Virus record (IMG/VR): IMGVR_UViG_3300017917_003066
Direction: 5' to 3' (one strand)
DNA: 64,000 nt
From: an uncultured virus (IMG/VR IMGVR_UViG_3300017917_003066)
Taxonomy: Duplodnaviria > Heunggongvirae > Uroviricota > Caudoviricetes
Shown: piece by piece, positions 1-64,000 of the stretch
Layout of the letters: each line of letters begins with the position of its first letter
Numbering within the stretch: the stretch's first letter is position 1
Notes under the pieces: model-generated
The model's database searches: none
What the model saw: only the letters and a program-made list of their open reading frames with translations
What the model was told of the DNA's origin: nothing
Position numbers and translations under genes: made by a program

Positions 1-501
1 AACAAGAGCTATTGAAAATACAACAGATATTTTAGATGCGATTCTCCTTGCTTGATATCTATTTTTACTAAGATTTGCATAACTTCTAACAATCTGACCA
101 CCATCCATAGGATAAATTGGTAAAATATTAAAAATAAAAAGATAAGTATTGATTATAAACATTGAGTTTAAAAAATCAATAGGATAAAATATACTAGCAA
201 TATAAGAAATAACGGCTAATATCAAAGTTGAAATAGGACCAGCTGCTGTGATGGGTATTGAATCTCTATCATGCATATTTGAGTCGATTGCCGCAGCACC
301 TGATAACATATCTACTGTTATACTATGTACGGTGTAGCCTTTTCGGTTAGCCATCCAAGCGTGAGCCATTTCATGTATTAAAACTGAAATAAAAAGACCA
401 ATAGTCACTTCAACGGAAAACATAAGAAAAAGTAGGAAAAACCACAAACTAAGGTAAACAGGAGTTCCTTGAAAATTGAATAATTTAAATGATTGCTTCA
501 T
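1..501 (-). CDS. Site-2 protease (peptidase M50), runs off the window edge
   Basis: Manual translation from ATG at 501: MKQSFKLF...LIHEMAHAW...AAGP...FNILPIYPMDGG; HExxH and NxxPxxxxDG motifs in hydrophobic segments. Confidence 0.9.
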   Translation of the reverse strand, partial: MKQSFKLFNFQGTPVYLSLWFFLLFLMFSVEVTIGLFISVLIHEMAHAWMANRKGYTVHSITVDMLSGAAAIDSNMHDRDSIPITAAGPISTLILAVISYIASIFYPIDFLNSMFIINTYLFIFNILPIYPMDGGQIVRSYANLSKNRYQARRIASKISVVFSIALV

Positions 502-561
502 TGATATAATATTTTTTACAAATATAAGGAGTATTATCCGATTTATGAAATGTTTTAAAAT

Positions 562-590
562 AAAAAAGACCCAGCTAAAAGCTGGGTCTT
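562..590 (-). terminator. Intrinsic terminator closing the RNA operon
   Basis: AAGACCCAGC-TTTTA-GCTGGGTCTT followed by a T-run on the minus strand. Confidence 0.85.
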
Positions 591-591
591 A

Positions 592-1505
592 AAACGCTGA
601 GATTACACGTTCAGTGTGACATCTTTGACTGGATTATTGTTTCCCAGTTTTATCCACCATCTTTTGAATGGTATCGTCACAGTGACGGTTAGTTAGACTA
701 ACCACTTCTTGAGTTACTGAATACTCTCCACTTACTCTGCTTACTCAACCCTCGCAGGCTGATTCGGGCTTCGACCCCCTATAAGTTTTTCGATGAAATC
801 ACATCAGCCTTTCGAGCATCAGTGGCTATGGACATCCCATAACTAAGTAGTCACCTTTCATCAGTAACTAGGTAACACTTTCGATTTTAGATTAAGTTTT
901 TACGCCAAATGTAAAATTTAAGTGCTGTAGATTATGTCGAAGTAGTGGTTACCTCTCAGCTCCCAAAGCTTTTGACCTCAAGAATACTGGACTACTCCGT
1001 GTGATGCCTCCATCACAACTCTTTAAGATATCTTCACCACGACTCACCTTGCGGTTTATCTACACCCTTGGTAGAGTGATTAGTGTTCATTAACAGCACC
1101 ACCTGTACAACGAATTGTCTTTCGACTTTGAGACACCTCTCAAGTTGAAACTCGCAATTATAATGACTGGTGGGTCACCATTTCTTGCAAAATTTCTACA
1201 GGTTATTCTTATTGCTCTTCCGAACTCAACTGAACAATCTACACTTGCCCAGTCACTAATCCATTTCCCTACGGAGTTACCCTCAGTACTTCAGGCTTAG
1301 TGATATCCTGCTTGCTTACTCGACCTCAGTTACCCAAGACGCAGACACAATTTGCAGTTGTGTCCACTTTATCCCCCTTTCAAGGTTTATTTAACGACTA
1401 TAAGCGGCCGTTGCCTTCACATCAACCGAAGTTGATGATCCAACAATATCATTTAAGGCTCAATAGACCATCTGTCTACCAACTTTCGTCTCTTGTGAGA
1501 GAACC
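592..1505 (-). ncRNA. Large structured ncRNA, GOLLD-like (ends approximate)
   Basis: ~0.9 kb with higher GC than its flanks and no credible ORF; many hairpins (CATCAAC-UUCG-GTTGATG at 1420-1437, a GCAA-capped stem ~1344-1364, stems ~1000-1016 and ~1120-1150); lies downstream of tRNAs and upstream of a terminator; size and tRNA/phage context fit GOLLD. Confidence 0.6.
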
Positions 1506-1510
1506 TTTTA

Positions 1511-1545
1511 TTTCAAAGAACTTACTTTATATCCGACGTTTCGGA
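1511..1545 (-). promoter_or_regulatory. boxB-like hairpin plus boxA-like antitermination element
   Basis: Minus strand TCCGA-AACG-TCGGA hairpin, then GTTCTTTGAAA. Confidence 0.6.
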
Positions 1546-1580
1546 AAAGTTTAGAAATTTTTTTCAAATTTCTTTTTTAG

Positions 1581-1667
1581 TAGCGGGAGCAGGATTCGAA
1601 CCTGACGTGTCACTTGCGCAACCCTGGGTTATGAGCCCAGTGAGTTTGACCTCTACTCTACCCCGCG
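1581..1667 (-). tRNA. tRNA-Met(CAT), initiator type, with long variable arm
   Basis: CGCGGGG acceptor with unpaired C1; anticodon arm CTGGG-CTCATAA-CCCAG (three G-C pairs); GGTTCGAATCC T-arm. Confidence 0.85.
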
Positions 1668-1676
1668 ATATATTTG

Positions 1677-1772
1677 TAGTCGGTAGTGGATTCGAACCAC
1701 TGTCTGATATCGGAAAAGATATCTGTCCTGTTCACTCGCGCGATTGTGAGTTTGCCACTAGACGAACCGGCC
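1677..1772 (-). tRNA. Atypical tRNA-Glu-like gene: 8-nt anticodon loop, ~22-nt D-loop insertion
   Basis: GGCCGGTTCGTCTAGTGG...AGGAC; GATAT-CTTTTCCG-ATATC; AGTGG-TTCGAAT-CCACT. Confidence 0.7.
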
Positions 1773-1782
1773 ATATTTTTTG

Positions 1783-1946
1783 TAGCCCGTAGAGGATTCG
1801 AACACTCTGTTTTCTAACCGAAAAGTTAGACGTCCTAAACATCAGGTCATACTTATTTTGGGTGACGCTCCCAATGGTTACCAACTACTGGATAAGTATT
1901 TTTTTGACCGTCTGTTTCTCTTGCGAGTCCTGTAGACGAACGGGCC
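1783..1946 (-). tRNA. Atypical tRNA-Glu-like gene: 8-nt anticodon loop, ~90-nt structured D-loop insertion
   Basis: GGCCCGT/ACGGGCT acceptor; TCTAA-CTTTTCGG-TTAGA anticodon arm; T-arm with one bulged T. Confidence 0.65.
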
Positions 1947-1956
1947 ATATTTTTTG

Positions 1957-2030
1957 TAGTCGGTAGAGGATTCGAACCTCTGTCTGATATCGGAAAAGAT
2001 ATCCGTCCTGAGCCACTAGACGAACCGACC
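1957..2030 (-). tRNA. tRNA-Glu-like gene with 8-nt anticodon loop
   Basis: GGTCGGT/ACCGACT acceptor; GATAT-CTTTTCCG-ATATC; AGAGG-TTCGAAT-CCTCT; no encoded CCA. Confidence 0.8.
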
Positions 2031-2047
2031 ATTTGTTTTTTGTCTTA

Positions 2048-2243
2048 CAAAGATAAGAATAATTTTTTAATTCACCAAATCTTTTTTTATTTTTTTTCAG
2101 ATTTTTTATTTCTGATTTGTCTTACAAAGATAAGTAAACTTTTTTAATCTACCAAATCTTTTTTTATTTTTTATTTCAAAGAACTTATCAGACGTTTCTG
2201 ATTTGTGAATACAAAGATATAACAAGTTTTCAATTTCACCAAA
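2048..2243 (-). promoter_or_regulatory. Three tandem Bacteroidota-type housekeeping promoters plus a second boxB/boxA-like element
   Basis: TATCTTTG at 2048-2055, 2125-2132 and 2212-2219, each 20 nt from a TTTG; hairpin 2187-2202 and GTTCTTTGAAA at 2174-2184. Confidence 0.8.
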
Positions 2244-2273
2244 TATTTTATAAAAAAATTCAATATATATCTT

Positions 2274-3110
2274 ATGAAATATTTAATTATCTTTATATCA
2301 ACACTTTTACTTTTCTCTTGTGAGACTATTAAAAAGTCTACTGAAGTTAAACCATTAAATAAGCCTGACCAAATTGATTCGTCTAGAGCTATTTTAATTG
2401 ATACTTTAATATTAGATACAGTTCCCATAAGATTAGAGGCTATGGAGGTGAAACCAGATAGATTAGAAGTTAATAAAAAAGTACCAAATGAGGAGGACAA
2501 GATAGCAAGAGAACCAAGTAGTATTGATGATATAGAGAAAGTTAATAATCATGAAATAGTAGATAAATCAAAAACTTCAGATATAAAATCATCTTTAGGA
2601 CTTGTCGCTCATTCAGTTCCAAAAATTATGCAAGTTGGGAAAACATACACAGTAAAATTAAGAATATCAAAGGAAAAGAACAAAGCTCAATTAATAGACG
2701 GAAATGGTATTCCTATATCTGATGTTAGATTTGATTCTAAAATAACTATAGCTTCTATAAGAGTTGAGCCTGTTATGTCTGCTAAATTAATATCAGATAG
2801 TTCAAAGATGATAATTCAATCAACTTCAACTTCAATTCAAGATATAGAAAAGGAAGGATTCACCGAATGGGAGTGGAGATTAACTCCTATAAAAGGAGGT
2901 GATATCTTTTTGAAGATAATGGTTAGTGTAATTGTTGATGATAATAAAGTTATAAAAGACATACCAGTTTATAATGATGTTGTTAGTGTTAAATCAAATA
3001 TATCATTTACTATAAAAGGATTTATTAGTGAATACTGGCAATGGATTATGACTACTATAATAATTCCACTAGTTATTTGGTTTTATAATAGGAAAAAGAA
3101 AAAAGATTAA
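2274..3110 (+). CDS. Predicted lipoprotein with C-terminal TM helix
   Basis: Lipobox LLLFSC; hydrophobic C-terminus WQWIMTTIIIPLVIWFY. Confidence 0.7.
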   Translation: MKYLIIFISTLLLFSCETIKKSTEVKPLNKPDQIDSSRAILIDTLILDTVPIRLEAMEVKPDRLEVNKKVPNEEDKIAREPSSIDDIEKVNNHEIVDKSKTSDIKSSLGLVAHSVPKIMQVGKTYTVKLRISKEKNKAQLIDGNGIPISDVRFDSKITIASIRVEPVMSAKLISDSSKMIIQSTSTSIQDIEKEGFTEWEWRLTPIKGGDIFLKIMVSVIVDDNKVIKDIPVYNDVVSVKSNISFTIKGFISEYWQWIMTTIIIPLVIWFYNRKKKKD

Positions 3111-3222
3111 ATTATCTAAAATTATTAGTAGGTCTTGATTTCACCTAGATAAGTGTGTTCATTTTGTATTTTTTAAAGTTTTATAATTAATATATAAATC
3201 AAAATTAAGATTAACCACTACT

Positions 3223-5124
3223 ATGAAATTACTAAAACTTTTAGGAAGTTTAATGCTCTTCCTGACCTTATCTCTCCCGGCATTCTCACAATCCGGACCC
3301 CCAGCACCTTCTTCTGGTATCTGGGCCATTATCGACACCAATTACACAGTTGGTACACACACATTAGGTTACACTAATGCAAAAATCACACTACAAAATA
3401 CTACAGCTAATTTAACAACAGGTGTTCAGTTTAGATTTTTCTATGATAACACTGCATTTTCAGCATCATCTGTTTCTTTATTAGGATCTACTAGTAACCT
3501 TTATCTACAATATGTAGATAACAATGCAAATGGTTATGTTACAATAACACTTGTGTATACTGGTTCTAGCAACAGTTACTCACTTGCAAACGGTGAAACA
3601 TTTTTAATTCAATTTACACATGTTAACCCAGCAACGTTTCAAAACATAACAGCAATTAGTAACTTAACTTGGTCAGGGGCTTATCCTTATTCTCAAGTTG
3701 CAGCAGAACAACCAGGTAATGATATAGCACTATCTTTACATAACTATGGAGGTATATTCAATCTTCCTAAGTTACAATATCATGGTACTTTTACAAACGT
3801 AACAGGAAGTGCTGCTAAATATTTACCTTTATCTCTTGAGAAAAGACCTAAGACTGGAGGTTCTTGGTCGGTTCAACAAACATACTTAACAGATACTTTA
3901 GGTAAGTTTAACATTGACGAGATTGTAGACACTACTTATTGGGATGTTAGATTAGCCATAAAAGGTGACACAATGGGTGTTGGTAACGTAGTATCTGTTG
4001 CTGATGCTCAACAAATAAATCAGTGGGTTATTGGATCGCAAACTCCATCAGATTGGGATTTCTATTCTGGCGATGTAAACGGTGATAACTCTTTAAGTAT
4101 ATCTGATGCTTATGGTGTATTTGGAAGAATTGCTGGTAGATTTTCAGTTTGGCCCAATAGCGTAATGGATGTTAAATTCTTCACAAAAGCTCAATATGAT
4201 ACAGTAGTTGCAAACCCTTCTACTAATTACACAGCTACTTATCCAGGTGTAACAAACTTCTATCACAATATAATTGCTGGTCAACCTGACTCAGTTCAGT
4301 TTTATGTGTTAGTTCCTGGTGATGCTAACAACACTGGATATCACATGGCTCGTATAACACCTATTGAAATTGTTGATCCATTATTAACACCATTTAATGT
4401 TATAGATGAGACAGTTCAATATGACTTTGTAGTTCCAAATGTTGAAATAAATGTTCCTAGTCTTTCTGTACAAGAAGGAAACTTAGTTAAACTTCCTGTT
4501 AAATTATTTACAGGTGGTCAGAAAGTTGGTTCTTTACAACTTGGTTTAAAATTTGATGGTTCTTTATTAGAGTTCAAAGAACTTATGAATAGCCAAAAAT
4601 CAATGAATTGGATGACATTTGTAAATCCTATGGATTCTATAGTAGAATGGGGTGGGTTTGACAGAACAAATGGTCAAAACTTATTCATTGACGGTGAGAC
4701 AATATTCACTCTTTACTTTTTAGCAAAAAAACCACAAGGTGAGTGGGGTCAAAGTCCACTTTACACTACAAGAAAATTTGTAGGAGCTGAGAATTGTGGT
4801 GATATGGGTGTAACACCTACAAATGGTCTTTATCAAGTTAAAATGATAGGTGGTATTTCTCTAAAAGAAAATGAAATAATTGTTTATCCAAATCCAACTA
4901 CTGGTGACGTTACTATTAAGTTTAACGTACCGGTTGATGGAAATGTTAACCTTTCTTTCTCTGATGCTAATGGTGCTATAGTAAAAACAATATTTGAAGA
5001 TTATATGCCTAGTGGTAACTATACTTATACAACAAGTCTTAGAGGTTTAGCTACTGGTACATATTATACTATATTAACATCATCAACAGCTATATCGGTT
5101 AACAAGACAATACTTGCAAACTAA
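3223..5124 (+). CDS. Secreted cohesin/dockerin-like protein with T9SS C-terminal sorting domain
   Basis: Signal peptide; two cohesin-like beta-sandwiches (GVQFRFFYD; SLQLGLKFD); dockerin-like GDVNGDNSLSISDA; C-terminal IIVYPNP...TGTYY. Confidence 0.75.
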   Translation: MKLLKLLGSLMLFLTLSLPAFSQSGPPAPSSGIWAIIDTNYTVGTHTLGYTNAKITLQNTTANLTTGVQFRFFYDNTAFSASSVSLLGSTSNLYLQYVDNNANGYVTITLVYTGSSNSYSLANGETFLIQFTHVNPATFQNITAISNLTWSGAYPYSQVAAEQPGNDIALSLHNYGGIFNLPKLQYHGTFTNVTGSAAKYLPLSLEKRPKTGGSWSVQQTYLTDTLGKFNIDEIVDTTYWDVRLAIKGDTMGVGNVVSVADAQQINQWVIGSQTPSDWDFYSGDVNGDNSLSISDAYGVFGRIAGRFSVWPNSVMDVKFFTKAQYDTVVANPSTNYTATYPGVTNFYHNIIAGQPDSVQFYVLVPGDANNTGYHMARITPIEIVDPLLTPFNVIDETVQYDFVVPNVEINVPSLSVQEGNLVKLPVKLFTGGQKVGSLQLGLKFDGSLLEFKELMNSQKSMNWMTFVNPMDSIVEWGGFDRTNGQNLFIDGETIFTLYFLAKKPQGEWGQSPLYTTRKFVGAENCGDMGVTPTNGLYQVKMIGGISLKENEIIVYPNPTTGDVTIKFNVPVDGNVNLSFSDANGAIVKTIFEDYMPSGNYTYTTSLRGLATGTYYTILTSSTAISVNKTILAN

Positions 5125-5130
5125 AAACTT

Positions 5131-5162
5131 TAATCACTCTCTGGGGAACTGGTGAGTGATTA
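5131..5162 (+). promoter_or_regulatory. Intergenic RNA hairpin, copy 1
   Basis: TAATCACTC-T-CTGG-GGAA-CTGG-T-GAGTGATTA. Confidence 0.6.
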
Positions 5163-5192
5163 TCTAAAAACAAAAAAAAAATAAACACAACT

Positions 5193-5513
5193 ATGTCAGA
5201 AGAAACAAATGTAGAAACAAATGACGGTACTTGGTCAAGTCTTAAAAAGACTATCATTGGTGCTATTTCAACGGCTATATTAGCTGGTGGTACTTACTTA
5301 ACTACACACTTATTTAGTGGAAGTGAAGAGAAAGAGGAAACTAAAACTGAACAAGTAGCTCCAGCTGCTCAACCAGTTATCAATGTTAACCTTGAAAATA
5401 ATAACACAAACCAACAAAAGCAACAAGGTGGCGGAACAACTACAATTATTAAAGAAACTGTAAAAGAACAGCCTGCTAAACAAGAAAAACCAAAAGAGGA
5501 AGATCCTTGGTAA
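5193..5513 (+). CDS. Small single-TM membrane protein
   Basis: One hydrophobic helix followed by a polar tail. Confidence 0.65.
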   Translation: MSEETNVETNDGTWSSLKKTIIGAISTAILAGGTYLTTHLFSGSEEKEETKTEQVAPAAQPVINVNLENNNTNQQKQQGGGTTTIIKETVKEQPAKQEKPKEEDPW

Positions 5514-5521
5514 TTAAATAT

Positions 5522-5553
5522 TAACTCACTTCTCGGAAACGGGTAGTGAGTTA
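5522..5553 (+). promoter_or_regulatory. Intergenic RNA hairpin, copy 2
   Basis: TAACTCACT-T-CTCG-GAAA-CGGG-T-AGTGAGTTA. Confidence 0.6.
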
Positions 5554-5584
5554 GCTACAAAAAACAAAAAATAAATTAAAAACT

Positions 5585-6223
5585 ATGGCAATTAAAAATT
5601 TCTTTACTAGCAAAACAGACTATGTAAAAGTAGAAGACAAAAACAGATTCTATTACATGCTTCAACAAATGCAAGCAAATAGATGGAGAATTACAGCAAT
5701 CGTATTAGGATTATTCTTTTTTATAATTTTAGGTATAAATGCTGGTGTTTTTATAGGAGCATCAATTAACGAGGACTGGAAAGAAATGTTACTAATTCTT
5801 TTAGGTGCTTTTGTTGGTAACTTAAATAAAGTTGTTGATTACTGGTTTAATTCAGAAGATAGAGATAAAATGTTAATTCAAAAAGTTGATGAGGAAGATG
5901 GTGTTGCTCTTTCTAATGTCGGTGAATATCCAGACAGTCCAAAAGAAAATACACCTATGCCTGACTATACATCATCTATGAAAAAAAAAGCTGAAACAGT
6001 AGTAGAAACCGAGACAGTATCATATGAGCCAGTAGTATTCGAGAAAGTTGAAATTGATGAAGATGGTGATGGTGTAAATGACGGTTATGATACAGATGGT
6101 GATGGTGATATTGATGAATATTTCCCACACAGAAACTGTGAACACGTTTGGGGTGATAAAGACGGTGATGGTTATGAAGAATGTCAAAACTGTGGATTAT
6201 TAAGAAATGACTTAGATAACTAA
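5585..6223 (+). CDS. Two-TM membrane protein with Ca-binding-like DxDGDG repeats
   Basis: Two TM helices; DEDGDG, DTDGDG, DKDGDG; CEH...CQNC. Confidence 0.7.
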   Translation: MAIKNFFTSKTDYVKVEDKNRFYYMLQQMQANRWRITAIVLGLFFFIILGINAGVFIGASINEDWKEMLLILLGAFVGNLNKVVDYWFNSEDRDKMLIQKVDEEDGVALSNVGEYPDSPKENTPMPDYTSSMKKKAETVVETETVSYEPVVFEKVEIDEDGDGVNDGYDTDGDGDIDEYFPHRNCEHVWGDKDGDGYEECQNCGLLRNDLDN

Positions 6224-6243
6224 CTAAAAAATAAAAAATTAAA

Positions 6244-6975
6244 ATGAGACCACTACGAAAACTTATTATATCAATTGCATTGATATTTGGATTTATTCAA
6301 ATTGCTAATGCTCAAATAGGCTCTGTGAAAACTGAATCATATCAAGCAGAGTTTGAAAAGAAACAATCAATAGACAGTGTATCAAACTATACCGATACTG
6401 TTAAAGTTCCAATACAACTTCTTAAAATCGGAATCAATGCCGAGTTGTATGAGATGTACCCTGAACTAAAAGATAAAAGGGTTGGACTTGGTGTTACAAA
6501 TATTGTTATCGAGTATTTAGAGATGACTAACAGATTTATCTTTACTGAAGATAAACTTGAGATTAAAGAAAGAATGATCGCTCAAGATAAAGCCTCAGAT
6601 AAAGGAATATCTCAAAATAAAATTGAGGTAAAAGGAAATGTTATGTTGGCTAAGTATTTCGTTTACATAGAAGTTTATGACTTTAGTGTATCGGAAGACG
6701 ATGTAGTTAGAACTAACGGACAGTCTCAGACAACACAAACTACTAGACTTGGATTACAGATTAAATTTGTAGATGCAGAGACAGGTGAGGTATTAGTTGG
6801 ATCAGGATTGGGTGAGGCTTCAACTGTTAAAACTGTTTCAATATTAGATGGAATTGATGAAACTGCTGTCAAATTTAATCAGTCTACAATCGGTATAACA
6901 ACTAAGAAGGCTTTAGAAACAGCCTCTTCAAGAGTTGTATCTAGATTGATTAAAAAAGGCATATTTAAAAACTAA
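6244..6975 (+). CDS. CsgG/HfaB-family (curli secretion channel-like) protein
   Basis: Signal peptide; ..TNRF..E.. and LQIKFVDAETGEV pattern typical of the CsgG fold. Confidence 0.7.
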   Translation: MRPLRKLIISIALIFGFIQIANAQIGSVKTESYQAEFEKKQSIDSVSNYTDTVKVPIQLLKIGINAELYEMYPELKDKRVGLGVTNIVIEYLEMTNRFIFTEDKLEIKERMIAQDKASDKGISQNKIEVKGNVMLAKYFVYIEVYDFSVSEDDVVRTNGQSQTTQTTRLGLQIKFVDAETGEVLVGSGLGEASTVKTVSILDGIDETAVKFNQSTIGITTKKALETASSRVVSRLIKKGIFKN

Positions 6976-8762
6976 TGAATTTTGCAAAGTTTATACTCAC
7001 TATATTATTATTCATTGTTCCAATTCTTAGTTGGTCTCAGACTTCATATGTCTATACATATACCGATCCTTGTACTGGATTAGTAAAGAGTTTTAATGTA
7101 CCTACGAATGGTGTTACTGTTACCTATTATGGTCAAATTCAGACTTTTCAACCTGTAGACTTCACAAATGGTAACTTTAATAATTGGGCTAATAGTGTTT
7201 TTAGTTCATATGGTGGTAATAACCCATGTGGATCTATTCTCGGTGTTAGTACATCAGTTGCCATAGCACAACAAACAGCAATTAACTTTATCAGTATTAT
7301 TAATAATATTTCAGCAATAAGCGACTTACAACAAAGTATATCAGGAGGAGCAACTGATATACTAGGAGGCGCTGTTAACTCCACAAAAACTGAGAAAAAA
7401 GATAAGAAGGGAGATAAAGACAACTCACAAGGTGGTCAGACTAATGGATCTAACGGTCAAAGTGGTCAAACTAATAACCAAACAGGATCTAATGGTCAAA
7501 CTAATAATCAAACAGGATCTAATGGTCAAACTAATAATCAAACTAATACAAATAGTCAGACCAACTCTAACACCAATGTGACTAATAGTCAGAGTGGATC
7601 TAACAGTCAAACTAATAATCAATCAAACAGTGCTAACCAAACAGGATCTAATAGTCAAACAAATGGTAGTAATAATCAATCTACTAACAGTCAATCTAAT
7701 GGAAGTAATCAAACAGGTTCCAATAACCAAACTAGTTCTAATGGTTCTAACAACCAATCTAATGGAACTAATGGGAGTAATCAGTCTACTTCTAATAGTC
7801 AATCCAACCAGACAGGTTCTAATAACCAAACTAATAATAATCAGTCAGGTTCTCAAACAAATGGTAGTAATAATCAATCAGGCTCTGGTAATCAATCTAA
7901 CAGTCAGACAAATGGATCAAACGAACAAAGTGGTGGTACAAATGGTTCTAATCAAAACAGTGGTCAGAATACCAATCAACAAAGTTCAAATGGAAATGGT
8001 GGTGATAAAAAAGCACCAGATAACACATCAGGTAGTGATGCTACAAAAGAAGAAGAAAAGAAAACAAACATATTAGGTGGTACTTTAAATTCTGTTCAAA
8101 ATGCATCTGGAAAGAGCGAAGGTGGTAAACCAACTATTGTTTTAAGTAGTGACTTCTCTGGATTTAACTTCAAAGACGGTGAAGTTGTTTTTGGTGGAAA
8201 AGGTACAGCAGGATTCACAAGTATGAATTGGGATGGTACAAAAACACATGGTTTTCTATTAGATTATACATCAGTTATAAACGGACCAAACTTCACAGCT
8301 TTTTACGGAAACATAGCTAAAAGAAGAATAGACTTAATATCTTTAACTGGTACAAAAAGTTTTATTGGTAGAGGATCTTTTTATGGTACGTTAGCAGTTG
8401 GACAAATGTGGAGTTTTCCAAAGGTTAAAAGTCTTAAAGTTATTTACCTAGCAACCGCATCTTTTGGAAATGTATATCAAGAAAATTTTCTAGGAACAGC
8501 TCTTATATCAGGTGGTATGTATGATTGGAAAGTTTCAAAAAGAATAGATGTTAAGATGATGGGTTTATTTATATACGCACCATATGTTAGTTATTATAAT
8601 GATATCTTATTAAAATCACCTTATGTGGTGATGCCTATTATTGGGTCAAATATAGCAATAACCAAAAAGTTCAAATTTAATATCAATTTTGGTGGTGCTT
8701 ATGCAATAAATGAAAACGTAATGAACTATACTTTAATGTTCGGAACAAGAATGGCTTTATGA
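6975..8762 (+). CDS. Secreted protein with N/Q/S/G-rich repeat region and C-terminal beta-barrel-like domain
   Basis: Signal peptide; ~190 aa of QTGSN/QTNN repeats; alternating amphipathic strands at the C-terminus. Confidence 0.75.
   Translation: MNFAKFILTILLFIVPILSWSQTSYVYTYTDPCTGLVKSFNVPTNGVTVTYYGQIQTFQPVDFTNGNFNNWANSVFSSYGGNNPCGSILGVSTSVAIAQQTAINFISIINNISAISDLQQSISGGATDILGGAVNSTKTEKKDKKGDKDNSQGGQTNGSNGQSGQTNNQTGSNGQTNNQTGSNGQTNNQTNTNSQTNSNTNVTNSQSGSNSQTNNQSNSANQTGSNSQTNGSNNQSTNSQSNGSNQTGSNNQTSSNGSNNQSNGTNGSNQSTSNSQSNQTGSNNQTNNNQSGSQTNGSNNQSGSGNQSNSQTNGSNEQSGGTNGSNQNSGQNTNQQSSNGNGGDKKAPDNTSGSDATKEEEKKTNILGGTLNSVQNASGKSEGGKPTIVLSSDFSGFNFKDGEVVFGGKGTAGFTSMNWDGTKTHGFLLDYTSVINGPNFTAFYGNIAKRRIDLISLTGTKSFIGRGSFYGTLAVGQMWSFPKVKSLKVIYLATASFGNVYQENFLGTALISGGMYDWKVSKRIDVKMMGLFIYAPYVSYYNDILLKSPYVVMPIIGSNIAITKKFKFNINFGGAYAINENVMNYTLMFGTRMAL
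7420..8000 (+). repeat. Degenerate tandem repeats encoding the N/Q-rich tract
   Basis: 30-nt unit GGATCTAATGGTCAAACTAATAAYCAAACA repeated near 7470-7545, with degenerate copies beyond. Confidence 0.8.
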
Positions 8763-10420
8763 GAAAAATAAGTTTAATAACATTTTTACTATTGTTTGTT
8801 GTCAAATCGGCAACATCACAAACCTTTAACTATTCAGGTTATGTTTATAATTCTAATGGTAATGGTTTACAAAATATACCTATAAAGGTTTATAAGAGAA
8901 CAACTCCTAACTTAACAGGATTTACATCTCAAACAAATTATAATGGTCACTCTTATTATAGATCAACAACATCTGCCTTCTGGTCAGACGCAAAGTTGGC
9001 TTGTGAATCTATGGGTGGACACTTAGCTACCGTCTCTAATGCAGCTGAAAACAATTTCTTATATACAACTTGGCCCTCTGGATGGATAGGTTATTATCAA
9101 GATGTTGCTGGTGCTTTTTATGGAGAACCAAATGCTGGTTGGAGATGGACACAACCATATGTAACTAGCGGTCAATATAATAACTATGATGTTAGTTCTT
9201 ACACATCAGGTTCTACATTAACAGATATTAAATCGAGTAAAAATGCTACTTTGTATAATTCACCTTCTTTAACAACTGGTGGTGGTAAGTACTTAACATT
9301 TAATGGTACAAATCAATATGGTATAACTAGTGATCTTTCTTCTGGATTTGGTAGTTCAGAAGTTATAAGTCTTTTAATGTGGGTTTACCCTACTGGCAAT
9401 GGTGTTATTTTATCAGAATTAGGAATAGCTAGTCCTTCTTCAGGTTGGCATGAATCAGTGTTTGAAATAACTGGAAGTAACACATTAAGAATAGGACTTT
9501 GGAATGGAACAGGTATAACTCAATTAAGCACATCTATAACACTAAACACATGGAACTTAATAGGACTAACATATAATGGAACAACAATGACTGGTTACAA
9601 AAACGGTACTAGTATTGGTAGTGTTAATTTTAACAGAGAAGCACCTCATCTAAATGGAAATGGTGAGCATTTTGCTTTTGGTTTAAGCGATTTAACGAAT
9701 ATGGGTTCTGGTGCATATGGTAATTTTAGATTAGGATATTTTCAAGTATACACAACATCTCTAACAACAGATGAGATGAATAGAAACTATATGTCTACTG
9801 CTTGGAGATTTGGAGTTTATCCATATTCTGCTTGGAACGGAGGTGAACCAAATAATGCGGGTGGTGAAAACTATATTCAATTTGTTGGAGGTGGACTTTG
9901 GAATGATCTACCAAATAATGTATCATTACCTTATGTTTTAGAATTTGACTATGTTGTAACTTATTCATCTTGGGTACTAGATACAACGGTTTATACAAAC
10001 TCATCTGGTTATTACACAGTATCAAGACCAACAAATCCTTCAATAGAAAGGTATATTGAAATATCATCTTTGAATCTACCATTACTAACATCTATGGATG
10101 CTCAATCACCGTTGCCAATCACTCTTGGATTAAATCCAATAACATCAAAGTCTTACTATTTATATGACGTAAATTTTGATGGTAGAATAAATGTTACTGA
10201 TTCTTATTTTATACACGGTAGAATTAGTGGTCGATTTTCAAATTGGTTAAATTCATATCCTAATTATAGAATATTTACACAAGCTCAGTACAATATTATA
10301 AACTCAAGTAGTTTAGATTTAAGACTATCATATCCAGGTGTTCAGACATATACTATAAACTCACCTGTTAGTGGGCAGTCTATGAATTTTTACATTTTTA
10401 GAACAGGATATGTAAATTAA
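8759..10420 (+). CDS. Secreted C-type lectin / LamG-like / dockerin-like protein
   Basis: WSDAKLACESMGGHLA, WIG, GEPNN, WNDL; LamG-like WNLIGLTYNG; YDVNFDGRINVTD. Confidence 0.8.
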   Translation: MRKISLITFLLLFVVKSATSQTFNYSGYVYNSNGNGLQNIPIKVYKRTTPNLTGFTSQTNYNGHSYYRSTTSAFWSDAKLACESMGGHLATVSNAAENNFLYTTWPSGWIGYYQDVAGAFYGEPNAGWRWTQPYVTSGQYNNYDVSSYTSGSTLTDIKSSKNATLYNSPSLTTGGGKYLTFNGTNQYGITSDLSSGFGSSEVISLLMWVYPTGNGVILSELGIASPSSGWHESVFEITGSNTLRIGLWNGTGITQLSTSITLNTWNLIGLTYNGTTMTGYKNGTSIGSVNFNREAPHLNGNGEHFAFGLSDLTNMGSGAYGNFRLGYFQVYTTSLTTDEMNRNYMSTAWRFGVYPYSAWNGGEPNNAGGENYIQFVGGGLWNDLPNNVSLPYVLEFDYVVTYSSWVLDTTVYTNSSGYYTVSRPTNPSIERYIEISSLNLPLLTSMDAQSPLPITLGLNPITSKSYYLYDVNFDGRINVTDSYFIHGRISGRFSNWLNSYPNYRIFTQAQYNIINSSSLDLRLSYPGVQTYTINSPVSGQSMNFYIFRTGYVN

Positions 10421-10435
10421 AAAATAAAATAAAAT

Positions 10436-10894
10436 ATGAAAAATCTATTATTAATACTACTAACAATTATTCCATTAATTGGATTTTCACAATCTCAGAA
10501 TTGTGTTAAAGTTGACTCTGTTTATTCTACCTGTAAAGCAAAAGACTTAGGTAGAAGAGATATAAGATTCGGTATCAAACAAATGGCTGAAGATGAGATG
10601 TCAAATAAATATTGCTTATCCGATTTAGGTGATGATGTCGATATAGAAATATATTACTTTGGTACCCCAAAAACAACTGTAAGAGTTTTAGGTGTTGAAA
10701 AAACAGAAATAAAGACTCAAGTGGGTATTAGAATTTATTACAAAGGACAAAAGTATGAAGGTATAGGAGAATCGGAAGTTGAAGTTAGAGCCGTATTGAT
10801 AGAGTTAGTCGAGGGTTCTGTTCCTTTTAGTCAAACAACAGTTTCGTCTGCGATAAAAAAAGGAATAATTGAATGTATATCAAAAATGCCATAA
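10436..10894 (+). CDS. Secreted protein, apparent short paralog of the CsgG-like ORF
   Basis: Signal peptide; GIGES...FSQTTVSSAIKK parallels GLGEAS...FNQSTIGITTKK of 6244..6975. Confidence 0.55.
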   Translation: MKNLLLILLTIIPLIGFSQSQNCVKVDSVYSTCKAKDLGRRDIRFGIKQMAEDEMSNKYCLSDLGDDVDIEIYYFGTPKTTVRVLGVEKTEIKTQVGIRIYYKGQKYEGIGESEVEVRAVLIELVEGSVPFSQTTVSSAIKKGIIECISKMP

Positions 10895-11328
10895 CTATAT
10901 TATTTCTTATTCTATCAACCACACTATTCGCTCAGATTAAAATAGATGACGTTGGTGATGGTTGGAAGTCAAAGGTAGACTCGGCTCTTAGAATAATCGA
11001 GAAAACAGACCAGGAAGTCTATAAAGAAGTTATATCAAATTGTAATTATATAACATTCTGGTTAGGTAATTTCTCAACAACAACAGATTCATCAACAATT
11101 ATGATATCTACAAAAGATATGAAGATAGGATCTGTTAATAATATAGCTTGTATAATAGTTCATGAATCACATCATTTATTATTAAAGAAGAATAAAGTTA
11201 AGATGTCCCCAAAAGATGAAGAGTTAGCATGTTACATGTTTGAGTATGAATTTCTAAAAAAAATACCAAATCCAGAAGATTGGTTAACAATTCATGTTAT
11301 TAAATGTATATTGAAATTTAAAGACTAA
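10873..11328 (+). CDS. Secreted zinc metallopeptidase-like protein
   Basis: Signal peptide; VHESHH followed by a downstream EE. Confidence 0.6.
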   Translation: MYIKNAITILFLILSTTLFAQIKIDDVGDGWKSKVDSALRIIEKTDQEVYKEVISNCNYITFWLGNFSTTTDSSTIMISTKDMKIGSVNNIACIIVHESHHLLLKKNKVKMSPKDEELACYMFEYEFLKKIPNPEDWLTIHVIKCILKFKD

Positions 11329-11533
11329 CTTTAAGACTACCTGGATTAAAAGTTAGCTCAATCACTTGAAACCCATAATCTTTACAAGTTTCTTTTACTA
11401 TATCTTTCATATTTGAGCTTATTCCAGTTACAACCTCGACTTCACTTACTTTACGTTGCATCATCTCCCAAAAGAAAACATCTAATTTTCTTGAAACTTC
11501 ATGATGTCTTATTCCGTGTAAGTCTATTTTCAT
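11318..11533 (-). CDS. Smr-domain protein
   Basis: IDLHG...VVTG...NPGSL. Confidence 0.75.
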   Translation of the reverse strand: MKIDLHGIRHHEVSRKLDVFFWEMMQRKVSEVEVVTGISSNMKDIVKETCKDYGFQVIELTFNPGSLKVSL

Positions 11534-11536
11534 TGG

Positions 11537-12508
11537 TTATAAATATTTTATTACTCTATTATATCCTTTAGAACCAACTTTTGTTGACATAAACCCACCT
11601 GAGTCTAATTCTAAATCTTTAACTATTTCATCAACAAAGAATTTAGGGTCTTTGCCTTCTTCATAGTAATTAGATATATCAGATTGATATTGATCGATTA
11701 AATGATTAAGTACAACAGGTCTTATATTATATTCTTTTAATAAATTTATTATTTGCGTTGTATATTCTTGAATATCATTATATGATTCATTTGTTGGGTA
11801 AACATTTCTATTAAGAACAATATGAACATTAATATTTACATTTCTTGGGACATTCCAAGGTTGACCTGATCCGGCTACTTGAAAGTATATTGTTAAAACA
11901 CCGGATGTATATTCTAAGTGATTAATTAACTTATAACAAGCTTCTTCTGACGTATCAATTATTTCATATTCATCTTTTTCCCAATTCCTACCTCCACTTG
12001 AAATACTTTTTTGATAAACTTCATTTTTATCAAAGTTATATCTTATACTAAGATTACCTCTCCAAACCTTCTCAATTTGTTTAAATAGTGATATTCTTAC
12101 TTCTTGAGATTTGAATGTTCCATAGTTATCATCATCAATATCATATTCTTCGTCAGAACTATCAACTTTATATTCATTTATTTCAAAACCCATATCATAA
12201 AGTTCTTGTAGACACTCTTCTACAATGTTTGCATCTTCATCATCTAGTTTAGATTCTTTTAATTTAGTAATACCTTTAGCTGGCTCTAAAAATCTTAAAT
12301 CAGAAACTTCATTAGGTTTACCTTTTTTAACTTTTCTACCTTTCTTATCTAAAAGATAAAAAGTAATATCACCTGAACCAGAAGTACCTGTTGTGCCAGC
12401 TAAGGTACCTGGTTGTGAATTTGAAACAGCACCCATACCTGCAGTAGTAGCTGTTGAGGCGGCTGTACCATCTTCAAAAAAGTTATTATATTTTTTAAGA
12501 TATTTCAT
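11537..12508 (-). CDS. Hypothetical, probable internal virion protein (start revised to 12508)
   Basis: MKYLKKYNNFFE N-terminus 5 nt after TTAATATATA. Confidence 0.6.
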   Translation of the reverse strand: MKYLKKYNNFFEDGTAASTATTAGMGAVSNSQPGTLAGTTGTSGSGDITFYLLDKKGRKVKKGKPNEVSDLRFLEPAKGITKLKESKLDDEDANIVEECLQELYDMGFEINEYKVDSSDEEYDIDDDNYGTFKSQEVRISLFKQIEKVWRGNLSIRYNFDKNEVYQKSISSGGRNWEKDEYEIIDTSEEACYKLINHLEYTSGVLTIYFQVAGSGQPWNVPRNVNINVHIVLNRNVYPTNESYNDIQEYTTQIINLLKEYNIRPVVLNHLIDQYQSDISNYYEEGKDPKFFVDEIVKDLELDSGGFMSTKVGSKGYNRVIKYL

Positions 12509-12764
12509 TGGTGTATATATTAATATTCTCAGAGTTATTTGATTTACAAAGTGGACAAGTAGGCTCACCATCTTCTTTAATAAAGAAGTATTCAGAGTTA
12601 CAATCTAAACATTTATAAGGAAGAGCTTGTTTGAGAGGAATTGGTTCAGTTTTTGGATCTCTTGGAATTTCAGGGTTATTAAGAGCCCATGATGATCCTG
12701 CCCAAGATTGTTGAAATTCATCACCATATACACCTATTTCATTAAACTTTTTCAAGTATTTCAT
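12495..12764 (-). CDS. Small zinc-ribbon protein
   Basis: CLDC...CPLC; MKYLKKFNE N-terminus. Confidence 0.65.
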   Translation of the reverse strand: MKYLKKFNEIGVYGDEFQQSWAGSSWALNNPEIPRDPKTEPIPLKQALPYKCLDCNSEYFFIKEDGEPTCPLCKSNNSENINIYTNEIS

Positions 12765-12788
12765 AGGATATATATTAACTATTTAAAA

Positions 12789-13053
12789 CAAGAAAGACTG
12801 GTTTAGAATTGTGTGAATCAATTCTTAGCCAGTCTTTTTTCTTGTGAAGTTCAGAAGTTCACATCTTCATTCTTTCGTGTCACACACCTTTTAATTCGAC
12901 CGTATCGATGTGACTGATACTAAGTCTACTGCGGGACCAACAGATTTATCATCCCATAACCTCGGCAAAGGTTATTCTGTTATTCGTCTGGATTGCCGTC
13001 CGTGACTTATTACAGAATATTTGTTGTTTTGGTTTCGGTTAACTCAATAACCT
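12789..13053 (-). ncRNA. Putative ~260-nt structured RNA of unknown class
   Basis: Host-type promoter at 13059-13066, several hairpins, terminal long hairpin with T-tail (12789-12844), no ORF in the track. Confidence 0.45.
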
Positions 13054-13089
13054 TAATACAAATATACAACAAATATTTAAAACAACAAA

Positions 13090-13347
13090 TTATTTTACCT
13101 TTAATTTAAATTTTTCTGATTTAGATTTGATGTCTTCTATATTAGCACCAAATATAAGTGCTACTATGACTATTAAAATAGCTATAATTACTATAGAAAA
13201 AACAAGTGCTATTGGTATCCAAAGAGGTGATGTTACCCACCACCAAGACCAATCAATATTACCAGTCAGTTTGAGTACCAGAAATACTATGAATAATACA
13301 GATGTGATGCTTAACCCAGTGCTTGAATTGCTTTTACTTGTTGCCAT
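13090..13347 (-). CDS. Small phage membrane protein
   Basis: LKLTGNIDWSWWWVTSPLW between two TM helices. Confidence 0.75.
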   Translation of the reverse strand: MATSKSNSSTGLSITSVLFIVFLVLKLTGNIDWSWWWVTSPLWIPIALVFSIVIIAILIVIVALIFGANIEDIKSKSEKFKLKVK

Positions 13348-13361
13348 TATATAATTAAATT

Positions 13362-13973
13362 TTATTTTATACCAATTTTGTTTAATAAAGTTTCACGTCT
13401 TTGAGTTTTTGTTTGATATTTAGGACATCTATATAGCTCTCTAAAACCATCTATTCTCAACTCACTAGTTATTGTATATCTTCTACTAACTTGTTGACTT
13501 TTCTTATCAATCAATCTACCTAAAGCAAAGTAGTAATACTCACCATTTTCTTCTTCACAGTAAATTAAAGTTCCAAATGCTTGTTTCCAAGCATCTTCCA
13601 ATTCCCAACCAATATCATTGTCATTTATAAAAGTTGCTATAACTAATATAAGTGTAGATATAGAAAAAAGTATCCAAAAAAGAATATTAAAACCACTATA
13701 ACTTGAAATCTTTATTTCACCGTTTACAATCTTAATAGGTTCTTCTGAAGTAATAGTTTCATACTCTATTTTATTATCGCTAATGGTTTTGTAAAAATAA
13801 ACGTTGGTTTGTTCAACTTTAGTCTCACCTATTATTTTATAAGTATCTATCGTATCTGGGAAATTACCAGCAAGGTTAAAACAAACTATAGATGTAGTTA
13901 ACAATATTGTTTTAACAATATTTGTTCTAACTAACTCAAAAATAAGTACTAAAATAAATTTTAAATATTCCAT
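13362..13973 (-). CDS. Hypothetical membrane protein
   Basis: Two TM segments; host-type promoter at 13992-13999. Confidence 0.65.
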   Translation of the reverse strand: MEYLKFILVLIFELVRTNIVKTILLTTSIVCFNLAGNFPDTIDTYKIIGETKVEQTNVYFYKTISDNKIEYETITSEEPIKIVNGEIKISSYSGFNILFWILFSISTLILVIATFINDNDIGWELEDAWKQAFGTLIYCEEENGEYYYFALGRLIDKKSQQVSRRYTITSELRIDGFRELYRCPKYQTKTQRRETLLNKIGIK

Positions 13974-14017
13974 ATCAAAATTAAATATTTACAAATATAA
14001 TAAAAAATATATACAGT

Positions 14018-14203
14018 ATGGAAAAAATTTTAACATTTGAATCTTTCATCAATGAAGCTTATAATAAACCAAGAGCAGGTGGTAAAAAACGTTGGTCTGT
14101 TAAATATAAAAAATCTATAAACTGTTCTAATCCTAAAGGTTTTAGTCAAAAGCAATACTGTAAAAGAAAACGTAAAGGTGGTGCTTATAAATCAGAGAAC
14201 TAA
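14018..14203 (+). CDS. Small basic protein, probably virion-associated
   Basis: WSVKYKKSINCSNPKGFSQKQYC, a motif type I recall from T4-like phages; FESFINE N-terminus. Confidence 0.65.
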   Translation: MEKILTFESFINEAYNKPRAGGKKRWSVKYKKSINCSNPKGFSQKQYCKRKRKGGAYKSEN

Positions 14204-14413
14204 TTCTGGTTTACTCTTTAGAATAATAGCATCAAATAAACCATAAACGTTATCCCACGTTTCATCATCATAAAGAATATCAAAATCCGTTTTATTTAAT
14301 TCGGCACAATAAGCATCCATATATTTTATAAATTCAAAGACTATATCTTTATCTCCAAATTCTTGACCTTCTTTAATGTAGGAAATAACTGATTCTCTAA
14401 GGGATGCTTTCAT
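14192..14413 (-). CDS. Hypothetical protein
   Basis: ORF track; plausible composition. Confidence 0.5.
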   Translation of the reverse strand: MKASLRESVISYIKEGQEFGDKDIVFEFIKYMDAYCAELNKTDFDILYDDETWDNVYGLFDAIILKSKPELVL

Positions 14414-14576
14414 AATAAAGTAAAAATTTTTTGTAAATTATTTATTAATATAAAATTATGACTTTGGACCCATTCCTCTGTCTCTTAATTCATCAAGACC
14501 TTTACCTACTTGAGTTAGGTGATTTTTTATACTACTAATAAAATTTTTACAAAAGTATAAAATTTTTTTCATTGTA

Positions 14577-15026
14577 TTAAATATTTTTTAAATTTATATT
14601 AGAAATTTTTGAAATTCTATCTGTATGTCTTCCACCTTCAAATCCAGTACTCAAAAATTCATCAACGCATTTGAAAGCCTCTTCTTCAGAAATATATCTA
14701 CCAGGCATTGTTAGAATGTTAGCATCATTATGTAGTCTTGCCATGTTAGCAATTTCTGAATTCCAACAAAGAGCTGAACGAACACCAGACCACTTATTAG
14801 CAGTCATATTTATTCCGTTACCTGAACCACAAATTAAAATACCAAAGTCGCATTTTTGATTATTTACATCTTCTGCAACAGCATGACCAAAATCAGGATA
14901 ATCACATCTTTCTTCTGAATAACAACCCCAGTCATTTAATTCTATACCTTGTTTAGAGTTAAGATACTGTTTTACTTTTTCTTTTAATTCAAAACCTGCG
15001 TGGTCACTACCGATGGATATTCTCAT
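14577..15026 (-). CDS. rpiB: Ribose-5-phosphate isomerase B
   Basis: GSDHAG, CGSGNG, ARLHNDAN, FEGGRH. Confidence 0.95.
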   Translation of the reverse strand: MRISIGSDHAGFELKEKVKQYLNSKQGIELNDWGCYSEERCDYPDFGHAVAEDVNNQKCDFGILICGSGNGINMTANKWSGVRSALCWNSEIANMARLHNDANILTMPGRYISEEEAFKCVDEFLSTGFEGGRHTDRISKISNINLKNI

Positions 15027-15067
15027 AATAAAATTTTATTTTTTCATGAGTTATATTATTTGCATCT

Positions 15068-16282
15068 CTAAAGTTGAGGATGTTCTGTTACATTGATTAG
15101 TAAAGATTTGATTGTTCCAGGATTCATAGTCCCTCCCATAAGTTGACTAACATTCCACTGTGTTCTCTTAAAACCTAATCCATCTTGACCTTTTGATGCA
15201 ACTGTGTATAAATAGTTAATCTCATTATGTTCTGAAATATAATCAATTGCTCTTATAATTTCATCTTCTATATCAGACCAATTAAAGTCCTTTGAGTTTT
15301 CATATGAATACTCATTATCTGTTCTATTAATCGGTAACCAAATTCTAATAATGCGCTCCGAATCACTCATTTGATCCACACTAACAGTAAATCCCTCATC
15401 TATAAGATGTGTCAAGTTTATTTCAACATCGTCTTTAAATTGTTCAAAAAAAGATTCTTTGATGATTCTAAATTTAAGTAATGGTTTATCATTTATGGTA
15501 ATATCACCTTTAGCATTATTACCTATCTTTTTAACTATCATTTTCTTATTCTTAAACCTTCCACCTAAAACAGTATCACCTATTTTTATTGGAACTTTAA
15601 TATCTTCATTAAAATCACTATACTTCTTTATTCTATCACCTCCTTTTAGTGAGTCAACGTTATCTTTCATATCATCACTTTTCATCATCATAGGTTCTAT
15701 CTTATCGCCTTTTTCAGTTGGTTTTTCATATTGAAAGCTATCAGGAACATCATCTATAAATTTAAAATCTTCTATAGTAGTTTCAAATCCAAATCTATTA
15801 AAAAAGTCTACTAATGATTTTAATGAATCTTTTGTGAATCCCCAGAATGTTTCTGGATCATAAAGTGAATTTTTACCAGTATAGTGATAAACTTTAACAA
15901 TGTTTGGTTTATCAATTGTAAACTCATATTGCATATGATCGCCGTAAGATATATCAACATTTAATCTTAAAGAGTCTGGGTTAGCATGATCACCACTATT
16001 ATTTTTAACAAGTGTTATATCAATACAAAGATAGTCTGGTTCACCATCATCTAATACATTCTCACCATTTTCAACAGTAGATTGATAATAAGCAATCTGT
16101 ATACAATTCATTAAATTAGAAATATCTACTGGGTGATCTAAATTATCTTCTACTTTGTTCTCTCTTTTTAGAGTAAATTCGCCATTTTCGGTTTTGATAG
16201 TAAGTTCAGTTGGAAGAAATTTTATCCATTCTGAATTAAAAATAGATACTTTATTCTCATTATATTTTTTCAAATATCTCAT
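15068..16282 (-). CDS. Hypothetical multi-module protein, probable virion protein
   Basis: MRYLKKYNE N-terminus and an internal IKKYSDFNE copy. Confidence 0.6.
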   Translation of the reverse strand: MRYLKKYNENKVSIFNSEWIKFLPTELTIKTENGEFTLKRENKVEDNLDHPVDISNLMNCIQIAYYQSTVENGENVLDDGEPDYLCIDITLVKNNSGDHANPDSLRLNVDISYGDHMQYEFTIDKPNIVKVYHYTGKNSLYDPETFWGFTKDSLKSLVDFFNRFGFETTIEDFKFIDDVPDSFQYEKPTEKGDKIEPMMMKSDDMKDNVDSLKGGDRIKKYSDFNEDIKVPIKIGDTVLGGRFKNKKMIVKKIGNNAKGDITINDKPLLKFRIIKESFFEQFKDDVEINLTHLIDEGFTVSVDQMSDSERIIRIWLPINRTDNEYSYENSKDFNWSDIEDEIIRAIDYISEHNEINYLYTVASKGQDGLGFKRTQWNVSQLMGGTMNPGTIKSLLINVTEHPQL

Positions 16283-17365
16283 TTAGACCATATCTTTATT
16301 TTTTACATCACCACTATATGATATATCATTAAGTCTATTTAACCACCCTTCACCATGTCTCTTGAAAGTCTCTGACTCTCTATATCTCTCTTCTCTAAAC
16401 TTTTTAATAGAGTTGAAAAGATTTTCTTGGTCTAATTCATTTGATTTGGATAATATTTCTTCTGAGAAGATAACATCAGTATCTTTTATTTCAATACCAT
16501 TTTCTTCCAAAGCATTTCTCATTACAGTTCTCATACCATCAACTCCTTGATTTACACAACCGTCATATATAATGTTAGCGACATCTTGATTTTCTAAAGT
16601 ACCTAATGATTGAGCATCCCAGTAATCATTCTTGTATATTTTTAAGGCTGTTTTGTATGATAAGTTAATCATGTCATTTTTTGTTAAAAGTCTAGTTATA
16701 CCCTTGCTCTTAAAATATTTTGCTAGTATAGGCGCTGATATACCATGATTTGTGCCTATAAATCTTCTTCCACCTATAACATCAATATAGTTACCATTAT
16801 CACCTTTATCATCTGAATAACCAGCTTCAGCTAATTTAACTAACTTTTGAGCCTCTTCAAATGATGCTTTTGTTTTTTCAGATTTATCTTTTTTAGTTAC
16901 AGATATTACTTCTTCTGTTTGGTCTTTAGATAAACTAAATCCACCTTTTGATATAACACCATCTGTGGAACCACCAACTAAATAGCTCAAACTAACAAAT
17001 GTTAAAAACACACCAGTAACCGAAGCTATCAATCTTCTTCTTATTGTTGTAGGTAAACTTTTAAATTTGTTAATTAGCTTAACATAATACTCTTTAATTT
17101 TTTCTTTAGGTAGTTTTTTTATAAACTCACGAAGTTTATTTAGAGCCTTCTCACCGAATCCAATTATTAAATCCGTTAGTTCGTCTCTATCATTACCATC
17201 TTCTTCTGGTTCTTCTTCCGACTCTTGATTTGTATAATCCCATTCTATAGTATTAGGACCTGTCCATTTACCTTCAACATCCTCAACTAGTCTAAAAAAT
17301 TCATCTACTATGAAATTAAATTCTTTTTCTAAAAGAAATTCATTATATTTGCTAATATTTGTCAT
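16283..17365 (-). CDS. GH108-family peptidoglycan hydrolase with N-terminal extension
   Basis: EAGYSDDKGDNG, GTNHGI, YKNDYW, C-terminal GWLNR. Confidence 0.85.
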   Translation of the reverse strand: MTNISKYNEFLLEKEFNFIVDEFFRLVEDVEGKWTGPNTIEWDYTNQESEEEPEEDGNDRDELTDLIIGFGEKALNKLREFIKKLPKEKIKEYYVKLINKFKSLPTTIRRRLIASVTGVFLTFVSLSYLVGGSTDGVISKGGFSLSKDQTEEVISVTKKDKSEKTKASFEEAQKLVKLAEAGYSDDKGDNGNYIDVIGGRRFIGTNHGISAPILAKYFKSKGITRLLTKNDMINLSYKTALKIYKNDYWDAQSLGTLENQDVANIIYDGCVNQGVDGMRTVMRNALEENGIEIKDTDVIFSEEILSKSNELDQENLFNSIKKFREERYRESETFKRHGEGWLNRLNDISYSGDVKNKDMV

Positions 17366-17380
17366 AAAACTATATATTAA

Positions 17381-17950
17381 ATGTTAATACTAATTATTAT
17401 TTTATTTATTCTACAGGCATATAGCTTGGCTAGAATTATCTCAATGCATAATATAAAAGTAGAAAGTGAGAAGGTTATTGAGCGATACAAAGGAGTCACT
17501 GCTTTGAAAAAAATACCTGAAAAAGTATCTTACAGAGATGTTGAGCCAGATTGGAAAACATTTTACAATTTCATGGAAAATATTAAACTTGAAGATTGGA
17601 AAGCTGAAGTAGAAGAAGATAGGCTTAGAATTGATCGTGATAGTTGTTGGGTTATTAATATTATATCACATGACCAAAAATCATCAATGAGTGGTAGGTT
17701 GAGAGATTATGGTGATGGTATTTTCTTATCTAATTGTAATATCAGAGCGGGTGGCACTTCTTTATCGATTGGCAGAGAAGACAAAATTGCATCAGATGTT
17801 ATTTTATTTTTCTGGGATTATGTTATAAAACATTACGAAAGTCAAAATCAAGAAATAAGATCTTCATATCAATCAAGTATTGATAAAATTAATGCTGAAC
17901 TAAAAACATTAAATCGTAGCAATAGATTAAATAATATTTTATCACTATGA
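17381..17950 (+). CDS. Hypothetical protein with C-terminal R-x-x-[KR]-L motif
   Basis: N-terminal TM; ends RSNRLNNILSL. Confidence 0.6.
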   Translation: MLILIIILFILQAYSLARIISMHNIKVESEKVIERYKGVTALKKIPEKVSYRDVEPDWKTFYNFMENIKLEDWKAEVEEDRLRIDRDSCWVINIISHDQKSSMSGRLRDYGDGIFLSNCNIRAGGTSLSIGREDKIASDVILFFWDYVIKHYESQNQEIRSSYQSSIDKINAELKTLNRSNRLNNILSL

Positions 17951-18309
17951 CCGGAGTAGAACTTGAAAAAATTTTAATGAGTAGTGGTCTATTCAAAGAT
18001 GAAAATGTTTATATGGTTGAAATTATCAATGGTAAAATATTTAATAGAGTTCCATCTTATTATAAGATGTTTATGCCATTGTTGGGTAAACTAGAAATTC
18101 GTATTTATTATAATAAACACGGAGATGGTACAAAGTGGGTAGACTTTACTATAGGTGGTGTTAATTTATATGCTTGTCATAAGTTAAAAGATTTAGACAT
18201 TACAACTTTATGTGGTGAATTGAATAAAATACTTGGTTCTGATAAAAGATTTGTTGAATGGTCTACTAAAGAACTGAGAGATTATAAAATTAACTCATTA
18301 TATGAATAA
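17947..18309 (+). CDS. Hypothetical protein with C-terminal motif
   Basis: Ends LRDYKINSLYE. Confidence 0.6.
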   Translation: MTGVELEKILMSSGLFKDENVYMVEIINGKIFNRVPSYYKMFMPLLGKLEIRIYYNKHGDGTKWVDFTIGGVNLYACHKLKDLDITTLCGELNKILGSDKRFVEWSTKELRDYKINSLYE

Positions 18310-18826
18310 GAAAAAATTGAAAAAACTAGCTAAACTTTTTCATGAAGAGATTAGAAATTATGAAAAAGAATCAAGACTTGTAAAAATGTCTGAGGAAATT
18401 TCAAATAGTGATTGTGATTGGTCTGAATACGATTCAGAAGTTAGTGATAAGTTTAGAAAGATGGTTTTAAATTTAGCCAACTATAAAAATAATATCAATA
18501 TCAACATTGACTCTAATAGAGTCTCTATTAGTACAAGTGATATAACAACAGTTAAAAAAGGAGTTAAGAGAACTTCAAATACTCTATACAACGAGGATAG
18601 CTATGTTGAAATGTCTTTGATTAAAAACCTAGGGTTTAGCATTAACTACGGATATAAACTTAGAAGTAATTATAAAGATGAAAAGCTATTTGACGAGCTT
18701 CAACCAATTCTTATTCAAAAGCTTAAAGAAATAAATGCTGATAACTTTAATGAAATCTGGACTGAATTAATGAAAGAGTCTGGTGTTTTAAGAGATAACA
18801 ACTTAGACGAGATATTCAATGGATAA
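18302..18826 (+). CDS. Hypothetical protein with C-terminal motif
   Basis: Ends LRDNNLDEIFNG. Confidence 0.6.
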   Translation: MNKKKLKKLAKLFHEEIRNYEKESRLVKMSEEISNSDCDWSEYDSEVSDKFRKMVLNLANYKNNININIDSNRVSISTSDITTVKKGVKRTSNTLYNEDSYVEMSLIKNLGFSINYGYKLRSNYKDEKLFDELQPILIQKLKEINADNFNEIWTELMKESGVLRDNNLDEIFNG

Positions 18827-19226
18827 AATTTACATGGTTAGATCTTACTTTGAAGATTTTGAATCTTCAAGTTGGAAAATTATTGGTCTTTTTACTGATA
18901 AAAAAGTAGCAGAAGAAACTGCTAAAAAATGGGAAGACTTCTATGAAGAAAAACAATATAGTGTTTTTAATGAACCAAAAGGTTGGAAACCAAGTGAAGA
19001 AGATTTATCATATGATGAAGATTGTTCTTGGCAAGAGTCACATGAATATTCAATAAGATCCTCTCAATATGGTGAGATTCTTAACTTTAAAGAAATAGAA
19101 ATTGAAGAGTTTGATTTGAATAAAGATATATCATTAACATCAGGCGATCCATATATAAATGAATACCTTTTGAGTTTAATGACTCAATGGGATAGAAACC
19201 ACAAATTAGAAAAAATAATCAAATAA
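18819..19226 (+). CDS. Hypothetical protein with C-terminal motif
   Basis: Ends DRNHKLEKIIK. Confidence 0.6.
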   Translation: MDKIYMVRSYFEDFESSSWKIIGLFTDKKVAEETAKKWEDFYEEKQYSVFNEPKGWKPSEEDLSYDEDCSWQESHEYSIRSSQYGEILNFKEIEIEEFDLNKDISLTSGDPYINEYLLSLMTQWDRNHKLEKIIK

Positions 19227-20510
<1,284 letters not shown>

Positions 20511-20512
20511 TT

Positions 20513-20701
20513 ATGATACAGGAAACAATTAAACAAATTAAAGAACTGAACAATAAGATAAATATTGATAAACATAATGATTATATGTTCAATCAATATA
20601 GAATTGAAAGAGATCAATTAATTTCTAAACTAGAAAAAGAAATTGAAGAATTAAAAGATTTTGATAATTGGAAAGAATGGAAAAACTCTGTATATTTGTA
20701 G
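20513..20701 (+). CDS. Hypothetical small protein
   Basis: ORF directly after purA. Confidence 0.5.
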   Translation: MIQETIKQIKELNNKINIDKHNDYMFNQYRIERDQLISKLEKEIEELKDFDNWKEWKNSVYL

Positions 20702-20702
20702 T

Positions 20703-21158
20703 ATGAAAACTTCAGATAAAAAAAGAGTGTATGTTGATATGGATGGTGTTCTTTGTAACTTCTACAAAGCCGCTAAACAAGCTCTTACAGAAAGTCCAAA
20801 TCAAAAATATCCACAATCTCAGTGGGGTTTCTTTTTGAAGTTAGAGGAAATTCCTGGTGCTATTGAAGGTTTCAGAAAACTTGAAGAAAAATATGACGTT
20901 TGGGTTTTAACTCGTCCTTCTTTTAGAAATGTAAACTGTTATACTGAAAAAGCTCAGTGGATTTGGGACCACTTAGGTTTTGATATTGTTGAGAAAACAA
21001 TTATGGCTCCAAATAAATCATTCTTAAAAGGTGATTATCTTATTGATGATATGGGTAATGCTGGTCAAGAAGAGTTTGAAGGTGAGTGGATTCACTTTAA
21101 AACAGAAAAATTCCCAAATTGGGAATCTGTTGTTGAATATTTGATGAATAAAGATTAA
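20703..21158 (+). CDS. 5'(3')-deoxyribonucleotidase (NT5C-type HAD), start revised
   Basis: VDMDGVL, EKAQW, GDYLIDD; TATATTTG promoter 4 nt upstream. Confidence 0.9.
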   Translation: MKTSDKKRVYVDMDGVLCNFYKAAKQALTESPNQKYPQSQWGFFLKLEEIPGAIEGFRKLEEKYDVWVLTRPSFRNVNCYTEKAQWIWDHLGFDIVEKTIMAPNKSFLKGDYLIDDMGNAGQEEFEGEWIHFKTEKFPNWESVVEYLMNKD

Positions 21159-21847
21159 GGTTGTTTTTGTTCTTTATTATCACTCATTGTTTTCATACCC
21201 ATTAAGGTACCGATAATACTAAATGCGTTTGTTAATAAAATACTCATTATATTTACCCAAGAAGAACCAATAACATCTGTATTAAAACCGGCAAATAAAG
21301 ACATAACATAAACTAATGTTACCGTTATTCCAACACCAAGAATAACCCAAAGTGCTACTTTAACTATATTACCAATTAATTCAAATTGAGTTTTCTTTTG
21401 CATTAGTTCTAAGTCATTAACTGCTGAGTTTTTTGCTTGCTCGGCTTCTTGTCTTGCTTTTTCTGCTTCAACTCTAGCGTTTTCTGCCTCATGTCTTGCT
21501 TTTTCTGCATCTTCTAAAGCATTTTCAGCTTCTTGTTTAGCAACCAACATAGCTTGATTTGACTCTTCTGCTTCTTCAAGTGCTCTAGTTAATTGAGAAT
21601 TAACTCTTTCGTTTTCTTTTTTCCATTTAGTTAAGTCAGCATTTTGACTTTGAACTTGTCTAGTTACATCTAATCTTTTTCTACGAACCTCTTTATCTTT
21701 ATCTGTAGCTTCTTGTATGTATTTCTCAAAATCAGGATCACCATCAGAGTCAATTACTTTTAAAATATTTCCTTCAAGACTAATTTTTTTAGCCTTGTAA
21801 AGTTCAAGTAATTGACTCTTAGTGTTCTTATCTATTTTTATCATCAT
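21155..21847 (-). CDS. Coiled-coil protein with two C-terminal TM helices
   Basis: AEKAR/AENAR heptad repeats; hydrophobic C-terminus. Confidence 0.7.
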   Translation of the reverse strand: MMIKIDKNTKSQLLELYKAKKISLEGNILKVIDSDGDPDFEKYIQEATDKDKEVRRKRLDVTRQVQSQNADLTKWKKENERVNSQLTRALEEAEESNQAMLVAKQEAENALEDAEKARHEAENARVEAEKARQEAEQAKNSAVNDLELMQKKTQFELIGNIVKVALWVILGVGITVTLVYVMSLFAGFNTDVIGSSWVNIMSILLTNAFSIIGTLMGMKTMSDNKEQKQP

Positions 21848-21852
21848 AAAAA

Positions 21853-22290
21853 TTATTTATAAATCTTAAAAGGAGCAGTTCTCTTTTTGTAACCGTCATA
21901 ATCCTTTCTAAATTCTTCTAATCTTGGTTCAATATCATCTGATTTAATAATCCAGAATTGAGCACCTGCCGCAACAGCCTTTGCTTGCTCTTCTGATTCA
22001 TTAGAAGAAGATATAATACCAATAACTACATTATTACCATATTCGAAATTAATCTTTCTTATAAGTTCTATACCGTCAAAAGAAGACCCAACTATATTTA
22101 AATCAACAAATACACATTCTGGTCTCTCCTCAACCGGTCCTTCTTTAAACCACTTCTTAAAAAGCTTTTCAGCTTCATCTGAACTCGTTAAACTTTGTAA
22201 TGATAAAGTTATATCTAAAAGACTACAAGCATCTTCAAATACTAAGTGAAACAAGTCTTCATCATCTACCAATAAAATTGAATCTATCAT
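21853..22290 (-). CDS. Single-domain response regulator (receiver)
   Basis: LLVDDE, FVDLN, DGIELI, ISSS, IIK. Confidence 0.9.
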   Translation of the reverse strand: MIDSILLVDDEDLFHLVFEDACSLLDITLSLQSLTSSDEAEKLFKKWFKEGPVEERPECVFVDLNIVGSSFDGIELIRKINFEYGNNVVIGIISSSNESEEQAKAVAAGAQFWIIKSDDIEPRLEEFRKDYDGYKKRTAPFKIYK

Positions 22291-22300
22291 TTTTTTATTT

Positions 22301-22825
22301 TTATTTTTGTTCTAGCATTTGAATGCTTATTAATAATTTAATTTCATCACCAACCATCGCATTACCTTTACCTGAAAGTGCGTTGAATGTTAATCCGTAA
22401 TCTGCTCTGTTTACTTTACCACTTAATTCAAATCCATGTTTAGTTTGACCGTAAAAGTCAACGTCATTACCATTATAAGAACCACTTAATACTATTGGTC
22501 TAGTGATTCCACGAATTGTTAAGTCACCTGTTACTATATAGTCACCACCATCTTTTTCAATTGAAGTTGATGTATAAGTAATTTTTGGATATTCATCTGC
22601 TGCAAAAAAGTCAGGTGATTTTAAGTGAGCATCTCTATCAGATATATTTGTATAGATAGAATCCACATCACATTCAAAAGTAATTTTAGCATCTGAGAAG
22701 TCTTCTTTTTCACTTTCCATAGTAGCATCAAATTTTTGAAAACAACCATTAACAGTTGATATCATCATGTGTTTTACTTTGAAAGCAATGTCAGAGTGTA
22801 AAGGGTCAATTTTGTAAGTTGCCAT
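22301..22825 (-). CDS. YceI-family protein
   Basis: IDPLHSDIAFKVKH, RDAHLKSPDFF, GDLTIRG. Confidence 0.92.
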   Translation of the reverse strand: MATYKIDPLHSDIAFKVKHMMISTVNGCFQKFDATMESEKEDFSDAKITFECDVDSIYTNISDRDAHLKSPDFFAADEYPKITYTSTSIEKDGGDYIVTGDLTIRGITRPIVLSGSYNGNDVDFYGQTKHGFELSGKVNRADYGLTFNALSGKGNAMVGDEIKLLISIQMLEQK

Positions 22826-22842
22826 ATTATTTATTTTATTTT

Positions 22843-24633
22843 TTATTTTATTTGTATTTTCATTTTTGTACCTACCTCATTCTTTTCACAAGAAACTTTA
22901 AATCCGTGTTCTTTTAATATAGCAACACAGATATTAAGACCAAGACCAGTACCTGTTTCTTTTTGTCCTTCTTTTCTAGTATATGGTTGTGATAGATATT
23001 CAAAGTCAGCTTGAGTCATTCCTCTACCATTATCTTGTATAGCAATATGTGACTCATCTTCCATAAAGATAGCAACTAACTTAGCTTCACTATCATTATA
23101 TTTTAAACCATTACGAATTAAATTATCAATTGCGGTACAGAAAAGTGCCTGATTAACCTCAATTGTTGGTAAATGGTCAATTGCTACTTGACTAGAATAT
23201 GATGTATTTGAAAGATAATCTAATAAAATAACTCTTAAATCATGAGATTCTTTGTTTAACTCAGCATCTTTTTTAACTAAATTAGTAAATTCATAAACAC
23301 CCTTGTAAACTTTTTGAGTATGTTGAAGACCTTCTTTAATCATTTTAAGAGGTGATTCTATCTTTAACTCTTTAATAACCTCTGGTGTTAATCTTCTTTC
23401 TAACGAACTTATACCTCTTGGCATATAAGTATTAATACCTGAGTGCATATCATGTCTGAGAATTTTAGCAGCATGTTCTAAGTAAGTATTCTTTTTATTA
23501 ATTTCTTCTATATTATTTTGAATCTCTTGAGTACTCACAATAACATCTGTCACATCATAACCAATAGACATAAAACCAGACAACTCATCATATTCATCAA
23601 AGTCTGCTTTTATATAAGTATCTATATAATATAAATCTCCATACTTATCCTTGTTGGTAACAACTTCATGCCATATTTGTTTTTCTTTTATTGTTGTTCT
23701 GTACATATCTTTCCAGAAAATTTTAGAGTGTTCACCTGAACTAACGACATTTAAAGACTTTCCCTTTAAATCCCTAAGTCTCCAATTAGAAACCTCTTCG
23801 AATCTTTTATTCACATAAATAATATTACTTTCTTTATCTGTTTTTGTAACTATAACTGATGAGTCAACAAACTTATCAAAGTCTAGTAAACTCTTACTTA
23901 CTTTATTTCCTTCTTTAACCGAAAAAGCAAAAGAGTAAAGAGAAGATAACATCTGAGCAAAGTCTACCTCACAGTCACTCCAACCTCTTAATGTTAAACT
24001 CTCAATACAAATAACACCTATTACACTACCTCTGTATATAATAGGAACATCTAACATAGATTTAATACCTAAAGGTTTAAGATAGCCTTCAGTGAAACAA
24101 GATGTTGCTGGGTGTGTTTCCGCATTTTCGGCTATTATAATTGGATCTACTAATAAATGGTCAAAATAACCAGTAAAATCTTTTTTAAATAACTCAATAT
24201 CTGAATACCAAGAATCCTCAGCTTTTATATAAAGTTGTTGACAAATTATAGATGTTTTATCTTTGTTATATAACCAAATTGAACATCTATCAGCACCAAT
24301 AGATTGTGTTACTTCTTTTGTTAATAGCTTACCACCTTCTGATATTCTACCTTCATAGAATAGAGTATTATGTGATTGTGATATAATAACATCATTTAAT
24401 TTGTTTAAATAAGTGTTTCTTTTTTGAACTTCTTTAGATTTTTTTAAAAACTCCATAACTACAACAATGAAAAAAGGAACAAAACCTAAAAAACAACCAT
24501 AACCAAGATAGCCAATTTTTTCAGAGTATTTAATATACTCAAATACAAGTGCAGATTGTAGGATAAAATAAAATAACATTATTAATCCTGACATTACTAA
24601 AGATATTATATACTTAAATGACATTGTTTTCAT
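22843..24633 (-). CDS. Membrane sensor histidine kinase (2 TM, GAF, PAS, HATPase)
   Basis: GAF (RCSIWLY...SMLDVPI), PAS (IIYVNKRF), H-box LRHDMH, NLIRNG, DNGRGM, GTGLGL. Confidence 0.92.
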   Translation of the reverse strand: MKTMSFKYIISLVMSGLIMLFYFILQSALVFEYIKYSEKIGYLGYGCFLGFVPFFIVVVMEFLKKSKEVQKRNTYLNKLNDVIISQSHNTLFYEGRISEGGKLLTKEVTQSIGADRCSIWLYNKDKTSIICQQLYIKAEDSWYSDIELFKKDFTGYFDHLLVDPIIIAENAETHPATSCFTEGYLKPLGIKSMLDVPIIYRGSVIGVICIESLTLRGWSDCEVDFAQMLSSLYSFAFSVKEGNKVSKSLLDFDKFVDSSVIVTKTDKESNIIYVNKRFEEVSNWRLRDLKGKSLNVVSSGEHSKIFWKDMYRTTIKEKQIWHEVVTNKDKYGDLYYIDTYIKADFDEYDELSGFMSIGYDVTDVIVSTQEIQNNIEEINKKNTYLEHAAKILRHDMHSGINTYMPRGISSLERRLTPEVIKELKIESPLKMIKEGLQHTQKVYKGVYEFTNLVKKDAELNKESHDLRVILLDYLSNTSYSSQVAIDHLPTIEVNQALFCTAIDNLIRNGLKYNDSEAKLVAIFMEDESHIAIQDNGRGMTQADFEYLSQPYTRKEGQKETGTGLGLNICVAILKEHGFKVSCEKNEVGTKMKIQIK

Positions 24634-24672
24634 AGTGCTTAAGTATATATTGTAATGTGAAATCGAAAAAAA

Positions 24673-25068
24673 TTAAATATTTTCTTGAATATTATCAGAA
24701 TCCTTTGTATCTGTTAACATACCTCTATGATCTTTTGGTAAAAAATCAAATCCATATTTTTTACCAAGTACTATTAGTAAAGGGGTAATTGGTATTGGAA
24801 TAGGAATTCCCGATATAGCAACAAGTGGTAAAATTCTAGCAATATCTTTTGACTGAGCCTTTAAAAACTTTTTTTCATTTTCAGAAACTTCTTCACCTTT
24901 AATCATTCTAGATAATATTTCTATAGCCAGTTTTGTTTCTTCGCCTTCAATTTTTGTAGCAGACCAAACATCAGATGCCATCTTACCACCTTTTTTAATT
25001 AAATCATTAAGATAGTTACCTACCTTTTCAAAACCATTAAAGCTTTCAAACTTTTTTATTCTTTTCAT
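24673..25068 (-). CDS. Hypothetical protein
   Basis: MKRIKKFESF N-terminus; TTAATATATA upstream. Confidence 0.6.
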   Translation of the reverse strand: MKRIKKFESFNGFEKVGNYLNDLIKKGGKMASDVWSATKIEGEETKLAIEILSRMIKGEEVSENEKKFLKAQSKDIARILPLVAISGIPIPIPITPLLIVLGKKYGFDFLPKDHRGMLTDTKDSDNIQENI

Positions 25069-25183
25069 ATAGAATTATATATTAATTAAGATACAATGTA
25101 AATATAATAATTCATGTAACATCATGATGATATTCTATAATATTACTTTGGATTTTCAAAATTTTTTTAATATATTTGTAATT

Positions 25184-25936
25184 ATGCGTTTACTATATCT
25201 AGGAGACATACACGGTAACTTTAAACTAATTCACGACTATGTGAAGATGTATAATATTACTGATGCTCATATAGTTCAAGTTGGAGATTTTGGTGTTGGC
25301 TTTCAAACAGTTGATAAAGAGAAACGTATGCTTGAAATGTATCATACACAACTTGTAAAAAATAATGTTCATGTTTGGGCTATTCGTGGAAATCATGACT
25401 ATAAACCACACTTTGACAATGATCCATTTGGATTCACAAATATTCATTTAATTGCTGACTATACAGTACTTAATCTAGCTGAAAAAAATATTCTTTGTGT
25501 TGGTGGTGCTGTGAGTGTTGATCGTGAATGGCGTTATACAAAAAAACAAAAGCAAGGCATTTTCGAAAATACCTTACTGGGTGTAGAGAGCTGGTGGCCG
25601 GATGAGAAATTTATACTTGATAAGGATAAAGTTAAAGACCTAAGAGATATTGACATTATGGTAACTCATACTTGTCCAGATTATTGCACACCTGATAATA
25701 CATTTGGATTAGGTCCTTTCGTAGAAGGTATAATTAGAGATACAGGTGATACTGGTTTAAGAACAGACCTTCTTGTTGAAAGAAACCAAGTTAAAGATTT
25801 GTTTAGTATTGTTAAATTAAATAACGATATAACACATCACTATTACGGTCACTTCCATAGAAGTGATGTAATGAATCTATATGGAACCAAACATCGACTT
25901 TTAGGAATTGGTGAACTTTACGAAGAGAGAGATTAA
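25184..25936 (+). CDS. Calcineurin-like metallophosphoesterase (start revised)
   Basis: GDIHG, VGDFG, RGNHD, THT, GHFH. Confidence 0.92.
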   Translation: MRLLYLGDIHGNFKLIHDYVKMYNITDAHIVQVGDFGVGFQTVDKEKRMLEMYHTQLVKNNVHVWAIRGNHDYKPHFDNDPFGFTNIHLIADYTVLNLAEKNILCVGGAVSVDREWRYTKKQKQGIFENTLLGVESWWPDEKFILDKDKVKDLRDIDIMVTHTCPDYCTPDNTFGLGPFVEGIIRDTGDTGLRTDLLVERNQVKDLFSIVKLNNDITHHYYGHFHRSDVMNLYGTKHRLLGIGELYEERD

Positions 25937-25960
25937 ACATTCTCTCTTTTCTTTTTTATA

Positions 25961-26161
25961 ATGACTATGAGAAGTTCAACTGTCATATGTATAAGATGGA
26001 AAATAACAGGACGTATAGAGTTATTTAATAACTTAGGTAAGTTATATTCATCATACTCCGATGGTATTCTTGGTGTTAGTAGACACACTCTAAATAGAAA
26101 AGATTTATTTGAAGGCTTTCAAAATGAATTTGTAGAAATTTATAAAATGCGTTTAAATTAA
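25961..26161 (+). CDS. Hypothetical small protein
   Basis: ORF track. Confidence 0.45.
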   Translation: MTMRSSTVICIRWKITGRIELFNNLGKLYSSYSDGILGVSRHTLNRKDLFEGFQNEFVEIYKMRLN

Positions 26162-26300
26162 AAATAATTTTCATATCTTTGCATTAATATATAGTATATA
26201 ACTGCGTCTCAAGTGGGGTTTAATGTTGATGTTGGGAGGCGTAAGTCAAAAAATAGTAACAATATGGAACCTGGTCCCAGTATAAAATCACGAACGGAAA

Positions 26301-26579
26301 ATGACAAAAGAAAAATTAGCAACACTAAGTCTAATGCTGGGGATGTTTTTCAACCCCTTTGGATTCGACGCTATTCAGATAATGTTGATGAAATTAACTG
26401 GTTCTTACTTAGGAGCCAATTTAATTTTGTATTGCCTTGCGGGATTCTGTTTTGGATTATACTTCTACTTTTCGGGTAATAACCCATTCATAGCTGTAAA
26501 AGATATTATTCGTAGTATCTATGAAGATAAAATAAAACACTATTACTTAAAATATAAATCAAATAAAAAAACCCACTGA
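26301..26579 (+). CDS. Small membrane protein
   Basis: Two hydrophobic segments, FFNPFGFD. Confidence 0.6.
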   Translation: MTKEKLATLSLMLGMFFNPFGFDAIQIMLMKLTGSYLGANLILYCLAGFCFGLYFYFSGNNPFIAVKDIIRSIYEDKIKHYYLKYKSNKKTH

Positions 26580-26593
26580 AGAGTGGGTTTTTT
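26565..26593. terminator. Bidirectional intrinsic terminator
   Basis: A-run, ACCCACT-GAAG-AGTGGGT, T-run between convergent genes. Confidence 0.8.
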
Positions 26594-26609
26594 GTTAAAA
26601 GTACTTATT

Positions 26610-27452
26610 TTATGCTTCGTCTAAAACAACTTCGGACTTTTCTTGTAGCATCATTTCATAAGCTCTAGCAAGTCTAGTCATTCCGATTCCACCACCAAAT
26701 CTTGGAAAGAAATCATAGTTTAAGAAAACTTCAAGTTCAGCCTCCACTCTTTCTCTACCAAAAAGTTCAAAAAGTTTTTCTGAATATTTACCATCTTCAA
26801 TAGTGTAGAACATTTCTCTCATCTTTTCAACGTCACAGCTTCTTTCGGCTGATCCAATTGTTTCTTGACCGTAAAGAATAACATCAACCTTGTTGAATAT
26901 TTCACCATCTTTGTTTTTCATATTCCAGAAAGGATTAGTTCTTCTTGGAAAATATTGTAATGAAACAACTGAACTTTTTTCTTTCCACATTCTTGACTCG
27001 TGTTCATCTTCTAATATTTGAACTCCACCATATTCTTGACAAACATCATCATATTTTACCTCAACTGGTGAATTAAATCCTAAATGTTCTAAAAGTTCTG
27101 ACTCTAATTGTAGTAATTCTTTCATTCCACCTTTTGATTCAAATTCAAACATAGGGAAAATCAATTCGTGTCTACCAGGAATTGGATTTTTTTCTTGACG
27201 ATAAGATGTTGAAATACAAAAACACCCAGGCCATTCTGGATTTCTCAAAAGTTCGTGTTCTAACCACATTTGTCCTGTTTGTGGAAGGGGCCAAACTTCA
27301 CCACTGTAGTTAAATGTAGTGATTGAGTGTGGATTTTCGCAAGCTGCTAAGATTGATAATCTTGATTGTGTTGGGACTTCAATGAAGCCTTTGTTTAAAA
27401 AAAATTCTCGCATTTTTTGTACGAGAGCATGATAAGTTAAAGTGTTTCGCAT
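26610..27452 (-). CDS. Class IIb aaRS catalytic-domain paralog (AsnRS-like / asparagine synthetase-like)
   Basis: GFIEV, SYRQE...RH..FPMFEFE, GGGIGMTRL; no N-terminal anticodon-binding OB domain (280 aa). Confidence 0.8.
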   Translation of the reverse strand: MRNTLTYHALVQKMREFFLNKGFIEVPTQSRLSILAACENPHSITTFNYSGEVWPLPQTGQMWLEHELLRNPEWPGCFCISTSYRQEKNPIPGRHELIFPMFEFESKGGMKELLQLESELLEHLGFNSPVEVKYDDVCQEYGGVQILEDEHESRMWKEKSSVVSLQYFPRRTNPFWNMKNKDGEIFNKVDVILYGQETIGSAERSCDVEKMREMFYTIEDGKYSEKLFELFGRERVEAELEVFLNYDFFPRFGGGIGMTRLARAYEMMLQEKSEVVLDEA

Positions 27453-27547
27453 AAGAAATTTTTTTTTTGAGTCAAGTTAACCTTGTCTCAAAAATTTCAT
27501 CTTTGTATATATCATGAAAGTTATTCTTTGTTTAGTAAAAATTTAAA

Positions 27548-28255
27548 TTATTTTTCAATTTTTTTAACAAACTTATAAGAGACACCAAAAGTCATATTGT
27601 GTATCATTTTGAAATCACTTATACTTCTATAGTTTATAACATCTTGAGCTACAAAACTTAAAGGTTTTCCAGGTAATATTGTTAGTTTTGTATTACCCAT
27701 AACTATATAATCTTTTATTTCTGTTATGCTTGGTTGATAAAAATACTCAGATGATATTGAGAATAGTTTCTTTTCAATTTTTATCTTTGCTCTAAGTGAA
27801 TGTCTTAAAAGTTGTCTAGAATCTATATTAAAAAAGTCAGTAGATTGATATATAAAAGCATAAGATAAAGAAGCTTTACCCCACTTATATTTTTCTTTTA
27901 CACCACCTCCTATACCAATCCAATTATCAGCATTTATTCCTCTTATGAGAGAATAGTTATATTGATAAGTTGTGAATAAATCCCAATGTTCTTTGTTATA
28001 ACCCAAATTTACTTTTTGTATAAATTCATTTTGAGCCAATTTAGGTGAATATCCTAGTTGATAGTTTGTTCCTAAATCAAATGAAATTTTTTTATAATCA
28101 AAAGAATTGTTTCCTATAAAACTTATATTAAATAGGTTTCCATTTTTTGTTTGTGATGAAAGACCTGTTAGTGAATTATCGAGTGATATTTCTTTTTGAG
28201 CTTTAAGTGATAATGTTGATAAAATAGATATTATTAATAATAGAATAAGTCTCAT
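27548..28255 (-). CDS. Outer-membrane beta-barrel (DUF481-like)
   Basis: Signal peptide, amphipathic strands, near-terminal GVSYKF. Confidence 0.65.
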   Translation of the reverse strand: MRLILLLIISILSTLSLKAQKEISLDNSLTGLSSQTKNGNLFNISFIGNNSFDYKKISFDLGTNYQLGYSPKLAQNEFIQKVNLGYNKEHWDLFTTYQYNYSLIRGINADNWIGIGGGVKEKYKWGKASLSYAFIYQSTDFFNIDSRQLLRHSLRAKIKIEKKLFSISSEYFYQPSITEIKDYIVMGNTKLTILPGKPLSFVAQDVINYRSISDFKMIHNMTFGVSYKFVKKIEK

Positions 28256-28346
28256 TTGTAGTGGTTTATTTTTTTGTATAAATTATATATAAAACTCATT
28301 TTTTTAAAAAATAAAAAAATATATAAACAAAATAAAATTAATCACT

Positions 28347-28490
28347 ATGGCTAAGGCAAAAAACACCGAATTAAAATCTTTTAGAAAAAAGGCTAGTAAG
28401 AAAAGACCTGGTATTCATTCTAAGAAGAAAACTGGAAAGCACAAAGGTTCTAAAAACTACAAAAAGCTTTACAGAGGTCAAGGTAGGTAA
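28347..28490 (+). CDS. 47-aa highly basic peptide (not in ORF track)
   Basis: MAKAKNTELKSFRKKASKKRPGIHSKKKTGKHKGSKNYKKLYRGQGR*. Confidence 0.7.
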   Translation: MAKAKNTELKSFRKKASKKRPGIHSKKKTGKHKGSKNYKKLYRGQGR

Positions 28491-28521
28491 ACAATTAGTT
28501 TTTTGCTTTATATAAATTCTA

Positions 28522-28866
28522 ATGGAATTTATCTTACAAATTTTTTGGACAAACTTTATACTATTCCTTTGGTTTGAAACTGATGGCTTTATTGAGTATT
28601 GTAAAATATTTAGAATATCAAGTTTATTTAAAATAGATAAATATGAACAATATAAAAAAGAATCAAATCCTGGTATAAGCTATCACTCATATTTAAGACA
28701 AAAACATAATTCTTTTTTGTCTAGGTTATTTACTTGTGCTCCTTGTTTAAACTTTTGGATAGTATTATTTGTAACCTTATTTTTTAACAGTTTAATGTTA
28801 TATCCTATTATTTACATTACTAGTTATGTAATATATAAATTATTAAAAAGTAAAATCTATGGCTAA
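28522..28866 (+). CDS. Membrane protein with CxxC
   Basis: TCAPCLNFW within hydrophobic segments. Confidence 0.6.
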   Translation: MEFILQIFWTNFILFLWFETDGFIEYCKIFRISSLFKIDKYEQYKKESNPGISYHSYLRQKHNSFLSRLFTCAPCLNFWIVLFVTLFFNSLMLYPIIYITSYVIYKLLKSKIYG

Positions 28867-29119
28867 CATTTCAAGAAATTTATACATAACCTCAAAAGAC
28901 CAATTATATAAGATTATTGATCAAAATGAGGAGTTATCATCAAATAGAATATTTATTCCATTTATAGATGCTATGATGGACCATTATTATGGTTGTAGAT
29001 GTAATGAATCTATTTATGATACTAAATCAAATGATGAGTATGATAAATTAGACAATAAAGATGCTATTAAGTTATTAAAAGATTTCTTTAATTGTGAAAT
29101 AGTTAAATTCACTAAATAA
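28859..29119 (+). CDS. Hypothetical protein
   Basis: Overlaps the stop of the previous ORF. Confidence 0.5.
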   Translation: MANISRNLYITSKDQLYKIIDQNEELSSNRIFIPFIDAMMDHYYGCRCNESIYDTKSNDEYDKLDNKDAIKLLKDFFNCEIVKFTK

Positions 29120-29147
29120 AAAAAGCCACTTAAAAGTGGCTTTTTTT
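29118..29147. terminator. Bidirectional terminator
   Basis: AAAAGCCACTT-A-AAGTGGCTTTT-type inverted repeat between convergent genes. Confidence 0.75.
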
Positions 29148-29165
29148 AATCTTAAATGGTTCTAA

Positions 29166-29582
29166 TTATTGAACTGAAACAACTTCAATATCAAAAATTA
29201 AATCTTTACCAGCGAAAGGATGATTACCATCTATAATAGCGTGGTCTTCATTAACTTCTTTTACTGTTACATTTATAGGCATTCCATTCTCTGCTTGAGC
29301 TTGAAGTGACATACCTACTTCTACTGGACCAGGTAATTGTTCGTTAGGAACTCTAACTACTAAGTCTTCTCTTAATTCACCGTAAGCGTCAGCCGCTGGA
29401 ATATTAACAGTTACTTTATCACCAACATTTTTACCAATAATTGCATTTTCAAATCCAGGTATAATTTGACCAGAACCAACAACAAATTGTAAAGGTGCTT
29501 TTCCTTCTGATGAATCAAAAACTTCACCATTTGTGTGTTTTCCTGTGTAATGTACATCTACTGTATTTCCGTTTTGTATCAT
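29166..29582 (-). CDS. FKBP-type peptidyl-prolyl isomerase (SlyD/SlpA-like)
   Basis: VHYTG, FDSS, IIPGFE, AYG, DGNHPFAGKDLIF. Confidence 0.93.
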   Translation of the reverse strand: MIQNGNTVDVHYTGKHTNGEVFDSSEGKAPLQFVVGSGQIIPGFENAIIGKNVGDKVTVNIPAADAYGELREDLVVRVPNEQLPGPVEVGMSLQAQAENGMPINVTVKEVNEDHAIIDGNHPFAGKDLIFDIEVVSVQ

Positions 29583-29655
29583 TTTAGTATTTTATTTTTT
29601 ATTTGTATATCAAAAGTTTGATTTTGTTTTATATAATAAAACTTTTAATGAAAAA

Positions 29656-30369
29656 ATGTATAAATATAAAGTGAGAGAGTCTTTTAATGAGTATAAAAAA
29701 ACAATAGAGCATAACTTAGTTAACATAAGTTATCTCTATAGTGGAGATATATTATCATATACGGATTCTCAATATAAAGAAATTAAAAGTTCTCCTCTAA
29801 CTTCACCAACATTTATAATTAACACTTTTGTTGAAATATACAACAAAAGTTTTGATATAATGAAGTCTAAATCAAAAACCTTAATAATACCTGAGGAATC
29901 TATAAATGGTGTTGGTGTTTCTGGTAATTTATTTGACAAAATATTTGAGTTAGGAGTAAAGCCTGTTTATATTTTTTGTTCTGAAAAAGGTAAAAAGTTA
30001 TTTGGTCAAGTAAGATCAAGTAATACAAGTGCCCTTCCCTCGTATTTTCACAGTATTGATAATTTTGTTGGTATGAATTTAGAGTTATTTCATTCACCTT
30101 TAATAGAAATAGAAGAGGATGTTGATGAGATAGTTTTATATGTTTCTGACGCGCCTATACAAAGCCTAGTGTATTCTATACAAAATATGGATTACTTAGT
30201 AGATCCAACAAGTACAATAGAAGGATTTATACCTAATATACCTAGTAGATGGGAACATAAAATAAATTATAAGTTATATGATTGTAAATTTAACTCATAT
30301 AAAATATCAATAAGGAATCTAACTAGACTGAGAGATGATAAAATTAATAAAATTCTAAATGATAATTAA
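29656..30369 (+). CDS. Hypothetical protein with C-terminal motif
   Basis: Ends LRDDKINKILNDN. Confidence 0.6.
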   Translation: MYKYKVRESFNEYKKTIEHNLVNISYLYSGDILSYTDSQYKEIKSSPLTSPTFIINTFVEIYNKSFDIMKSKSKTLIIPEESINGVGVSGNLFDKIFELGVKPVYIFCSEKGKKLFGQVRSSNTSALPSYFHSIDNFVGMNLELFHSPLIEIEEDVDEIVLYVSDAPIQSLVYSIQNMDYLVDPTSTIEGFIPNIPSRWEHKINYKLYDCKFNSYKISIRNLTRLRDDKINKILNDN

Positions 30370-30745
30370 CTTAAATGATGATATACCACTTGGTTTTATT
30401 GAGAATTATCAAGATGAGTATAAATTAAAAAGTAATAAACTTATTTCTTACCTAAATAGAATAAATTCAAATATGAAAAATAAGTATAATTATATTATAA
30501 TATCTGTTGCGGTTTATAACATATTAGGATGTAATGATAGATTTAAATCATTTTTTTCTTATAACGACTATGATGATTTAAAAAAAGTTGGAACTTTAGG
30601 TGAATTCGAGGTTTATTTAGATATACACTTACGACCTGATGAAGTTATATTATCTTGGGACAAATCTATATCAAGAGATGTTAAGATAAACAATATACTT
30701 TACAATATAAATGAGAAAGAAAAAAAGATTAAGGTTATACCTTAA
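30359..30745 (+). CDS. Hypothetical protein resembling a fragment of a T4 gp23-type capsid protein
   Basis: NYIIISVAVYNIL...VGTLGEFEVYLD; near-terminal RDVKINNIL. Confidence 0.45.
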   Translation: MIINLNDDIPLGFIENYQDEYKLKSNKLISYLNRINSNMKNKYNYIIISVAVYNILGCNDRFKSFFSYNDYDDLKKVGTLGEFEVYLDIHLRPDEVILSWDKSISRDVKINNILYNINEKEKKIKVIP

Positions 30746-32595
30746 TCTTTTTTATTATTATAGCTTTCAAACTTTGCTATTATTCTTTTATTAGTATTAT
30801 CAATTGTCATAAGACTTTTTCTATCTGTCTTCATTCCTTTTGAAGCACCGGCTTTGATAAACTCATCTCTAGTAACTTGTGTAGGTTGATTAGTTTGCTT
30901 ACTAACAATATGATACTCATAGTTTTCATTTGTATCTTGTCCTAGTAACTCAACGCCTTTAGTATCATACTCTACATCACCACCTTCATTAGCTATGTCA
31001 ATTTTTTCTTTTAACGTGTTAACAAAATCTTTTGCCATAGTTTTAAGAACATCAACATACTTTTCAGTTTTATAAGCTATTTTAAGAGCTGGTTTATTAT
31101 ATTTCAAGAAGTTAAATCCTGTTATGTTAGTAATTGATGGGTGACCACCTGAGTTTCTAATAATAAGTTCCCAAGCTGGTATTTTAATATTACTTAAATA
31201 ATACTTTTGATCCGGAGTTAAATCACTGAATAAAGTATCCATATTGATTTTTAACTCTTCTTCATTTATATCAACATTAACTATTTTATTATCTTTTTTA
31301 GCATATAAACAATCTTTATAAAATGCTTCTAAATCACTAAATCTAAATCCAACACCTTCATATTCTTCACCTTCGGCTTTAGCCATTGCTTTCCAATCTT
31401 GAGATGTTTCAAATTCTTTCTTAATAGACTCAAGTGAAACATAAAACTTTTTAAGAATTGATTCATGTTTAGCCAAAACTTCTTTAGCTATTTCACCTAA
31501 GTTGATAGATTTAAGTTTCTTTTCTTTGAATGGATTACAAGAAACTTGTAATAAACCCATGGGCCAAGCTATACAGTTAAAGTCAGCTTCTGGATTATTT
31601 CTAAATACAACATATCTATCATATGAACCTGGCTTAATCATAGATCCACCACCATATTGAGTTACTATTTTATATTCATCATCAAAGTGAACACCTTTAC
31701 CAATCTGAGCACCAGAAGATAATAGATTTTTATGTCTCCAATTACTTGGATCATATTCAGTTACATCACCAGTATTTGGATCTTCAATAAAACTATAATT
31801 CTTCATTCTATCAATATAAGCATTTAAGTTATCTGTGATTTCTTCAGGTGTTGCTAATCTTCCAAGTTTATCAGTTGTTTTAGCATTATTAATATAGTTT
31901 CTAAGATTATTAAACATTGAGTATAAACTAGCATTTGAATCTAATGTTAAACACTCTAATATATTTTTGTTAATGTGATTTCTTTTACCATCTAAAGATT
32001 TAACAGATATTCTTTTATTTTTGTATGCTAATAATAATCTATTAACAACAAATCCCATCATAAATCTATTCTTAGCTGGTGATACACTTTTATCTGGTGA
32101 GAAAATAGCATTTTGTACATCTTCTGGTTTAATATCATTTGCTAAAAAGTTAGCTGAGTCAACCGTCTTAATAAGTTCAATATCCTGACTTGTGAATATA
32201 TCTGAATAAGAAATTTCACCTGATATAGTTTCAACATTTGAACGTGTATGTTTGAAATAAGTAGATTGAGTATCTTCAACACCTGATTGTTTATCGTGGT
32301 GGTCAGTTGCAATATGAAACATTGGTTTACCGTGAGCAAAGTCAACAAGCACACAAAGGTTTCCTTCTTGATGATGTTTAACCGCATACTCTAATCCACC
32401 ATATTGAATAATATGACAATCAACAGTTTCTATTTGATAGTAATTCTTTAAGAATTCTTTCATTGCTATGGCTGATGTAACACCATCCAAATCTTTGTGA
32501 AAATAAATTTCAGCAGTTTTATGAAGCTTTGCTATCTTAGAAATATTTTTAAGACCGACTTCTTCGTTTATGAAGTTTTGATATTTTCTTATCAT
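30742..32595 (-). CDS. DHH/DHHA1-family phosphoesterase
   Basis: HKDLDG, VDF, DHH, SGGH. Confidence 0.8.
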   Translation of the reverse strand: MIRKYQNFINEEVGLKNISKIAKLHKTAEIYFHKDLDGVTSAIAMKEFLKNYYQIETVDCHIIQYGGLEYAVKHHQEGNLCVLVDFAHGKPMFHIATDHHDKQSGVEDTQSTYFKHTRSNVETISGEISYSDIFTSQDIELIKTVDSANFLANDIKPEDVQNAIFSPDKSVSPAKNRFMMGFVVNRLLLAYKNKRISVKSLDGKRNHINKNILECLTLDSNASLYSMFNNLRNYINNAKTTDKLGRLATPEEITDNLNAYIDRMKNYSFIEDPNTGDVTEYDPSNWRHKNLLSSGAQIGKGVHFDDEYKIVTQYGGGSMIKPGSYDRYVVFRNNPEADFNCIAWPMGLLQVSCNPFKEKKLKSINLGEIAKEVLAKHESILKKFYVSLESIKKEFETSQDWKAMAKAEGEEYEGVGFRFSDLEAFYKDCLYAKKDNKIVNVDINEEELKINMDTLFSDLTPDQKYYLSNIKIPAWELIIRNSGGHPSITNITGFNFLKYNKPALKIAYKTEKYVDVLKTMAKDFVNTLKEKIDIANEGGDVEYDTKGVELLGQDTNENYEYHIVSKQTNQPTQVTRDEFIKAGASKGMKTDRKSLMTIDNTNKRIIAKFESYNNKKD

Positions 32596-32596
32596 G

Positions 32597-33034
32597 TTAT
32601 TTGATGTAATTTTTATCTACTTTTCTATATATTAATATATTTAACTGTTTATGTGGTCTTTCTTGTTTTTTTATATAAAGACCTAAATCATCCAATCTTA
32701 GTGATACTATATCAATAAGTTCTTTATATTCTTCCGAATCGGCTAACTTGTTCAATTCTTGAACCTCGTTCCAAGAAGATCTATTAAACCTCTGTTCATA
32801 TGGAGTTGGTTTACTAATAGAAACTTGTATGTAGTATATAAGACCAACTGGAAATTCTTTATCAACTGGAACATCTTTAAATTGGTGAAGTTTTTGCATA
32901 AATCTAACATCAACACTCCAACCATTATCAGATAAATCAGTAAATAAATATTTTATATCATCAAGTGATACACCTAAATCTTCTTCTCCTGTACGATTGA
33001 AATGATGATTTTCAAATTTATTTAAGTATTTCAT
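32597..33034 (-). CDS. Hypothetical, probable virion protein
   Basis: MKYLNKFE N-terminus. Confidence 0.6.
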   Translation of the reverse strand: MKYLNKFENHHFNRTGEEDLGVSLDDIKYLFTDLSDNGWSVDVRFMQKLHQFKDVPVDKEFPVGLIYYIQVSISKPTPYEQRFNRSSWNEVQELNKLADSEEYKELIDIVSLRLDDLGLYIKKQERPHKQLNILIYRKVDKNYIK

Positions 33035-34425
33035 TTCTTACTGAGTAATCCTTTTCCGTATCCTTTGATTGCACCTTTTTCATCACCTTTAGTTTCTGTG
33101 TCAAATCTAGTATCAAAGAAGTTATTACTATCTGTAACCACTTTAACCTCGGAGTCAAGTGTTGCGTATGGGCCCAGTTTACCTGATCTATAAACACCGC
33201 CAAACATATCACCGTTTAAGTAGCCTTCCATGAAATAACAGTTAGTTAAATCAGACATTTCAACTTTACAATTAAGAACTTTAGAGTTATCAGCGGCTGA
33301 TTGTTGTAATTTACACTTAGTCATTTGTGAATTTTTTATTTCACTACCTACAAAGAAACAATCATCGAATATACCTTCACATCTACAATTTATTAAATCA
33401 TAACCTTTAATTGATGATGTTGTTTTAACATTAGCATCAACAACTTCAAGAGTTTGTGTTGATGTTACATAATTTATGATACAATCTTTAAGATCATTTG
33501 TAGAATCTATTAAGTTATAAAGTTCCGTGTAAATATTTGGATAGTATGCTGATATTAAATCATAGCCACCTTGTTGGTCTATTTGAATCACAATTGATGG
33601 AAAGTCAATAATGAAATTATCGTACTTTGAAAAATTCTTAAATGAAGAAATATTTTTTTCTAAATATTCTTCTAACTTATTAACATCTTCAGGTGTAAAG
33701 TCGGTATCAACGCTATCATAAACATTTATAATAAATCTATCCATGAAATATATTAGATTTCCTATATTTTTCTCATAGTCTTTACCACCAATATATCTTA
33801 ACTCTAGCCTTTGAGATTCTTTATCATTATTTATATGTAAGAAGTTAATACCAAAGTATTTATCATTAGGAGTTTTTAAGTTGTTTTTAACAACACTTAT
33901 TGGTATATTAAAAAAATCATACTCTTTATATGGTATCAATTTTTTAACAGATTTTGCATAAACATTATCTTTTCTTGATGGGAATATTCTGTATATTTCA
34001 TCTTCATCAGTTGTTAAAACTAATTTTAATATGTTTAAGTCATTTAAATCTTTCTCATCATTATTAAATGATAAGTTAAAATGTACTGATGATTTTTCAT
34101 TTGTGTAGCCGTAAGTTTGTATAAACTTAACTATTTTTACTAAGTAATATTTAGCATCAAAATAGTCTAAAGGTCCTGTCACTAACTCAACCATGTTAGA
34201 TCCACCTGATAAGTCAGGTTCAATTTTAAAATTATTACTATCTGGTTTAAAGTCAGAGTGATATTGTCTAAATCCCCAAACTTTCACTGGTGAAAGTTCT
34301 TGGTTTAGTAATTCTAGTGTTTTATAATATGATAAATCCTTCATATAAAACTCAAACTCAAATCCTATTCGTGCATGTTTGAGCTTATTTGATTGATTTA
34401 AAAATTTATCAGAGTACTTCTTCAT
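33031..34425 (-). CDS. Putative amidoligase (COOH-NH2 ligase type)
   Basis: GFEFEF, ELVTGP, SVHFN, KYFGIN, LELR. Confidence 0.7.
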   Translation of the reverse strand: MKKYSDKFLNQSNKLKHARIGFEFEFYMKDLSYYKTLELLNQELSPVKVWGFRQYHSDFKPDSNNFKIEPDLSGGSNMVELVTGPLDYFDAKYYLVKIVKFIQTYGYTNEKSSVHFNLSFNNDEKDLNDLNILKLVLTTDEDEIYRIFPSRKDNVYAKSVKKLIPYKEYDFFNIPISVVKNNLKTPNDKYFGINFLHINNDKESQRLELRYIGGKDYEKNIGNLIYFMDRFIINVYDSVDTDFTPEDVNKLEEYLEKNISSFKNFSKYDNFIIDFPSIVIQIDQQGGYDLISAYYPNIYTELYNLIDSTNDLKDCIINYVTSTQTLEVVDANVKTTSSIKGYDLINCRCEGIFDDCFFVGSEIKNSQMTKCKLQQSAADNSKVLNCKVEMSDLTNCYFMEGYLNGDMFGGVYRSGKLGPYATLDSEVKVVTDSNNFFDTRFDTETKGDEKGAIKGYGKGLLSKK

Positions 34426-34528
34426 ATTATAGTATATATTAAAGTTAACTTCTCAAAATTAAAAACTAAAGAGGGATAGGGTTGAATATTATATATAATT
34501 TCAATATCTTAAAAATATAATATTAAAA

Positions 34529-34918
34529 GTGGAGTTCTTTTGTGTCTATTGCAAAACTAGAAAAAAAGTTGACAAGTTTATAAAAGTCAATCGAATTAAG
34601 AATAAGTATATCATTGATATAAAAAAAATAGTCGAGGAGGAAGAAGTGAACCTACAAGACGATAAGATGTATTTAAAAGTATTAATCTTTCAAAAAATAC
34701 AACAAGCAATAGACAAAAAGAAAGATATCTACTACATACCCGACTTTGATAATGAGTTTTCAATAGAAAAACTTTTAAATCTTAAAAAGATTCTCGGTGA
34801 TAATAACTTCAATGTTTTAATATTCTACAATGAATTCAGAAAAAACCCTGAAATAATAGATGATGTTTTTTCAAATCTTTCAAAATTTTCCAATTCACAA
34901 ATAATAAGAGATTACTAA
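34529..34918 (+). CDS. Hypothetical protein
   Basis: GTG-start ORF upstream of the structural cluster. Confidence 0.55.
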   Translation: MEFFCVYCKTRKKVDKFIKVNRIKNKYIIDIKKIVEEEEVNLQDDKMYLKVLIFQKIQQAIDKKKDIYYIPDFDNEFSIEKLLNLKKILGDNNFNVLIFYNEFRKNPEIIDDVFSNLSKFSNSQIIRDY

Positions 34919-34953
34919 TAGTTTAATATATAATAAAAATTAAATTATTATTA

Positions 34954-36894
34954 ATGGCAAATAGATCTATACTTGGTGGTTCCCCGCTCGGACTTGTTGG
35001 CACTAGAAGCTGGTATGGCAATGATGGTTTATCTACATTTAATGGTGGTAAAACAAGAAATGTTAGAGTTGCTGAATACAATAGAAACTCAAGCAACGCT
35101 GGTATGGTTTCCGGTAATAGTTTATTTTCTGGTTATAGAGTTGTTAGAGCTTGGCCCGAATTAACAGAGGTTGAAGGTGGTCGATATGATACTAAGGGTA
35201 TAGGTGATGTTGTATACAAAGATGAAAAAAATAAAGCCGGTGATTTAATTGCTAAAAGAGGTGACTATTCTAAAAGAAGAGTTTTACATAACAATAGCGT
35301 CTATGACACTAGTATTCTAAATATACTTGAAAAATTATCTGGCACTAAAGCCGCTCTTAGACCTGCCGACTTTGCTTATCTAAAGAATGTTGGTGTTTAT
35401 CCCAATAATAGATTGATGGTGGCTAGAAGATTTGCAGCGCCTTCTGATGATAATATAATGGTTAAGAAAAAAGATTCAGATTTAGGAACATTCGCAACAC
35501 TTATAAGTTGGGTTCCTGAAAATGAAAATTTTCTAGATATAACTTTTGGTGAAGAATGGACAGATGCAGAAGCTGACTTTAAAACAATATTAACATCACT
35601 TGGTGAAGATATTGGTTTAGGCAATCTAGGTGGAATTGCAGGTGCTGCTGGTAATGCTTTGCCTTTACCAGGTTTTACAGAAATATTTCAAAGACAGTTT
35701 TTAGCTAAGATGGGTCTTATAGAAGATTCTGCTGCTAATAGTATACCTGCTGGTAATCCAAACTTAATAAAACAAGCCAAGAGAAGAAAACTAATTGGCT
35801 ATTCTGATGCAGGTTCTGGTCTTAAATGTACAGTTAATATTAAAATGGTTTGTGAATACGAACTGAAGTATATTTCAGGTATTGATCCAACTATAGTTTG
35901 GATGGATTTAATTGGTATGATAGCTAGATTTGGTACATCAAACAGTGAAACTTATGGTTTAAGTAGATCAATAAGTGGTAAGATTACAAACTGGGTTAAT
36001 AATCCACACCAGTTAGTTAAAGACGTAGCTAAAAGTATTTCAGATGCTATAACTGGTATAGTTACAGAAATAAAAAAGAAAATAAATGAAGTTTATAATT
36101 CTGCAGTAGCTAACGCAAATCAGTTACCAGATGAAGCACCAGGCCCTGAACCAGATCCAGCACCAGCACCATTAAGTGCTAGACAAACTGGTCTTAACGA
36201 AGCTGAAAAAAACAAGAAAGATCAAGAAGGAATTGTTGATAAAATAGCCGCTACGCTTGGTAAAATAACATTAACTGCACTAGAAGGTTTATTACAAAAG
36301 TATAGAGTAAAAATAATAGGTGTTGTTAATGCGCTTTCTGGTTTACCTTCTACACCTTGGCACATTACAATTGGTAATCCTATGAGACCCACATTTTGTT
36401 CAGGTGATATGTTATGTGAGAACGTTAACCTTAAATTAGGACCAACCTTAGCATTTAATGACTTACCTTCTTCTATAACAGTTGAATTCAACTTGACAAA
36501 TGCGAGACCTTGGGGGTTGCAAGAAATAATGGCTAAGTTTAATAGTGGTTATTTAAGAACTGTTGACGTTCAGAAAACATTCTATGAAACTACTCAAATT
36601 ACAGGTGCTGATGCTCTTACTTATAATGAACCTGTTGGTATTCTACCATTTAATGATGTTATATATGGAACAGCTAGTGGTACTGCTAGTGGCACAGCCA
36701 GTAACTCTGCAAATGGTACTACTAATACAACACCAAGTACAGTAACTTCTGGAACAGTTTCTAACACAGGTGATGTATCAACTGGTTCTAGTCAAACTAG
36801 TGCTGTTGGTGGTGGTCTTGAAAATAAAGGAGACTTAAATAAGCAAGGTGGTGGTGGAGCTCCTCCCGCTTTAGGTGCAACACAAAGCTCATAA
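34954..36894 (+). CDS. Putative baseplate/tail structural protein
   Basis: Position before a gp53-like gene; PWHITIGNP...DLPSSITVEF beta-rich C-domain. Confidence 0.5.
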   Translation: MANRSILGGSPLGLVGTRSWYGNDGLSTFNGGKTRNVRVAEYNRNSSNAGMVSGNSLFSGYRVVRAWPELTEVEGGRYDTKGIGDVVYKDEKNKAGDLIAKRGDYSKRRVLHNNSVYDTSILNILEKLSGTKAALRPADFAYLKNVGVYPNNRLMVARRFAAPSDDNIMVKKKDSDLGTFATLISWVPENENFLDITFGEEWTDAEADFKTILTSLGEDIGLGNLGGIAGAAGNALPLPGFTEIFQRQFLAKMGLIEDSAANSIPAGNPNLIKQAKRRKLIGYSDAGSGLKCTVNIKMVCEYELKYISGIDPTIVWMDLIGMIARFGTSNSETYGLSRSISGKITNWVNNPHQLVKDVAKSISDAITGIVTEIKKKINEVYNSAVANANQLPDEAPGPEPDPAPAPLSARQTGLNEAEKNKKDQEGIVDKIAATLGKITLTALEGLLQKYRVKIIGVVNALSGLPSTPWHITIGNPMRPTFCSGDMLCENVNLKLGPTLAFNDLPSSITVEFNLTNARPWGLQEIMAKFNSGYLRTVDVQKTFYETTQITGADALTYNEPVGILPFNDVIYGTASGTASGTASNSANGTTNTTPSTVTSGTVSNTGDVSTGSSQTSAVGGGLENKGDLNKQGGGGAPPALGATQSS

Positions 36895-36912
36895 TAAAAA
36901 TAAAAAATAAAA

Positions 36913-37398
36913 ATGGATATAATATCTCTTTCTCAGTTATCTTATAGTAGAGCAAAACAGGAGTTTAACCTTTATATACCTCAGTTTTTTTATCTTAGTT
37001 CTGATAGTTTATCAAGTTATGTTGTGCAAAGAGGTGAAGAAATGAGAATAGATTTAGTTATTATGTCTATATACGATGATAGTAGATACTTAGAAGAAGT
37101 TGACGTTTTGTTATTTATAAATAATATAGACAATCCTTTGAATATAAATGCAGGTGATATAATATACTATCCACCTGGGGAATCACTCTCGTCTTATAGA
37201 TTCATAATAGATACTGGTAGTAAAGGTGGTGGTGATGTTAGATCTGCTCTTGCTGTTCCTAATAAAACAATGAAGAAAGATCCTAATAGAAAGAATTTTC
37301 TTGAGAATGGTTATGTATTACCGCCTGTTGTTTTAGACGAGGCTAAATCTCCAGTTAGATTGGAAAATGGTAATATTGTTATAGGTGGATTAAATTAA
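36913..37398 (+). CDS. Baseplate wedge gp53-like (LysM-like) protein
   Basis: YVV..EEMRIDL...IY...LLFINNIDNPLNI.GD. Confidence 0.65.
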   Translation: MDIISLSQLSYSRAKQEFNLYIPQFFYLSSDSLSSYVVQRGEEMRIDLVIMSIYDDSRYLEEVDVLLFINNIDNPLNINAGDIIYYPPGESLSSYRFIIDTGSKGGGDVRSALAVPNKTMKKDPNRKNFLENGYVLPPVVLDEAKSPVRLENGNIVIGGLN

Positions 37399-37406
37399 TA
37401 AAATTT

Positions 37407-39446
37407 ATGGCAGATGAATTATTAAAAAAAGTAAGAGTTAATGAAGGTATATTTGTTGAAGTTTACCAACAAGGCAGAAGAAAATATACTATACTAAATG
37501 ATAACGGTGTTGAGGTACGAGGTGATAAATCTAGAGATCCTCAAACTGATGACTATTTTATTAATGAGTCTTTAAAATTATATGCAATAAAAAAAGGAAA
37601 GTCAAGTGATTATTATAAAGTAATACAAGATCCGTATAAAGATCCACAGGTTGTTAGAACTTATGGTGGTGGTACGGCTTCCCCATACTACTTAAATAAT
37701 GGTTGTAGGATAAATATTCTTTGGCAGGGTTCAATACCTAATCCTAAATTTGATTTAGGTACTTTTTCAAATCCTTGGGAGGCTGAAGATTATAATGAAT
37801 ATAGTTCAATAGATATTCCTAGATTTTTATCTAATCAAGTAATAATATCAAGTAATGAAGATGCTGAAAAAACAGAATTTCTACCCAAGTCATCCTGGTC
37901 ATCAACAGGAACTTATAGTCATGGTTTAACAATCAATAGTCAAGCAAAGGTTTGGAATATTGGGTATCGTGATACCGCTAGTGTTAATTTAAAAATTGTA
38001 ACTGTTTCTCTTCCAGATGGTGTAAAAGAAGAAGGTGAATATTTAGTTTGGACGGATGCTGGATTAAACTATAATACCAAGGCTATACCAGCAACAGCTT
38101 CCTATGAAGAAATGAAATTTGTAAGAGGTGGCTATGCTGTTGGTGGTAGACCTCAGGATCAAATATACAACTTTACTGAGTCATATAAAGATTACGATAT
38201 AGTAAAACAGGTGATAGAGAAATTCAAGACACAAGTTACCAGTATACATGGTATAAGTTATAATGACTATAATCTACAACTTTGCTCACCCGATACAGGT
38301 TCTTGTTCTGTTATACCTTATAAGTCACCTCTTTTACCTGAAAATAAACCACCGGTTAATGAAGAAAAAGTTGCTGGTTCTACATATTCTGTTTCTAAAA
38401 TAAAATTTACTATAGATGGTTTACCTGAAACTATTGAAATAAAGGCAAAGACAGATTTAGATGCTTTTACAATTTGGGCAGGCCCTATACCAAAATCTCC
38501 TTCAGATATTGATGTCTATGAAGATTCATCAGAATTAGATGAGGAATATGGTGAAGATGAATTCAGAGGTGAAGAAGAGAAAACTGTTAAATTATCAGCC
38601 GGTGAGGGCATTAAAAGTGAGCAAGAATATCAAAGTGATGTTAATGATACTTATGCACCAAATGACCCAGCAACTAGCAACACACCTGGTGGTAGCACCG
38701 GTTTAAAATCTACAGGTACTTATACATCTGAGCTACCTAATGAAAGTCCTAAAGGTTCAGGTAGTGTTAAGCCTGGATTTAACGGTGTTCCTTATTATCA
38801 ACAATTTGATAGTAGATGGGGTAATGTGGTTTACGGAAGAGCAAAAGATGGTACATTTATAGAAGCAACAGTTAAACCTACAGTAGGTTGGACTAATGTT
38901 CAATGGAATGGTGGAAATTATACTATTAATTGTGATCACTTTAAAGGAAACAGTGGATTCTCATCTATACATGGTGGTGGTTGTGGTATAACTAGCACAT
39001 CTATGATAATAAGTTATTGGTCAGTTAAAGGCAAATGTAGTCCAACATCACCTGTTAAAATTGCTAAATTGGCCTCAGAAAATGGAGCTAGACCTGGTCC
39101 GCCTTGTAATGGTACACAGCCTGGTGGCAGAAATAGCTCTTTTGCTAAAGCTATTAAAAAGGCATTTAATATAGATTTTGACGCTACGAATTCAAAAGAA
39201 GCTCAAAGGTTAGTTAAAGCAGGATTTCCTGTATTATTTTGTGGTACAAACTTTTCTGGAAAAAACTCTAAGGGCGGAAACTCAACTACCTACGGTGGTC
39301 ACTTTATTGTCATAACTGGTTATGACAATGGTAAATGGAGAGTAAATGATCCTGGATCTAATCCAGACGTAAAAGGTATAACATATTTTGATAATTTTCC
39401 TTCAGGTGGATTTTGGAAATTTATTCCTTCAGGAATGTCAGTATAA
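37407..39446 (+). CDS. Tail-associated protein with C-terminal C39-like cysteine peptidase
   Basis: YYQQFDSRW, GCGITS, GHFIVITG, VNDP. Confidence 0.8.
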   Translation: MADELLKKVRVNEGIFVEVYQQGRRKYTILNDNGVEVRGDKSRDPQTDDYFINESLKLYAIKKGKSSDYYKVIQDPYKDPQVVRTYGGGTASPYYLNNGCRINILWQGSIPNPKFDLGTFSNPWEAEDYNEYSSIDIPRFLSNQVIISSNEDAEKTEFLPKSSWSSTGTYSHGLTINSQAKVWNIGYRDTASVNLKIVTVSLPDGVKEEGEYLVWTDAGLNYNTKAIPATASYEEMKFVRGGYAVGGRPQDQIYNFTESYKDYDIVKQVIEKFKTQVTSIHGISYNDYNLQLCSPDTGSCSVIPYKSPLLPENKPPVNEEKVAGSTYSVSKIKFTIDGLPETIEIKAKTDLDAFTIWAGPIPKSPSDIDVYEDSSELDEEYGEDEFRGEEEKTVKLSAGEGIKSEQEYQSDVNDTYAPNDPATSNTPGGSTGLKSTGTYTSELPNESPKGSGSVKPGFNGVPYYQQFDSRWGNVVYGRAKDGTFIEATVKPTVGWTNVQWNGGNYTINCDHFKGNSGFSSIHGGGCGITSTSMIISYWSVKGKCSPTSPVKIAKLASENGARPGPPCNGTQPGGRNSSFAKAIKKAFNIDFDATNSKEAQRLVKAGFPVLFCGTNFSGKNSKGGNSTTYGGHFIVITGYDNGKWRVNDPGSNPDVKGITYFDNFPSGGFWKFIPSGMSV

Positions 39447-39447
39447 T

Positions 39448-39473
39448 AAAAAACCCACTCAATTGAGTGGGTT
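39448..39473. terminator. Terminator
   Basis: AACCCACTC-AATT-GAGTGGGTT between convergent genes. Confidence 0.75.
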
Positions 39474-39495
39474 AATTTTTTTTTAAGAAATATGA

Positions 39496-39867
39496 TTATT
39501 TATTATCACTTTTCTTACGAGGTTTAGCCGGTTGTTTAGGCTTACTCTCTGTAGCAGGTTTAGCTTTAGGCTTAGATGCTTTTTGAGTAGCAGGCTTAGT
39601 AGTCTTTTCAACTTTAGGCTCAGTAGTTTTCTTAACCTTAGCTTTAATTTCTTTAGCAGTAACCTTTTCAGATTTTTTTTCTTCAGCTATTTCGGCTAGT
39701 CTGGTTTCGATTGCTTTAGTAGCAGCTTCAACATCAATCTTAGATATTTCTTCTTTAAGAACTTCTAATGCTTTTTGTTCTGCTTTTTCAACAACCTTCT
39801 CAACTACTGGCTCAACCTTTGATTTATTAGAACTGAACCAATTTTTAATAGTATTCCAAATACCCAT
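39496..39867 (-). CDS. Lys/Ala/Pro-rich protein (histone H1-like tail)
   Basis: KPATQKASKPKAKPA... C-terminus. Confidence 0.55.
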   Translation of the reverse strand: MGIWNTIKNWFSSNKSKVEPVVEKVVEKAEQKALEVLKEEISKIDVEAATKAIETRLAEIAEEKKSEKVTAKEIKAKVKKTTEPKVEKTTKPATQKASKPKAKPATESKPKQPAKPRKKSDNK

Positions 39868-39987
39868 AATATAAATTATTTTTTAGTATATATAGAAAAT
39901 TATTTCCTCCCTCTATAAAAAACCTCAAAAAAATCGAACTTATCTATGTTTCTAAACATAAACAAGTATTTTATATATAAATAAGAG

Positions 39988-41598
39988 ATGAAGTTTAGAT
40001 ATGACAAAGATAAAGAAGAATTAGTTGTATCCGAAGCCACAAGAATTGAATATCACCAATTAGGGCTTTGGTTAACTCGTCATGTAAAAGGTTACAAGTT
40101 CATGCCTGCTTTCAAAATGGGTGTTTGGAACGGACAACAATCTTATTTTAAGAATGGTAGAATAAACCTTGGTCTTTGGAAAGAAGCAATGAGAGGTTGT
40201 AGAGAAATTGATGCTCCTTTTATTTTAGAAAACAAAGATGAGTTTCCTCTAAATCGAGATGTTACTTTAGAAGGTGTTAGAGATTTCTGTAAAGATTATT
40301 TCAAAAGTCATAAAGTAAGAACTAAATCAGGTGAGTGGATTCCATTTATGCCATACGATCATCAAATAGAAGCGGCTTATAAAATTCTAAAGAATAGATA
40401 TTGTATGGCTGAAGTTGCTACTTCTGGTGGTAAATCACTTATAATATCTATTGTTATATTTTATACGCTTAGAAATATAGAGCCAAAAGCTAAGTTTTTA
40501 ATTATAGTACCTTCGATTACTCTTGTTACTCAATTTTATGATAATATAGTTGAATATAATTATGGTGTTAATAACATATTAGAAATGAGAGAAAAGAAAA
40601 TAGACCATATTTTAAATGATGCTCATCTTCCTTGTGATGTTAGAATTGAAGAAGTAATGTCAGAAAGACCTCGTAAATGGTCGGGTACTTTAGATGCTAA
40701 TGTTTACATTGGTACTTATCAGTCTCTAGAAAAATGGCCCAAAGAATTCTTTAAACAGTTTCATACTGTTTGTACAGATGAAGCACACGGTGCTAAAGCA
40801 AAAACAATTACAACTATTTTAGGTCATACATTTAATAGTGCTTATTCAAGATTTGGAGTATCTGGTACTTTCCCTGAAGAGAACACTTGTGAGATTTTAA
40901 CGATTCAATCAGTTTTGGGTCCTAAGATTACAGAGGTTTCTGCTATGGAACTAAAAGAAAAGGGTATTATTACACCTATGGATATTAAAGTTGTTATTAT
41001 GAATCATGAAGATTTAGAGTTTGATGATAGAATGACACAAATAAGAAAAGGTGGTTACGGTAAAGAGGCATTTGAGTTAGAAAAAGATTACATACATCAA
41101 TCTGGAAAAAGATTAGAGTTTATTAAAAAAATTGTTAATAAGTGTGACTCAAATACTTTATTACTATTTCATACAATTGACTATGGTCAACAAATATACA
41201 ATACTCTAAGTAAAGACTTAACTGACAAAGAGTTTTACTATATTGATGGGGAAATATCCGGTAAAAAGAGAGAAGAAATTAAAAAAATGATGGAAGTCAC
41301 CGATGGTAAAGTAAAAGTACTCGTTGCTTCTTATGGTACCTTATCTACTGGTGTTTCTATCAATGCTATCTTTAATGTTATTTTTGCGGATTCATTCAAA
41401 TCAGAACAAATTATTATTCAATCAATAGGACGTGCTTTGCGTTTACATGATGATAAAAAGAAAGCAAATATATTTGATTTAGTTGACGTTTTCTCAAGTA
41501 AAGAAATGTCTAATATTTTATTTAAACATTTCAAAGAACGTGAAAAATTTTATATAAAAAGAGGTTATCCTTATAAAATAATTAAAGTCAATATATAA
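39988..41598 (+). CDS. uvsW: UvsW-like SF2 DNA helicase
   Basis: ATSGGKS, DEAH, SGT, STGVSI, QSIGRALR. Confidence 0.88.
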   Translation: MKFRYDKDKEELVVSEATRIEYHQLGLWLTRHVKGYKFMPAFKMGVWNGQQSYFKNGRINLGLWKEAMRGCREIDAPFILENKDEFPLNRDVTLEGVRDFCKDYFKSHKVRTKSGEWIPFMPYDHQIEAAYKILKNRYCMAEVATSGGKSLIISIVIFYTLRNIEPKAKFLIIVPSITLVTQFYDNIVEYNYGVNNILEMREKKIDHILNDAHLPCDVRIEEVMSERPRKWSGTLDANVYIGTYQSLEKWPKEFFKQFHTVCTDEAHGAKAKTITTILGHTFNSAYSRFGVSGTFPEENTCEILTIQSVLGPKITEVSAMELKEKGIITPMDIKVVIMNHEDLEFDDRMTQIRKGGYGKEAFELEKDYIHQSGKRLEFIKKIVNKCDSNTLLLFHTIDYGQQIYNTLSKDLTDKEFYYIDGEISGKKREEIKKMMEVTDGKVKVLVASYGTLSTGVSINAIFNVIFADSFKSEQIIIQSIGRALRLHDDKKKANIFDLVDVFSSKEMSNILFKHFKEREKFYIKRGYPYKIIKVNI

Positions 41599-41633
41599 CT
41601 CAGAAGACCACATCTTTAATATATAATAAAGAT

Positions 41634-43901
41634 ATGGCACTTACTCCGATAAAATCAGTTAGAATAAGAGGTGATGAGAAAACCAATAAACCCGGTGGTT
41701 TAGATGGTCGTCTTGTTTTAAATAATGATGACAAAGATAGAGTTGTTATTGTCTATTTCGCAGATACTAACAATCCATATCATAGTAAGTTTATTTTTCC
41801 AACATTTCCTAGAAAAGATTGGAAAGATAAATCAAATGATGATATAATAAAAGCATTTTTAGATAATTACCCTAAGTGGTCTATAATACAAGATCCTTAT
41901 GATGCTACTAATATACCATCAGATCCTAATTATGTTCCACCCGCAGCAGGAGCCACATCTTCCACAGGAACAACAGCTTCTGTTCCACCTACTGGAGCAT
42001 CAGCTAGTAGCTCAGAAATAGGATTATCAGCTAGTAATGCTGCTACTGCACCTGTCTCTTTACCGGCTGTAAATAAACTCGTAGTTGGTAAAGTAATTAT
42101 TAAAAAGAAAAGTGGACCAGGTGTTATAACAGGTAAAACCGAAGAGGATTTAATAGATCCTAATAACTTAGGAACAAGTAGTGCGCTATTTAAAGAGCTA
42201 CAATTCACTGAACCAGGTGATTATGTTTTATCAATAACATGTACATCTGATGAGGTTGAACCAATGGAGATTAAAGTTAAAGTTCTAAAAGAAGATGAGA
42301 TAGTTCCTCAATCTGAGAGTAAAGGTGATGAAAAAGAACAAAAACCAGTTGAAGGTAATAGACCTATAATTGCTCAAATTGATAAACCAACTATTGTTGT
42401 ACCAACTATAACAATGAAACAAGATGGCTCTGGAAATGCAGGACAAGCGGCTTACACACAAGGTATGGGTTATACACCTTTGATATGGTATAAAGGTTTT
42501 GCTATAGAAGATAGAAGTTTAAAGTCAATGAGGTTATACCATGTTGGTTTAGTTCCGAAAATAGAATTTACTTTTGAAGACACAAAAGAAATAATGAAGA
42601 GTGATGTTACTCCAACTGATGATTCAACTATAGATTTATTCTTAAACTCAACTTCTAAAAACTTAAAATCAATACACATGATTTTTAAAATGGAAAGTTT
42701 TACTCAAGGTCCTGTGGTATCTCAACAAACCTATAACATAGTAGGCACAATTAACGTTCCTGGTTTATATGTTCAGAATAACAATACTTATAAAGGAACC
42801 TCATTTACAGCTCTTAGAAGTATATGTAAAGAGCTTGGATTGGGTTATAATTCAAACATTAATAATACAGACGATGAAATGCCTTGGTTGAATCCAAATA
42901 AGAAACCTTTTGAATTTATGGATGATATCATATCTAGGTCTTATATATCTGATGAATCTTACATGTCTGGTTATATAGACTACTATTATTGTTTTAACTA
43001 TGTAGATATTGAAAAAGAGATGAATAGAGATGCAAGCCAAGATGTTGGTTTAGAAACATCTGGTATGTCAGAGCAATCTAATAAAGATGAAACTTCTAGA
43101 ATAATACCTTTGAAATTAACAACTGATGATTCTCAAAAATCAACATCTAACTATATTGAAAAGTATGAGAAAATAAATGATTCAACAAAAAAATCATTAA
43201 AAGAAGGTTATGCTACTATAACAAAATTTTATGATAGAATAAAAAAACAATTTTTAGTATTTACTGTTGACTCAACCACATCAGATGGTAGTAAGTCGAT
43301 AATAATGAAAGGTGCTGAGAATGATGATAAATACCAAAATCAAAATGTCAAGCATAAGTTTATGGGTAAACTTGACACTGACAATGTTCATAAAAACTAC
43401 AACTATGCTGGAACACAAAATAGAATAAATCTTAATAACTTAAATAAAGTTGTTATAAATGCCACATTGCCAAATGCTAACTGGAATTTATATAAATTTA
43501 TGAAAGTTGATGTTTCTATAGTAAATCCAACTTCAACTCCAACAAATCCTGGTGTTATAGACTGGAGATATTCTGGTTTCTACATAGTTGCTGATATAGA
43601 GTACATTTGGAATGGTAAGAGCATGTCTCAAAAGGTTAGACTTGTAAGAAAAGAATTAGGTAAGACACCAGACGAGGCTAAGAATAATCCACCTCAAAAG
43701 AAACCTAAGGAAGTTAAAGAAAATAATCCTAATCCAATACCGGGCATGACTTCTTCTATAGTACCAGCACCTAATACTATTTATAAAGTAGGTGATGTTT
43801 ATTTGGTTCAGGATAAAGAAGGTAATAAATATGAATTGACTATTACAAGTCTTCAACCTAATGGTATAGAAGTAAAAGGAACTTTAAAAAAGAAATCGTA
43901 A
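41634..43901 (+). CDS. Putative baseplate hub / tail structural protein
   Basis: Late-promoter motif; C-terminal YSGFYIVADIEY typical of gp27/gpD-like hubs. Confidence 0.5.
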   Translation: MALTPIKSVRIRGDEKTNKPGGLDGRLVLNNDDKDRVVIVYFADTNNPYHSKFIFPTFPRKDWKDKSNDDIIKAFLDNYPKWSIIQDPYDATNIPSDPNYVPPAAGATSSTGTTASVPPTGASASSSEIGLSASNAATAPVSLPAVNKLVVGKVIIKKKSGPGVITGKTEEDLIDPNNLGTSSALFKELQFTEPGDYVLSITCTSDEVEPMEIKVKVLKEDEIVPQSESKGDEKEQKPVEGNRPIIAQIDKPTIVVPTITMKQDGSGNAGQAAYTQGMGYTPLIWYKGFAIEDRSLKSMRLYHVGLVPKIEFTFEDTKEIMKSDVTPTDDSTIDLFLNSTSKNLKSIHMIFKMESFTQGPVVSQQTYNIVGTINVPGLYVQNNNTYKGTSFTALRSICKELGLGYNSNINNTDDEMPWLNPNKKPFEFMDDIISRSYISDESYMSGYIDYYYCFNYVDIEKEMNRDASQDVGLETSGMSEQSNKDETSRIIPLKLTTDDSQKSTSNYIEKYEKINDSTKKSLKEGYATITKFYDRIKKQFLVFTVDSTTSDGSKSIIMKGAENDDKYQNQNVKHKFMGKLDTDNVHKNYNYAGTQNRINLNNLNKVVINATLPNANWNLYKFMKVDVSIVNPTSTPTNPGVIDWRYSGFYIVADIEYIWNGKSMSQKVRLVRKELGKTPDEAKNNPPQKKPKEVKENNPNPIPGMTSSIVPAPNTIYKVGDVYLVQDKEGNKYELTITSLQPNGIEVKGTLKKKS

Positions 43902-43904
43902 TAT

Positions 43905-45923
43905 ATGGCTGAAACACAAAGTACTACTACACAAACAGAAGCCACTGCGCCAACTGGTGATATAAAAATATTTTTAGACGCATTTAATAAAGATTTTGAC
44001 AATCTACTTAAAGAATACACTGATGCTCAAAATAATGTTATAAACATTTGGAATGATGCCATAAAGATATCAACTCCAAGAAGCTCTACTTGGCCTAAAG
44101 ATGAAAGTGTAAAAACAATTGGTGATTTATTTAAATATACTTTTCCAGATCCTACAACATCTACTATTAATTTACCACCAACACCTATTATAACTAATTA
44201 TGTTTCATCAACAGTTGATACTCAAAAAGCAGAAGATAGAAAGTCTTTTGTGGCTGATTTAGAAAATAGTAAAGATCCTAAGATAAAAGAGTTTTATAAA
44301 AAAATAAAATCCGCTATTTATGCAAATAAAAAACTCAATCATTATAAAAGTTTAAAAAATCCAGGAATAACAAATCCAAGTCTTTGGTCACCTGGTCAGT
44401 TTTATTTTGATGTTTTTATGCTTGAGGTTCTTGATAAATCAGGTCCTATTTTTAATAAAAATAGTGAACTTAATAAAACCATATCTGAATATGGTTTAAC
44501 TTCGTCATTATCAATATTTTCAACCGATACTAATACAATAGAGTCAGGTACCGGAACAAGCTCAGTTTTAGTGAAACCTGGATATGCCTACTTTAGTGAG
44601 TATGTTATTAAACCTGTCAAAGAAAGTGTTGAAAGTTATACTAAAATAACAATAGACTTTTATGATAATTCCAGTCCTGATTCAGATTTTCCAAGCTTAC
44701 AGACAAAATATAGAAGCGGTTTATATGAAGATTTACAAAAAGATCCTACTTTTGAAAACTATAGAGGTACTTTAGACGAAGTAAAAAAAGAATTTATAGG
44801 AAACTACGAAAATACTCTTTTGTATAAAGCGGCAATACAAGCTGGTGATAATTATAAACCTCTTGTTCTACCTCGCGAAAAAGTTGAATCTGAAGTTGTT
44901 ACTCCAGTTCCTATATCACCACCTTTACCTGTTATAGTTGAACAAAATAATAATGAGTTAACTTTTAATATAGAGAAAACCGATACTTTTATAGTTGTTG
45001 GAGGAACAGTCAGTCCGCCATTAGAGTTAGTAATAGTGCCCAATGATGGAACAGAATATATTTTCAATGATGCTCAGATTAGTATGGATGAGTTGAGCGA
45101 TGAGTATACAGAAGGTGAGTTTCAAGGTAACGAAGATGATATATGGCAACCACCACCAGCTGAGGGTTATCCATCTGTTAATAGTGATTTGCTTAATGAA
45201 CTAAAAGGTGTAGATCCTAATAATCCAGATGCGTTAACAACTGACACTACATCTAAATATCCTGTTTCTAAAGACAAAGATGCTAATATTAAAGAGGTTA
45301 TAAAACAAGCTAAAAAATCAGGAATTACAAATAAGTTTGCAATAACTGCTATACTTGCCATTATAAGTAAGGAATCAGGATTTGTTCCAAAAAGTGAATT
45401 ATCTTATAGAAACACATCAGGAGCTAGATGTATTAAAATATTTGGCAAAAGAGGTAAAACAGAAGCTGAATGGGACCAATTGAGAAAGAATGATGTTTCA
45501 TTTTTCAATTTCGTGTATGGTAATAAATATGGAAATGATTGGACTAATGGATATAAATATCGAGGAAGAGGATTTAATCAAATAACTTTTAAATCTATTT
45601 ATGAAAAGTATGGAAAAGCCACGGGTTATGATATTATTAATGATCCTGATTTATTAAATACTGTTCCAGTAGCAGCGGCTTGTGCCATAGAGTACTTTAA
45701 AACAGCAATTGCTGGAGCTCCTAATAGTATAAGAAGTCAGTATAATTTTACTAATATAAACTCCTTCAAAAATCTAAACGACGCAACTGGTGCTATATAT
45801 CATGCTAATGCTGGTTTTGGTAATAGTTACGCCACAATAGTTGCCGATTCTACAGGTGGTAGAAAGAAAGCATTTAATGCGGCTGGTCCTCTTTATAACA
45901 CCTATTCGTCTCAGATGGCTTAA
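43905..45923 (+). CDS. Tail-associated protein with C-terminal GH19 (lysozyme/chitinase-like) domain
   Basis: KESG...E, YRGRGFNQIT, NDPDLL. Confidence 0.85.
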   Translation: MAETQSTTTQTEATAPTGDIKIFLDAFNKDFDNLLKEYTDAQNNVINIWNDAIKISTPRSSTWPKDESVKTIGDLFKYTFPDPTTSTINLPPTPIITNYVSSTVDTQKAEDRKSFVADLENSKDPKIKEFYKKIKSAIYANKKLNHYKSLKNPGITNPSLWSPGQFYFDVFMLEVLDKSGPIFNKNSELNKTISEYGLTSSLSIFSTDTNTIESGTGTSSVLVKPGYAYFSEYVIKPVKESVESYTKITIDFYDNSSPDSDFPSLQTKYRSGLYEDLQKDPTFENYRGTLDEVKKEFIGNYENTLLYKAAIQAGDNYKPLVLPREKVESEVVTPVPISPPLPVIVEQNNNELTFNIEKTDTFIVVGGTVSPPLELVIVPNDGTEYIFNDAQISMDELSDEYTEGEFQGNEDDIWQPPPAEGYPSVNSDLLNELKGVDPNNPDALTTDTTSKYPVSKDKDANIKEVIKQAKKSGITNKFAITAILAIISKESGFVPKSELSYRNTSGARCIKIFGKRGKTEAEWDQLRKNDVSFFNFVYGNKYGNDWTNGYKYRGRGFNQITFKSIYEKYGKATGYDIINDPDLLNTVPVAAACAIEYFKTAIAGAPNSIRSQYNFTNINSFKNLNDATGAIYHANAGFGNSYATIVADSTGGRKKAFNAAGPLYNTYSSQMA

Positions 45924-45955
45924 TAGAACGTTTACTAAAAATAATATATAGTTAT

Positions 45956-48037
45956 ATGGCTTTTTTTAATAAAGATAATTCTGAAGGTTCTACTGATAAT
46001 ACCTCAGCGGATAAGGCTAAAGGTACCATTGCTGGTGTCTTTAATTCTATAGCCGGTGTTAATAGAACAAATGGTGTTTCTCCTATAGGTCTTATAGATA
46101 GAAATGGAGTAAGACAACCACCAGGATTTACACCTAATAGTAATTATGTAACTTCTATATCTACAAGTGACAATGATACTTGGTATGGTGCTTTATTACA
46201 AACACATCCTGATTATACAGGCAATTCCGGTTGGTATCAATATAAAGGAGTTGGTACTACAAAAGACTTATCAACATCAGAAAGATTTGATAGATCTAAA
46301 TCTTTACCTAATTTCAAAGATGATACTCCAGATCCATATACTAAACTATCAACAAGAGATTATCATTTATTATTTAATGATTCATCTACTGATTATTTTA
46401 AACACGGATTACATGTTATAGATAATAAAACACCAATTAGATCTGATAAGAATTCTAGAGAAGCTTGGGATGGTAGTGAGGATTCCACACCATTAAGACT
46501 CAGTAACGTTTTAAGAGATAATACTGGATTAGGTGGAACACCATATGAGAATGGTGATCCTGTTTTGTTTGGATTTGAGTTAATTATAGATGCTGTTAGT
46601 TCACCTTTATTAAATGGTTCTGTAGAAGACTTTATAGACCAGTTTAGTTCTATAAGTGAAGTTGCTGCTAGAAAGTATGTTCTTTCTGATTTTAAACAAC
46701 AGTTTATAAAACTATTTAAAACTAAAGGAAGTGTTTTTATAGACCAAACTGCTGATAATCAAATAAAGACATCAATAGTTACCTCAAATTATTCAAATAC
46801 TGATTCACAGACTAATGTATTTGAACCTGGTAAAAAAGCTTATTTATCATACTATCTTAAAAAAGTATCAGGTTTGAATTTACTTTTAGAATCAAATCAA
46901 CCAGCTAAGAAAAAATTTCTTGTTGATTATAGAAATGATGTTTTAAAATTAACATTCAGTGAAGATGTTTCTTTAACAATGGGTACTTTATCACACCTTT
47001 ATAAACTATTATATTGGTCAAAAGCAAGTGGTAAAAATATTATTCCTGAAAATTTACTTAGATTTAATTGTGATATAATAGTCTCTGAAGTTAGAAACTT
47101 AAACAGAGTTAGAAAGGCTATAGATACTGGTAATTTAGAAGTAGTAAAAGAAAACGTAAGTAGACATGTTTATTCTCTTAGAGAGTGTCAATTATGGTTT
47201 GATTTACCATCACATGATGATGAAATTGATTTATCACAAGCGCCTAAAGAATTTGACCAATTTGTAGTAACTATGGATTACAAGTATGTCACTTCTAAAT
47301 TTGAAAGATGGGTTCCAGATAGAAAAGGATTTGGTATATATGCTGGTTATAATAATGGCGCTCTTTGGAAAGTCGGTAATCCAAATTCAAGAGGCGAAAC
47401 ATCAACAGGTACACAATCAAAAGACAATGCTGGTACTTTAAATGATAATTCAGTTCCTAAGTTTTTCACCGCAGGATTAAATACATTAAAACATAATGGT
47501 GTTAAAACTCCTATTGTATTAGAATCATATTCTACTTCACAGGATGTTATAAATAATGACAGCTTCAAAAAAGATGCTTCTACTGGCGCTCAACCTAATA
47601 ATAGTGGTGATGAATCAGATGGATCAAATGAAACAACATCTAATAGAAAAGAATCTAGAACGGCTAAGGCAAAATCATCATTTGAAACATTCAAACAAAA
47701 CTCAAAAAAAGCTGGTCAGAAATTAGCTAAAAATTTAGAAAAATCAGCAAAGGCTGAATTACAAGGTCAAATAAACACTAGACTTAGATTATTAAATAAT
47801 ACTCTTGATAAAATAAGAAATGCTTCAGGTTTAGGAAGAATGAGAGAGCCTACAAATATTTATAAGGTACCTTATTACTACGAAGGTATCGCAAGTGGTC
47901 TTGGTGGTCAAGTTTCTAGTAGATTCTTCTACGATGTACATAACTCACTTAGAGACTTTGCGGGTGATGCTGTTGGTGGTCAGATAGGTGGACTTTTAAG
48001 AGGTGGTAATAACCCAGGATTATTCGGCGGTGGGTAA
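45956..48037 (+). CDS. Putative tail/baseplate structural protein
   Basis: Context; IIPENLLRFNCDIIVSEVR segment. Confidence 0.45.
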   Translation: MAFFNKDNSEGSTDNTSADKAKGTIAGVFNSIAGVNRTNGVSPIGLIDRNGVRQPPGFTPNSNYVTSISTSDNDTWYGALLQTHPDYTGNSGWYQYKGVGTTKDLSTSERFDRSKSLPNFKDDTPDPYTKLSTRDYHLLFNDSSTDYFKHGLHVIDNKTPIRSDKNSREAWDGSEDSTPLRLSNVLRDNTGLGGTPYENGDPVLFGFELIIDAVSSPLLNGSVEDFIDQFSSISEVAARKYVLSDFKQQFIKLFKTKGSVFIDQTADNQIKTSIVTSNYSNTDSQTNVFEPGKKAYLSYYLKKVSGLNLLLESNQPAKKKFLVDYRNDVLKLTFSEDVSLTMGTLSHLYKLLYWSKASGKNIIPENLLRFNCDIIVSEVRNLNRVRKAIDTGNLEVVKENVSRHVYSLRECQLWFDLPSHDDEIDLSQAPKEFDQFVVTMDYKYVTSKFERWVPDRKGFGIYAGYNNGALWKVGNPNSRGETSTGTQSKDNAGTLNDNSVPKFFTAGLNTLKHNGVKTPIVLESYSTSQDVINNDSFKKDASTGAQPNNSGDESDGSNETTSNRKESRTAKAKSSFETFKQNSKKAGQKLAKNLEKSAKAELQGQINTRLRLLNNTLDKIRNASGLGRMREPTNIYKVPYYYEGIASGLGGQVSSRFFYDVHNSLRDFAGDAVGGQIGGLLRGGNNPGLFGGG

Positions 48038-48060
48038 ATCTTTTTTATATATAATTTATC

Positions 48061-50142
48061 ATGCAAGTTGAAAATGGTAAAACTTATGTTGGAGTTGTTG
48101 AAGATAACAACGATCCAAAAAAAATGGGTAGAGTAAAGGTTAGAGTACTAGACGTATTTGACAACACGCCTTTAGAAAATATACCTTGGGCAAATCCTTG
48201 GAAGGATTTGACAGGTGATGAGTTTCTATTACCTGATAAAGGTAAAATAGTAACAGTAGTTTTTGAAAATGCTAATATAAATAACCCAGAGTTCATTTTT
48301 TCAGATCACTATAATGCGAATTTAGAAAAAAAATTATCACAACTAAGTGAATCTGATTATCTATCAATGAAGTCATTATTATTTGATCACAAGACTCAAG
48401 TATATGTAAATGATAGTGAAGGATTGAAAATTGACCATAAGTTCAATTTAATAAACATAAAAGACAAATCAATAGATGTTAATCTAAAAGATAATTTTGG
48501 AAAAATTAATTTAGGTACAGCAAACTCAACACAAAGATCTATTCTAGGTGATAATTTTCTAAACTGGTTTGATGATTTTGTTCAGATACTAATGGGAGCT
48601 AAAGGTGGTCCATTTCTGGGAAATTTAGGCGCTCCAGTTATAGCCACACCTGCTTTGTTGGGTAGTTTACAACTATATCAACAGTTAAAAGATCCAAAGT
48701 TTTTATCTAAAAATGTTTATATAGTTGATAATGATAATGTTGCTAAATTAGACAGAATTGCTGAGGGGCAAAAAGGTGACACTTGGCAGTCAACTGTTAA
48801 AGAAAATGAAATTACATCAAAAGAGCCGGTCCCGTTTAAACCAACGGATGGTTCGGCAGATACTACATTTGACCAACCACCTGTTAATACACCTGTTTCT
48901 TCAACACAATCAACAGTTGCTACTCAACTTGAGTCGAAGCCAAAACCTGAAGAAAATCCTGACGTTGCAATCATATTACAATTATTACAAAATAAAAAAT
49001 ACAAGGTTTATCAAAATACAAATGAAGTAAATATCATAGCTGTTAGAAATCAATGTATTTCAGTGGGTGATAGATATACAGATAGATTTGTTGATAAGAT
49101 TTATATAATGTTTATAAAAGAAGACGGTAATTGGGAAATTAAACATTATATGTTCTCTACTGTACCTGGTCTTAAATTCACAATAACTCAAAGTTGGATA
49201 AATGAAAAAAATGTACCAACTTTGAGTAAATTTATAGGAAAGACAGTATTCATGAAAGATTATTTTAGAAATCTTTCTTCATTAGGTGATTCAAAATCAA
49301 GAGCTGGTTTGCCTATATTAGCACCTTCTCAGTATATTGATTCCTATTATATTTCTGAGTATAGAGGTGATAAAGCAATGTTAGTAATAAACGGTGCTCA
49401 GCAATTGGTATGGAGAGATCGTAATTATGCACAATTTGATAAGTTCTATCCATCCAACTTCAGTTCACCAGATATAATAACTCAAAGTACATTTAGTGAT
49501 TTAGGACTAAAAATACACCGAGGTTATCCAGGTGGTAAGAGTGTCGGTAATTGGTCTGAGGGATCTCAAGTATTTTCAAGTGAGCAAGATCTTAAAGATT
49601 TTTTTGGTTTTTGTGAAAAACATAAACAAAAATATGGTAATAAATTCACATATACTCTTGTTACTAAAAATGATTGGGATGAGGCTACTAAAAATGTAGA
49701 AGCAAATAAATCAGTTGATGTAGTTAGTGCAACTCAAAGTTCTCCAACAGTAGTTACTGGTAATTTTAATACTCCAGTTAATGAAAATCCACAAGACACT
49801 CAAGGTGGTACACAAAGTACTATAAATCAAACCGGTACTCAAAGCACTCCTCCTCAAAGTCAAGTATCACCTAGCCAGTATATAATTGGAATTTTAAATC
49901 CATCTTCTGAATTAGCTAAAAAGGTAAATGGAACTATTAATATAACTAAATCTGGAACAGATAGCGTTGCTGTTGGTATTGTATCTGGTCTACCTGATGG
50001 AAGAACAATCGGTCCTATCTCTGGTCAACCTAGTTCATCATCTAATAATTCATTAGTTGAAGATATAATTGTAAAACTTGAAAATTTAATTTGGGATAGT
50101 TATGGTGTTCCTGTAAAATTAGTAGTTTTAGATAAAAAATAA
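48061..50142 (+). CDS. gp5-like baseplate spike protein (OB fold) with L,D-transpeptidase-like domain
   Basis: YVGVVEDNNDPKKMGRVKVRV...PWA; later IH...WSEGSQV. Confidence 0.8.
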   Translation: MQVENGKTYVGVVEDNNDPKKMGRVKVRVLDVFDNTPLENIPWANPWKDLTGDEFLLPDKGKIVTVVFENANINNPEFIFSDHYNANLEKKLSQLSESDYLSMKSLLFDHKTQVYVNDSEGLKIDHKFNLINIKDKSIDVNLKDNFGKINLGTANSTQRSILGDNFLNWFDDFVQILMGAKGGPFLGNLGAPVIATPALLGSLQLYQQLKDPKFLSKNVYIVDNDNVAKLDRIAEGQKGDTWQSTVKENEITSKEPVPFKPTDGSADTTFDQPPVNTPVSSTQSTVATQLESKPKPEENPDVAIILQLLQNKKYKVYQNTNEVNIIAVRNQCISVGDRYTDRFVDKIYIMFIKEDGNWEIKHYMFSTVPGLKFTITQSWINEKNVPTLSKFIGKTVFMKDYFRNLSSLGDSKSRAGLPILAPSQYIDSYYISEYRGDKAMLVINGAQQLVWRDRNYAQFDKFYPSNFSSPDIITQSTFSDLGLKIHRGYPGGKSVGNWSEGSQVFSSEQDLKDFFGFCEKHKQKYGNKFTYTLVTKNDWDEATKNVEANKSVDVVSATQSSPTVVTGNFNTPVNENPQDTQGGTQSTINQTGTQSTPPQSQVSPSQYIIGILNPSSELAKKVNGTINITKSGTDSVAVGIVSGLPDGRTIGPISGQPSSSSNNSLVEDIIVKLENLIWDSYGVPVKLVVLDKK

Positions 50143-50164
50143 TTCATATTTAATATATAGAATT

Positions 50165-50854
50165 ATGAAATATCTAATCAATTTCAATGTCTTTGAGTCT
50201 AAGAATGGACCAACTGAAAAAGTTATTCAATTAATTGATTACTTTAAGAAAGAGTATGGTGTTGATATTGATGATAAATTTGATATAAACCATCTTAAAC
50301 TTATTAAGAAAGCATTTAAAATGTTTGATAAAAAGTTTATTAAAAATAAAATAGATAGTATTATTTGTAAAGATCTAGGTGGTGTTCACGGTAGGTGGCA
50401 TGATTCATCTAAAAAGAAGCAAATGACCCTTAACCCATCTATATTCAAATTTAAAAAAGAGTTTGAAAATGGTGCTGATGATGTTCCTTATGATTTATTT
50501 GTTATTGTACATGAAATAGGACATTGTATAGATCACTTAGAAAGAGTTTCATATTCTAGAGAATGGAAAGCTATATCTGGTTGGAAAAAATTAGATAGAA
50601 GAGCTAATGTACCAGATGATTATGTTAGATATGAAGAAAAAAGAAAAGGTAGAGAGTTAGCTGGTCATAAACTATCAAATTGGATTCATAAAAAAGACGC
50701 TGAGTTTTGTAGAAAATACACTTCGAGAAACCCAAGAGAAGATTTTGCTGATTCTTTTGCTTATGGTGCCTTTGGTATGTGGAATAAGTTTAAAGGTGAA
50801 GATGGTCAGAAAAAAATGGAAATTATTAAGAAGATTCTAAAGAAGGTTGATTAG
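50165..50854 (+). CDS. Zinc metallopeptidase-like protein
   Basis: VHEIGH and EDFADSFA. Confidence 0.75.
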   Translation: MKYLINFNVFESKNGPTEKVIQLIDYFKKEYGVDIDDKFDINHLKLIKKAFKMFDKKFIKNKIDSIICKDLGGVHGRWHDSSKKKQMTLNPSIFKFKKEFENGADDVPYDLFVIVHEIGHCIDHLERVSYSREWKAISGWKKLDRRANVPDDYVRYEEKRKGRELAGHKLSNWIHKKDAEFCRKYTSRNPREDFADSFAYGAFGMWNKFKGEDGQKKMEIIKKILKKVD

Positions 50855-51531
50855 TTAAAATCACCTACTTGAATAGTTTCTTTATTAAAAATAAACACTC
50901 TTATTCCTGAATTTTTAGCATTGTTGAATAGACTTATATCATTAGATGATTTACTCCAAGAATCTTTCCAATTACTTTTAATTACACTATCAATATTTGT
51001 TGTTGATTCTAATATGTTAATGGTTGTTGATATTATACTAATTTTAATAGCATAATTGGTCTTTAACATTTTTAATTTTAGATGTATATCTTCTATATCC
51101 TCAATTAACTCATCTAAATCTTTATATTTGATTTTAGAAAAATCAACAACATAACAACCCCATTCCCATTGTGGATAATCCTCAATCTCATCGGTTCTAT
51201 CCGATAATGGTTGTAAGCAATCTAAAACATCTCGATGATTTGTATTTATAGAATAGGCATCAAAGAAAGACTCTTGTGAACCATCGTATATAACATCGGC
51301 AAAGTACTCTGAGTAATCTTCAGTAATTGAGTCTATTAGTTCATCTAAAGCACTTTTAGTTCTACTAGAAAATATACCATCACCTGGAGGTGGAACATTT
51401 GCTTTTAGATTAGAATCAATATGTTCTATGAGAGGTTTGAAGAATTCATCCCAATCAACAGGATTAACTAATGGATGTTTGGTCCAAAGTTCCTTCTTAG
51501 ATTCTAATATAAGCTTAGAGAATTTTTTCAT
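50851..51531 (-). CDS. Hypothetical, probable virion protein
   Basis: MKKFSKLILE N-terminus after TTAATATATA. Confidence 0.6.
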   Translation of the reverse strand: MKKFSKLILESKKELWTKHPLVNPVDWDEFFKPLIEHIDSNLKANVPPPGDGIFSSRTKSALDELIDSITEDYSEYFADVIYDGSQESFFDAYSINTNHRDVLDCLQPLSDRTDEIEDYPQWEWGCYVVDFSKIKYKDLDELIEDIEDIHLKLKMLKTNYAIKISIISTTINILESTTNIDSVIKSNWKDSWSKSSNDISLFNNAKNSGIRVFIFNKETIQVGDFN

Positions 51532-51556
51532 CTCTTTATATATTAAGATTCAAAAG

Positions 51557-51988
51557 TTATTCTTCGTCTAGGATTTTATTTATAATATTTTGTCTTCTAG
51601 TTGATGGATCACTCATGAAATTACCTCTTATTCTATAAGATTTTGGTTGTGAAATTCCAGGCGCATTTGAAATTATCATTTGATTAGTATGTATTGAATA
51701 TATTATAAAAAAATCATCAGAGTGACTAGTCATAAGAGTCTTAAAATCATCAATAGAATTTATTTGCATTGTCATAGATGAATAACTACGACCTTTATAT
51801 TCAAATGATGGAGAATCAGATATATAATACACTCTATCTTCTATTAAGTGTACAATACTCATTAACTCAACAGGATCAATAACTGTGTATTGTGGAGAGA
51901 AAGAAGTCATTTGAGAATCTTTCATCAACATATTTGTGAATATAGTTTGTATTCTATCCTCTTTAGGTAGGTTAAGTACTTCTATCAT
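51557..51988 (-). CDS. Hypothetical protein with C-terminal motif
   Basis: Ends RRQNIINKILDEE. Confidence 0.6.
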   Translation of the reverse strand: MIEVLNLPKEDRIQTIFTNMLMKDSQMTSFSPQYTVIDPVELMSIVHLIEDRVYYISDSPSFEYKGRSYSSMTMQINSIDDFKTLMTSHSDDFFIIYSIHTNQMIISNAPGISQPKSYRIRGNFMSDPSTRRQNIINKILDEE

Positions 51989-51991
51989 ATA

Positions 51992-52648
51992 TTATTTTCT
52001 CTTTGTGATGATTTCATCAATCATTCCGTACTTCTTAGCATCAACAGCTGTCATCCAATAATCTCTATCACCGTCTTTACTAACTCTATCATATGATTGT
52101 CCAGTTCTATCTGATATTATTTCATAAAGTTCTTTCTTTAAAGAGTTAATTTCTTTTGCTTCAATTTCCATATCAGAGGCTTGTTGCATCCAACCACCGA
52201 ATCCTAATGGTTGGTGAATCATGGTTCTACTTCTTTTAAGTGCTTTCCTTTTACCCTTGGTACCTGCGCACAAAATAACAGCACCCATAGAAGCCGCCAA
52301 TCCTGTATTAATTGTTACGATATCAGGAGTTACATATTCCATAACATCCAAAAGACCTAAACCTGAATAAACAGAACCTCCTGGACTATCAATATAAATT
52401 TTGATATCTTCATCACTTTCAGTTTCTAAATAAAGAAGTTGAGCTTTTATTATAGAACAAACATCTGAGTCTATTTCATCTGAAAGAAAGATGATTCTTT
52501 CATCTAATAGTTTTGTGAATATATCAACAGACACGCCGTTTGATTCCATGATATGAGTTGTATAATTTTTCTTTTGTAATTTTCTGAAGTAATCATCAAA
52601 TTTGGAGCCACCTAGACTTTGAATTGCATATTTTCTAAAATCGTTCAT
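51992..52648 (-). CDS. clpP: Clp protease proteolytic subunit
   Basis: SPGGSV, AASMG, MIHQP, DRDYWM. Confidence 0.95.
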   Translation of the reverse strand: MNDFRKYAIQSLGGSKFDDYFRKLQKKNYTTHIMESNGVSVDIFTKLLDERIIFLSDEIDSDVCSIIKAQLLYLETESDEDIKIYIDSPGGSVYSGLGLLDVMEYVTPDIVTINTGLAASMGAVILCAGTKGKRKALKRSRTMIHQPLGFGGWMQQASDMEIEAKEINSLKKELYEIISDRTGQSYDRVSKDGDRDYWMTAVDAKKYGMIDEIITKRK

Positions 52649-52749
52649 TTATTAAGGTCTTTTTTATTTTTATAAAAAAATGTAACTAAAGTTTAAATGT
52701 AAAAAGTGAATACGGAGATTTAATATATAACTAAAAATAAACTAATAAT

Positions 52750-53076
52750 ATGAAAACTACAATAGAAATTAAAGGATATCAAATAGTTATTGATGAGTCT
52801 GAAGAAATGGTTGTTGTTACAGCTGTTAAAGATGATGAAACTATTGAAGAATTTTCTTTAGATTTAACTGAAGGTTCTGAAGAATCTGAGGGTGAAGAAG
52901 GTATCAGATCATTTGATGATTTTGGTGGCGAAGAAGAAGATTTCGGTGGTGAAGATGATGAACTTCAAGATGAAATCCAAGATGAGATCCAAGATGAGAT
53001 CGAAGATGAAGATGATGAAGAGGAAAATGAGTCTGCTTTAGAATCTTTTCAATCGTTCATCAATAAAAAGAAGTAA
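52750..53076 (+). CDS. Highly acidic protein (scaffold/core-like)
   Basis: E/D-rich; ends LESFQSFINKKK. Confidence 0.6.
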   Translation: MKTTIEIKGYQIVIDESEEMVVVTAVKDDETIEEFSLDLTEGSEESEGEEGIRSFDDFGGEEEDFGGEDDELQDEIQDEIQDEIEDEDDEEENESALESFQSFINKKK

Positions 53077-53082
53077 TTAATA

Positions 53083-54156
53083 ATGGTTAAAAAGTTTAAT
53101 ACTTTTATAAAGGAATCTAATGATTCTGATTATCTACTTTATTATGCATTTGACTGGGATGATAATATCCTTAGAATGCCTACTAAAATCCATATGGAAA
53201 AATTAGTAGATGGTGAGTGGATTCCTACTCAAGTATCTACTGCTGAATTCGCAGAGGTTAGAAATGATAAAACTAACTGGAGAATAAATTATGATACTGC
53301 TTTTATCGAGTTTAGAGATCAAGGTGAAAGAGGAGATTTAGCATTTTTAGAAGATGTTAAATCAGCAATTTCTCAAGGTAGATTTGGTCCAGCTTGGGAT
53401 GACTTTATTGAATGTTTATCTACAGGTTCTTTATTTGCCATCATAACAGCTCGTGGTCACGAATCAGATGCTATGAGAAAAGGTATAGAATGGATTATAG
53501 ATAATGTTCTTACAGAAGATCAAATATATTCAATGTATAATCATTTAATGAAATATGCTTATCATTTTAGTGATGATAGAGGTGATTCATATGATAGAAT
53601 ACTAAAAGGTCAACCATCTAAAAATAAATTAGTTCAAGAATATCTTGATAATTGTGATTTTGTTGGTGTATCATCACCATCTAGAGGTGGTTCTCCTGAT
53701 AATCCTGAAAAGGCTAAAGAAGATGCTTTATTATTATTCCAAGATAAAGTAGATGATTATGCTCAACAACTTGGAAGAAAAGCTAAAATTGGTTTTTCTG
53801 ATGATGACTTGAAGAATGTTAAACATATAGAAGATTTATATGCTAATCTACACAAAGAAAGATTTCCAAATATCATACAGTTTAGTGTTAAGGGTACTAA
53901 AGATCCTGAAAACATCACTAAAACTATTAGAACTATGGAGTCTAAAATTAATGAAACATCTCAACAAACTCCAGGAATGGAATCATCTGTTCTTAAATTT
54001 ACACAATTTGGAAATATGACAGCTCATCTTTATCCAGAGGGTCAAGACCAAAGACAGGATGATGGAGCTAACGCTTTTAGAAGAGCTACTAAGTATCTAT
54101 CTAAAACTTCTAAAGATATAATGAAAGACAAAAAGTCTAAAAAGAAGAGAGATTAA
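53083..54156 (+). CDS. HAD-like phosphatase-fold protein
   Basis: FDWDDNI, ITARG, FSDDD. Confidence 0.65.
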   Translation: MVKKFNTFIKESNDSDYLLYYAFDWDDNILRMPTKIHMEKLVDGEWIPTQVSTAEFAEVRNDKTNWRINYDTAFIEFRDQGERGDLAFLEDVKSAISQGRFGPAWDDFIECLSTGSLFAIITARGHESDAMRKGIEWIIDNVLTEDQIYSMYNHLMKYAYHFSDDRGDSYDRILKGQPSKNKLVQEYLDNCDFVGVSSPSRGGSPDNPEKAKEDALLLFQDKVDDYAQQLGRKAKIGFSDDDLKNVKHIEDLYANLHKERFPNIIQFSVKGTKDPENITKTIRTMESKINETSQQTPGMESSVLKFTQFGNMTAHLYPEGQDQRQDDGANAFRRATKYLSKTSKDIMKDKKSKKKRD

Positions 54157-54201
54157 TTCTCTCTTTTTTATTTTAAATAATCCTTGTTTAATATATACTG
54201 T

Positions 54202-56043
54202 ATGAGATTTTTATCTAACTATTTAGATTTTATTTTTGAAGCTGTTGCTAAAAAAGAAATGCGTCTTTATTATTCTGATGAGTTTAGAACTATGCTTAGA
54301 AGAGTTGACAATTCAATATCTACAGTTCTTTTAGGATCAGAAGATTCCAATCAAATGTTAGATGTTTATACCTTAATTGATATAACTGATAAAAATGATA
54401 CAATATCTTTAATACAAGTAAATAGGATTTTAAGAGACAATCCAGATTTAGGTGAAACACTACCATATAATATTCGCGATAGGAAAAGAGGTAGTGAGTT
54501 TTGGACTAAAGCCAGAACAGAAATGAAAATAGGTAGATGGGTAAAAAGAATATTCACAGAAGTTCACAAATCACAGATTAATGACACAGATATTGAAAAG
54601 TTTGTTAACTCATATAAGTCTACCTTTGATGGTGGTGACCTTTCTAATTTTGAAATCGTTAAAGGTGATGATATAAAAAAATGGTATCACGAAGCAAGAT
54701 ATGAAATGTCAAGGGGTCAATTAGGAAACTCCTGTATGAGATATGGAAGTTGTCAAGACTATTTTGATATTTATACTAAAAATCCAGAAGTTTGTAGTTT
54801 GTTGATTTTAAAATCAACAGATAAACCTGAGAAAATAGTTGGCAGATCTTTACTTTGGGAACTTAAAGATGGTAGAAAATATCAAGATAGAATCTATACT
54901 ATAAAGGATTCTGATATGTTACTATTTGAAGCATGGGGTAGAAAAAACAACTATCTACTATTCAATGGTGGTAATTATGGTCTAGAAGTTCAATTAGGGA
55001 ATCATGAATATAGTAAATATCCTTATATGGATACATTTTGTGCTTATAATCCAAAAACAAAGATTCTAGCAGATGATGAAGAATTGTGGCCCACAGAAGG
55101 TTACTATCTATTACAAGACACAAACGGTGGTTATCGTTCTGATGATGTTGTTTGGTCTGATTGGTGTGATGAATACATTCCTAAAGATACCGCTGTTAGA
55201 TGTGTAAATGTTAATGATTGGTTACCTAAAGATGAAGCAAAGTACTTAAAATATAAAGATATTTGGGTTGCTCCTGATGGAGATGATGTTGTTTGGTCTG
55301 ACTACTATGAAGAATATTACATGATGGATGATTGTGTTTACTCAGAGTTGATGAGTGATTGGTTATTTACTAATAATGAAAATGTAATAGAGGTTAATAT
55401 AAGTTCAGATGGTGACACCGATTGGTGTGTTAAATCAAAAACAGAATTATATATTAAGGTAGGTGATGATTATTACTCTAGAAAAGATTGTGTAAAAGAT
55501 CCATTTTCAGGAGAGTGGAAATTTAAGACAAGTGACTATGAAAAAGAGTTAGACGAGAAGCTAATGAAGGAGTTTGGAATTGAAAGAAATGATAACACTC
55601 TTGATAGAAGAGGAAACCCTACTACTAAGGTAATTGATGACGTTAGATCTGACTTGAAAGAGAGACTACTTAATGTTGAACTAACAGATGATATTAAGAA
55701 TGTCATTGAAGATGATAAAGTTTATAAAGAAAGTATTAGAGGTGTGTATTGGGGATTAAATAAAGAGGATAACCCTACACCAGAAGATATGTTTGATATA
55801 ATAAAATCATTTATGATAGCCAAATCAACAAGTGGTTATAACACAACAACTTTTTACTACATCTTGATGGAAGGTTATAAAGAATATTCTCACCGTCGAC
55901 CAATGACAAAAAGTCCTGAAAAAAGATTTCAAATTTTTTACTCAGCAGGAATGATGAGACTTATGATTAAGTTTTGTCAATCTTTTGATTATAGTTTATT
56001 CTCAGACGATATCTATAAGAGATATTTATTCACCACTATCTAA
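54202..56043 (+). CDS. Hypothetical phage protein (SCM motif; internal DDVVWSD repeats), start revised
   Basis: LGNSCMRY, YPYMDT; TTAATATATA 4 nt upstream. Confidence 0.6.
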   Translation: MRFLSNYLDFIFEAVAKKEMRLYYSDEFRTMLRRVDNSISTVLLGSEDSNQMLDVYTLIDITDKNDTISLIQVNRILRDNPDLGETLPYNIRDRKRGSEFWTKARTEMKIGRWVKRIFTEVHKSQINDTDIEKFVNSYKSTFDGGDLSNFEIVKGDDIKKWYHEARYEMSRGQLGNSCMRYGSCQDYFDIYTKNPEVCSLLILKSTDKPEKIVGRSLLWELKDGRKYQDRIYTIKDSDMLLFEAWGRKNNYLLFNGGNYGLEVQLGNHEYSKYPYMDTFCAYNPKTKILADDEELWPTEGYYLLQDTNGGYRSDDVVWSDWCDEYIPKDTAVRCVNVNDWLPKDEAKYLKYKDIWVAPDGDDVVWSDYYEEYYMMDDCVYSELMSDWLFTNNENVIEVNISSDGDTDWCVKSKTELYIKVGDDYYSRKDCVKDPFSGEWKFKTSDYEKELDEKLMKEFGIERNDNTLDRRGNPTTKVIDDVRSDLKERLLNVELTDDIKNVIEDDKVYKESIRGVYWGLNKEDNPTPEDMFDIIKSFMIAKSTSGYNTTTFYYILMEGYKEYSHRRPMTKSPEKRFQIFYSAGMMRLMIKFCQSFDYSLFSDDIYKRYLFTTI

Positions 56044-56367
56044 CAAATCATCAAGCTTTTTAGCTCTAGTTTCTTGAGTAGTATCATTTGAGCCTGATTC
56101 CCATTTTATTTTATAAGTTCTAATAAATTCTTTACCCTCTTCAAGTGTTTTGAATTCTTTACCACATCTAACAACATTATCAAATGTAGCTTCTTGTGCG
56201 TATCCACATATCTCAGATGTTAAATTAATCTTATTACTAGTAGTATTAGTATTATATGAAATCAAATAATACTTCCATTCAACTTTTTTAGTTGAGAATA
56301 TACCATAAATTCCTAAATTTGAATGGTCTTTTAGTTTCTCTTCATATAGAAATCTACCCTTTTCCAT
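56026..56367 (-). CDS. Hypothetical protein with C-terminal motif
   Basis: Ends TRAKKLDDLLDSGE. Confidence 0.6.
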   Translation of the reverse strand: MEKGRFLYEEKLKDHSNLGIYGIFSTKKVEWKYYLISYNTNTTSNKINLTSEICGYAQEATFDNVVRCGKEFKTLEEGKEFIRTYKIKWESGSNDTTQETRAKKLDDLLDSGE

Positions 56368-56600
56368 TATTTTATAACTTTATCAATTTTAATGTCTCTT
56401 TCAATTGCTTCTTTATTTTGGTGATACCAAACACGAAAATCATGAGAGTAGTAGATAAACTCTTTTACAGAACCATCTTCATTTGTTTCAGCCATACAAG
56501 TTTGACCAAAGATAAAGTTATTAAAACTTTTTTTCCAGATTTCTGGAATATCGGAATCTCTAACATCTCTACCACTATCGTAAACTTCTTTTAAATTCAT
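56367..56600 (-). CDS. Hypothetical protein with C-terminal motif
   Basis: Ends ERDIKIDKVIK; host promoter 56605-56612. Confidence 0.6.
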   Translation of the reverse strand: MNLKEVYDSGRDVRDSDIPEIWKKSFNNFIFGQTCMAETNEDGSVKEFIYYSHDFRVWYHQNKEAIERDIKIDKVIK

Positions 56601-56671
56601 AGTACAAATATACTGATTTTTTTAATTATATCATTAATAAACTAAGTAGTTTTTTATTAATATATCATGTA

Positions 56672-57865
56672 ATGGACAAATTATATGTAAATGGTTTAAT
56701 TCAGAACATTCTTAACAAAGAATTTTCTAATAAACATAAGAGAAGAACTGTTACCTACGAAGATAGGGTGAATATGGCTTGTCCTTATTGTGGTGACTCT
56801 CATAGAAATCAACATGCAAAGAGAGGCAATCTTTATTACAATAGACTTATATACATATGTTTTAACTGTGATAAAAAAACAAATCTTGATAGATTATGCA
56901 AAGACTTCAATGAAGTCTTAGATCCTGATAAAAAGTTAGAAATGATTGAACACTTGAATAGTGTTATGACTTATTCAGACTTTGAAGGTGATTTTGTTGA
57001 TGCTAAATTTGAAGACTTAATTGACTTGTCAGAATTAGAAAGAGTTTTTAGTCAAGACTTAACACCTATATCAGATTTTAGACCTATACAAGTTAATGGA
57101 GGTGTTTACAAGTATTTATGTGGTCGTGGAATTGGACCAGAACTACATAAAAATATTTATCAAGCTAAATACTGGAAAAACGAAGACGAACATGAGTGGA
57201 TAATAGCCATGTTAAATAGGAGAGGTGATAAAGTATTAGGCATGCAGATCAGAAATCTAAAAGAAGGTAGAAGACGTATGTTTAAGATATACAACTATGA
57301 GAATCTTTTAGAATGGGTTAATATAGGAAAAGATGTTGAAGATTATGATATGAGTCAATTGGTTATTTATAATAAACTTTCATATTATTTTAATATCTTG
57401 AATGTTAACTTTATGGATACTATTACAGTTTTCGAAGGTTACTTAGACTCTTTATTTTTTCCAAATTCAATAGGATTAGTAGGTGTTAATACTGACTATA
57501 GGTTTTTAGAAAGTAATAATCTCGATTTAAGATATTTCTTTGATAATGATGAGGCAGGCTATAAGAAGTCGGAAGAAAAAATAAAAGATGGCTTTCCTGT
57601 TTTTCTATGGAAGAAACTATTTGAGGACATTGTTAGCAAAAAGAAAACTGACGATCCTTATAGATTATTACATAGAATAAGCAAAGTAAAAGATATTAAT
57701 AAATTATCAGAACTTGTTCCTAATCCTTATAAAAAGTTAGAACTGGATAACTTTTTTAGCTGTGATGTTTTAGACCTAAAATGGATTCCTAAGTTTAGAA
57801 GAAAAAGAAAATCTGATGAAGAAACTGACTATAATAAAAAGTTCGATTCTTTCAAGAGTCTTTAG
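56672..57865 (+). CDS. DNA primase (T4 gp61-like)
   Basis: CPYCGDS...CFNC zinc finger; TOPRIM FEGYLD, FDND. Confidence 0.88.
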   Translation: MDKLYVNGLIQNILNKEFSNKHKRRTVTYEDRVNMACPYCGDSHRNQHAKRGNLYYNRLIYICFNCDKKTNLDRLCKDFNEVLDPDKKLEMIEHLNSVMTYSDFEGDFVDAKFEDLIDLSELERVFSQDLTPISDFRPIQVNGGVYKYLCGRGIGPELHKNIYQAKYWKNEDEHEWIIAMLNRRGDKVLGMQIRNLKEGRRRMFKIYNYENLLEWVNIGKDVEDYDMSQLVIYNKLSYYFNILNVNFMDTITVFEGYLDSLFFPNSIGLVGVNTDYRFLESNNLDLRYFFDNDEAGYKKSEEKIKDGFPVFLWKKLFEDIVSKKKTDDPYRLLHRISKVKDINKLSELVPNPYKKLELDNFFSCDVLDLKWIPKFRRKRKSDEETDYNKKFDSFKSL

Positions 57866-58326
57866 ATAAATATTCTTTTACTGACTCTTTTCTTAATAGA
57901 CATATAAGTTTTGAAGTCCATGTTTCCTCTTTCATTGTTACAATCTTTACAACAAACTACTAAGTTAACTTGACAATTATTACCACCTTCTGATATTGGT
58001 ATTATATGGTCAGCTGTTGCATTTTCTTTATTTAATTCAGAATCACAATATATGCAATTTACTCCTTCATTTTCATCTAAGAACTCTTTTGCGAATCCAC
58101 TTGTTCTTCTTTTAACATTTTTACCGTTATATTTCAAACCGATGACAACGAAGTCCTCCATTATCTTATATTTTTTTCTAAAAATCTCACACGATTTGTA
58201 TTTTCTATTTAGCCTTACCATCATTTTAATTAGTAATCTCCACTTAAAGTAGGTTTCTTTATCTACCGATAAGAAGTGTGGATGCTCGGCTTTGTATATA
58301 AATTTTAATATTTTAATCAACCTCAT
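57862..58326 (-). CDS. HNH endonuclease
   Basis: CIYC, DHIIP..GG, NLV..CKDCN. Confidence 0.88.
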   Translation of the reverse strand: MRLIKILKFIYKAEHPHFLSVDKETYFKWRLLIKMMVRLNRKYKSCEIFRKKYKIMEDFVVIGLKYNGKNVKRRTSGFAKEFLDENEGVNCIYCDSELNKENATADHIIPISEGGNNCQVNLVVCCKDCNNERGNMDFKTYMSIKKRVSKRIFI

Positions 58327-58408
58327 AATTTTATTTAATTATGATATATATTCTATTTGTCTACTTTCCTAAAATTATATATACACATGAAAAAATAATC
58401 TAATCACT

Positions 58409-58741
58409 ATGGCAAACGAAAAAAAATCGGGAACTGTTACTGAGGTTAAAAAGAAATGGTATGAAACTATTTTTGTAACACCTTACTTAAAAGTTAAATG
58501 GTTTATTCAGGAAATAATTAACATTTATTCAAATAAACCATCTTACTTTTCTAAAAAAAGAATTGAATCTGGAGTGGCTTTTATAATAGCACAATGGGGC
58601 ATGATATTCTTTCTTTTAGAGAAACATTCAACTTTAACAATGGGTGAGTTTTTATTATGGGCCGCTGCTGAATTTGCAGTGTCTGGTTATATAATAAATA
58701 AAATTCAAAGTGAAAAGAAAAATACTGAAGTATCTGAGTAA
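58409..58741 (+). CDS. Two-TM membrane protein (holin-like)
   Basis: Two short TM helices, charged termini. Confidence 0.5.
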   Translation: MANEKKSGTVTEVKKKWYETIFVTPYLKVKWFIQEIINIYSNKPSYFSKKRIESGVAFIIAQWGMIFFLLEKHSTLTMGEFLLWAAAEFAVSGYIINKIQSEKKNTEVSE

Positions 58742-58755
58742 CATTAAACTAAAAC

Positions 58756-58786
58756 AAAAAACCCACTCATTTGAGTGGGTTTTTTT
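58756..58786. terminator. Bidirectional terminator
   Basis: AACCCACTCA-TT-TGAGTGGGTT flanked by A and T runs. Confidence 0.8.
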
Positions 58787-58787
58787 A

Positions 58788-59351
58788 TTATTTACCGAAT
58801 TTCTTTAATCTTGTTTTTCTATAGCTTTTAGATTCAAAAGCATCATCACCTTTTTCAAATTCATCCTCATCAATGTCGTCTAATCCAACATTTCTTTCTC
58901 CTTCTAATTCACCTGTCATTTCATTTTCTTCCTCAGGTGTCATTTTAGGACTACCAGTCTCTAAGTAATCAACTACTTCTTGAGCTGTTTTGAATTTCTT
59001 TTTATCAACATGATACATTTCTGTTTCAGATGGATAGATAATTGAGTGACCGTTATAATCTACCTTATTACCATCAATCTCAGTACCTAACATATCAGCA
59101 AGTTCTTGTAGCTTAGCCATGTATAAGTCACCACCTTCTTCTTCCTCTTCACCGTGATGATAAGCTAATGGTGCATCCTCTTCTGAAGGAACAGTTGTTG
59201 GTGTAATACCTGGTCTTGTTGGTCTAGGTCTTACTGGAGTATCAGGCACCGTTGTGGGCTCTGCTGGTTTAGTAACCGGTGATGGTTGTCCTTCACCCAT
59301 TTCAAATTCTTCGTTAATACCTTTAACAAATTGATTATATCTTTTAATCAT
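58788..59351 (-). CDS. Acidic/Pro-rich probable virion protein
   Basis: MIKRYNQF...INEE N-terminus; late motif upstream. Confidence 0.6.
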   Translation of the reverse strand: MIKRYNQFVKGINEEFEMGEGQPSPVTKPAEPTTVPDTPVRPRPTRPGITPTTVPSEEDAPLAYHHGEEEEEGGDLYMAKLQELADMLGTEIDGNKVDYNGHSIIYPSETEMYHVDKKKFKTAQEVVDYLETGSPKMTPEEENEMTGELEGERNVGLDDIDEDEFEKGDDAFESKSYRKTRLKKFGK

Positions 59352-59391
59352 TTTTATAAATATTGTTTTTTGTATATATTAAATATAATTA

Positions 59392-59883
59392 TTAGCTTTT
59401 TTCACTCAACTCACCAACGACATAATCAATGAATGAATCTAATTCATATTCTAATCCGTTACAAAATTCAAATACATCGTAGTTATCTTCGTTTGACTTT
59501 TTATTAACTGAGTAAAAGTCAGGTGAAACTTGACCATTTGAATAAACAACTATTCTACCTTCTAATCTACCTTCAATCTTTTTACCATTCGGCCAAACTA
59601 AATCAGGAACATATAAAGTTCCTATATAATGTGTTTCATCTCCATAATCTTCAGTTTCAGAATGTTCAAATTTAAAATAGCCATTATCATCTTCAAATAC
59701 AGTTTCATTTTCATCTAAAACCATTTTTTTATGAACCTCTTCTTCTTCACCGGTTTTATGAGCATTTAAGAATTCTTTTTCATCTTCTCTGAGTGAAGAC
59801 ATACCATACTTAGATATCTTATCTAAGATGTCATCAACTCTTTGTTGAGCACTATAACCTTCATATCTCATTAAATGTTTCAT
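59392..59883 (-). CDS. Hypothetical protein (start revised)
   Basis: MKHLMRYE; VDDILDKISKYGMSSL helical motif. Confidence 0.6.
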   Translation of the reverse strand: MKHLMRYEGYSAQQRVDDILDKISKYGMSSLREDEKEFLNAHKTGEEEEVHKKMVLDENETVFEDDNGYFKFEHSETEDYGDETHYIGTLYVPDLVWPNGKKIEGRLEGRIVVYSNGQVSPDFYSVNKKSNEDNYDVFEFCNGLEYELDSFIDYVVGELSEKS

Positions 59884-59911
59884 ATTGTACATTGAGATAT
59901 ATATTTATTTA

Positions 59912-60340
59912 CTAATCACCAATTTTTCCAACTTCTATTTTCCAAGCTCCGCCTGAATTAACCACACCTATGTCATCACACTCAACTATTGATAGATATG
60001 GTGATGTTGGTAAATGTTCATTTAATACTTTATCTCGAATTGTTCTATATAATAGATATATATCTATACCATCAGCTTGATATATAGCTATGTAATTATT
60101 ATTTATAGACTCCCATTCAAAATCTGAATATTCTTTATTTTCTATTATAGATTTAAGTTTGTTATTTCTATTATAACTTTTAACCTCTGTTATCCAACTA
60201 TCCATAAAACAATAAATAAATCCTTTGGATCCATCTTTTGGATGTTTTAGTAGAAAGTCAAAGTCTACACCATTATAAAATTTAACATCAATACCTTTAT
60301 ACTCAACTTTTTCAATCAAGGTCATCAAATAAATCATCAA
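59912..60340 (-). CDS. Hypothetical protein
   Basis: Internal RNNKLKSII motif. Confidence 0.55.
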   Translation of the reverse strand: MMIYLMTLIEKVEYKGIDVKFYNGVDFDFLLKHPKDGSKGFIYCFMDSWITEVKSYNRNNKLKSIIENKEYSDFEWESINNNYIAIYQADGIDIYLLYRTIRDKVLNEHLPTSPYLSIVECDDIGVVNSGGAWKIEVGKIGD

Positions 60341-60542
60341 TTTTTTTGTCTCTTATTTCAGACTTATGTAATTCTATGATTTTGTCATGAAAAAGTTCAT
60401 CATTTTCAAACCTAAACTTAAAGTCATTAAAAGAAGAATTACTCATTTTTAATAATGATATTGATCCTTTTGTTATTTTTCCTTCATTTAATCGTTCATT
60501 AAGATAATCTAAATAATATGGATATATTGGGTCTTTTTTCAT
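60312..60542 (-). CDS. Hypothetical protein with C-terminal motif
   Basis: Ends IRDKKIDDLFDDLD. Confidence 0.6.
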   Translation of the reverse strand: MKKDPIYPYYLDYLNERLNEGKITKGSISLLKMSNSSFNDFKFRFENDELFHDKIIELHKSEIRDKKIDDLFDDLD

Positions 60543-60573
60543 AATTTATATATCCACTTTTAATATATACACT

Positions 60574-61347
60574 ATGAAATTAATAAGAGAATTTGGTAGA
60601 TTTGTAGCTGATTATAAGCCAATAAATCTTTACATAAAAGGACAAAAACCTATAATAATCAATCCTGACAAAGCCAAGGAAAAAGAATTACTTGTAAGGT
60701 CTATAATAAATCAAATATACCCTAACTTTAAAGGAAATAACTCCTTTATTGTTAATGGTGTAATAATAAGCGGTGAGTTATTAAATAAAGCTCAGAAAAA
60801 TATTGCTATACTTTATGAAATAGTTGATATTGCTAAATCGGAAGGAATAATGATAGAAACAGCCGAAGATCTTATTAATTTTATATCGTTAAACAGTCAA
60901 GATCTTTTTCATCCAGATGGTATTTTCTTCGATAGAATTTACACAAGATTAGGTGGTGCTACCACAAAAGGTAAAGAAAAAGAATCAGAATCAGATAATC
61001 TATTTAATAGATATGCAAACAGCAAAGGTATAAAAATACAATTAAAGTCACCTAGTTCATATCAAGAAGATATAGCTGGTGTTGATGCTTATTTTGAACA
61101 TAAAGGAACAAAATATACCATACAAACTAAAACTTTATCAAGTATAACCGAATCCGATACTGATTATATTGTTTATATAAGTGGTTATTTTACTGAAATA
61201 AAAACACATTATTTAGTTTTAATGCCTAAAGATAACTTAGATACAAAATACATCTTCAAAGGTAAAAATGTTAAAACTCTTGTAAATAAAGAAGGTGTAA
61301 ATTACTATTTAATTCCTAAATCAGACTTACTTTACACAGAGGATTAA
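60574..61347 (+). CDS. Possible PD-(D/E)xK-like nuclease
   Basis: EDIAGVDA...IQTK. Confidence 0.45.
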   Translation: MKLIREFGRFVADYKPINLYIKGQKPIIINPDKAKEKELLVRSIINQIYPNFKGNNSFIVNGVIISGELLNKAQKNIAILYEIVDIAKSEGIMIETAEDLINFISLNSQDLFHPDGIFFDRIYTRLGGATTKGKEKESESDNLFNRYANSKGIKIQLKSPSSYQEDIAGVDAYFEHKGTKYTIQTKTLSSITESDTDYIVYISGYFTEIKTHYLVLMPKDNLDTKYIFKGKNVKTLVNKEGVNYYLIPKSDLLYTED

Positions 61348-62771
61348 AATCCTCCTCTACCACCAAATATATCCATAACAACAGATAGCCTTTTGGTAAT
61401 CTCTGGCATTCCTAAAGGTTCAATAATTGAATTCACAGGAGATAAGATAGATTTTGCAAATTGTTCATCATAGTCTATTTGAGGTGCAAACTCCATAGGA
61501 TATGAACCACGAATATAAGCAAACATATCAGTTATTGATTTATCTTTACAACAATAGTATTTAATCTTTGTTCCGGATTTAATAAACTCATACTTTTGTT
61601 GATATTCTTTGCTTTTTGCTAGTAGATAATTATAGTGAGCCGCGGACTTAACAGCAAAGTGAGCACCACTTACAAATTGTAAAGGAAGTGATTTATCATT
61701 TAAAACCTTGGTCTCATATTTAGAAACTGATGATTGCATACAAATATCATCAATATCTGCTAATTCAAATTCTCGCCTTAATCCTTTAACTAATTTTAAT
61801 AAGTCTTTAATGTTAAAAGTATCTGGATGTGAGAATAAATATTTAACAATACTAACAATTTTCTCACGAGCAAATGCTGGTGTTGAAGACCTAACAAGTT
61901 CAACACCTTTAGGATAAATATAGTTTAGTTTTTCATATGGGATGCCATCTTCAAATGTTATGTGACATATGTATTTCTTTTTAGCTATATTAATCATAGA
62001 CTCTGATATTCTTTCAAGTTCAAAGTCTTCTTTATTTTCGACACCAAAAGAAGAAGCATAGTCTTCTAAACACTTTTTAAAGTATCCACCATATCTGAAA
62101 TGATCGGCTCCTTGTATAAAGTCCTGTTCGTTACTCCAGTTCCATCTGATATCTGTTGTGAATACACCTTCAGATATCATTTTATTCAACTCTCTGTCTT
62201 TTACATAATTACCATCTATTAATAATAAGTCATATTTATTATTTAGTAATTCTTTTAGTTCTGATATATTATTTGCGATTCCTAAACAATTAGAATTATC
62301 AGTTCTTATCTCATCATTTGTTAGTATAATGAACTTATCATTTATTGAACTAAGATAATCTTTATCAAAGATTAAGTTTTTCCAATCACAATGGTCAATA
62401 GCTGGTTTGAAAGAAACAAAAAGAGAGTCAGTATCAGCATAAATACTAACTGGCTCATCTTTGCTTATTTGAGTTACATTTTTTATTCCTAAGTTATAGT
62501 GTAGTTCATGATCATTATGCCATTGATTGTACCAATAATCTTCGTTAACCTTATCCATTGTTTTTGTAAGGTCTCTTCCTTGTGCTGTGATTGTTCCAGC
62601 AACGTGATTATTATATAGAATGAAATATGAGGTCGCAAAGGCACCATATGAGCCGTTAAGAACTAACTTTAACGCAAGTTGAAGAGCGTTATAATAATCT
62701 ACTTCTTTTTTAATATCAGAAGCTTGTTTTTTAAGTTGTTCTACCTTTTTTAATTTATCCTCTCTAGTCAT
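61344..62771 (-). CDS. Family-B DNA polymerase, C-terminal subunit (split gp43B-like)
   Basis: KLVLNGSYG (motif B), YADTDS (motif C), KKKY, KGVE; no exonuclease domain or motif A. Confidence 0.88.
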   Translation of the reverse strand: MTREDKLKKVEQLKKQASDIKKEVDYYNALQLALKLVLNGSYGAFATSYFILYNNHVAGTITAQGRDLTKTMDKVNEDYWYNQWHNDHELHYNLGIKNVTQISKDEPVSIYADTDSLFVSFKPAIDHCDWKNLIFDKDYLSSINDKFIILTNDEIRTDNSNCLGIANNISELKELLNNKYDLLLIDGNYVKDRELNKMISEGVFTTDIRWNWSNEQDFIQGADHFRYGGYFKKCLEDYASSFGVENKEDFELERISESMINIAKKKYICHITFEDGIPYEKLNYIYPKGVELVRSSTPAFAREKIVSIVKYLFSHPDTFNIKDLLKLVKGLRREFELADIDDICMQSSVSKYETKVLNDKSLPLQFVSGAHFAVKSAAHYNYLLAKSKEYQQKYEFIKSGTKIKYYCCKDKSITDMFAYIRGSYPMEFAPQIDYDEQFAKSILSPVNSIIEPLGMPEITKRLSVVMDIFGGRGGF

Positions 62772-62808
62772 AGTAGATTTTATATTAAAAAAGAATAATA
62801 AAGTTTGT

Positions 62809-63336
62809 CTATTTTTTATTATTAGACTTAATCATAACTAACCATCTACCACCTTCTAGCTTAGGTAATGATTCTGCTACTCCGAATCCATCTAAGTTAC
62901 TAATGTATTTCAGAATAGTTAATTCACCTCTTTCGGGATTGGCTTTTTGTCTTCCTTTTAATTGAAGAACACATTTAATTTTATTACCTTCTTTTAGAAA
63001 TTCAATACTTTTTTTAACTTTTGTATTTAGATCATTATCTGATATTTCGGGACTAAGCTGAATTTCTTTTATTATAGATTTTATTGAGTTTTTCTTTTTC
63101 TCTTTTTCAGCCTTTTCAAAGTTATAAATAAACTTTTTATAATCTTCTATTTTTACAATAGGTGGATTTTGTGACTCATTAATTAGAATTAAGTCTAATC
63201 CTTCTGATTCTGCAATTTTTGAGGCTTCGTATGAACTCATTAATCTAGGTTCATCGTAAAAGCCGATTAGTCTAACTTGTGGAAAGCGAACTTCGCTGTT
63301 AATCTTGTGTTTCTGTCTATTTCTATTAGATTTCAT
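62809..63336 (-). CDS. infC: Translation initiation factor IF-3
   Basis: IN..VR...VRLI, LDLILI...PPIVKI.DY, KEIQL...I..ND, KGRQ. Confidence 0.92.
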   Translation of the reverse strand: MKSNRNRQKHKINSEVRFPQVRLIGFYDEPRLMSSYEASKIAESEGLDLILINESQNPPIVKIEDYKKFIYNFEKAEKEKKKNSIKSIIKEIQLSPEISDNDLNTKVKKSIEFLKEGNKIKCVLQLKGRQKANPERGELTILKYISNLDGFGVAESLPKLEGGRWLVMIKSNNKK

Positions 63337-63377
63337 TTTAAAATTAACTATTGTATAATAGTAGATAAAAAAGTTTA

Positions 63378-63743
63378 TTACTTTATAGAATCTTTCAATA
63401 TTATTTTATTTGATGAATCATTTTTGGCTTTTGAAAAACCAAGAGTGTCTACTTTTGTAGTTTTTGGCTTATACTGTTTTATCGGTTGAACAGTTACAGA
63501 GTCTTTTTTCTCCGTGTAGATTTTTACTATTCTTTGTAAAGAGTCTATTTTTTTATTTTTTAAAATGATCTCGTTGTGATATTGTTTCATCTCAGATAAA
63601 TCATTTTCTATTTGAGTGTGAGATGATTCTGAATTATTATACATATTTACTATAACTGCTAATAGTATAGCAATTATAAGAGACAACCAAGAAACCGCGG
63701 CTCTATTCCTTTTTAAGGATTTTCTATCATTTCTATTTAACAT
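63378..63743 (-). CDS. Single-TM coiled-coil protein
   Basis: N-terminal TM; host promoter 63748-63755. Confidence 0.55.
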   Translation of the reverse strand: MLNRNDRKSLKRNRAAVSWLSLIIAILLAVIVNMYNNSESSHTQIENDLSEMKQYHNEIILKNKKIDSLQRIVKIYTEKKDSVTVQPIKQYKPKTTKVDTLGFSKAKNDSSNKIILKDSIK

Positions 63744-63763
63744 AGTACAAATATAATAAAAAA

Positions 63764-64000
63764 TTAATCGTCTGAAAAATCTTGCTCAAATGAAAGCATT
63801 AAATTTGAATTTTCATCCTTTACTAACATAAAGTTTTCAAAAATACTGAATTCAATATTTTCCATTTCATTTATACAAGATAAAAACTTCTTATTTAACA
63901 TTAAAGAAGCGTTTCTATCATCATCAAATGATTCTAATTCAAGTTCCCAAGCTGCTTTCTCAGAAAGAACTACTTTACCAGCCACAACACTTATATTGAT
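63764..64000 (-). CDS. 3' end of an ORF entering from beyond the window (possibly sliding-clamp-like)
   Basis: Frame appears open to the edge; beta-rich acidic C-terminus; replication context only. Confidence 0.3.
   Translation of the reverse strand: MNISVVAGKVVLSEKAAWELELESFDDDRNASLMLNKKFLSCINEMENIEFSIFENFMLVKDENSNLMLSFEQDFSDD

What the first reader, a model, noticed from the sequence alone, without database searches (positions are those of the whole stretch)
1677..2030. Three tRNA-Glu-derived genes with 8-nt anticodon loops and D-loop insertions of 0, ~22 and ~90 nt
Seen: all three keep acceptor, D and T stems but have 8-nt loops (CUUUUCCG twice, CUUUUCGG once). The anticodon stems differ (GATAT/ATATC vs TCTAA/TTAGA) yet stay paired, which argues for selection rather than decay. 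The 90-nt insertion folds into nested helices (CTC-GCAA-GAG; GGTCA/TGACC; ATACTTAT/ATAAGTAT). Known: 8-nt loops can cause +1 frameshift (quadruplet) decoding, and host anticodon nucleases target tRNAs during infection. Inference: these are frameshift-suppressor tRNAs, nuclease-resistant or decoy tRNAs, or non-translational tRNA scaffolds.
Basis: partly seen in the sequence, partly recalled or inferred. Interest (0 to 1): 0.85.

Follow-up and report, generated by a model that had tools for sequence, protein, structure and literature searches.

The report
Glutamate-tRNA look-alikes beside phage GOLLD RNA
A giant bacterial virus carries three conserved look-alikes of glutamate tRNA, with a closed-up anticodon loop and extra hairpins at the elbow, made together with its cage-forming GOLLD RNA, so they most likely imitate a tRNA instead of reading codons.

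Summary
On the minus strand, 2030-1677 holds three tRNA-Glu-derived elements of 74, 164 and 96 nt with 8-nt loops CUUUUCCG, CUUUUCGG and CUUUUCCG.

The three elements and a tRNA-fMet-like element (1667-1581) lie directly upstream of a GOLLD RNA (Rfam 275.9 bits, 999-594). Three Bacteroidota-type promoter motifs precede the array and the only terminator follows GOLLD.

The window is a huge phage related to LR745206 and LR756502. Related huge phages and metagenome contigs hold the same family.
- Acceptor, anticodon and T stems covary: 95.8% of cells paired, 14 of 22 pairs changed on both sides.
- The first and last loop bases also covary (C-G, U-A, G-C), so the arm is a 6-bp stem with a UUUUCN hexaloop.
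- Of 85 distinct members, 43 carry D-loop hairpins and 33 need a bulge in the T stem.
- The phages also encode ordinary tRNA-Glu.
- In-frame GAA-A is not avoided.
- In every GOLLD-bearing genome or contig examined the copies flank GOLLD on its strand.

Best reading: non-decoding tRNA-Glu mimics released by tRNA-processing enzymes. Their target is unknown. The same loop also occurs in a chromosomal tRNA-Glu paralogue of Pirellulales. Earlier notes of this scan reported other tRNA mimics beside GOLLD on other DNA.

The parts
2212..2243 (-). Promoter-like motif 1 (TTTG-N-TAnnTTTG, Bacteroidota type)
   Evidence: Pattern match. Three of the 12 matches in the 64-kb window lie within 200 nt upstream of the array. 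The consensus is recalled from knowledge of Bacteroides promoters and was not tested here.
2125..2156 (-). Promoter-like motif 2
   Evidence: The core 'TTACTTATCTTTGTAAGACA' also stands upstream of the homologous element in L001.
2048..2079 (-). Promoter-like motif 3, nearest the first tRNA-like element
1957..2030 (-). W1: tRNA-Glu mimic, 74 nt, no insertion. Stem GAUAU/AUAUC plus a C-G closing pair, hexaloop UUUUCC (8-nt loop at 1998-1991)
   Evidence: ARAGORN; Rfam tRNA 49.9 bits; model R1 90.4 bits (W1 is one of the sequences R1 was built from).
1783..1946 (-). W2: tRNA-Glu mimic, 164 nt. The D-loop is replaced by a GNRA hairpin (CUC-GCAA-GAG, 1927-1918) and a long helix (AAACA 1917-1913 with UGUUU 1840-1836) that encloses nested helices. 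Loop CUUUUCGG at 1825-1818. One bulged U in the T stem
   Evidence: R1 79.3 bits. The orthologue in L069 has the same ends and a different, still paired, middle.
1677..1772 (-). W3: tRNA-Glu mimic, 96 nt, with a 22-nt hairpin inserted in the D-loop. Loop CUUUUCCG at 1718-1711. C3xA70 mismatch in the acceptor stem
   Evidence: R1 79.1 bits.
1581..1667 (-). tRNA-fMet-like element (anticodon CAU, GGG/CCC next to the loop, C1 unpaired) with an added 5-bp variable arm capped by a GCAA tetraloop
   Evidence: ARAGORN; Rfam tRNA 41.6 bits; fold.
1000..1580 (-). Presumed variable 5' domain of the GOLLD RNA
   Evidence: Non-coding. It is alignable to the region between tRNA-Met and the GOLLD 3' domain in LR745206 and LR756502. 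Rfam's model covers only the 3' domain. The boundaries are inferred.
594..999 (-). GOLLD RNA, conserved 3' domain
   Evidence: Rfam RF02032, 275.9 bits (gathering score 150), E 9.6e-79, model positions 1-416 of 416.
566..590 (-). Intrinsic terminator (11-bp stem followed by a U run) just after GOLLD
   Evidence: It is the only terminator-like site on the minus strand between 2500 and 300.

Best explanation
The three elements are non-decoding mimics of tRNA-Glu that form part of the phage's GOLLD RNA operon.

Shown:
- They descend from tRNA-Glu.
- They keep the acceptor, D, T and elbow features that make an RNA tRNA-shaped.
- They keep the sequence elements that GluRS reads in E. coli tRNA-Glu: U11-A24, U13-G22 with A46, a 4-nt variable loop, and UUC.
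- Their anticodon arm is rebuilt into a 6-bp stem closed by a covarying pair over a UUUUCN hexaloop.
- Many copies add a hairpin at D-loop position 20, and many have a bulged base in the T stem.
- They stand on GOLLD's strand at fixed places next to it.

Inferred:
- One transcript runs from the three host-type promoters through W1, W2, W3 and the fMet-like element into GOLLD, and ends at the terminator.
- RNase P and the 3' tRNA-processing enzymes cut at the tRNA-shaped borders. This frees GOLLD with defined ends and frees stable mimics of 74-164 nt.
- The mimics do not enter translation. They engage a factor that recognises tRNA-Glu, either GluRS or a host nuclease or modification enzyme directed at tRNA-Glu, and act as competitor or decoy.
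- The elbow hairpins, which are GNRA-capped in W2 and in the fMet-like element, may dock them to the GOLLD cage.
For: Family and selection:
- 28 distinct members aligned: 95.8% of cells paired, 14 of 22 pairs changed on both sides, 0 of 500 shuffles as high.
- Among those 28, the loop-closing pair is C-G in 25, U-A in 2 and G-C in 1, and never unpaired.
- Among 85 distinct members it is C-G 70, U-A 8, G-C 4, A-U 3. The close relatives L291 and L323 differ only by U-A against G-C.

Unlike working tRNAs:
- D-loop of 15 nt or more in 43 of 85 members, up to 144 nt.
- A T-stem bulge is needed in 33 of 85.
- The base after UUC is G, A or C.
- LR745206, LR756502 and LR756504 also hold ordinary 7-nt-loop tRNA-Glu UUC and CUC genes.

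Link to GOLLD:
- Copies flank GOLLD in the window, W01, W02, G002-G007 and the contig of L156.
- A genome-wide model search puts all 3 copies of W01, both copies of W02 and both copies of G004 at the GOLLD locus.
- 20 of 49 metagenome loci with a member hold GOLLD in the DNA fetched, always on the same strand.
- Downstream copies start 8-14 nt after GOLLD's last model position.

One transcription unit: the promoter motifs and the single terminator.

Sequence-level constraint at the GluRS identity positions: U11-A24 in 27 of 28 members, U13-G22 in 28 of 28, and an invariant A at the A46 position. The identity set is taken from passages of PMC9976931.

The W2-type elbow hairpin covaries: CUC-GCAA-GAG against CCC-GUAA-GGG.
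Against: - No expression, processing or charging data could be obtained.
- The clean copies (W1; L002b; L063a) differ from a working tRNA only in the anticodon loop, and tRNAs with 8-nt loops can decode triplets (yeast mitochondrial tRNA-Thr1; abstract of PMC3113583).
- Two complete relatives without GOLLD still hold 10 copies (W03, 636 kb) and 3 copies (G001, 288 kb). A near-identical loop also sits in a stand-alone chromosomal tRNA-Glu paralogue of Pirellulales. The function is therefore not tied to GOLLD.
- No convincing base-pairing partner for the hexaloop was found in GOLLD.
- The loop statistics are biased, because the collection scans required TTTTC.
- The promoter consensus is recalled, not tested.
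Confidence: 0.5

Rival explanations
1. They are working, GluRS-charged tRNA-Glu isoacceptors that still read GAA and GAG despite the enlarged loop. One version: spare tRNAs that a host nuclease aimed at the tRNA-Glu anticodon loop cannot cut. Another version: donors of activated glutamate for a non-ribosomal enzyme.
For: - W1 is a well-formed tRNA apart from the loop (Rfam 49.9 bits).
- The GluRS identity positions are kept.
- The relatives W01, W02, W03, G001 and G004 encode proteins of the GluRS/GlnRS family.
- A clean chromosomal paralogue with the same loop is kept in 10 Pirellulales species, downstream of clpP1-clpP2 in the 4 genomes whose flanks were scanned.
- 8-nt loops can decode triplets (PMC3113583 abstract; passage of PMC7609411).
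Against: - A Watson-Crick pair closing the loop, T-stem bulges in 33 of 85 members and D-loops of up to 144 nt are not expected in ribosomal substrates.
- The position 3' of the anticodon is C in W1 and W3.
- Ordinary tRNA-Glu genes are present in several copies.
- No glutamyl-tRNA reductase was found in 5 related phages. No lanthipeptide dehydratase was found either, but that search had no positive control.
Confidence: 0.2
2. They are only processing punctuation: tRNA-shaped cleavage signals that let RNase P and the 3' enzymes cut GOLLD out of its precursor. The released pieces have no role of their own.
For: - A tRNA or a mimic immediately precedes the GOLLD 5' domain in 8 of 8 mapped loci.
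- A mimic starts 8-14 nt after GOLLD's end in 6 of those 8 loci and in 6 metagenome loci.
- mascRNA, cut from MALAT1, is a known precedent (passage of PMC9976931).
Against: - Punctuation needs no invariant hexaloop, no invariant D stem and no three tandem copies.
- In the window the fMet-like element alone borders GOLLD.
- GOLLD-less phages keep 3-10 copies, and Pirellulales keep a stand-alone copy.
Confidence: 0.15
3. They are +1 frameshift (quadruplet) decoders that read GAAA with the anticodon UUUC.
For: - The loop equals a tRNA-Glu loop (CUUUCAN) with one extra U, as in classical suppressors with an extra anticodon-loop base. The examples SufB2 and SufJ were seen only as abstracts in the listing.
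- ARAGORN reads 'tttc'.
Against: - In-frame GAA is followed by A in 34.1% of 830 cases, against 36.7% for all 17,014 codons, so the window's ORFs do not avoid the site.
- The loop ends pair and covary.
- The position 3' of the anticodon is not held as a purine.
- T-stem bulges and large elbow insertions are common.
- No split gene needing such a shift was noticed, but no systematic search was made.
Confidence: 0.05
4. They are decaying tRNA pseudogenes or assembly artefacts (a homopolymer error in the U run).
For: - Fake 8-nt loops from T-run or G-run length errors do occur in some metagenome contigs that look like long-read assemblies (BNJ* records).
- W3 has an acceptor mismatch.
Against: - The same design recurs in independent assemblies: public huge-phage genome records, IMG/VR contigs and cultured Pirellulales.
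- Compensatory changes occur in every stem, including the closing pair.
Confidence: 0.02

Closest known systems
tRNAs next to or inside GOLLD RNA (Rfam RF02032). Passages read in Kretsch et al., bioRxiv 10.1101/2024.12.08.627333, and in the RNA Biology 2026 review PMC12990946. Morgado et al. 2020 was seen only as a citation
   Same: GOLLD lies near tRNA islands. The env-38 GOLLD lies downstream of a Met-tRNA, and tRNAs sometimes sit in its linker. Here too a CAU tRNA or tRNA-like element directly precedes GOLLD.
   Different: The passages read speak of ordinary phage tRNAs or of an embedded tRNA-Phe. They do not describe a conserved tRNA-Glu-derived family with a closed hexaloop, elbow insertions and fixed flanking positions. 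A search for 'GOLLD' with 'tRNA-like' found 2 papers, neither on this.
mascRNA, the tRNA-like piece cut from the MALAT1 long non-coding RNA (passage in PMC9976931)
   Same: A tRNA-shaped module at the border of a large non-coding RNA is cut out by tRNA-processing enzymes. It does not decode, and it acts on a synthetase (GlnRS).
   Different: mascRNA is eukaryotic, lacks a conserved anticodon loop and is not aminoacylated. The phage mimics keep a conserved UUC-bearing loop and the GluRS identity core. Processing was not shown here.
+1 frameshift suppressor tRNAs with an extra anticodon-loop base (SufB2, SufJ; abstracts seen in the listing)
   Same: Formally an 8-nt anticodon loop produced by one extra base in the anticodon run.
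   Different: As recalled, suppressors keep an open loop, a purine 3' of the anticodon and a normal body. Here the loop ends pair, that position varies, and bulges and insertions are frequent.
Yeast mitochondrial tRNA-Thr1 with an 8-nt loop (PMC3113583 abstract; passage of PMC7609411)
   Same: A natural, conserved tRNA with an enlarged anticodon loop.
   Different: It decodes triplets (CUN as Thr) and replaces a missing tRNA. Here ordinary tRNA-Glu genes coexist.
Non-proteinogenic tRNAs and regulatory tRNA-like RNAs: Staphylococcus tRNA-Gly for cell-wall synthesis and Bacillus cereus 'tRNA-Other' (both recalled, not looked up here)
   Same: tRNA paralogues kept out of translation by changes in the T stem or the loop while staying recognisable to a synthetase.
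   Different: Different amino acid and different changes; no link to a giant RNA.
Earlier notes of this scan on other DNA: tRNA-Phe mimic with elbow hairpin (e1-6052874) and Asn-type mimic with a rod-like anticodon arm (e1-5402896), both beside GOLLD
   Same: The same theme: a tRNA look-alike with a disabled anticodon loop, an elbow hairpin in one case, next to GOLLD.
   Different: Different parent tRNAs and different phages. Those are unchecked AI notes, and their loci were not examined here.

Membership tests
Canonical elongator tRNA-Glu (Rfam RF00005) | Cloverleaf with 7-bp acceptor, 4-bp D, 5-bp anticodon and 5-bp T stems, plus the elbow bases G18 G19 and TTCRA | tested here: met
   all four helices are supported by covariation; GG and GTTCGA are invariant. 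W1 scores 49.9 bits on RF00005. W2 and W3 score nothing there at E up to 1.
Canonical elongator tRNA-Glu (Rfam RF00005) | Open 7-nt anticodon loop with U33, a 3-base anticodon and a purine at position 37 | tested here: not met
   There are 8 nt between the 5-bp stem strands. The outer two bases pair and covary. The base after UUC is C in W1 and W3.
Canonical elongator tRNA-Glu (Rfam RF00005) | D-loop of roughly 7-11 nt and an uninterrupted T stem | tested here: not met
   W2 and W3 carry insertions of 89 and 22 nt, and W2 has a bulged U. In the family, 43 of 85 have D-loops of 15 nt or more and 33 of 85 need a bulge. W1 alone meets this feature.
Canonical elongator tRNA-Glu (Rfam RF00005) | GluRS identity set of E. 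coli tRNA-Glu: U11-A24, U13-G22:A46, no residue 47, U34 U35 C36 A37 | tested here: inconclusive
   The core elements are kept: 27 of 28, 28 of 28, invariant A, and a 4-nt variable loop in most members. UUC is kept but displaced in a closed loop, and A37 is not kept. Charging cannot be tested with these tools.
+1 frameshift suppressor tRNA | One extra base in an otherwise open anticodon loop on a normal tRNA body | tested here: not met
   The extra base is present, but the loop ends form a covarying pair and the body is often altered.
+1 frameshift suppressor tRNA | Quadruplet decoding (here of GAAA) takes place | not testable with these tools
   Indirect evidence only: no avoidance of in-frame GAA-A, 34.1% against 36.7%.
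GOLLD RNA (RF02032), the neighbour | Match to the conserved 3' domain above Rfam's gathering score | tested here: met
   275.9 bits against a gathering score of 150, full model length, window 999-594.
tRNA-like processing module of a long non-coding RNA (mascRNA type) | tRNA-shaped element directly bordering the large RNA on the same strand | tested here: met
   same strand in all cases. Downstream copies start 8-14 nt after GOLLD, and an upstream tRNA or mimic abuts the 5' domain.
tRNA-like processing module of a long non-coding RNA (mascRNA type) | Cleavage by RNase P and RNase Z at its borders | not testable with these tools

The most novel reading that the evidence does not exclude
A class of tRNA-Glu that GluRS can still recognise but the ribosome cannot use, defined by a paired-shut UUUUCN anticodon loop, exists both in Pirellulales chromosomes and in huge phages. 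In the phages it has been wired to the GOLLD nanocage. The mimics are cut from the GOLLD precursor and, through GNRA-capped elbow hairpins, ride on or in the cage. GOLLD would then be a carrier that displays many tRNA-Glu decoys to titrate a host tRNA-Glu-binding factor (GluRS or a defence nuclease) during infection. This would give GOLLD its first concrete cargo.
Probability: 0.15. Interest if true: 0.85.

Novelty: new variant of a known kind. Interest (0 to 1): 0.68.

Why it matters
GOLLD was recently shown to assemble into a 14-mer RNA cage whose function and cargo are unknown. Its authors suggest tRNAs as possible contents (10.1101/2024.12.08.627333, passages read).

This work defines a conserved family of disabled tRNA-Glu look-alikes at fixed positions around GOLLD in huge Bacteroidota phages, together with GNRA-capped extra arms. 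That gives a concrete, testable candidate for what the cage is made with or carries.

Processing, GluRS charging, EF-Tu exclusion and co-assembly can all be tested in vitro from sequence alone.

The same closed UUUUCN loop in a chromosomal tRNA-Glu paralogue of culturable Pirellulales offers a genetic system for asking what such a tRNA does.

The finding also warns annotators: these genes are either missed or called 'tRNA-???', or miscalled as tRNA-Pro, Thr, Asn or Lys.

Tried and rejected
- Whole-genome search of the window's own genome: none is held.
- Kissing-loop partner for the hexaloop in GOLLD: I aligned 8 GOLLD loci and listed every site with 6 or more complementary bases, allowing wobble. 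There were dozens of purine-rich sites per locus, and no column tracked the UAUUCA and UUUUCN variants convincingly. I rejected this as uninformative.
- The first collection pattern (loop plus T-loop only) was too loose: 120 loci, mostly coding DNA or other tRNAs. I replaced it with patterns that include the D arm.
- Glutamate-tRNA-using enzymes in 5 related phages: glutamyl-tRNA reductase PF05201 gave 0 of 5, with the control genomes positive. Lanthipeptide dehydratase PF04738 gave 0 of 5, but nothing rang in the controls either, so that answer shows little.
- Thermodynamic support: the z-scores of W2 (-1.73), W3 (-0.53) and the fMet-like element (-1.44) are unremarkable. The case rests on covariation.
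- Sampling 301 genomes of the Pirellulales order with a stricter pattern found only the query genome. The chromosomal paralogue is therefore confined to a small subclade: 10 species in the scan of all genome contigs.
- Literature searches for this family found no description: 'GOLLD' + 'tRNA', anticodon loop/8-nt/phage/tRNA-like, 'GOLLD' + 'tRNA-like', Planctomycetes/glutamyl-tRNA and enlarged-anticodon-loop phrases. Supplements of Al-Shayeb et al. 2020 (tRNA tables) were not opened and may list these genes.
Full report
**What is there.** On the minus strand, the window reads 2030 to 1677 as three tandem elements.
- W1 (2030-1957, 74 nt) is a tRNA-Glu-type cloverleaf. ARAGORN calls it a tRNA with anticodon 'tttc', and Rfam's tRNA model scores it at 49.9 bits.
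- W2 (1946-1783, 164 nt) and W3 (1772-1677, 96 nt) have the same acceptor, D, anticodon and T arms but carry 89 and 22 extra bases in the D-loop. Both programs therefore miss them.
- The loops are CUUUUCCG, CUUUUCGG and CUUUUCCG.
- Two details were not noted: W3 has a C3xA70 mismatch, and W2 needs a bulged U in its T stem.

- The next element downstream (1667-1581) is a tRNA-fMet-like gene with anticodon CAU, GGG/CCC beside the loop and an unpaired C1. It has an added 5-bp variable arm capped by GCAA.
- After a non-coding stretch of about 580 nt comes the conserved 3' domain of a GOLLD RNA at 999-594. It scores 275.9 bits on Rfam RF02032 against a gathering score of 150, over the full model length.
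- The only terminator-like site on this strand between 2500 and 300 is at 590-566, right after GOLLD.
- Three matches to a Bacteroidota-type promoter motif stand at 2079-2048, 2156-2125 and 2243-2212. The consensus is recalled from memory.
- The simplest reading is one transcription unit: promoters, W1, W2, W3, fMet-like element, GOLLD, terminator.

**What the window is.**
- Its ORFs include a baseplate hub, endolysins, a phage-type helicase and a family B DNA polymerase. They also include IF3, ClpP, adenylosuccinate synthetase and a protein with a type IX secretion sorting tail.
- Both the RNA locus and a distant 8-kb stretch match only five 'uncultured phage' records of 634-735 kb, at 66-79% identity.
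- Al-Shayeb et al. 2020 (PMC7162821, passages read) state that their five genomes above 634 kb fall in the Mahaphage clade and are predicted to infect Bacteroidetes. By their lengths, the matching records look like these genomes.

**The family.**
- LR745206 (W01) has the design three times around its GOLLD, and LR756502 (W02) twice.
- Pattern scans of IMG/VR, model R1 and a metagenome scan added many more members.
- On 28 distinct members aligned by MAFFT, the cloverleaf I specified is paired in 95.8% of cells, against 75.2% in shuffles and at most 47.7% when partners are slid. Fourteen of 22 pairs show changes on both sides, and 0 of 500 shuffles reach the observed values. Related sequences can beat shuffles without any structure, but the slid controls and the many pair types argue for real selection.
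- The D stem, by contrast, hardly varies: U11-A24 in 27 of 28 members and U13-G22 in 28 of 28. The A at the A46 position is invariant.
- These are the core identity elements of E. coli tRNA-Glu for GluRS (PMC9976931, passage).

**The anticodon arm.**
- The first and last bases of the '8-nt loop' are C and G in 25 of 28 members, U and A in 2, and G and C in 1. They are never unpaired.
- In the metagenome scan these two positions were left free. Among 85 distinct phage-type members overall, the pair is C-G 70, U-A 8, G-C 4 and A-U 3.
- The close relatives L291 and L323 share stem and acceptor but have U-A against G-C.
- The arm is therefore a 6-bp stem with a hexaloop: UUUUCG 48, UUUUCA 26, UUUUCC 5, UAUUCA 5 and UAUUCG 1. 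The loop counts are biased, because my scans required TTTTC or CTTTTCNG.
- Compared with the phages' ordinary tRNA-Glu (loop UUUUCAA or CUUUCAA), the UUC and its 5' U are kept, while the loop is pinched shut.

**Other departures from working tRNAs.**
- Of the 85 members, 43 have D-loops of 15 nt or more, up to 144 nt. Thirty-three reach a 5-bp T stem only with a one-base bulge, which is U in 30 and C in 3.
- In the W2 subfamily the insertion has a fixed plan. After the GG of the D-loop comes a 3-bp hairpin with a GNRA loop; CUC-GCAA-GAG covaries with CCC-GUAA-GGG. Then a helix AAACA/UGUUU encloses anything from a short hairpin to about 60 nt.
- The orthologue in L069 has the same ends as W2 and a different, still paired, middle.

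**Not a substitute for tRNA-Glu, and probably not a GAAA reader.**
- W01, W02 and W03 hold 61, 50 and 45 matches to the Rfam tRNA model. ARAGORN finds ordinary 7-nt-loop tRNA-Glu UUC genes in the tRNA islands of all three, and tRNA-Glu CUC in W01 and W02.
- In 49 long ORFs of the window, A follows 34.1% of 830 in-frame GAA codons. The figure is 36.7% for all 17,014 codons and 34.8% after AAA. The phage makes no effort to avoid GAAA, which an efficient quadruplet reader expressed from three promoters would punish.

**Link to GOLLD.**
- GOLLD is present, and flanked by members on its own strand, in the window, W01, W02, G002 to G007 and the contig of L156. G007 duplicates G002 at this locus.
- Genome-wide, model R1 finds all 3 high-scoring copies of W01, both of W02 and both of G004 at the GOLLD locus.
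- In 8 mapped loci a tRNA-Met or a member abuts the GOLLD 5' domain. In 6 of them a member starts 8-14 nt after GOLLD's last model position.
- Among 49 metagenome loci with a member, 20 hold GOLLD within the DNA fetched, always on the same strand, and 6 of them show the same 9-14-nt spacing. Many of the other 29 loci are short contigs, but several with about 1.5 kb on each side have no GOLLD.
- The link is not obligatory. The 636-kb W03 and the complete 288-kb G001 have no GOLLD, yet they hold 10 and 3 copies.

**A wider class.**
- The same pattern found 82 places in one genome per species of bacteria and archaea.
- By the CM search and by reading each match, ten are tRNA-shaped with this loop. 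All ten are Pirellulales: Novipirellula, Rhodopirellula baltica, Stieleria, Rubripirellula and six MAGs.
- Eight further matches, mostly in Patescibacteria, look like tRNA-Glu with an insertion after UUUUC. The remaining matches were coding or other DNA.
- The Pirellulales gene is a stand-alone gene of 73-76 nt with covarying anticodon stems and the loop CUUUUC(A/C/G)G. It lies downstream of clpP1-clpP2 in the 4 genomes whose flanks I scanned.
- It coexists with an ordinary tRNA-Glu UUC in the three genomes searched.
- It was found in only 1 of 301 sampled genomes of the order, and that one was the query itself.
- A few unrelated phage contigs hold similar genes within tRNA arrays (L151, L153, L159, L163).
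- A caution: some metagenome assemblies show homopolymer length errors that fake enlarged loops. Those have unpaired loop ends and were left out of the counts.

**How it most likely works.**
- Shown: descent from tRNA-Glu; selection on the tRNA shape, on the GluRS core elements and on a closed UUC-bearing hexaloop; frequent elbow hairpins and T-stem bulges; a fixed position beside GOLLD.
- Inferred: co-transcription with GOLLD and cleavage by RNase P and the 3' enzymes. The base before every copy is U, and no CCA is encoded, as in the phage's ordinary tRNAs. The released mimics stay out of translation and occupy a tRNA-Glu-binding factor.
- The GNRA caps on W2's elbow hairpin and on the fMet-like variable arm suggest docking to a helix or receptor, possibly in the GOLLD cage. 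GOLLD's authors picture linked tRNAs inside the cage (10.1101/2024.12.08.627333, passages). This step is speculation.
- I put 0.5 on 'non-decoding mimic processed from the GOLLD operon'. The rivals are a still-decoding or glutamate-donating special tRNA (0.2), bare punctuation (0.15), a GAAA frameshifter (0.05) and decay or artefact (0.02).

**Novelty.**
- The neighbourhood of GOLLD and tRNAs, a Met-tRNA upstream of GOLLD and tRNAs inside its linker are already in print.
- I found no description of this tRNA-Glu-derived family, of its closed hexaloop, or of the Pirellulales paralogue in the searches.
- Earlier AI notes of this scan report analogous Phe-type and Asn-type mimics beside GOLLD on other DNA. 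I did not check those loci.
- I file the finding as a new variant of a known kind.

Noticed in passing
window 594-1580 (-): A full GOLLD RNA (Rfam 3' domain 999-594, 275.9 bits, plus a 5' domain of about 580 nt), followed by a strong terminator at 590-566.
   Followed up: yes
window 1581-1667 (-): Initiator-like tRNA (CAU, GGG/CCC next to the loop, unpaired C1) with an added 5-bp variable arm capped by a GCAA tetraloop. The orthologous position in related phages holds an ordinary 73-77-nt tRNA-Met.
   Followed up: partly
L124 1294-1559; L126 556-645 and 899-985; L127 1462-1543; L132 762-847 (tRNA islands of LR745206 and LR756502): Beside normal copies, the huge phages carry Lys, Asn, Gln, Glu and Arg tRNAs of 82-90 nt. 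In the Lys, Asn, Gln and Glu copies the variable region holds a short hairpin, often GNRA-capped (GAGA, GAAA), although these tRNAs normally have short variable loops.
   Followed up: no
L164, L165, L187, L189, L193, L202, L203, L211, L218, L231 (about position 1594-1667 of each): A stand-alone chromosomal tRNA-Glu paralogue in Pirellulales with the same CUUUUCNG loop. It lies downstream of clpP1-clpP2 in the 4 genomes scanned and coexists with an ordinary tRNA-Glu UUC.
   Followed up: partly
L001 2818-2901; L028 1364-1442; L063 1543-1626: A conserved spacer of about 80 nt between the two mimics downstream of GOLLD. It has a shared 5' motif (AGUUUUCGUAGUGGUUAACUU) and three hairpins whose stems differ between phages but stay paired. 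It is not present in the window.
   Followed up: no
L001 1268-1355; L028 54-139; L063 205-291: Another tRNA-like gene of 86-88 nt upstream of the GOLLD locus. In the L001 copy, which was read, the anticodon loop is 3 nt and the variable region is long. ARAGORN gives nonsense anticodons for all three, and the L001 copy has a weak tmRNA-clan hit. It is absent from the window.
   Followed up: no
LR756504 (W03): 9960-10171, 136123-136467, 308513-308601, 402173-402580, 461091-461310: This GOLLD-less 636-kb relative holds 10 copies of the mimic at 5 loci, mostly in pairs, one with a D-loop insertion of about 110 nt. In one locus (L136, identical to L010 of G001) a tRNA-Met and an unassigned stretch of about 150 nt lie between the pair, where GOLLD lies in the relatives.
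   Followed up: partly
L260, L320, L330 (BNJ* metagenome contigs): Duplicated tRNA arrays differ only by homopolymer length in anticodon loops (T or G runs). This looks like long-read assembly error and yields false 8-nt or 6-nt loops.
   Followed up: partly
L170, L178, L185, L199, L214, L223, L225, L234 (mostly Patescibacteria MAGs): tRNA-Glu-like 5' halves whose sequence after UUUUC continues into a GC-rich structured insertion, possibly introns in the anticodon loop.
   Followed up: no
W01 23461-24189; G004 128579-129307: Short open frames (290-305 aa) of the GluRS/GlnRS catalytic family in two GOLLD-bearing phages, in addition to frames of about 500 and 540 aa. The short form was not found in W02, W03 or G001.
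   Followed up: no
window 26610-27452 (-), 62809-63336 (-), 51992-52648 (-), 57862-58326 (-): The phage window also encodes a truncated class II aaRS-like protein (280 aa), IF3, ClpP and an HNH endonuclease. The last lies several kb from a DNA polymerase B gene that matches only part of the Pfam model and may be fragmentary.
   Followed up: no
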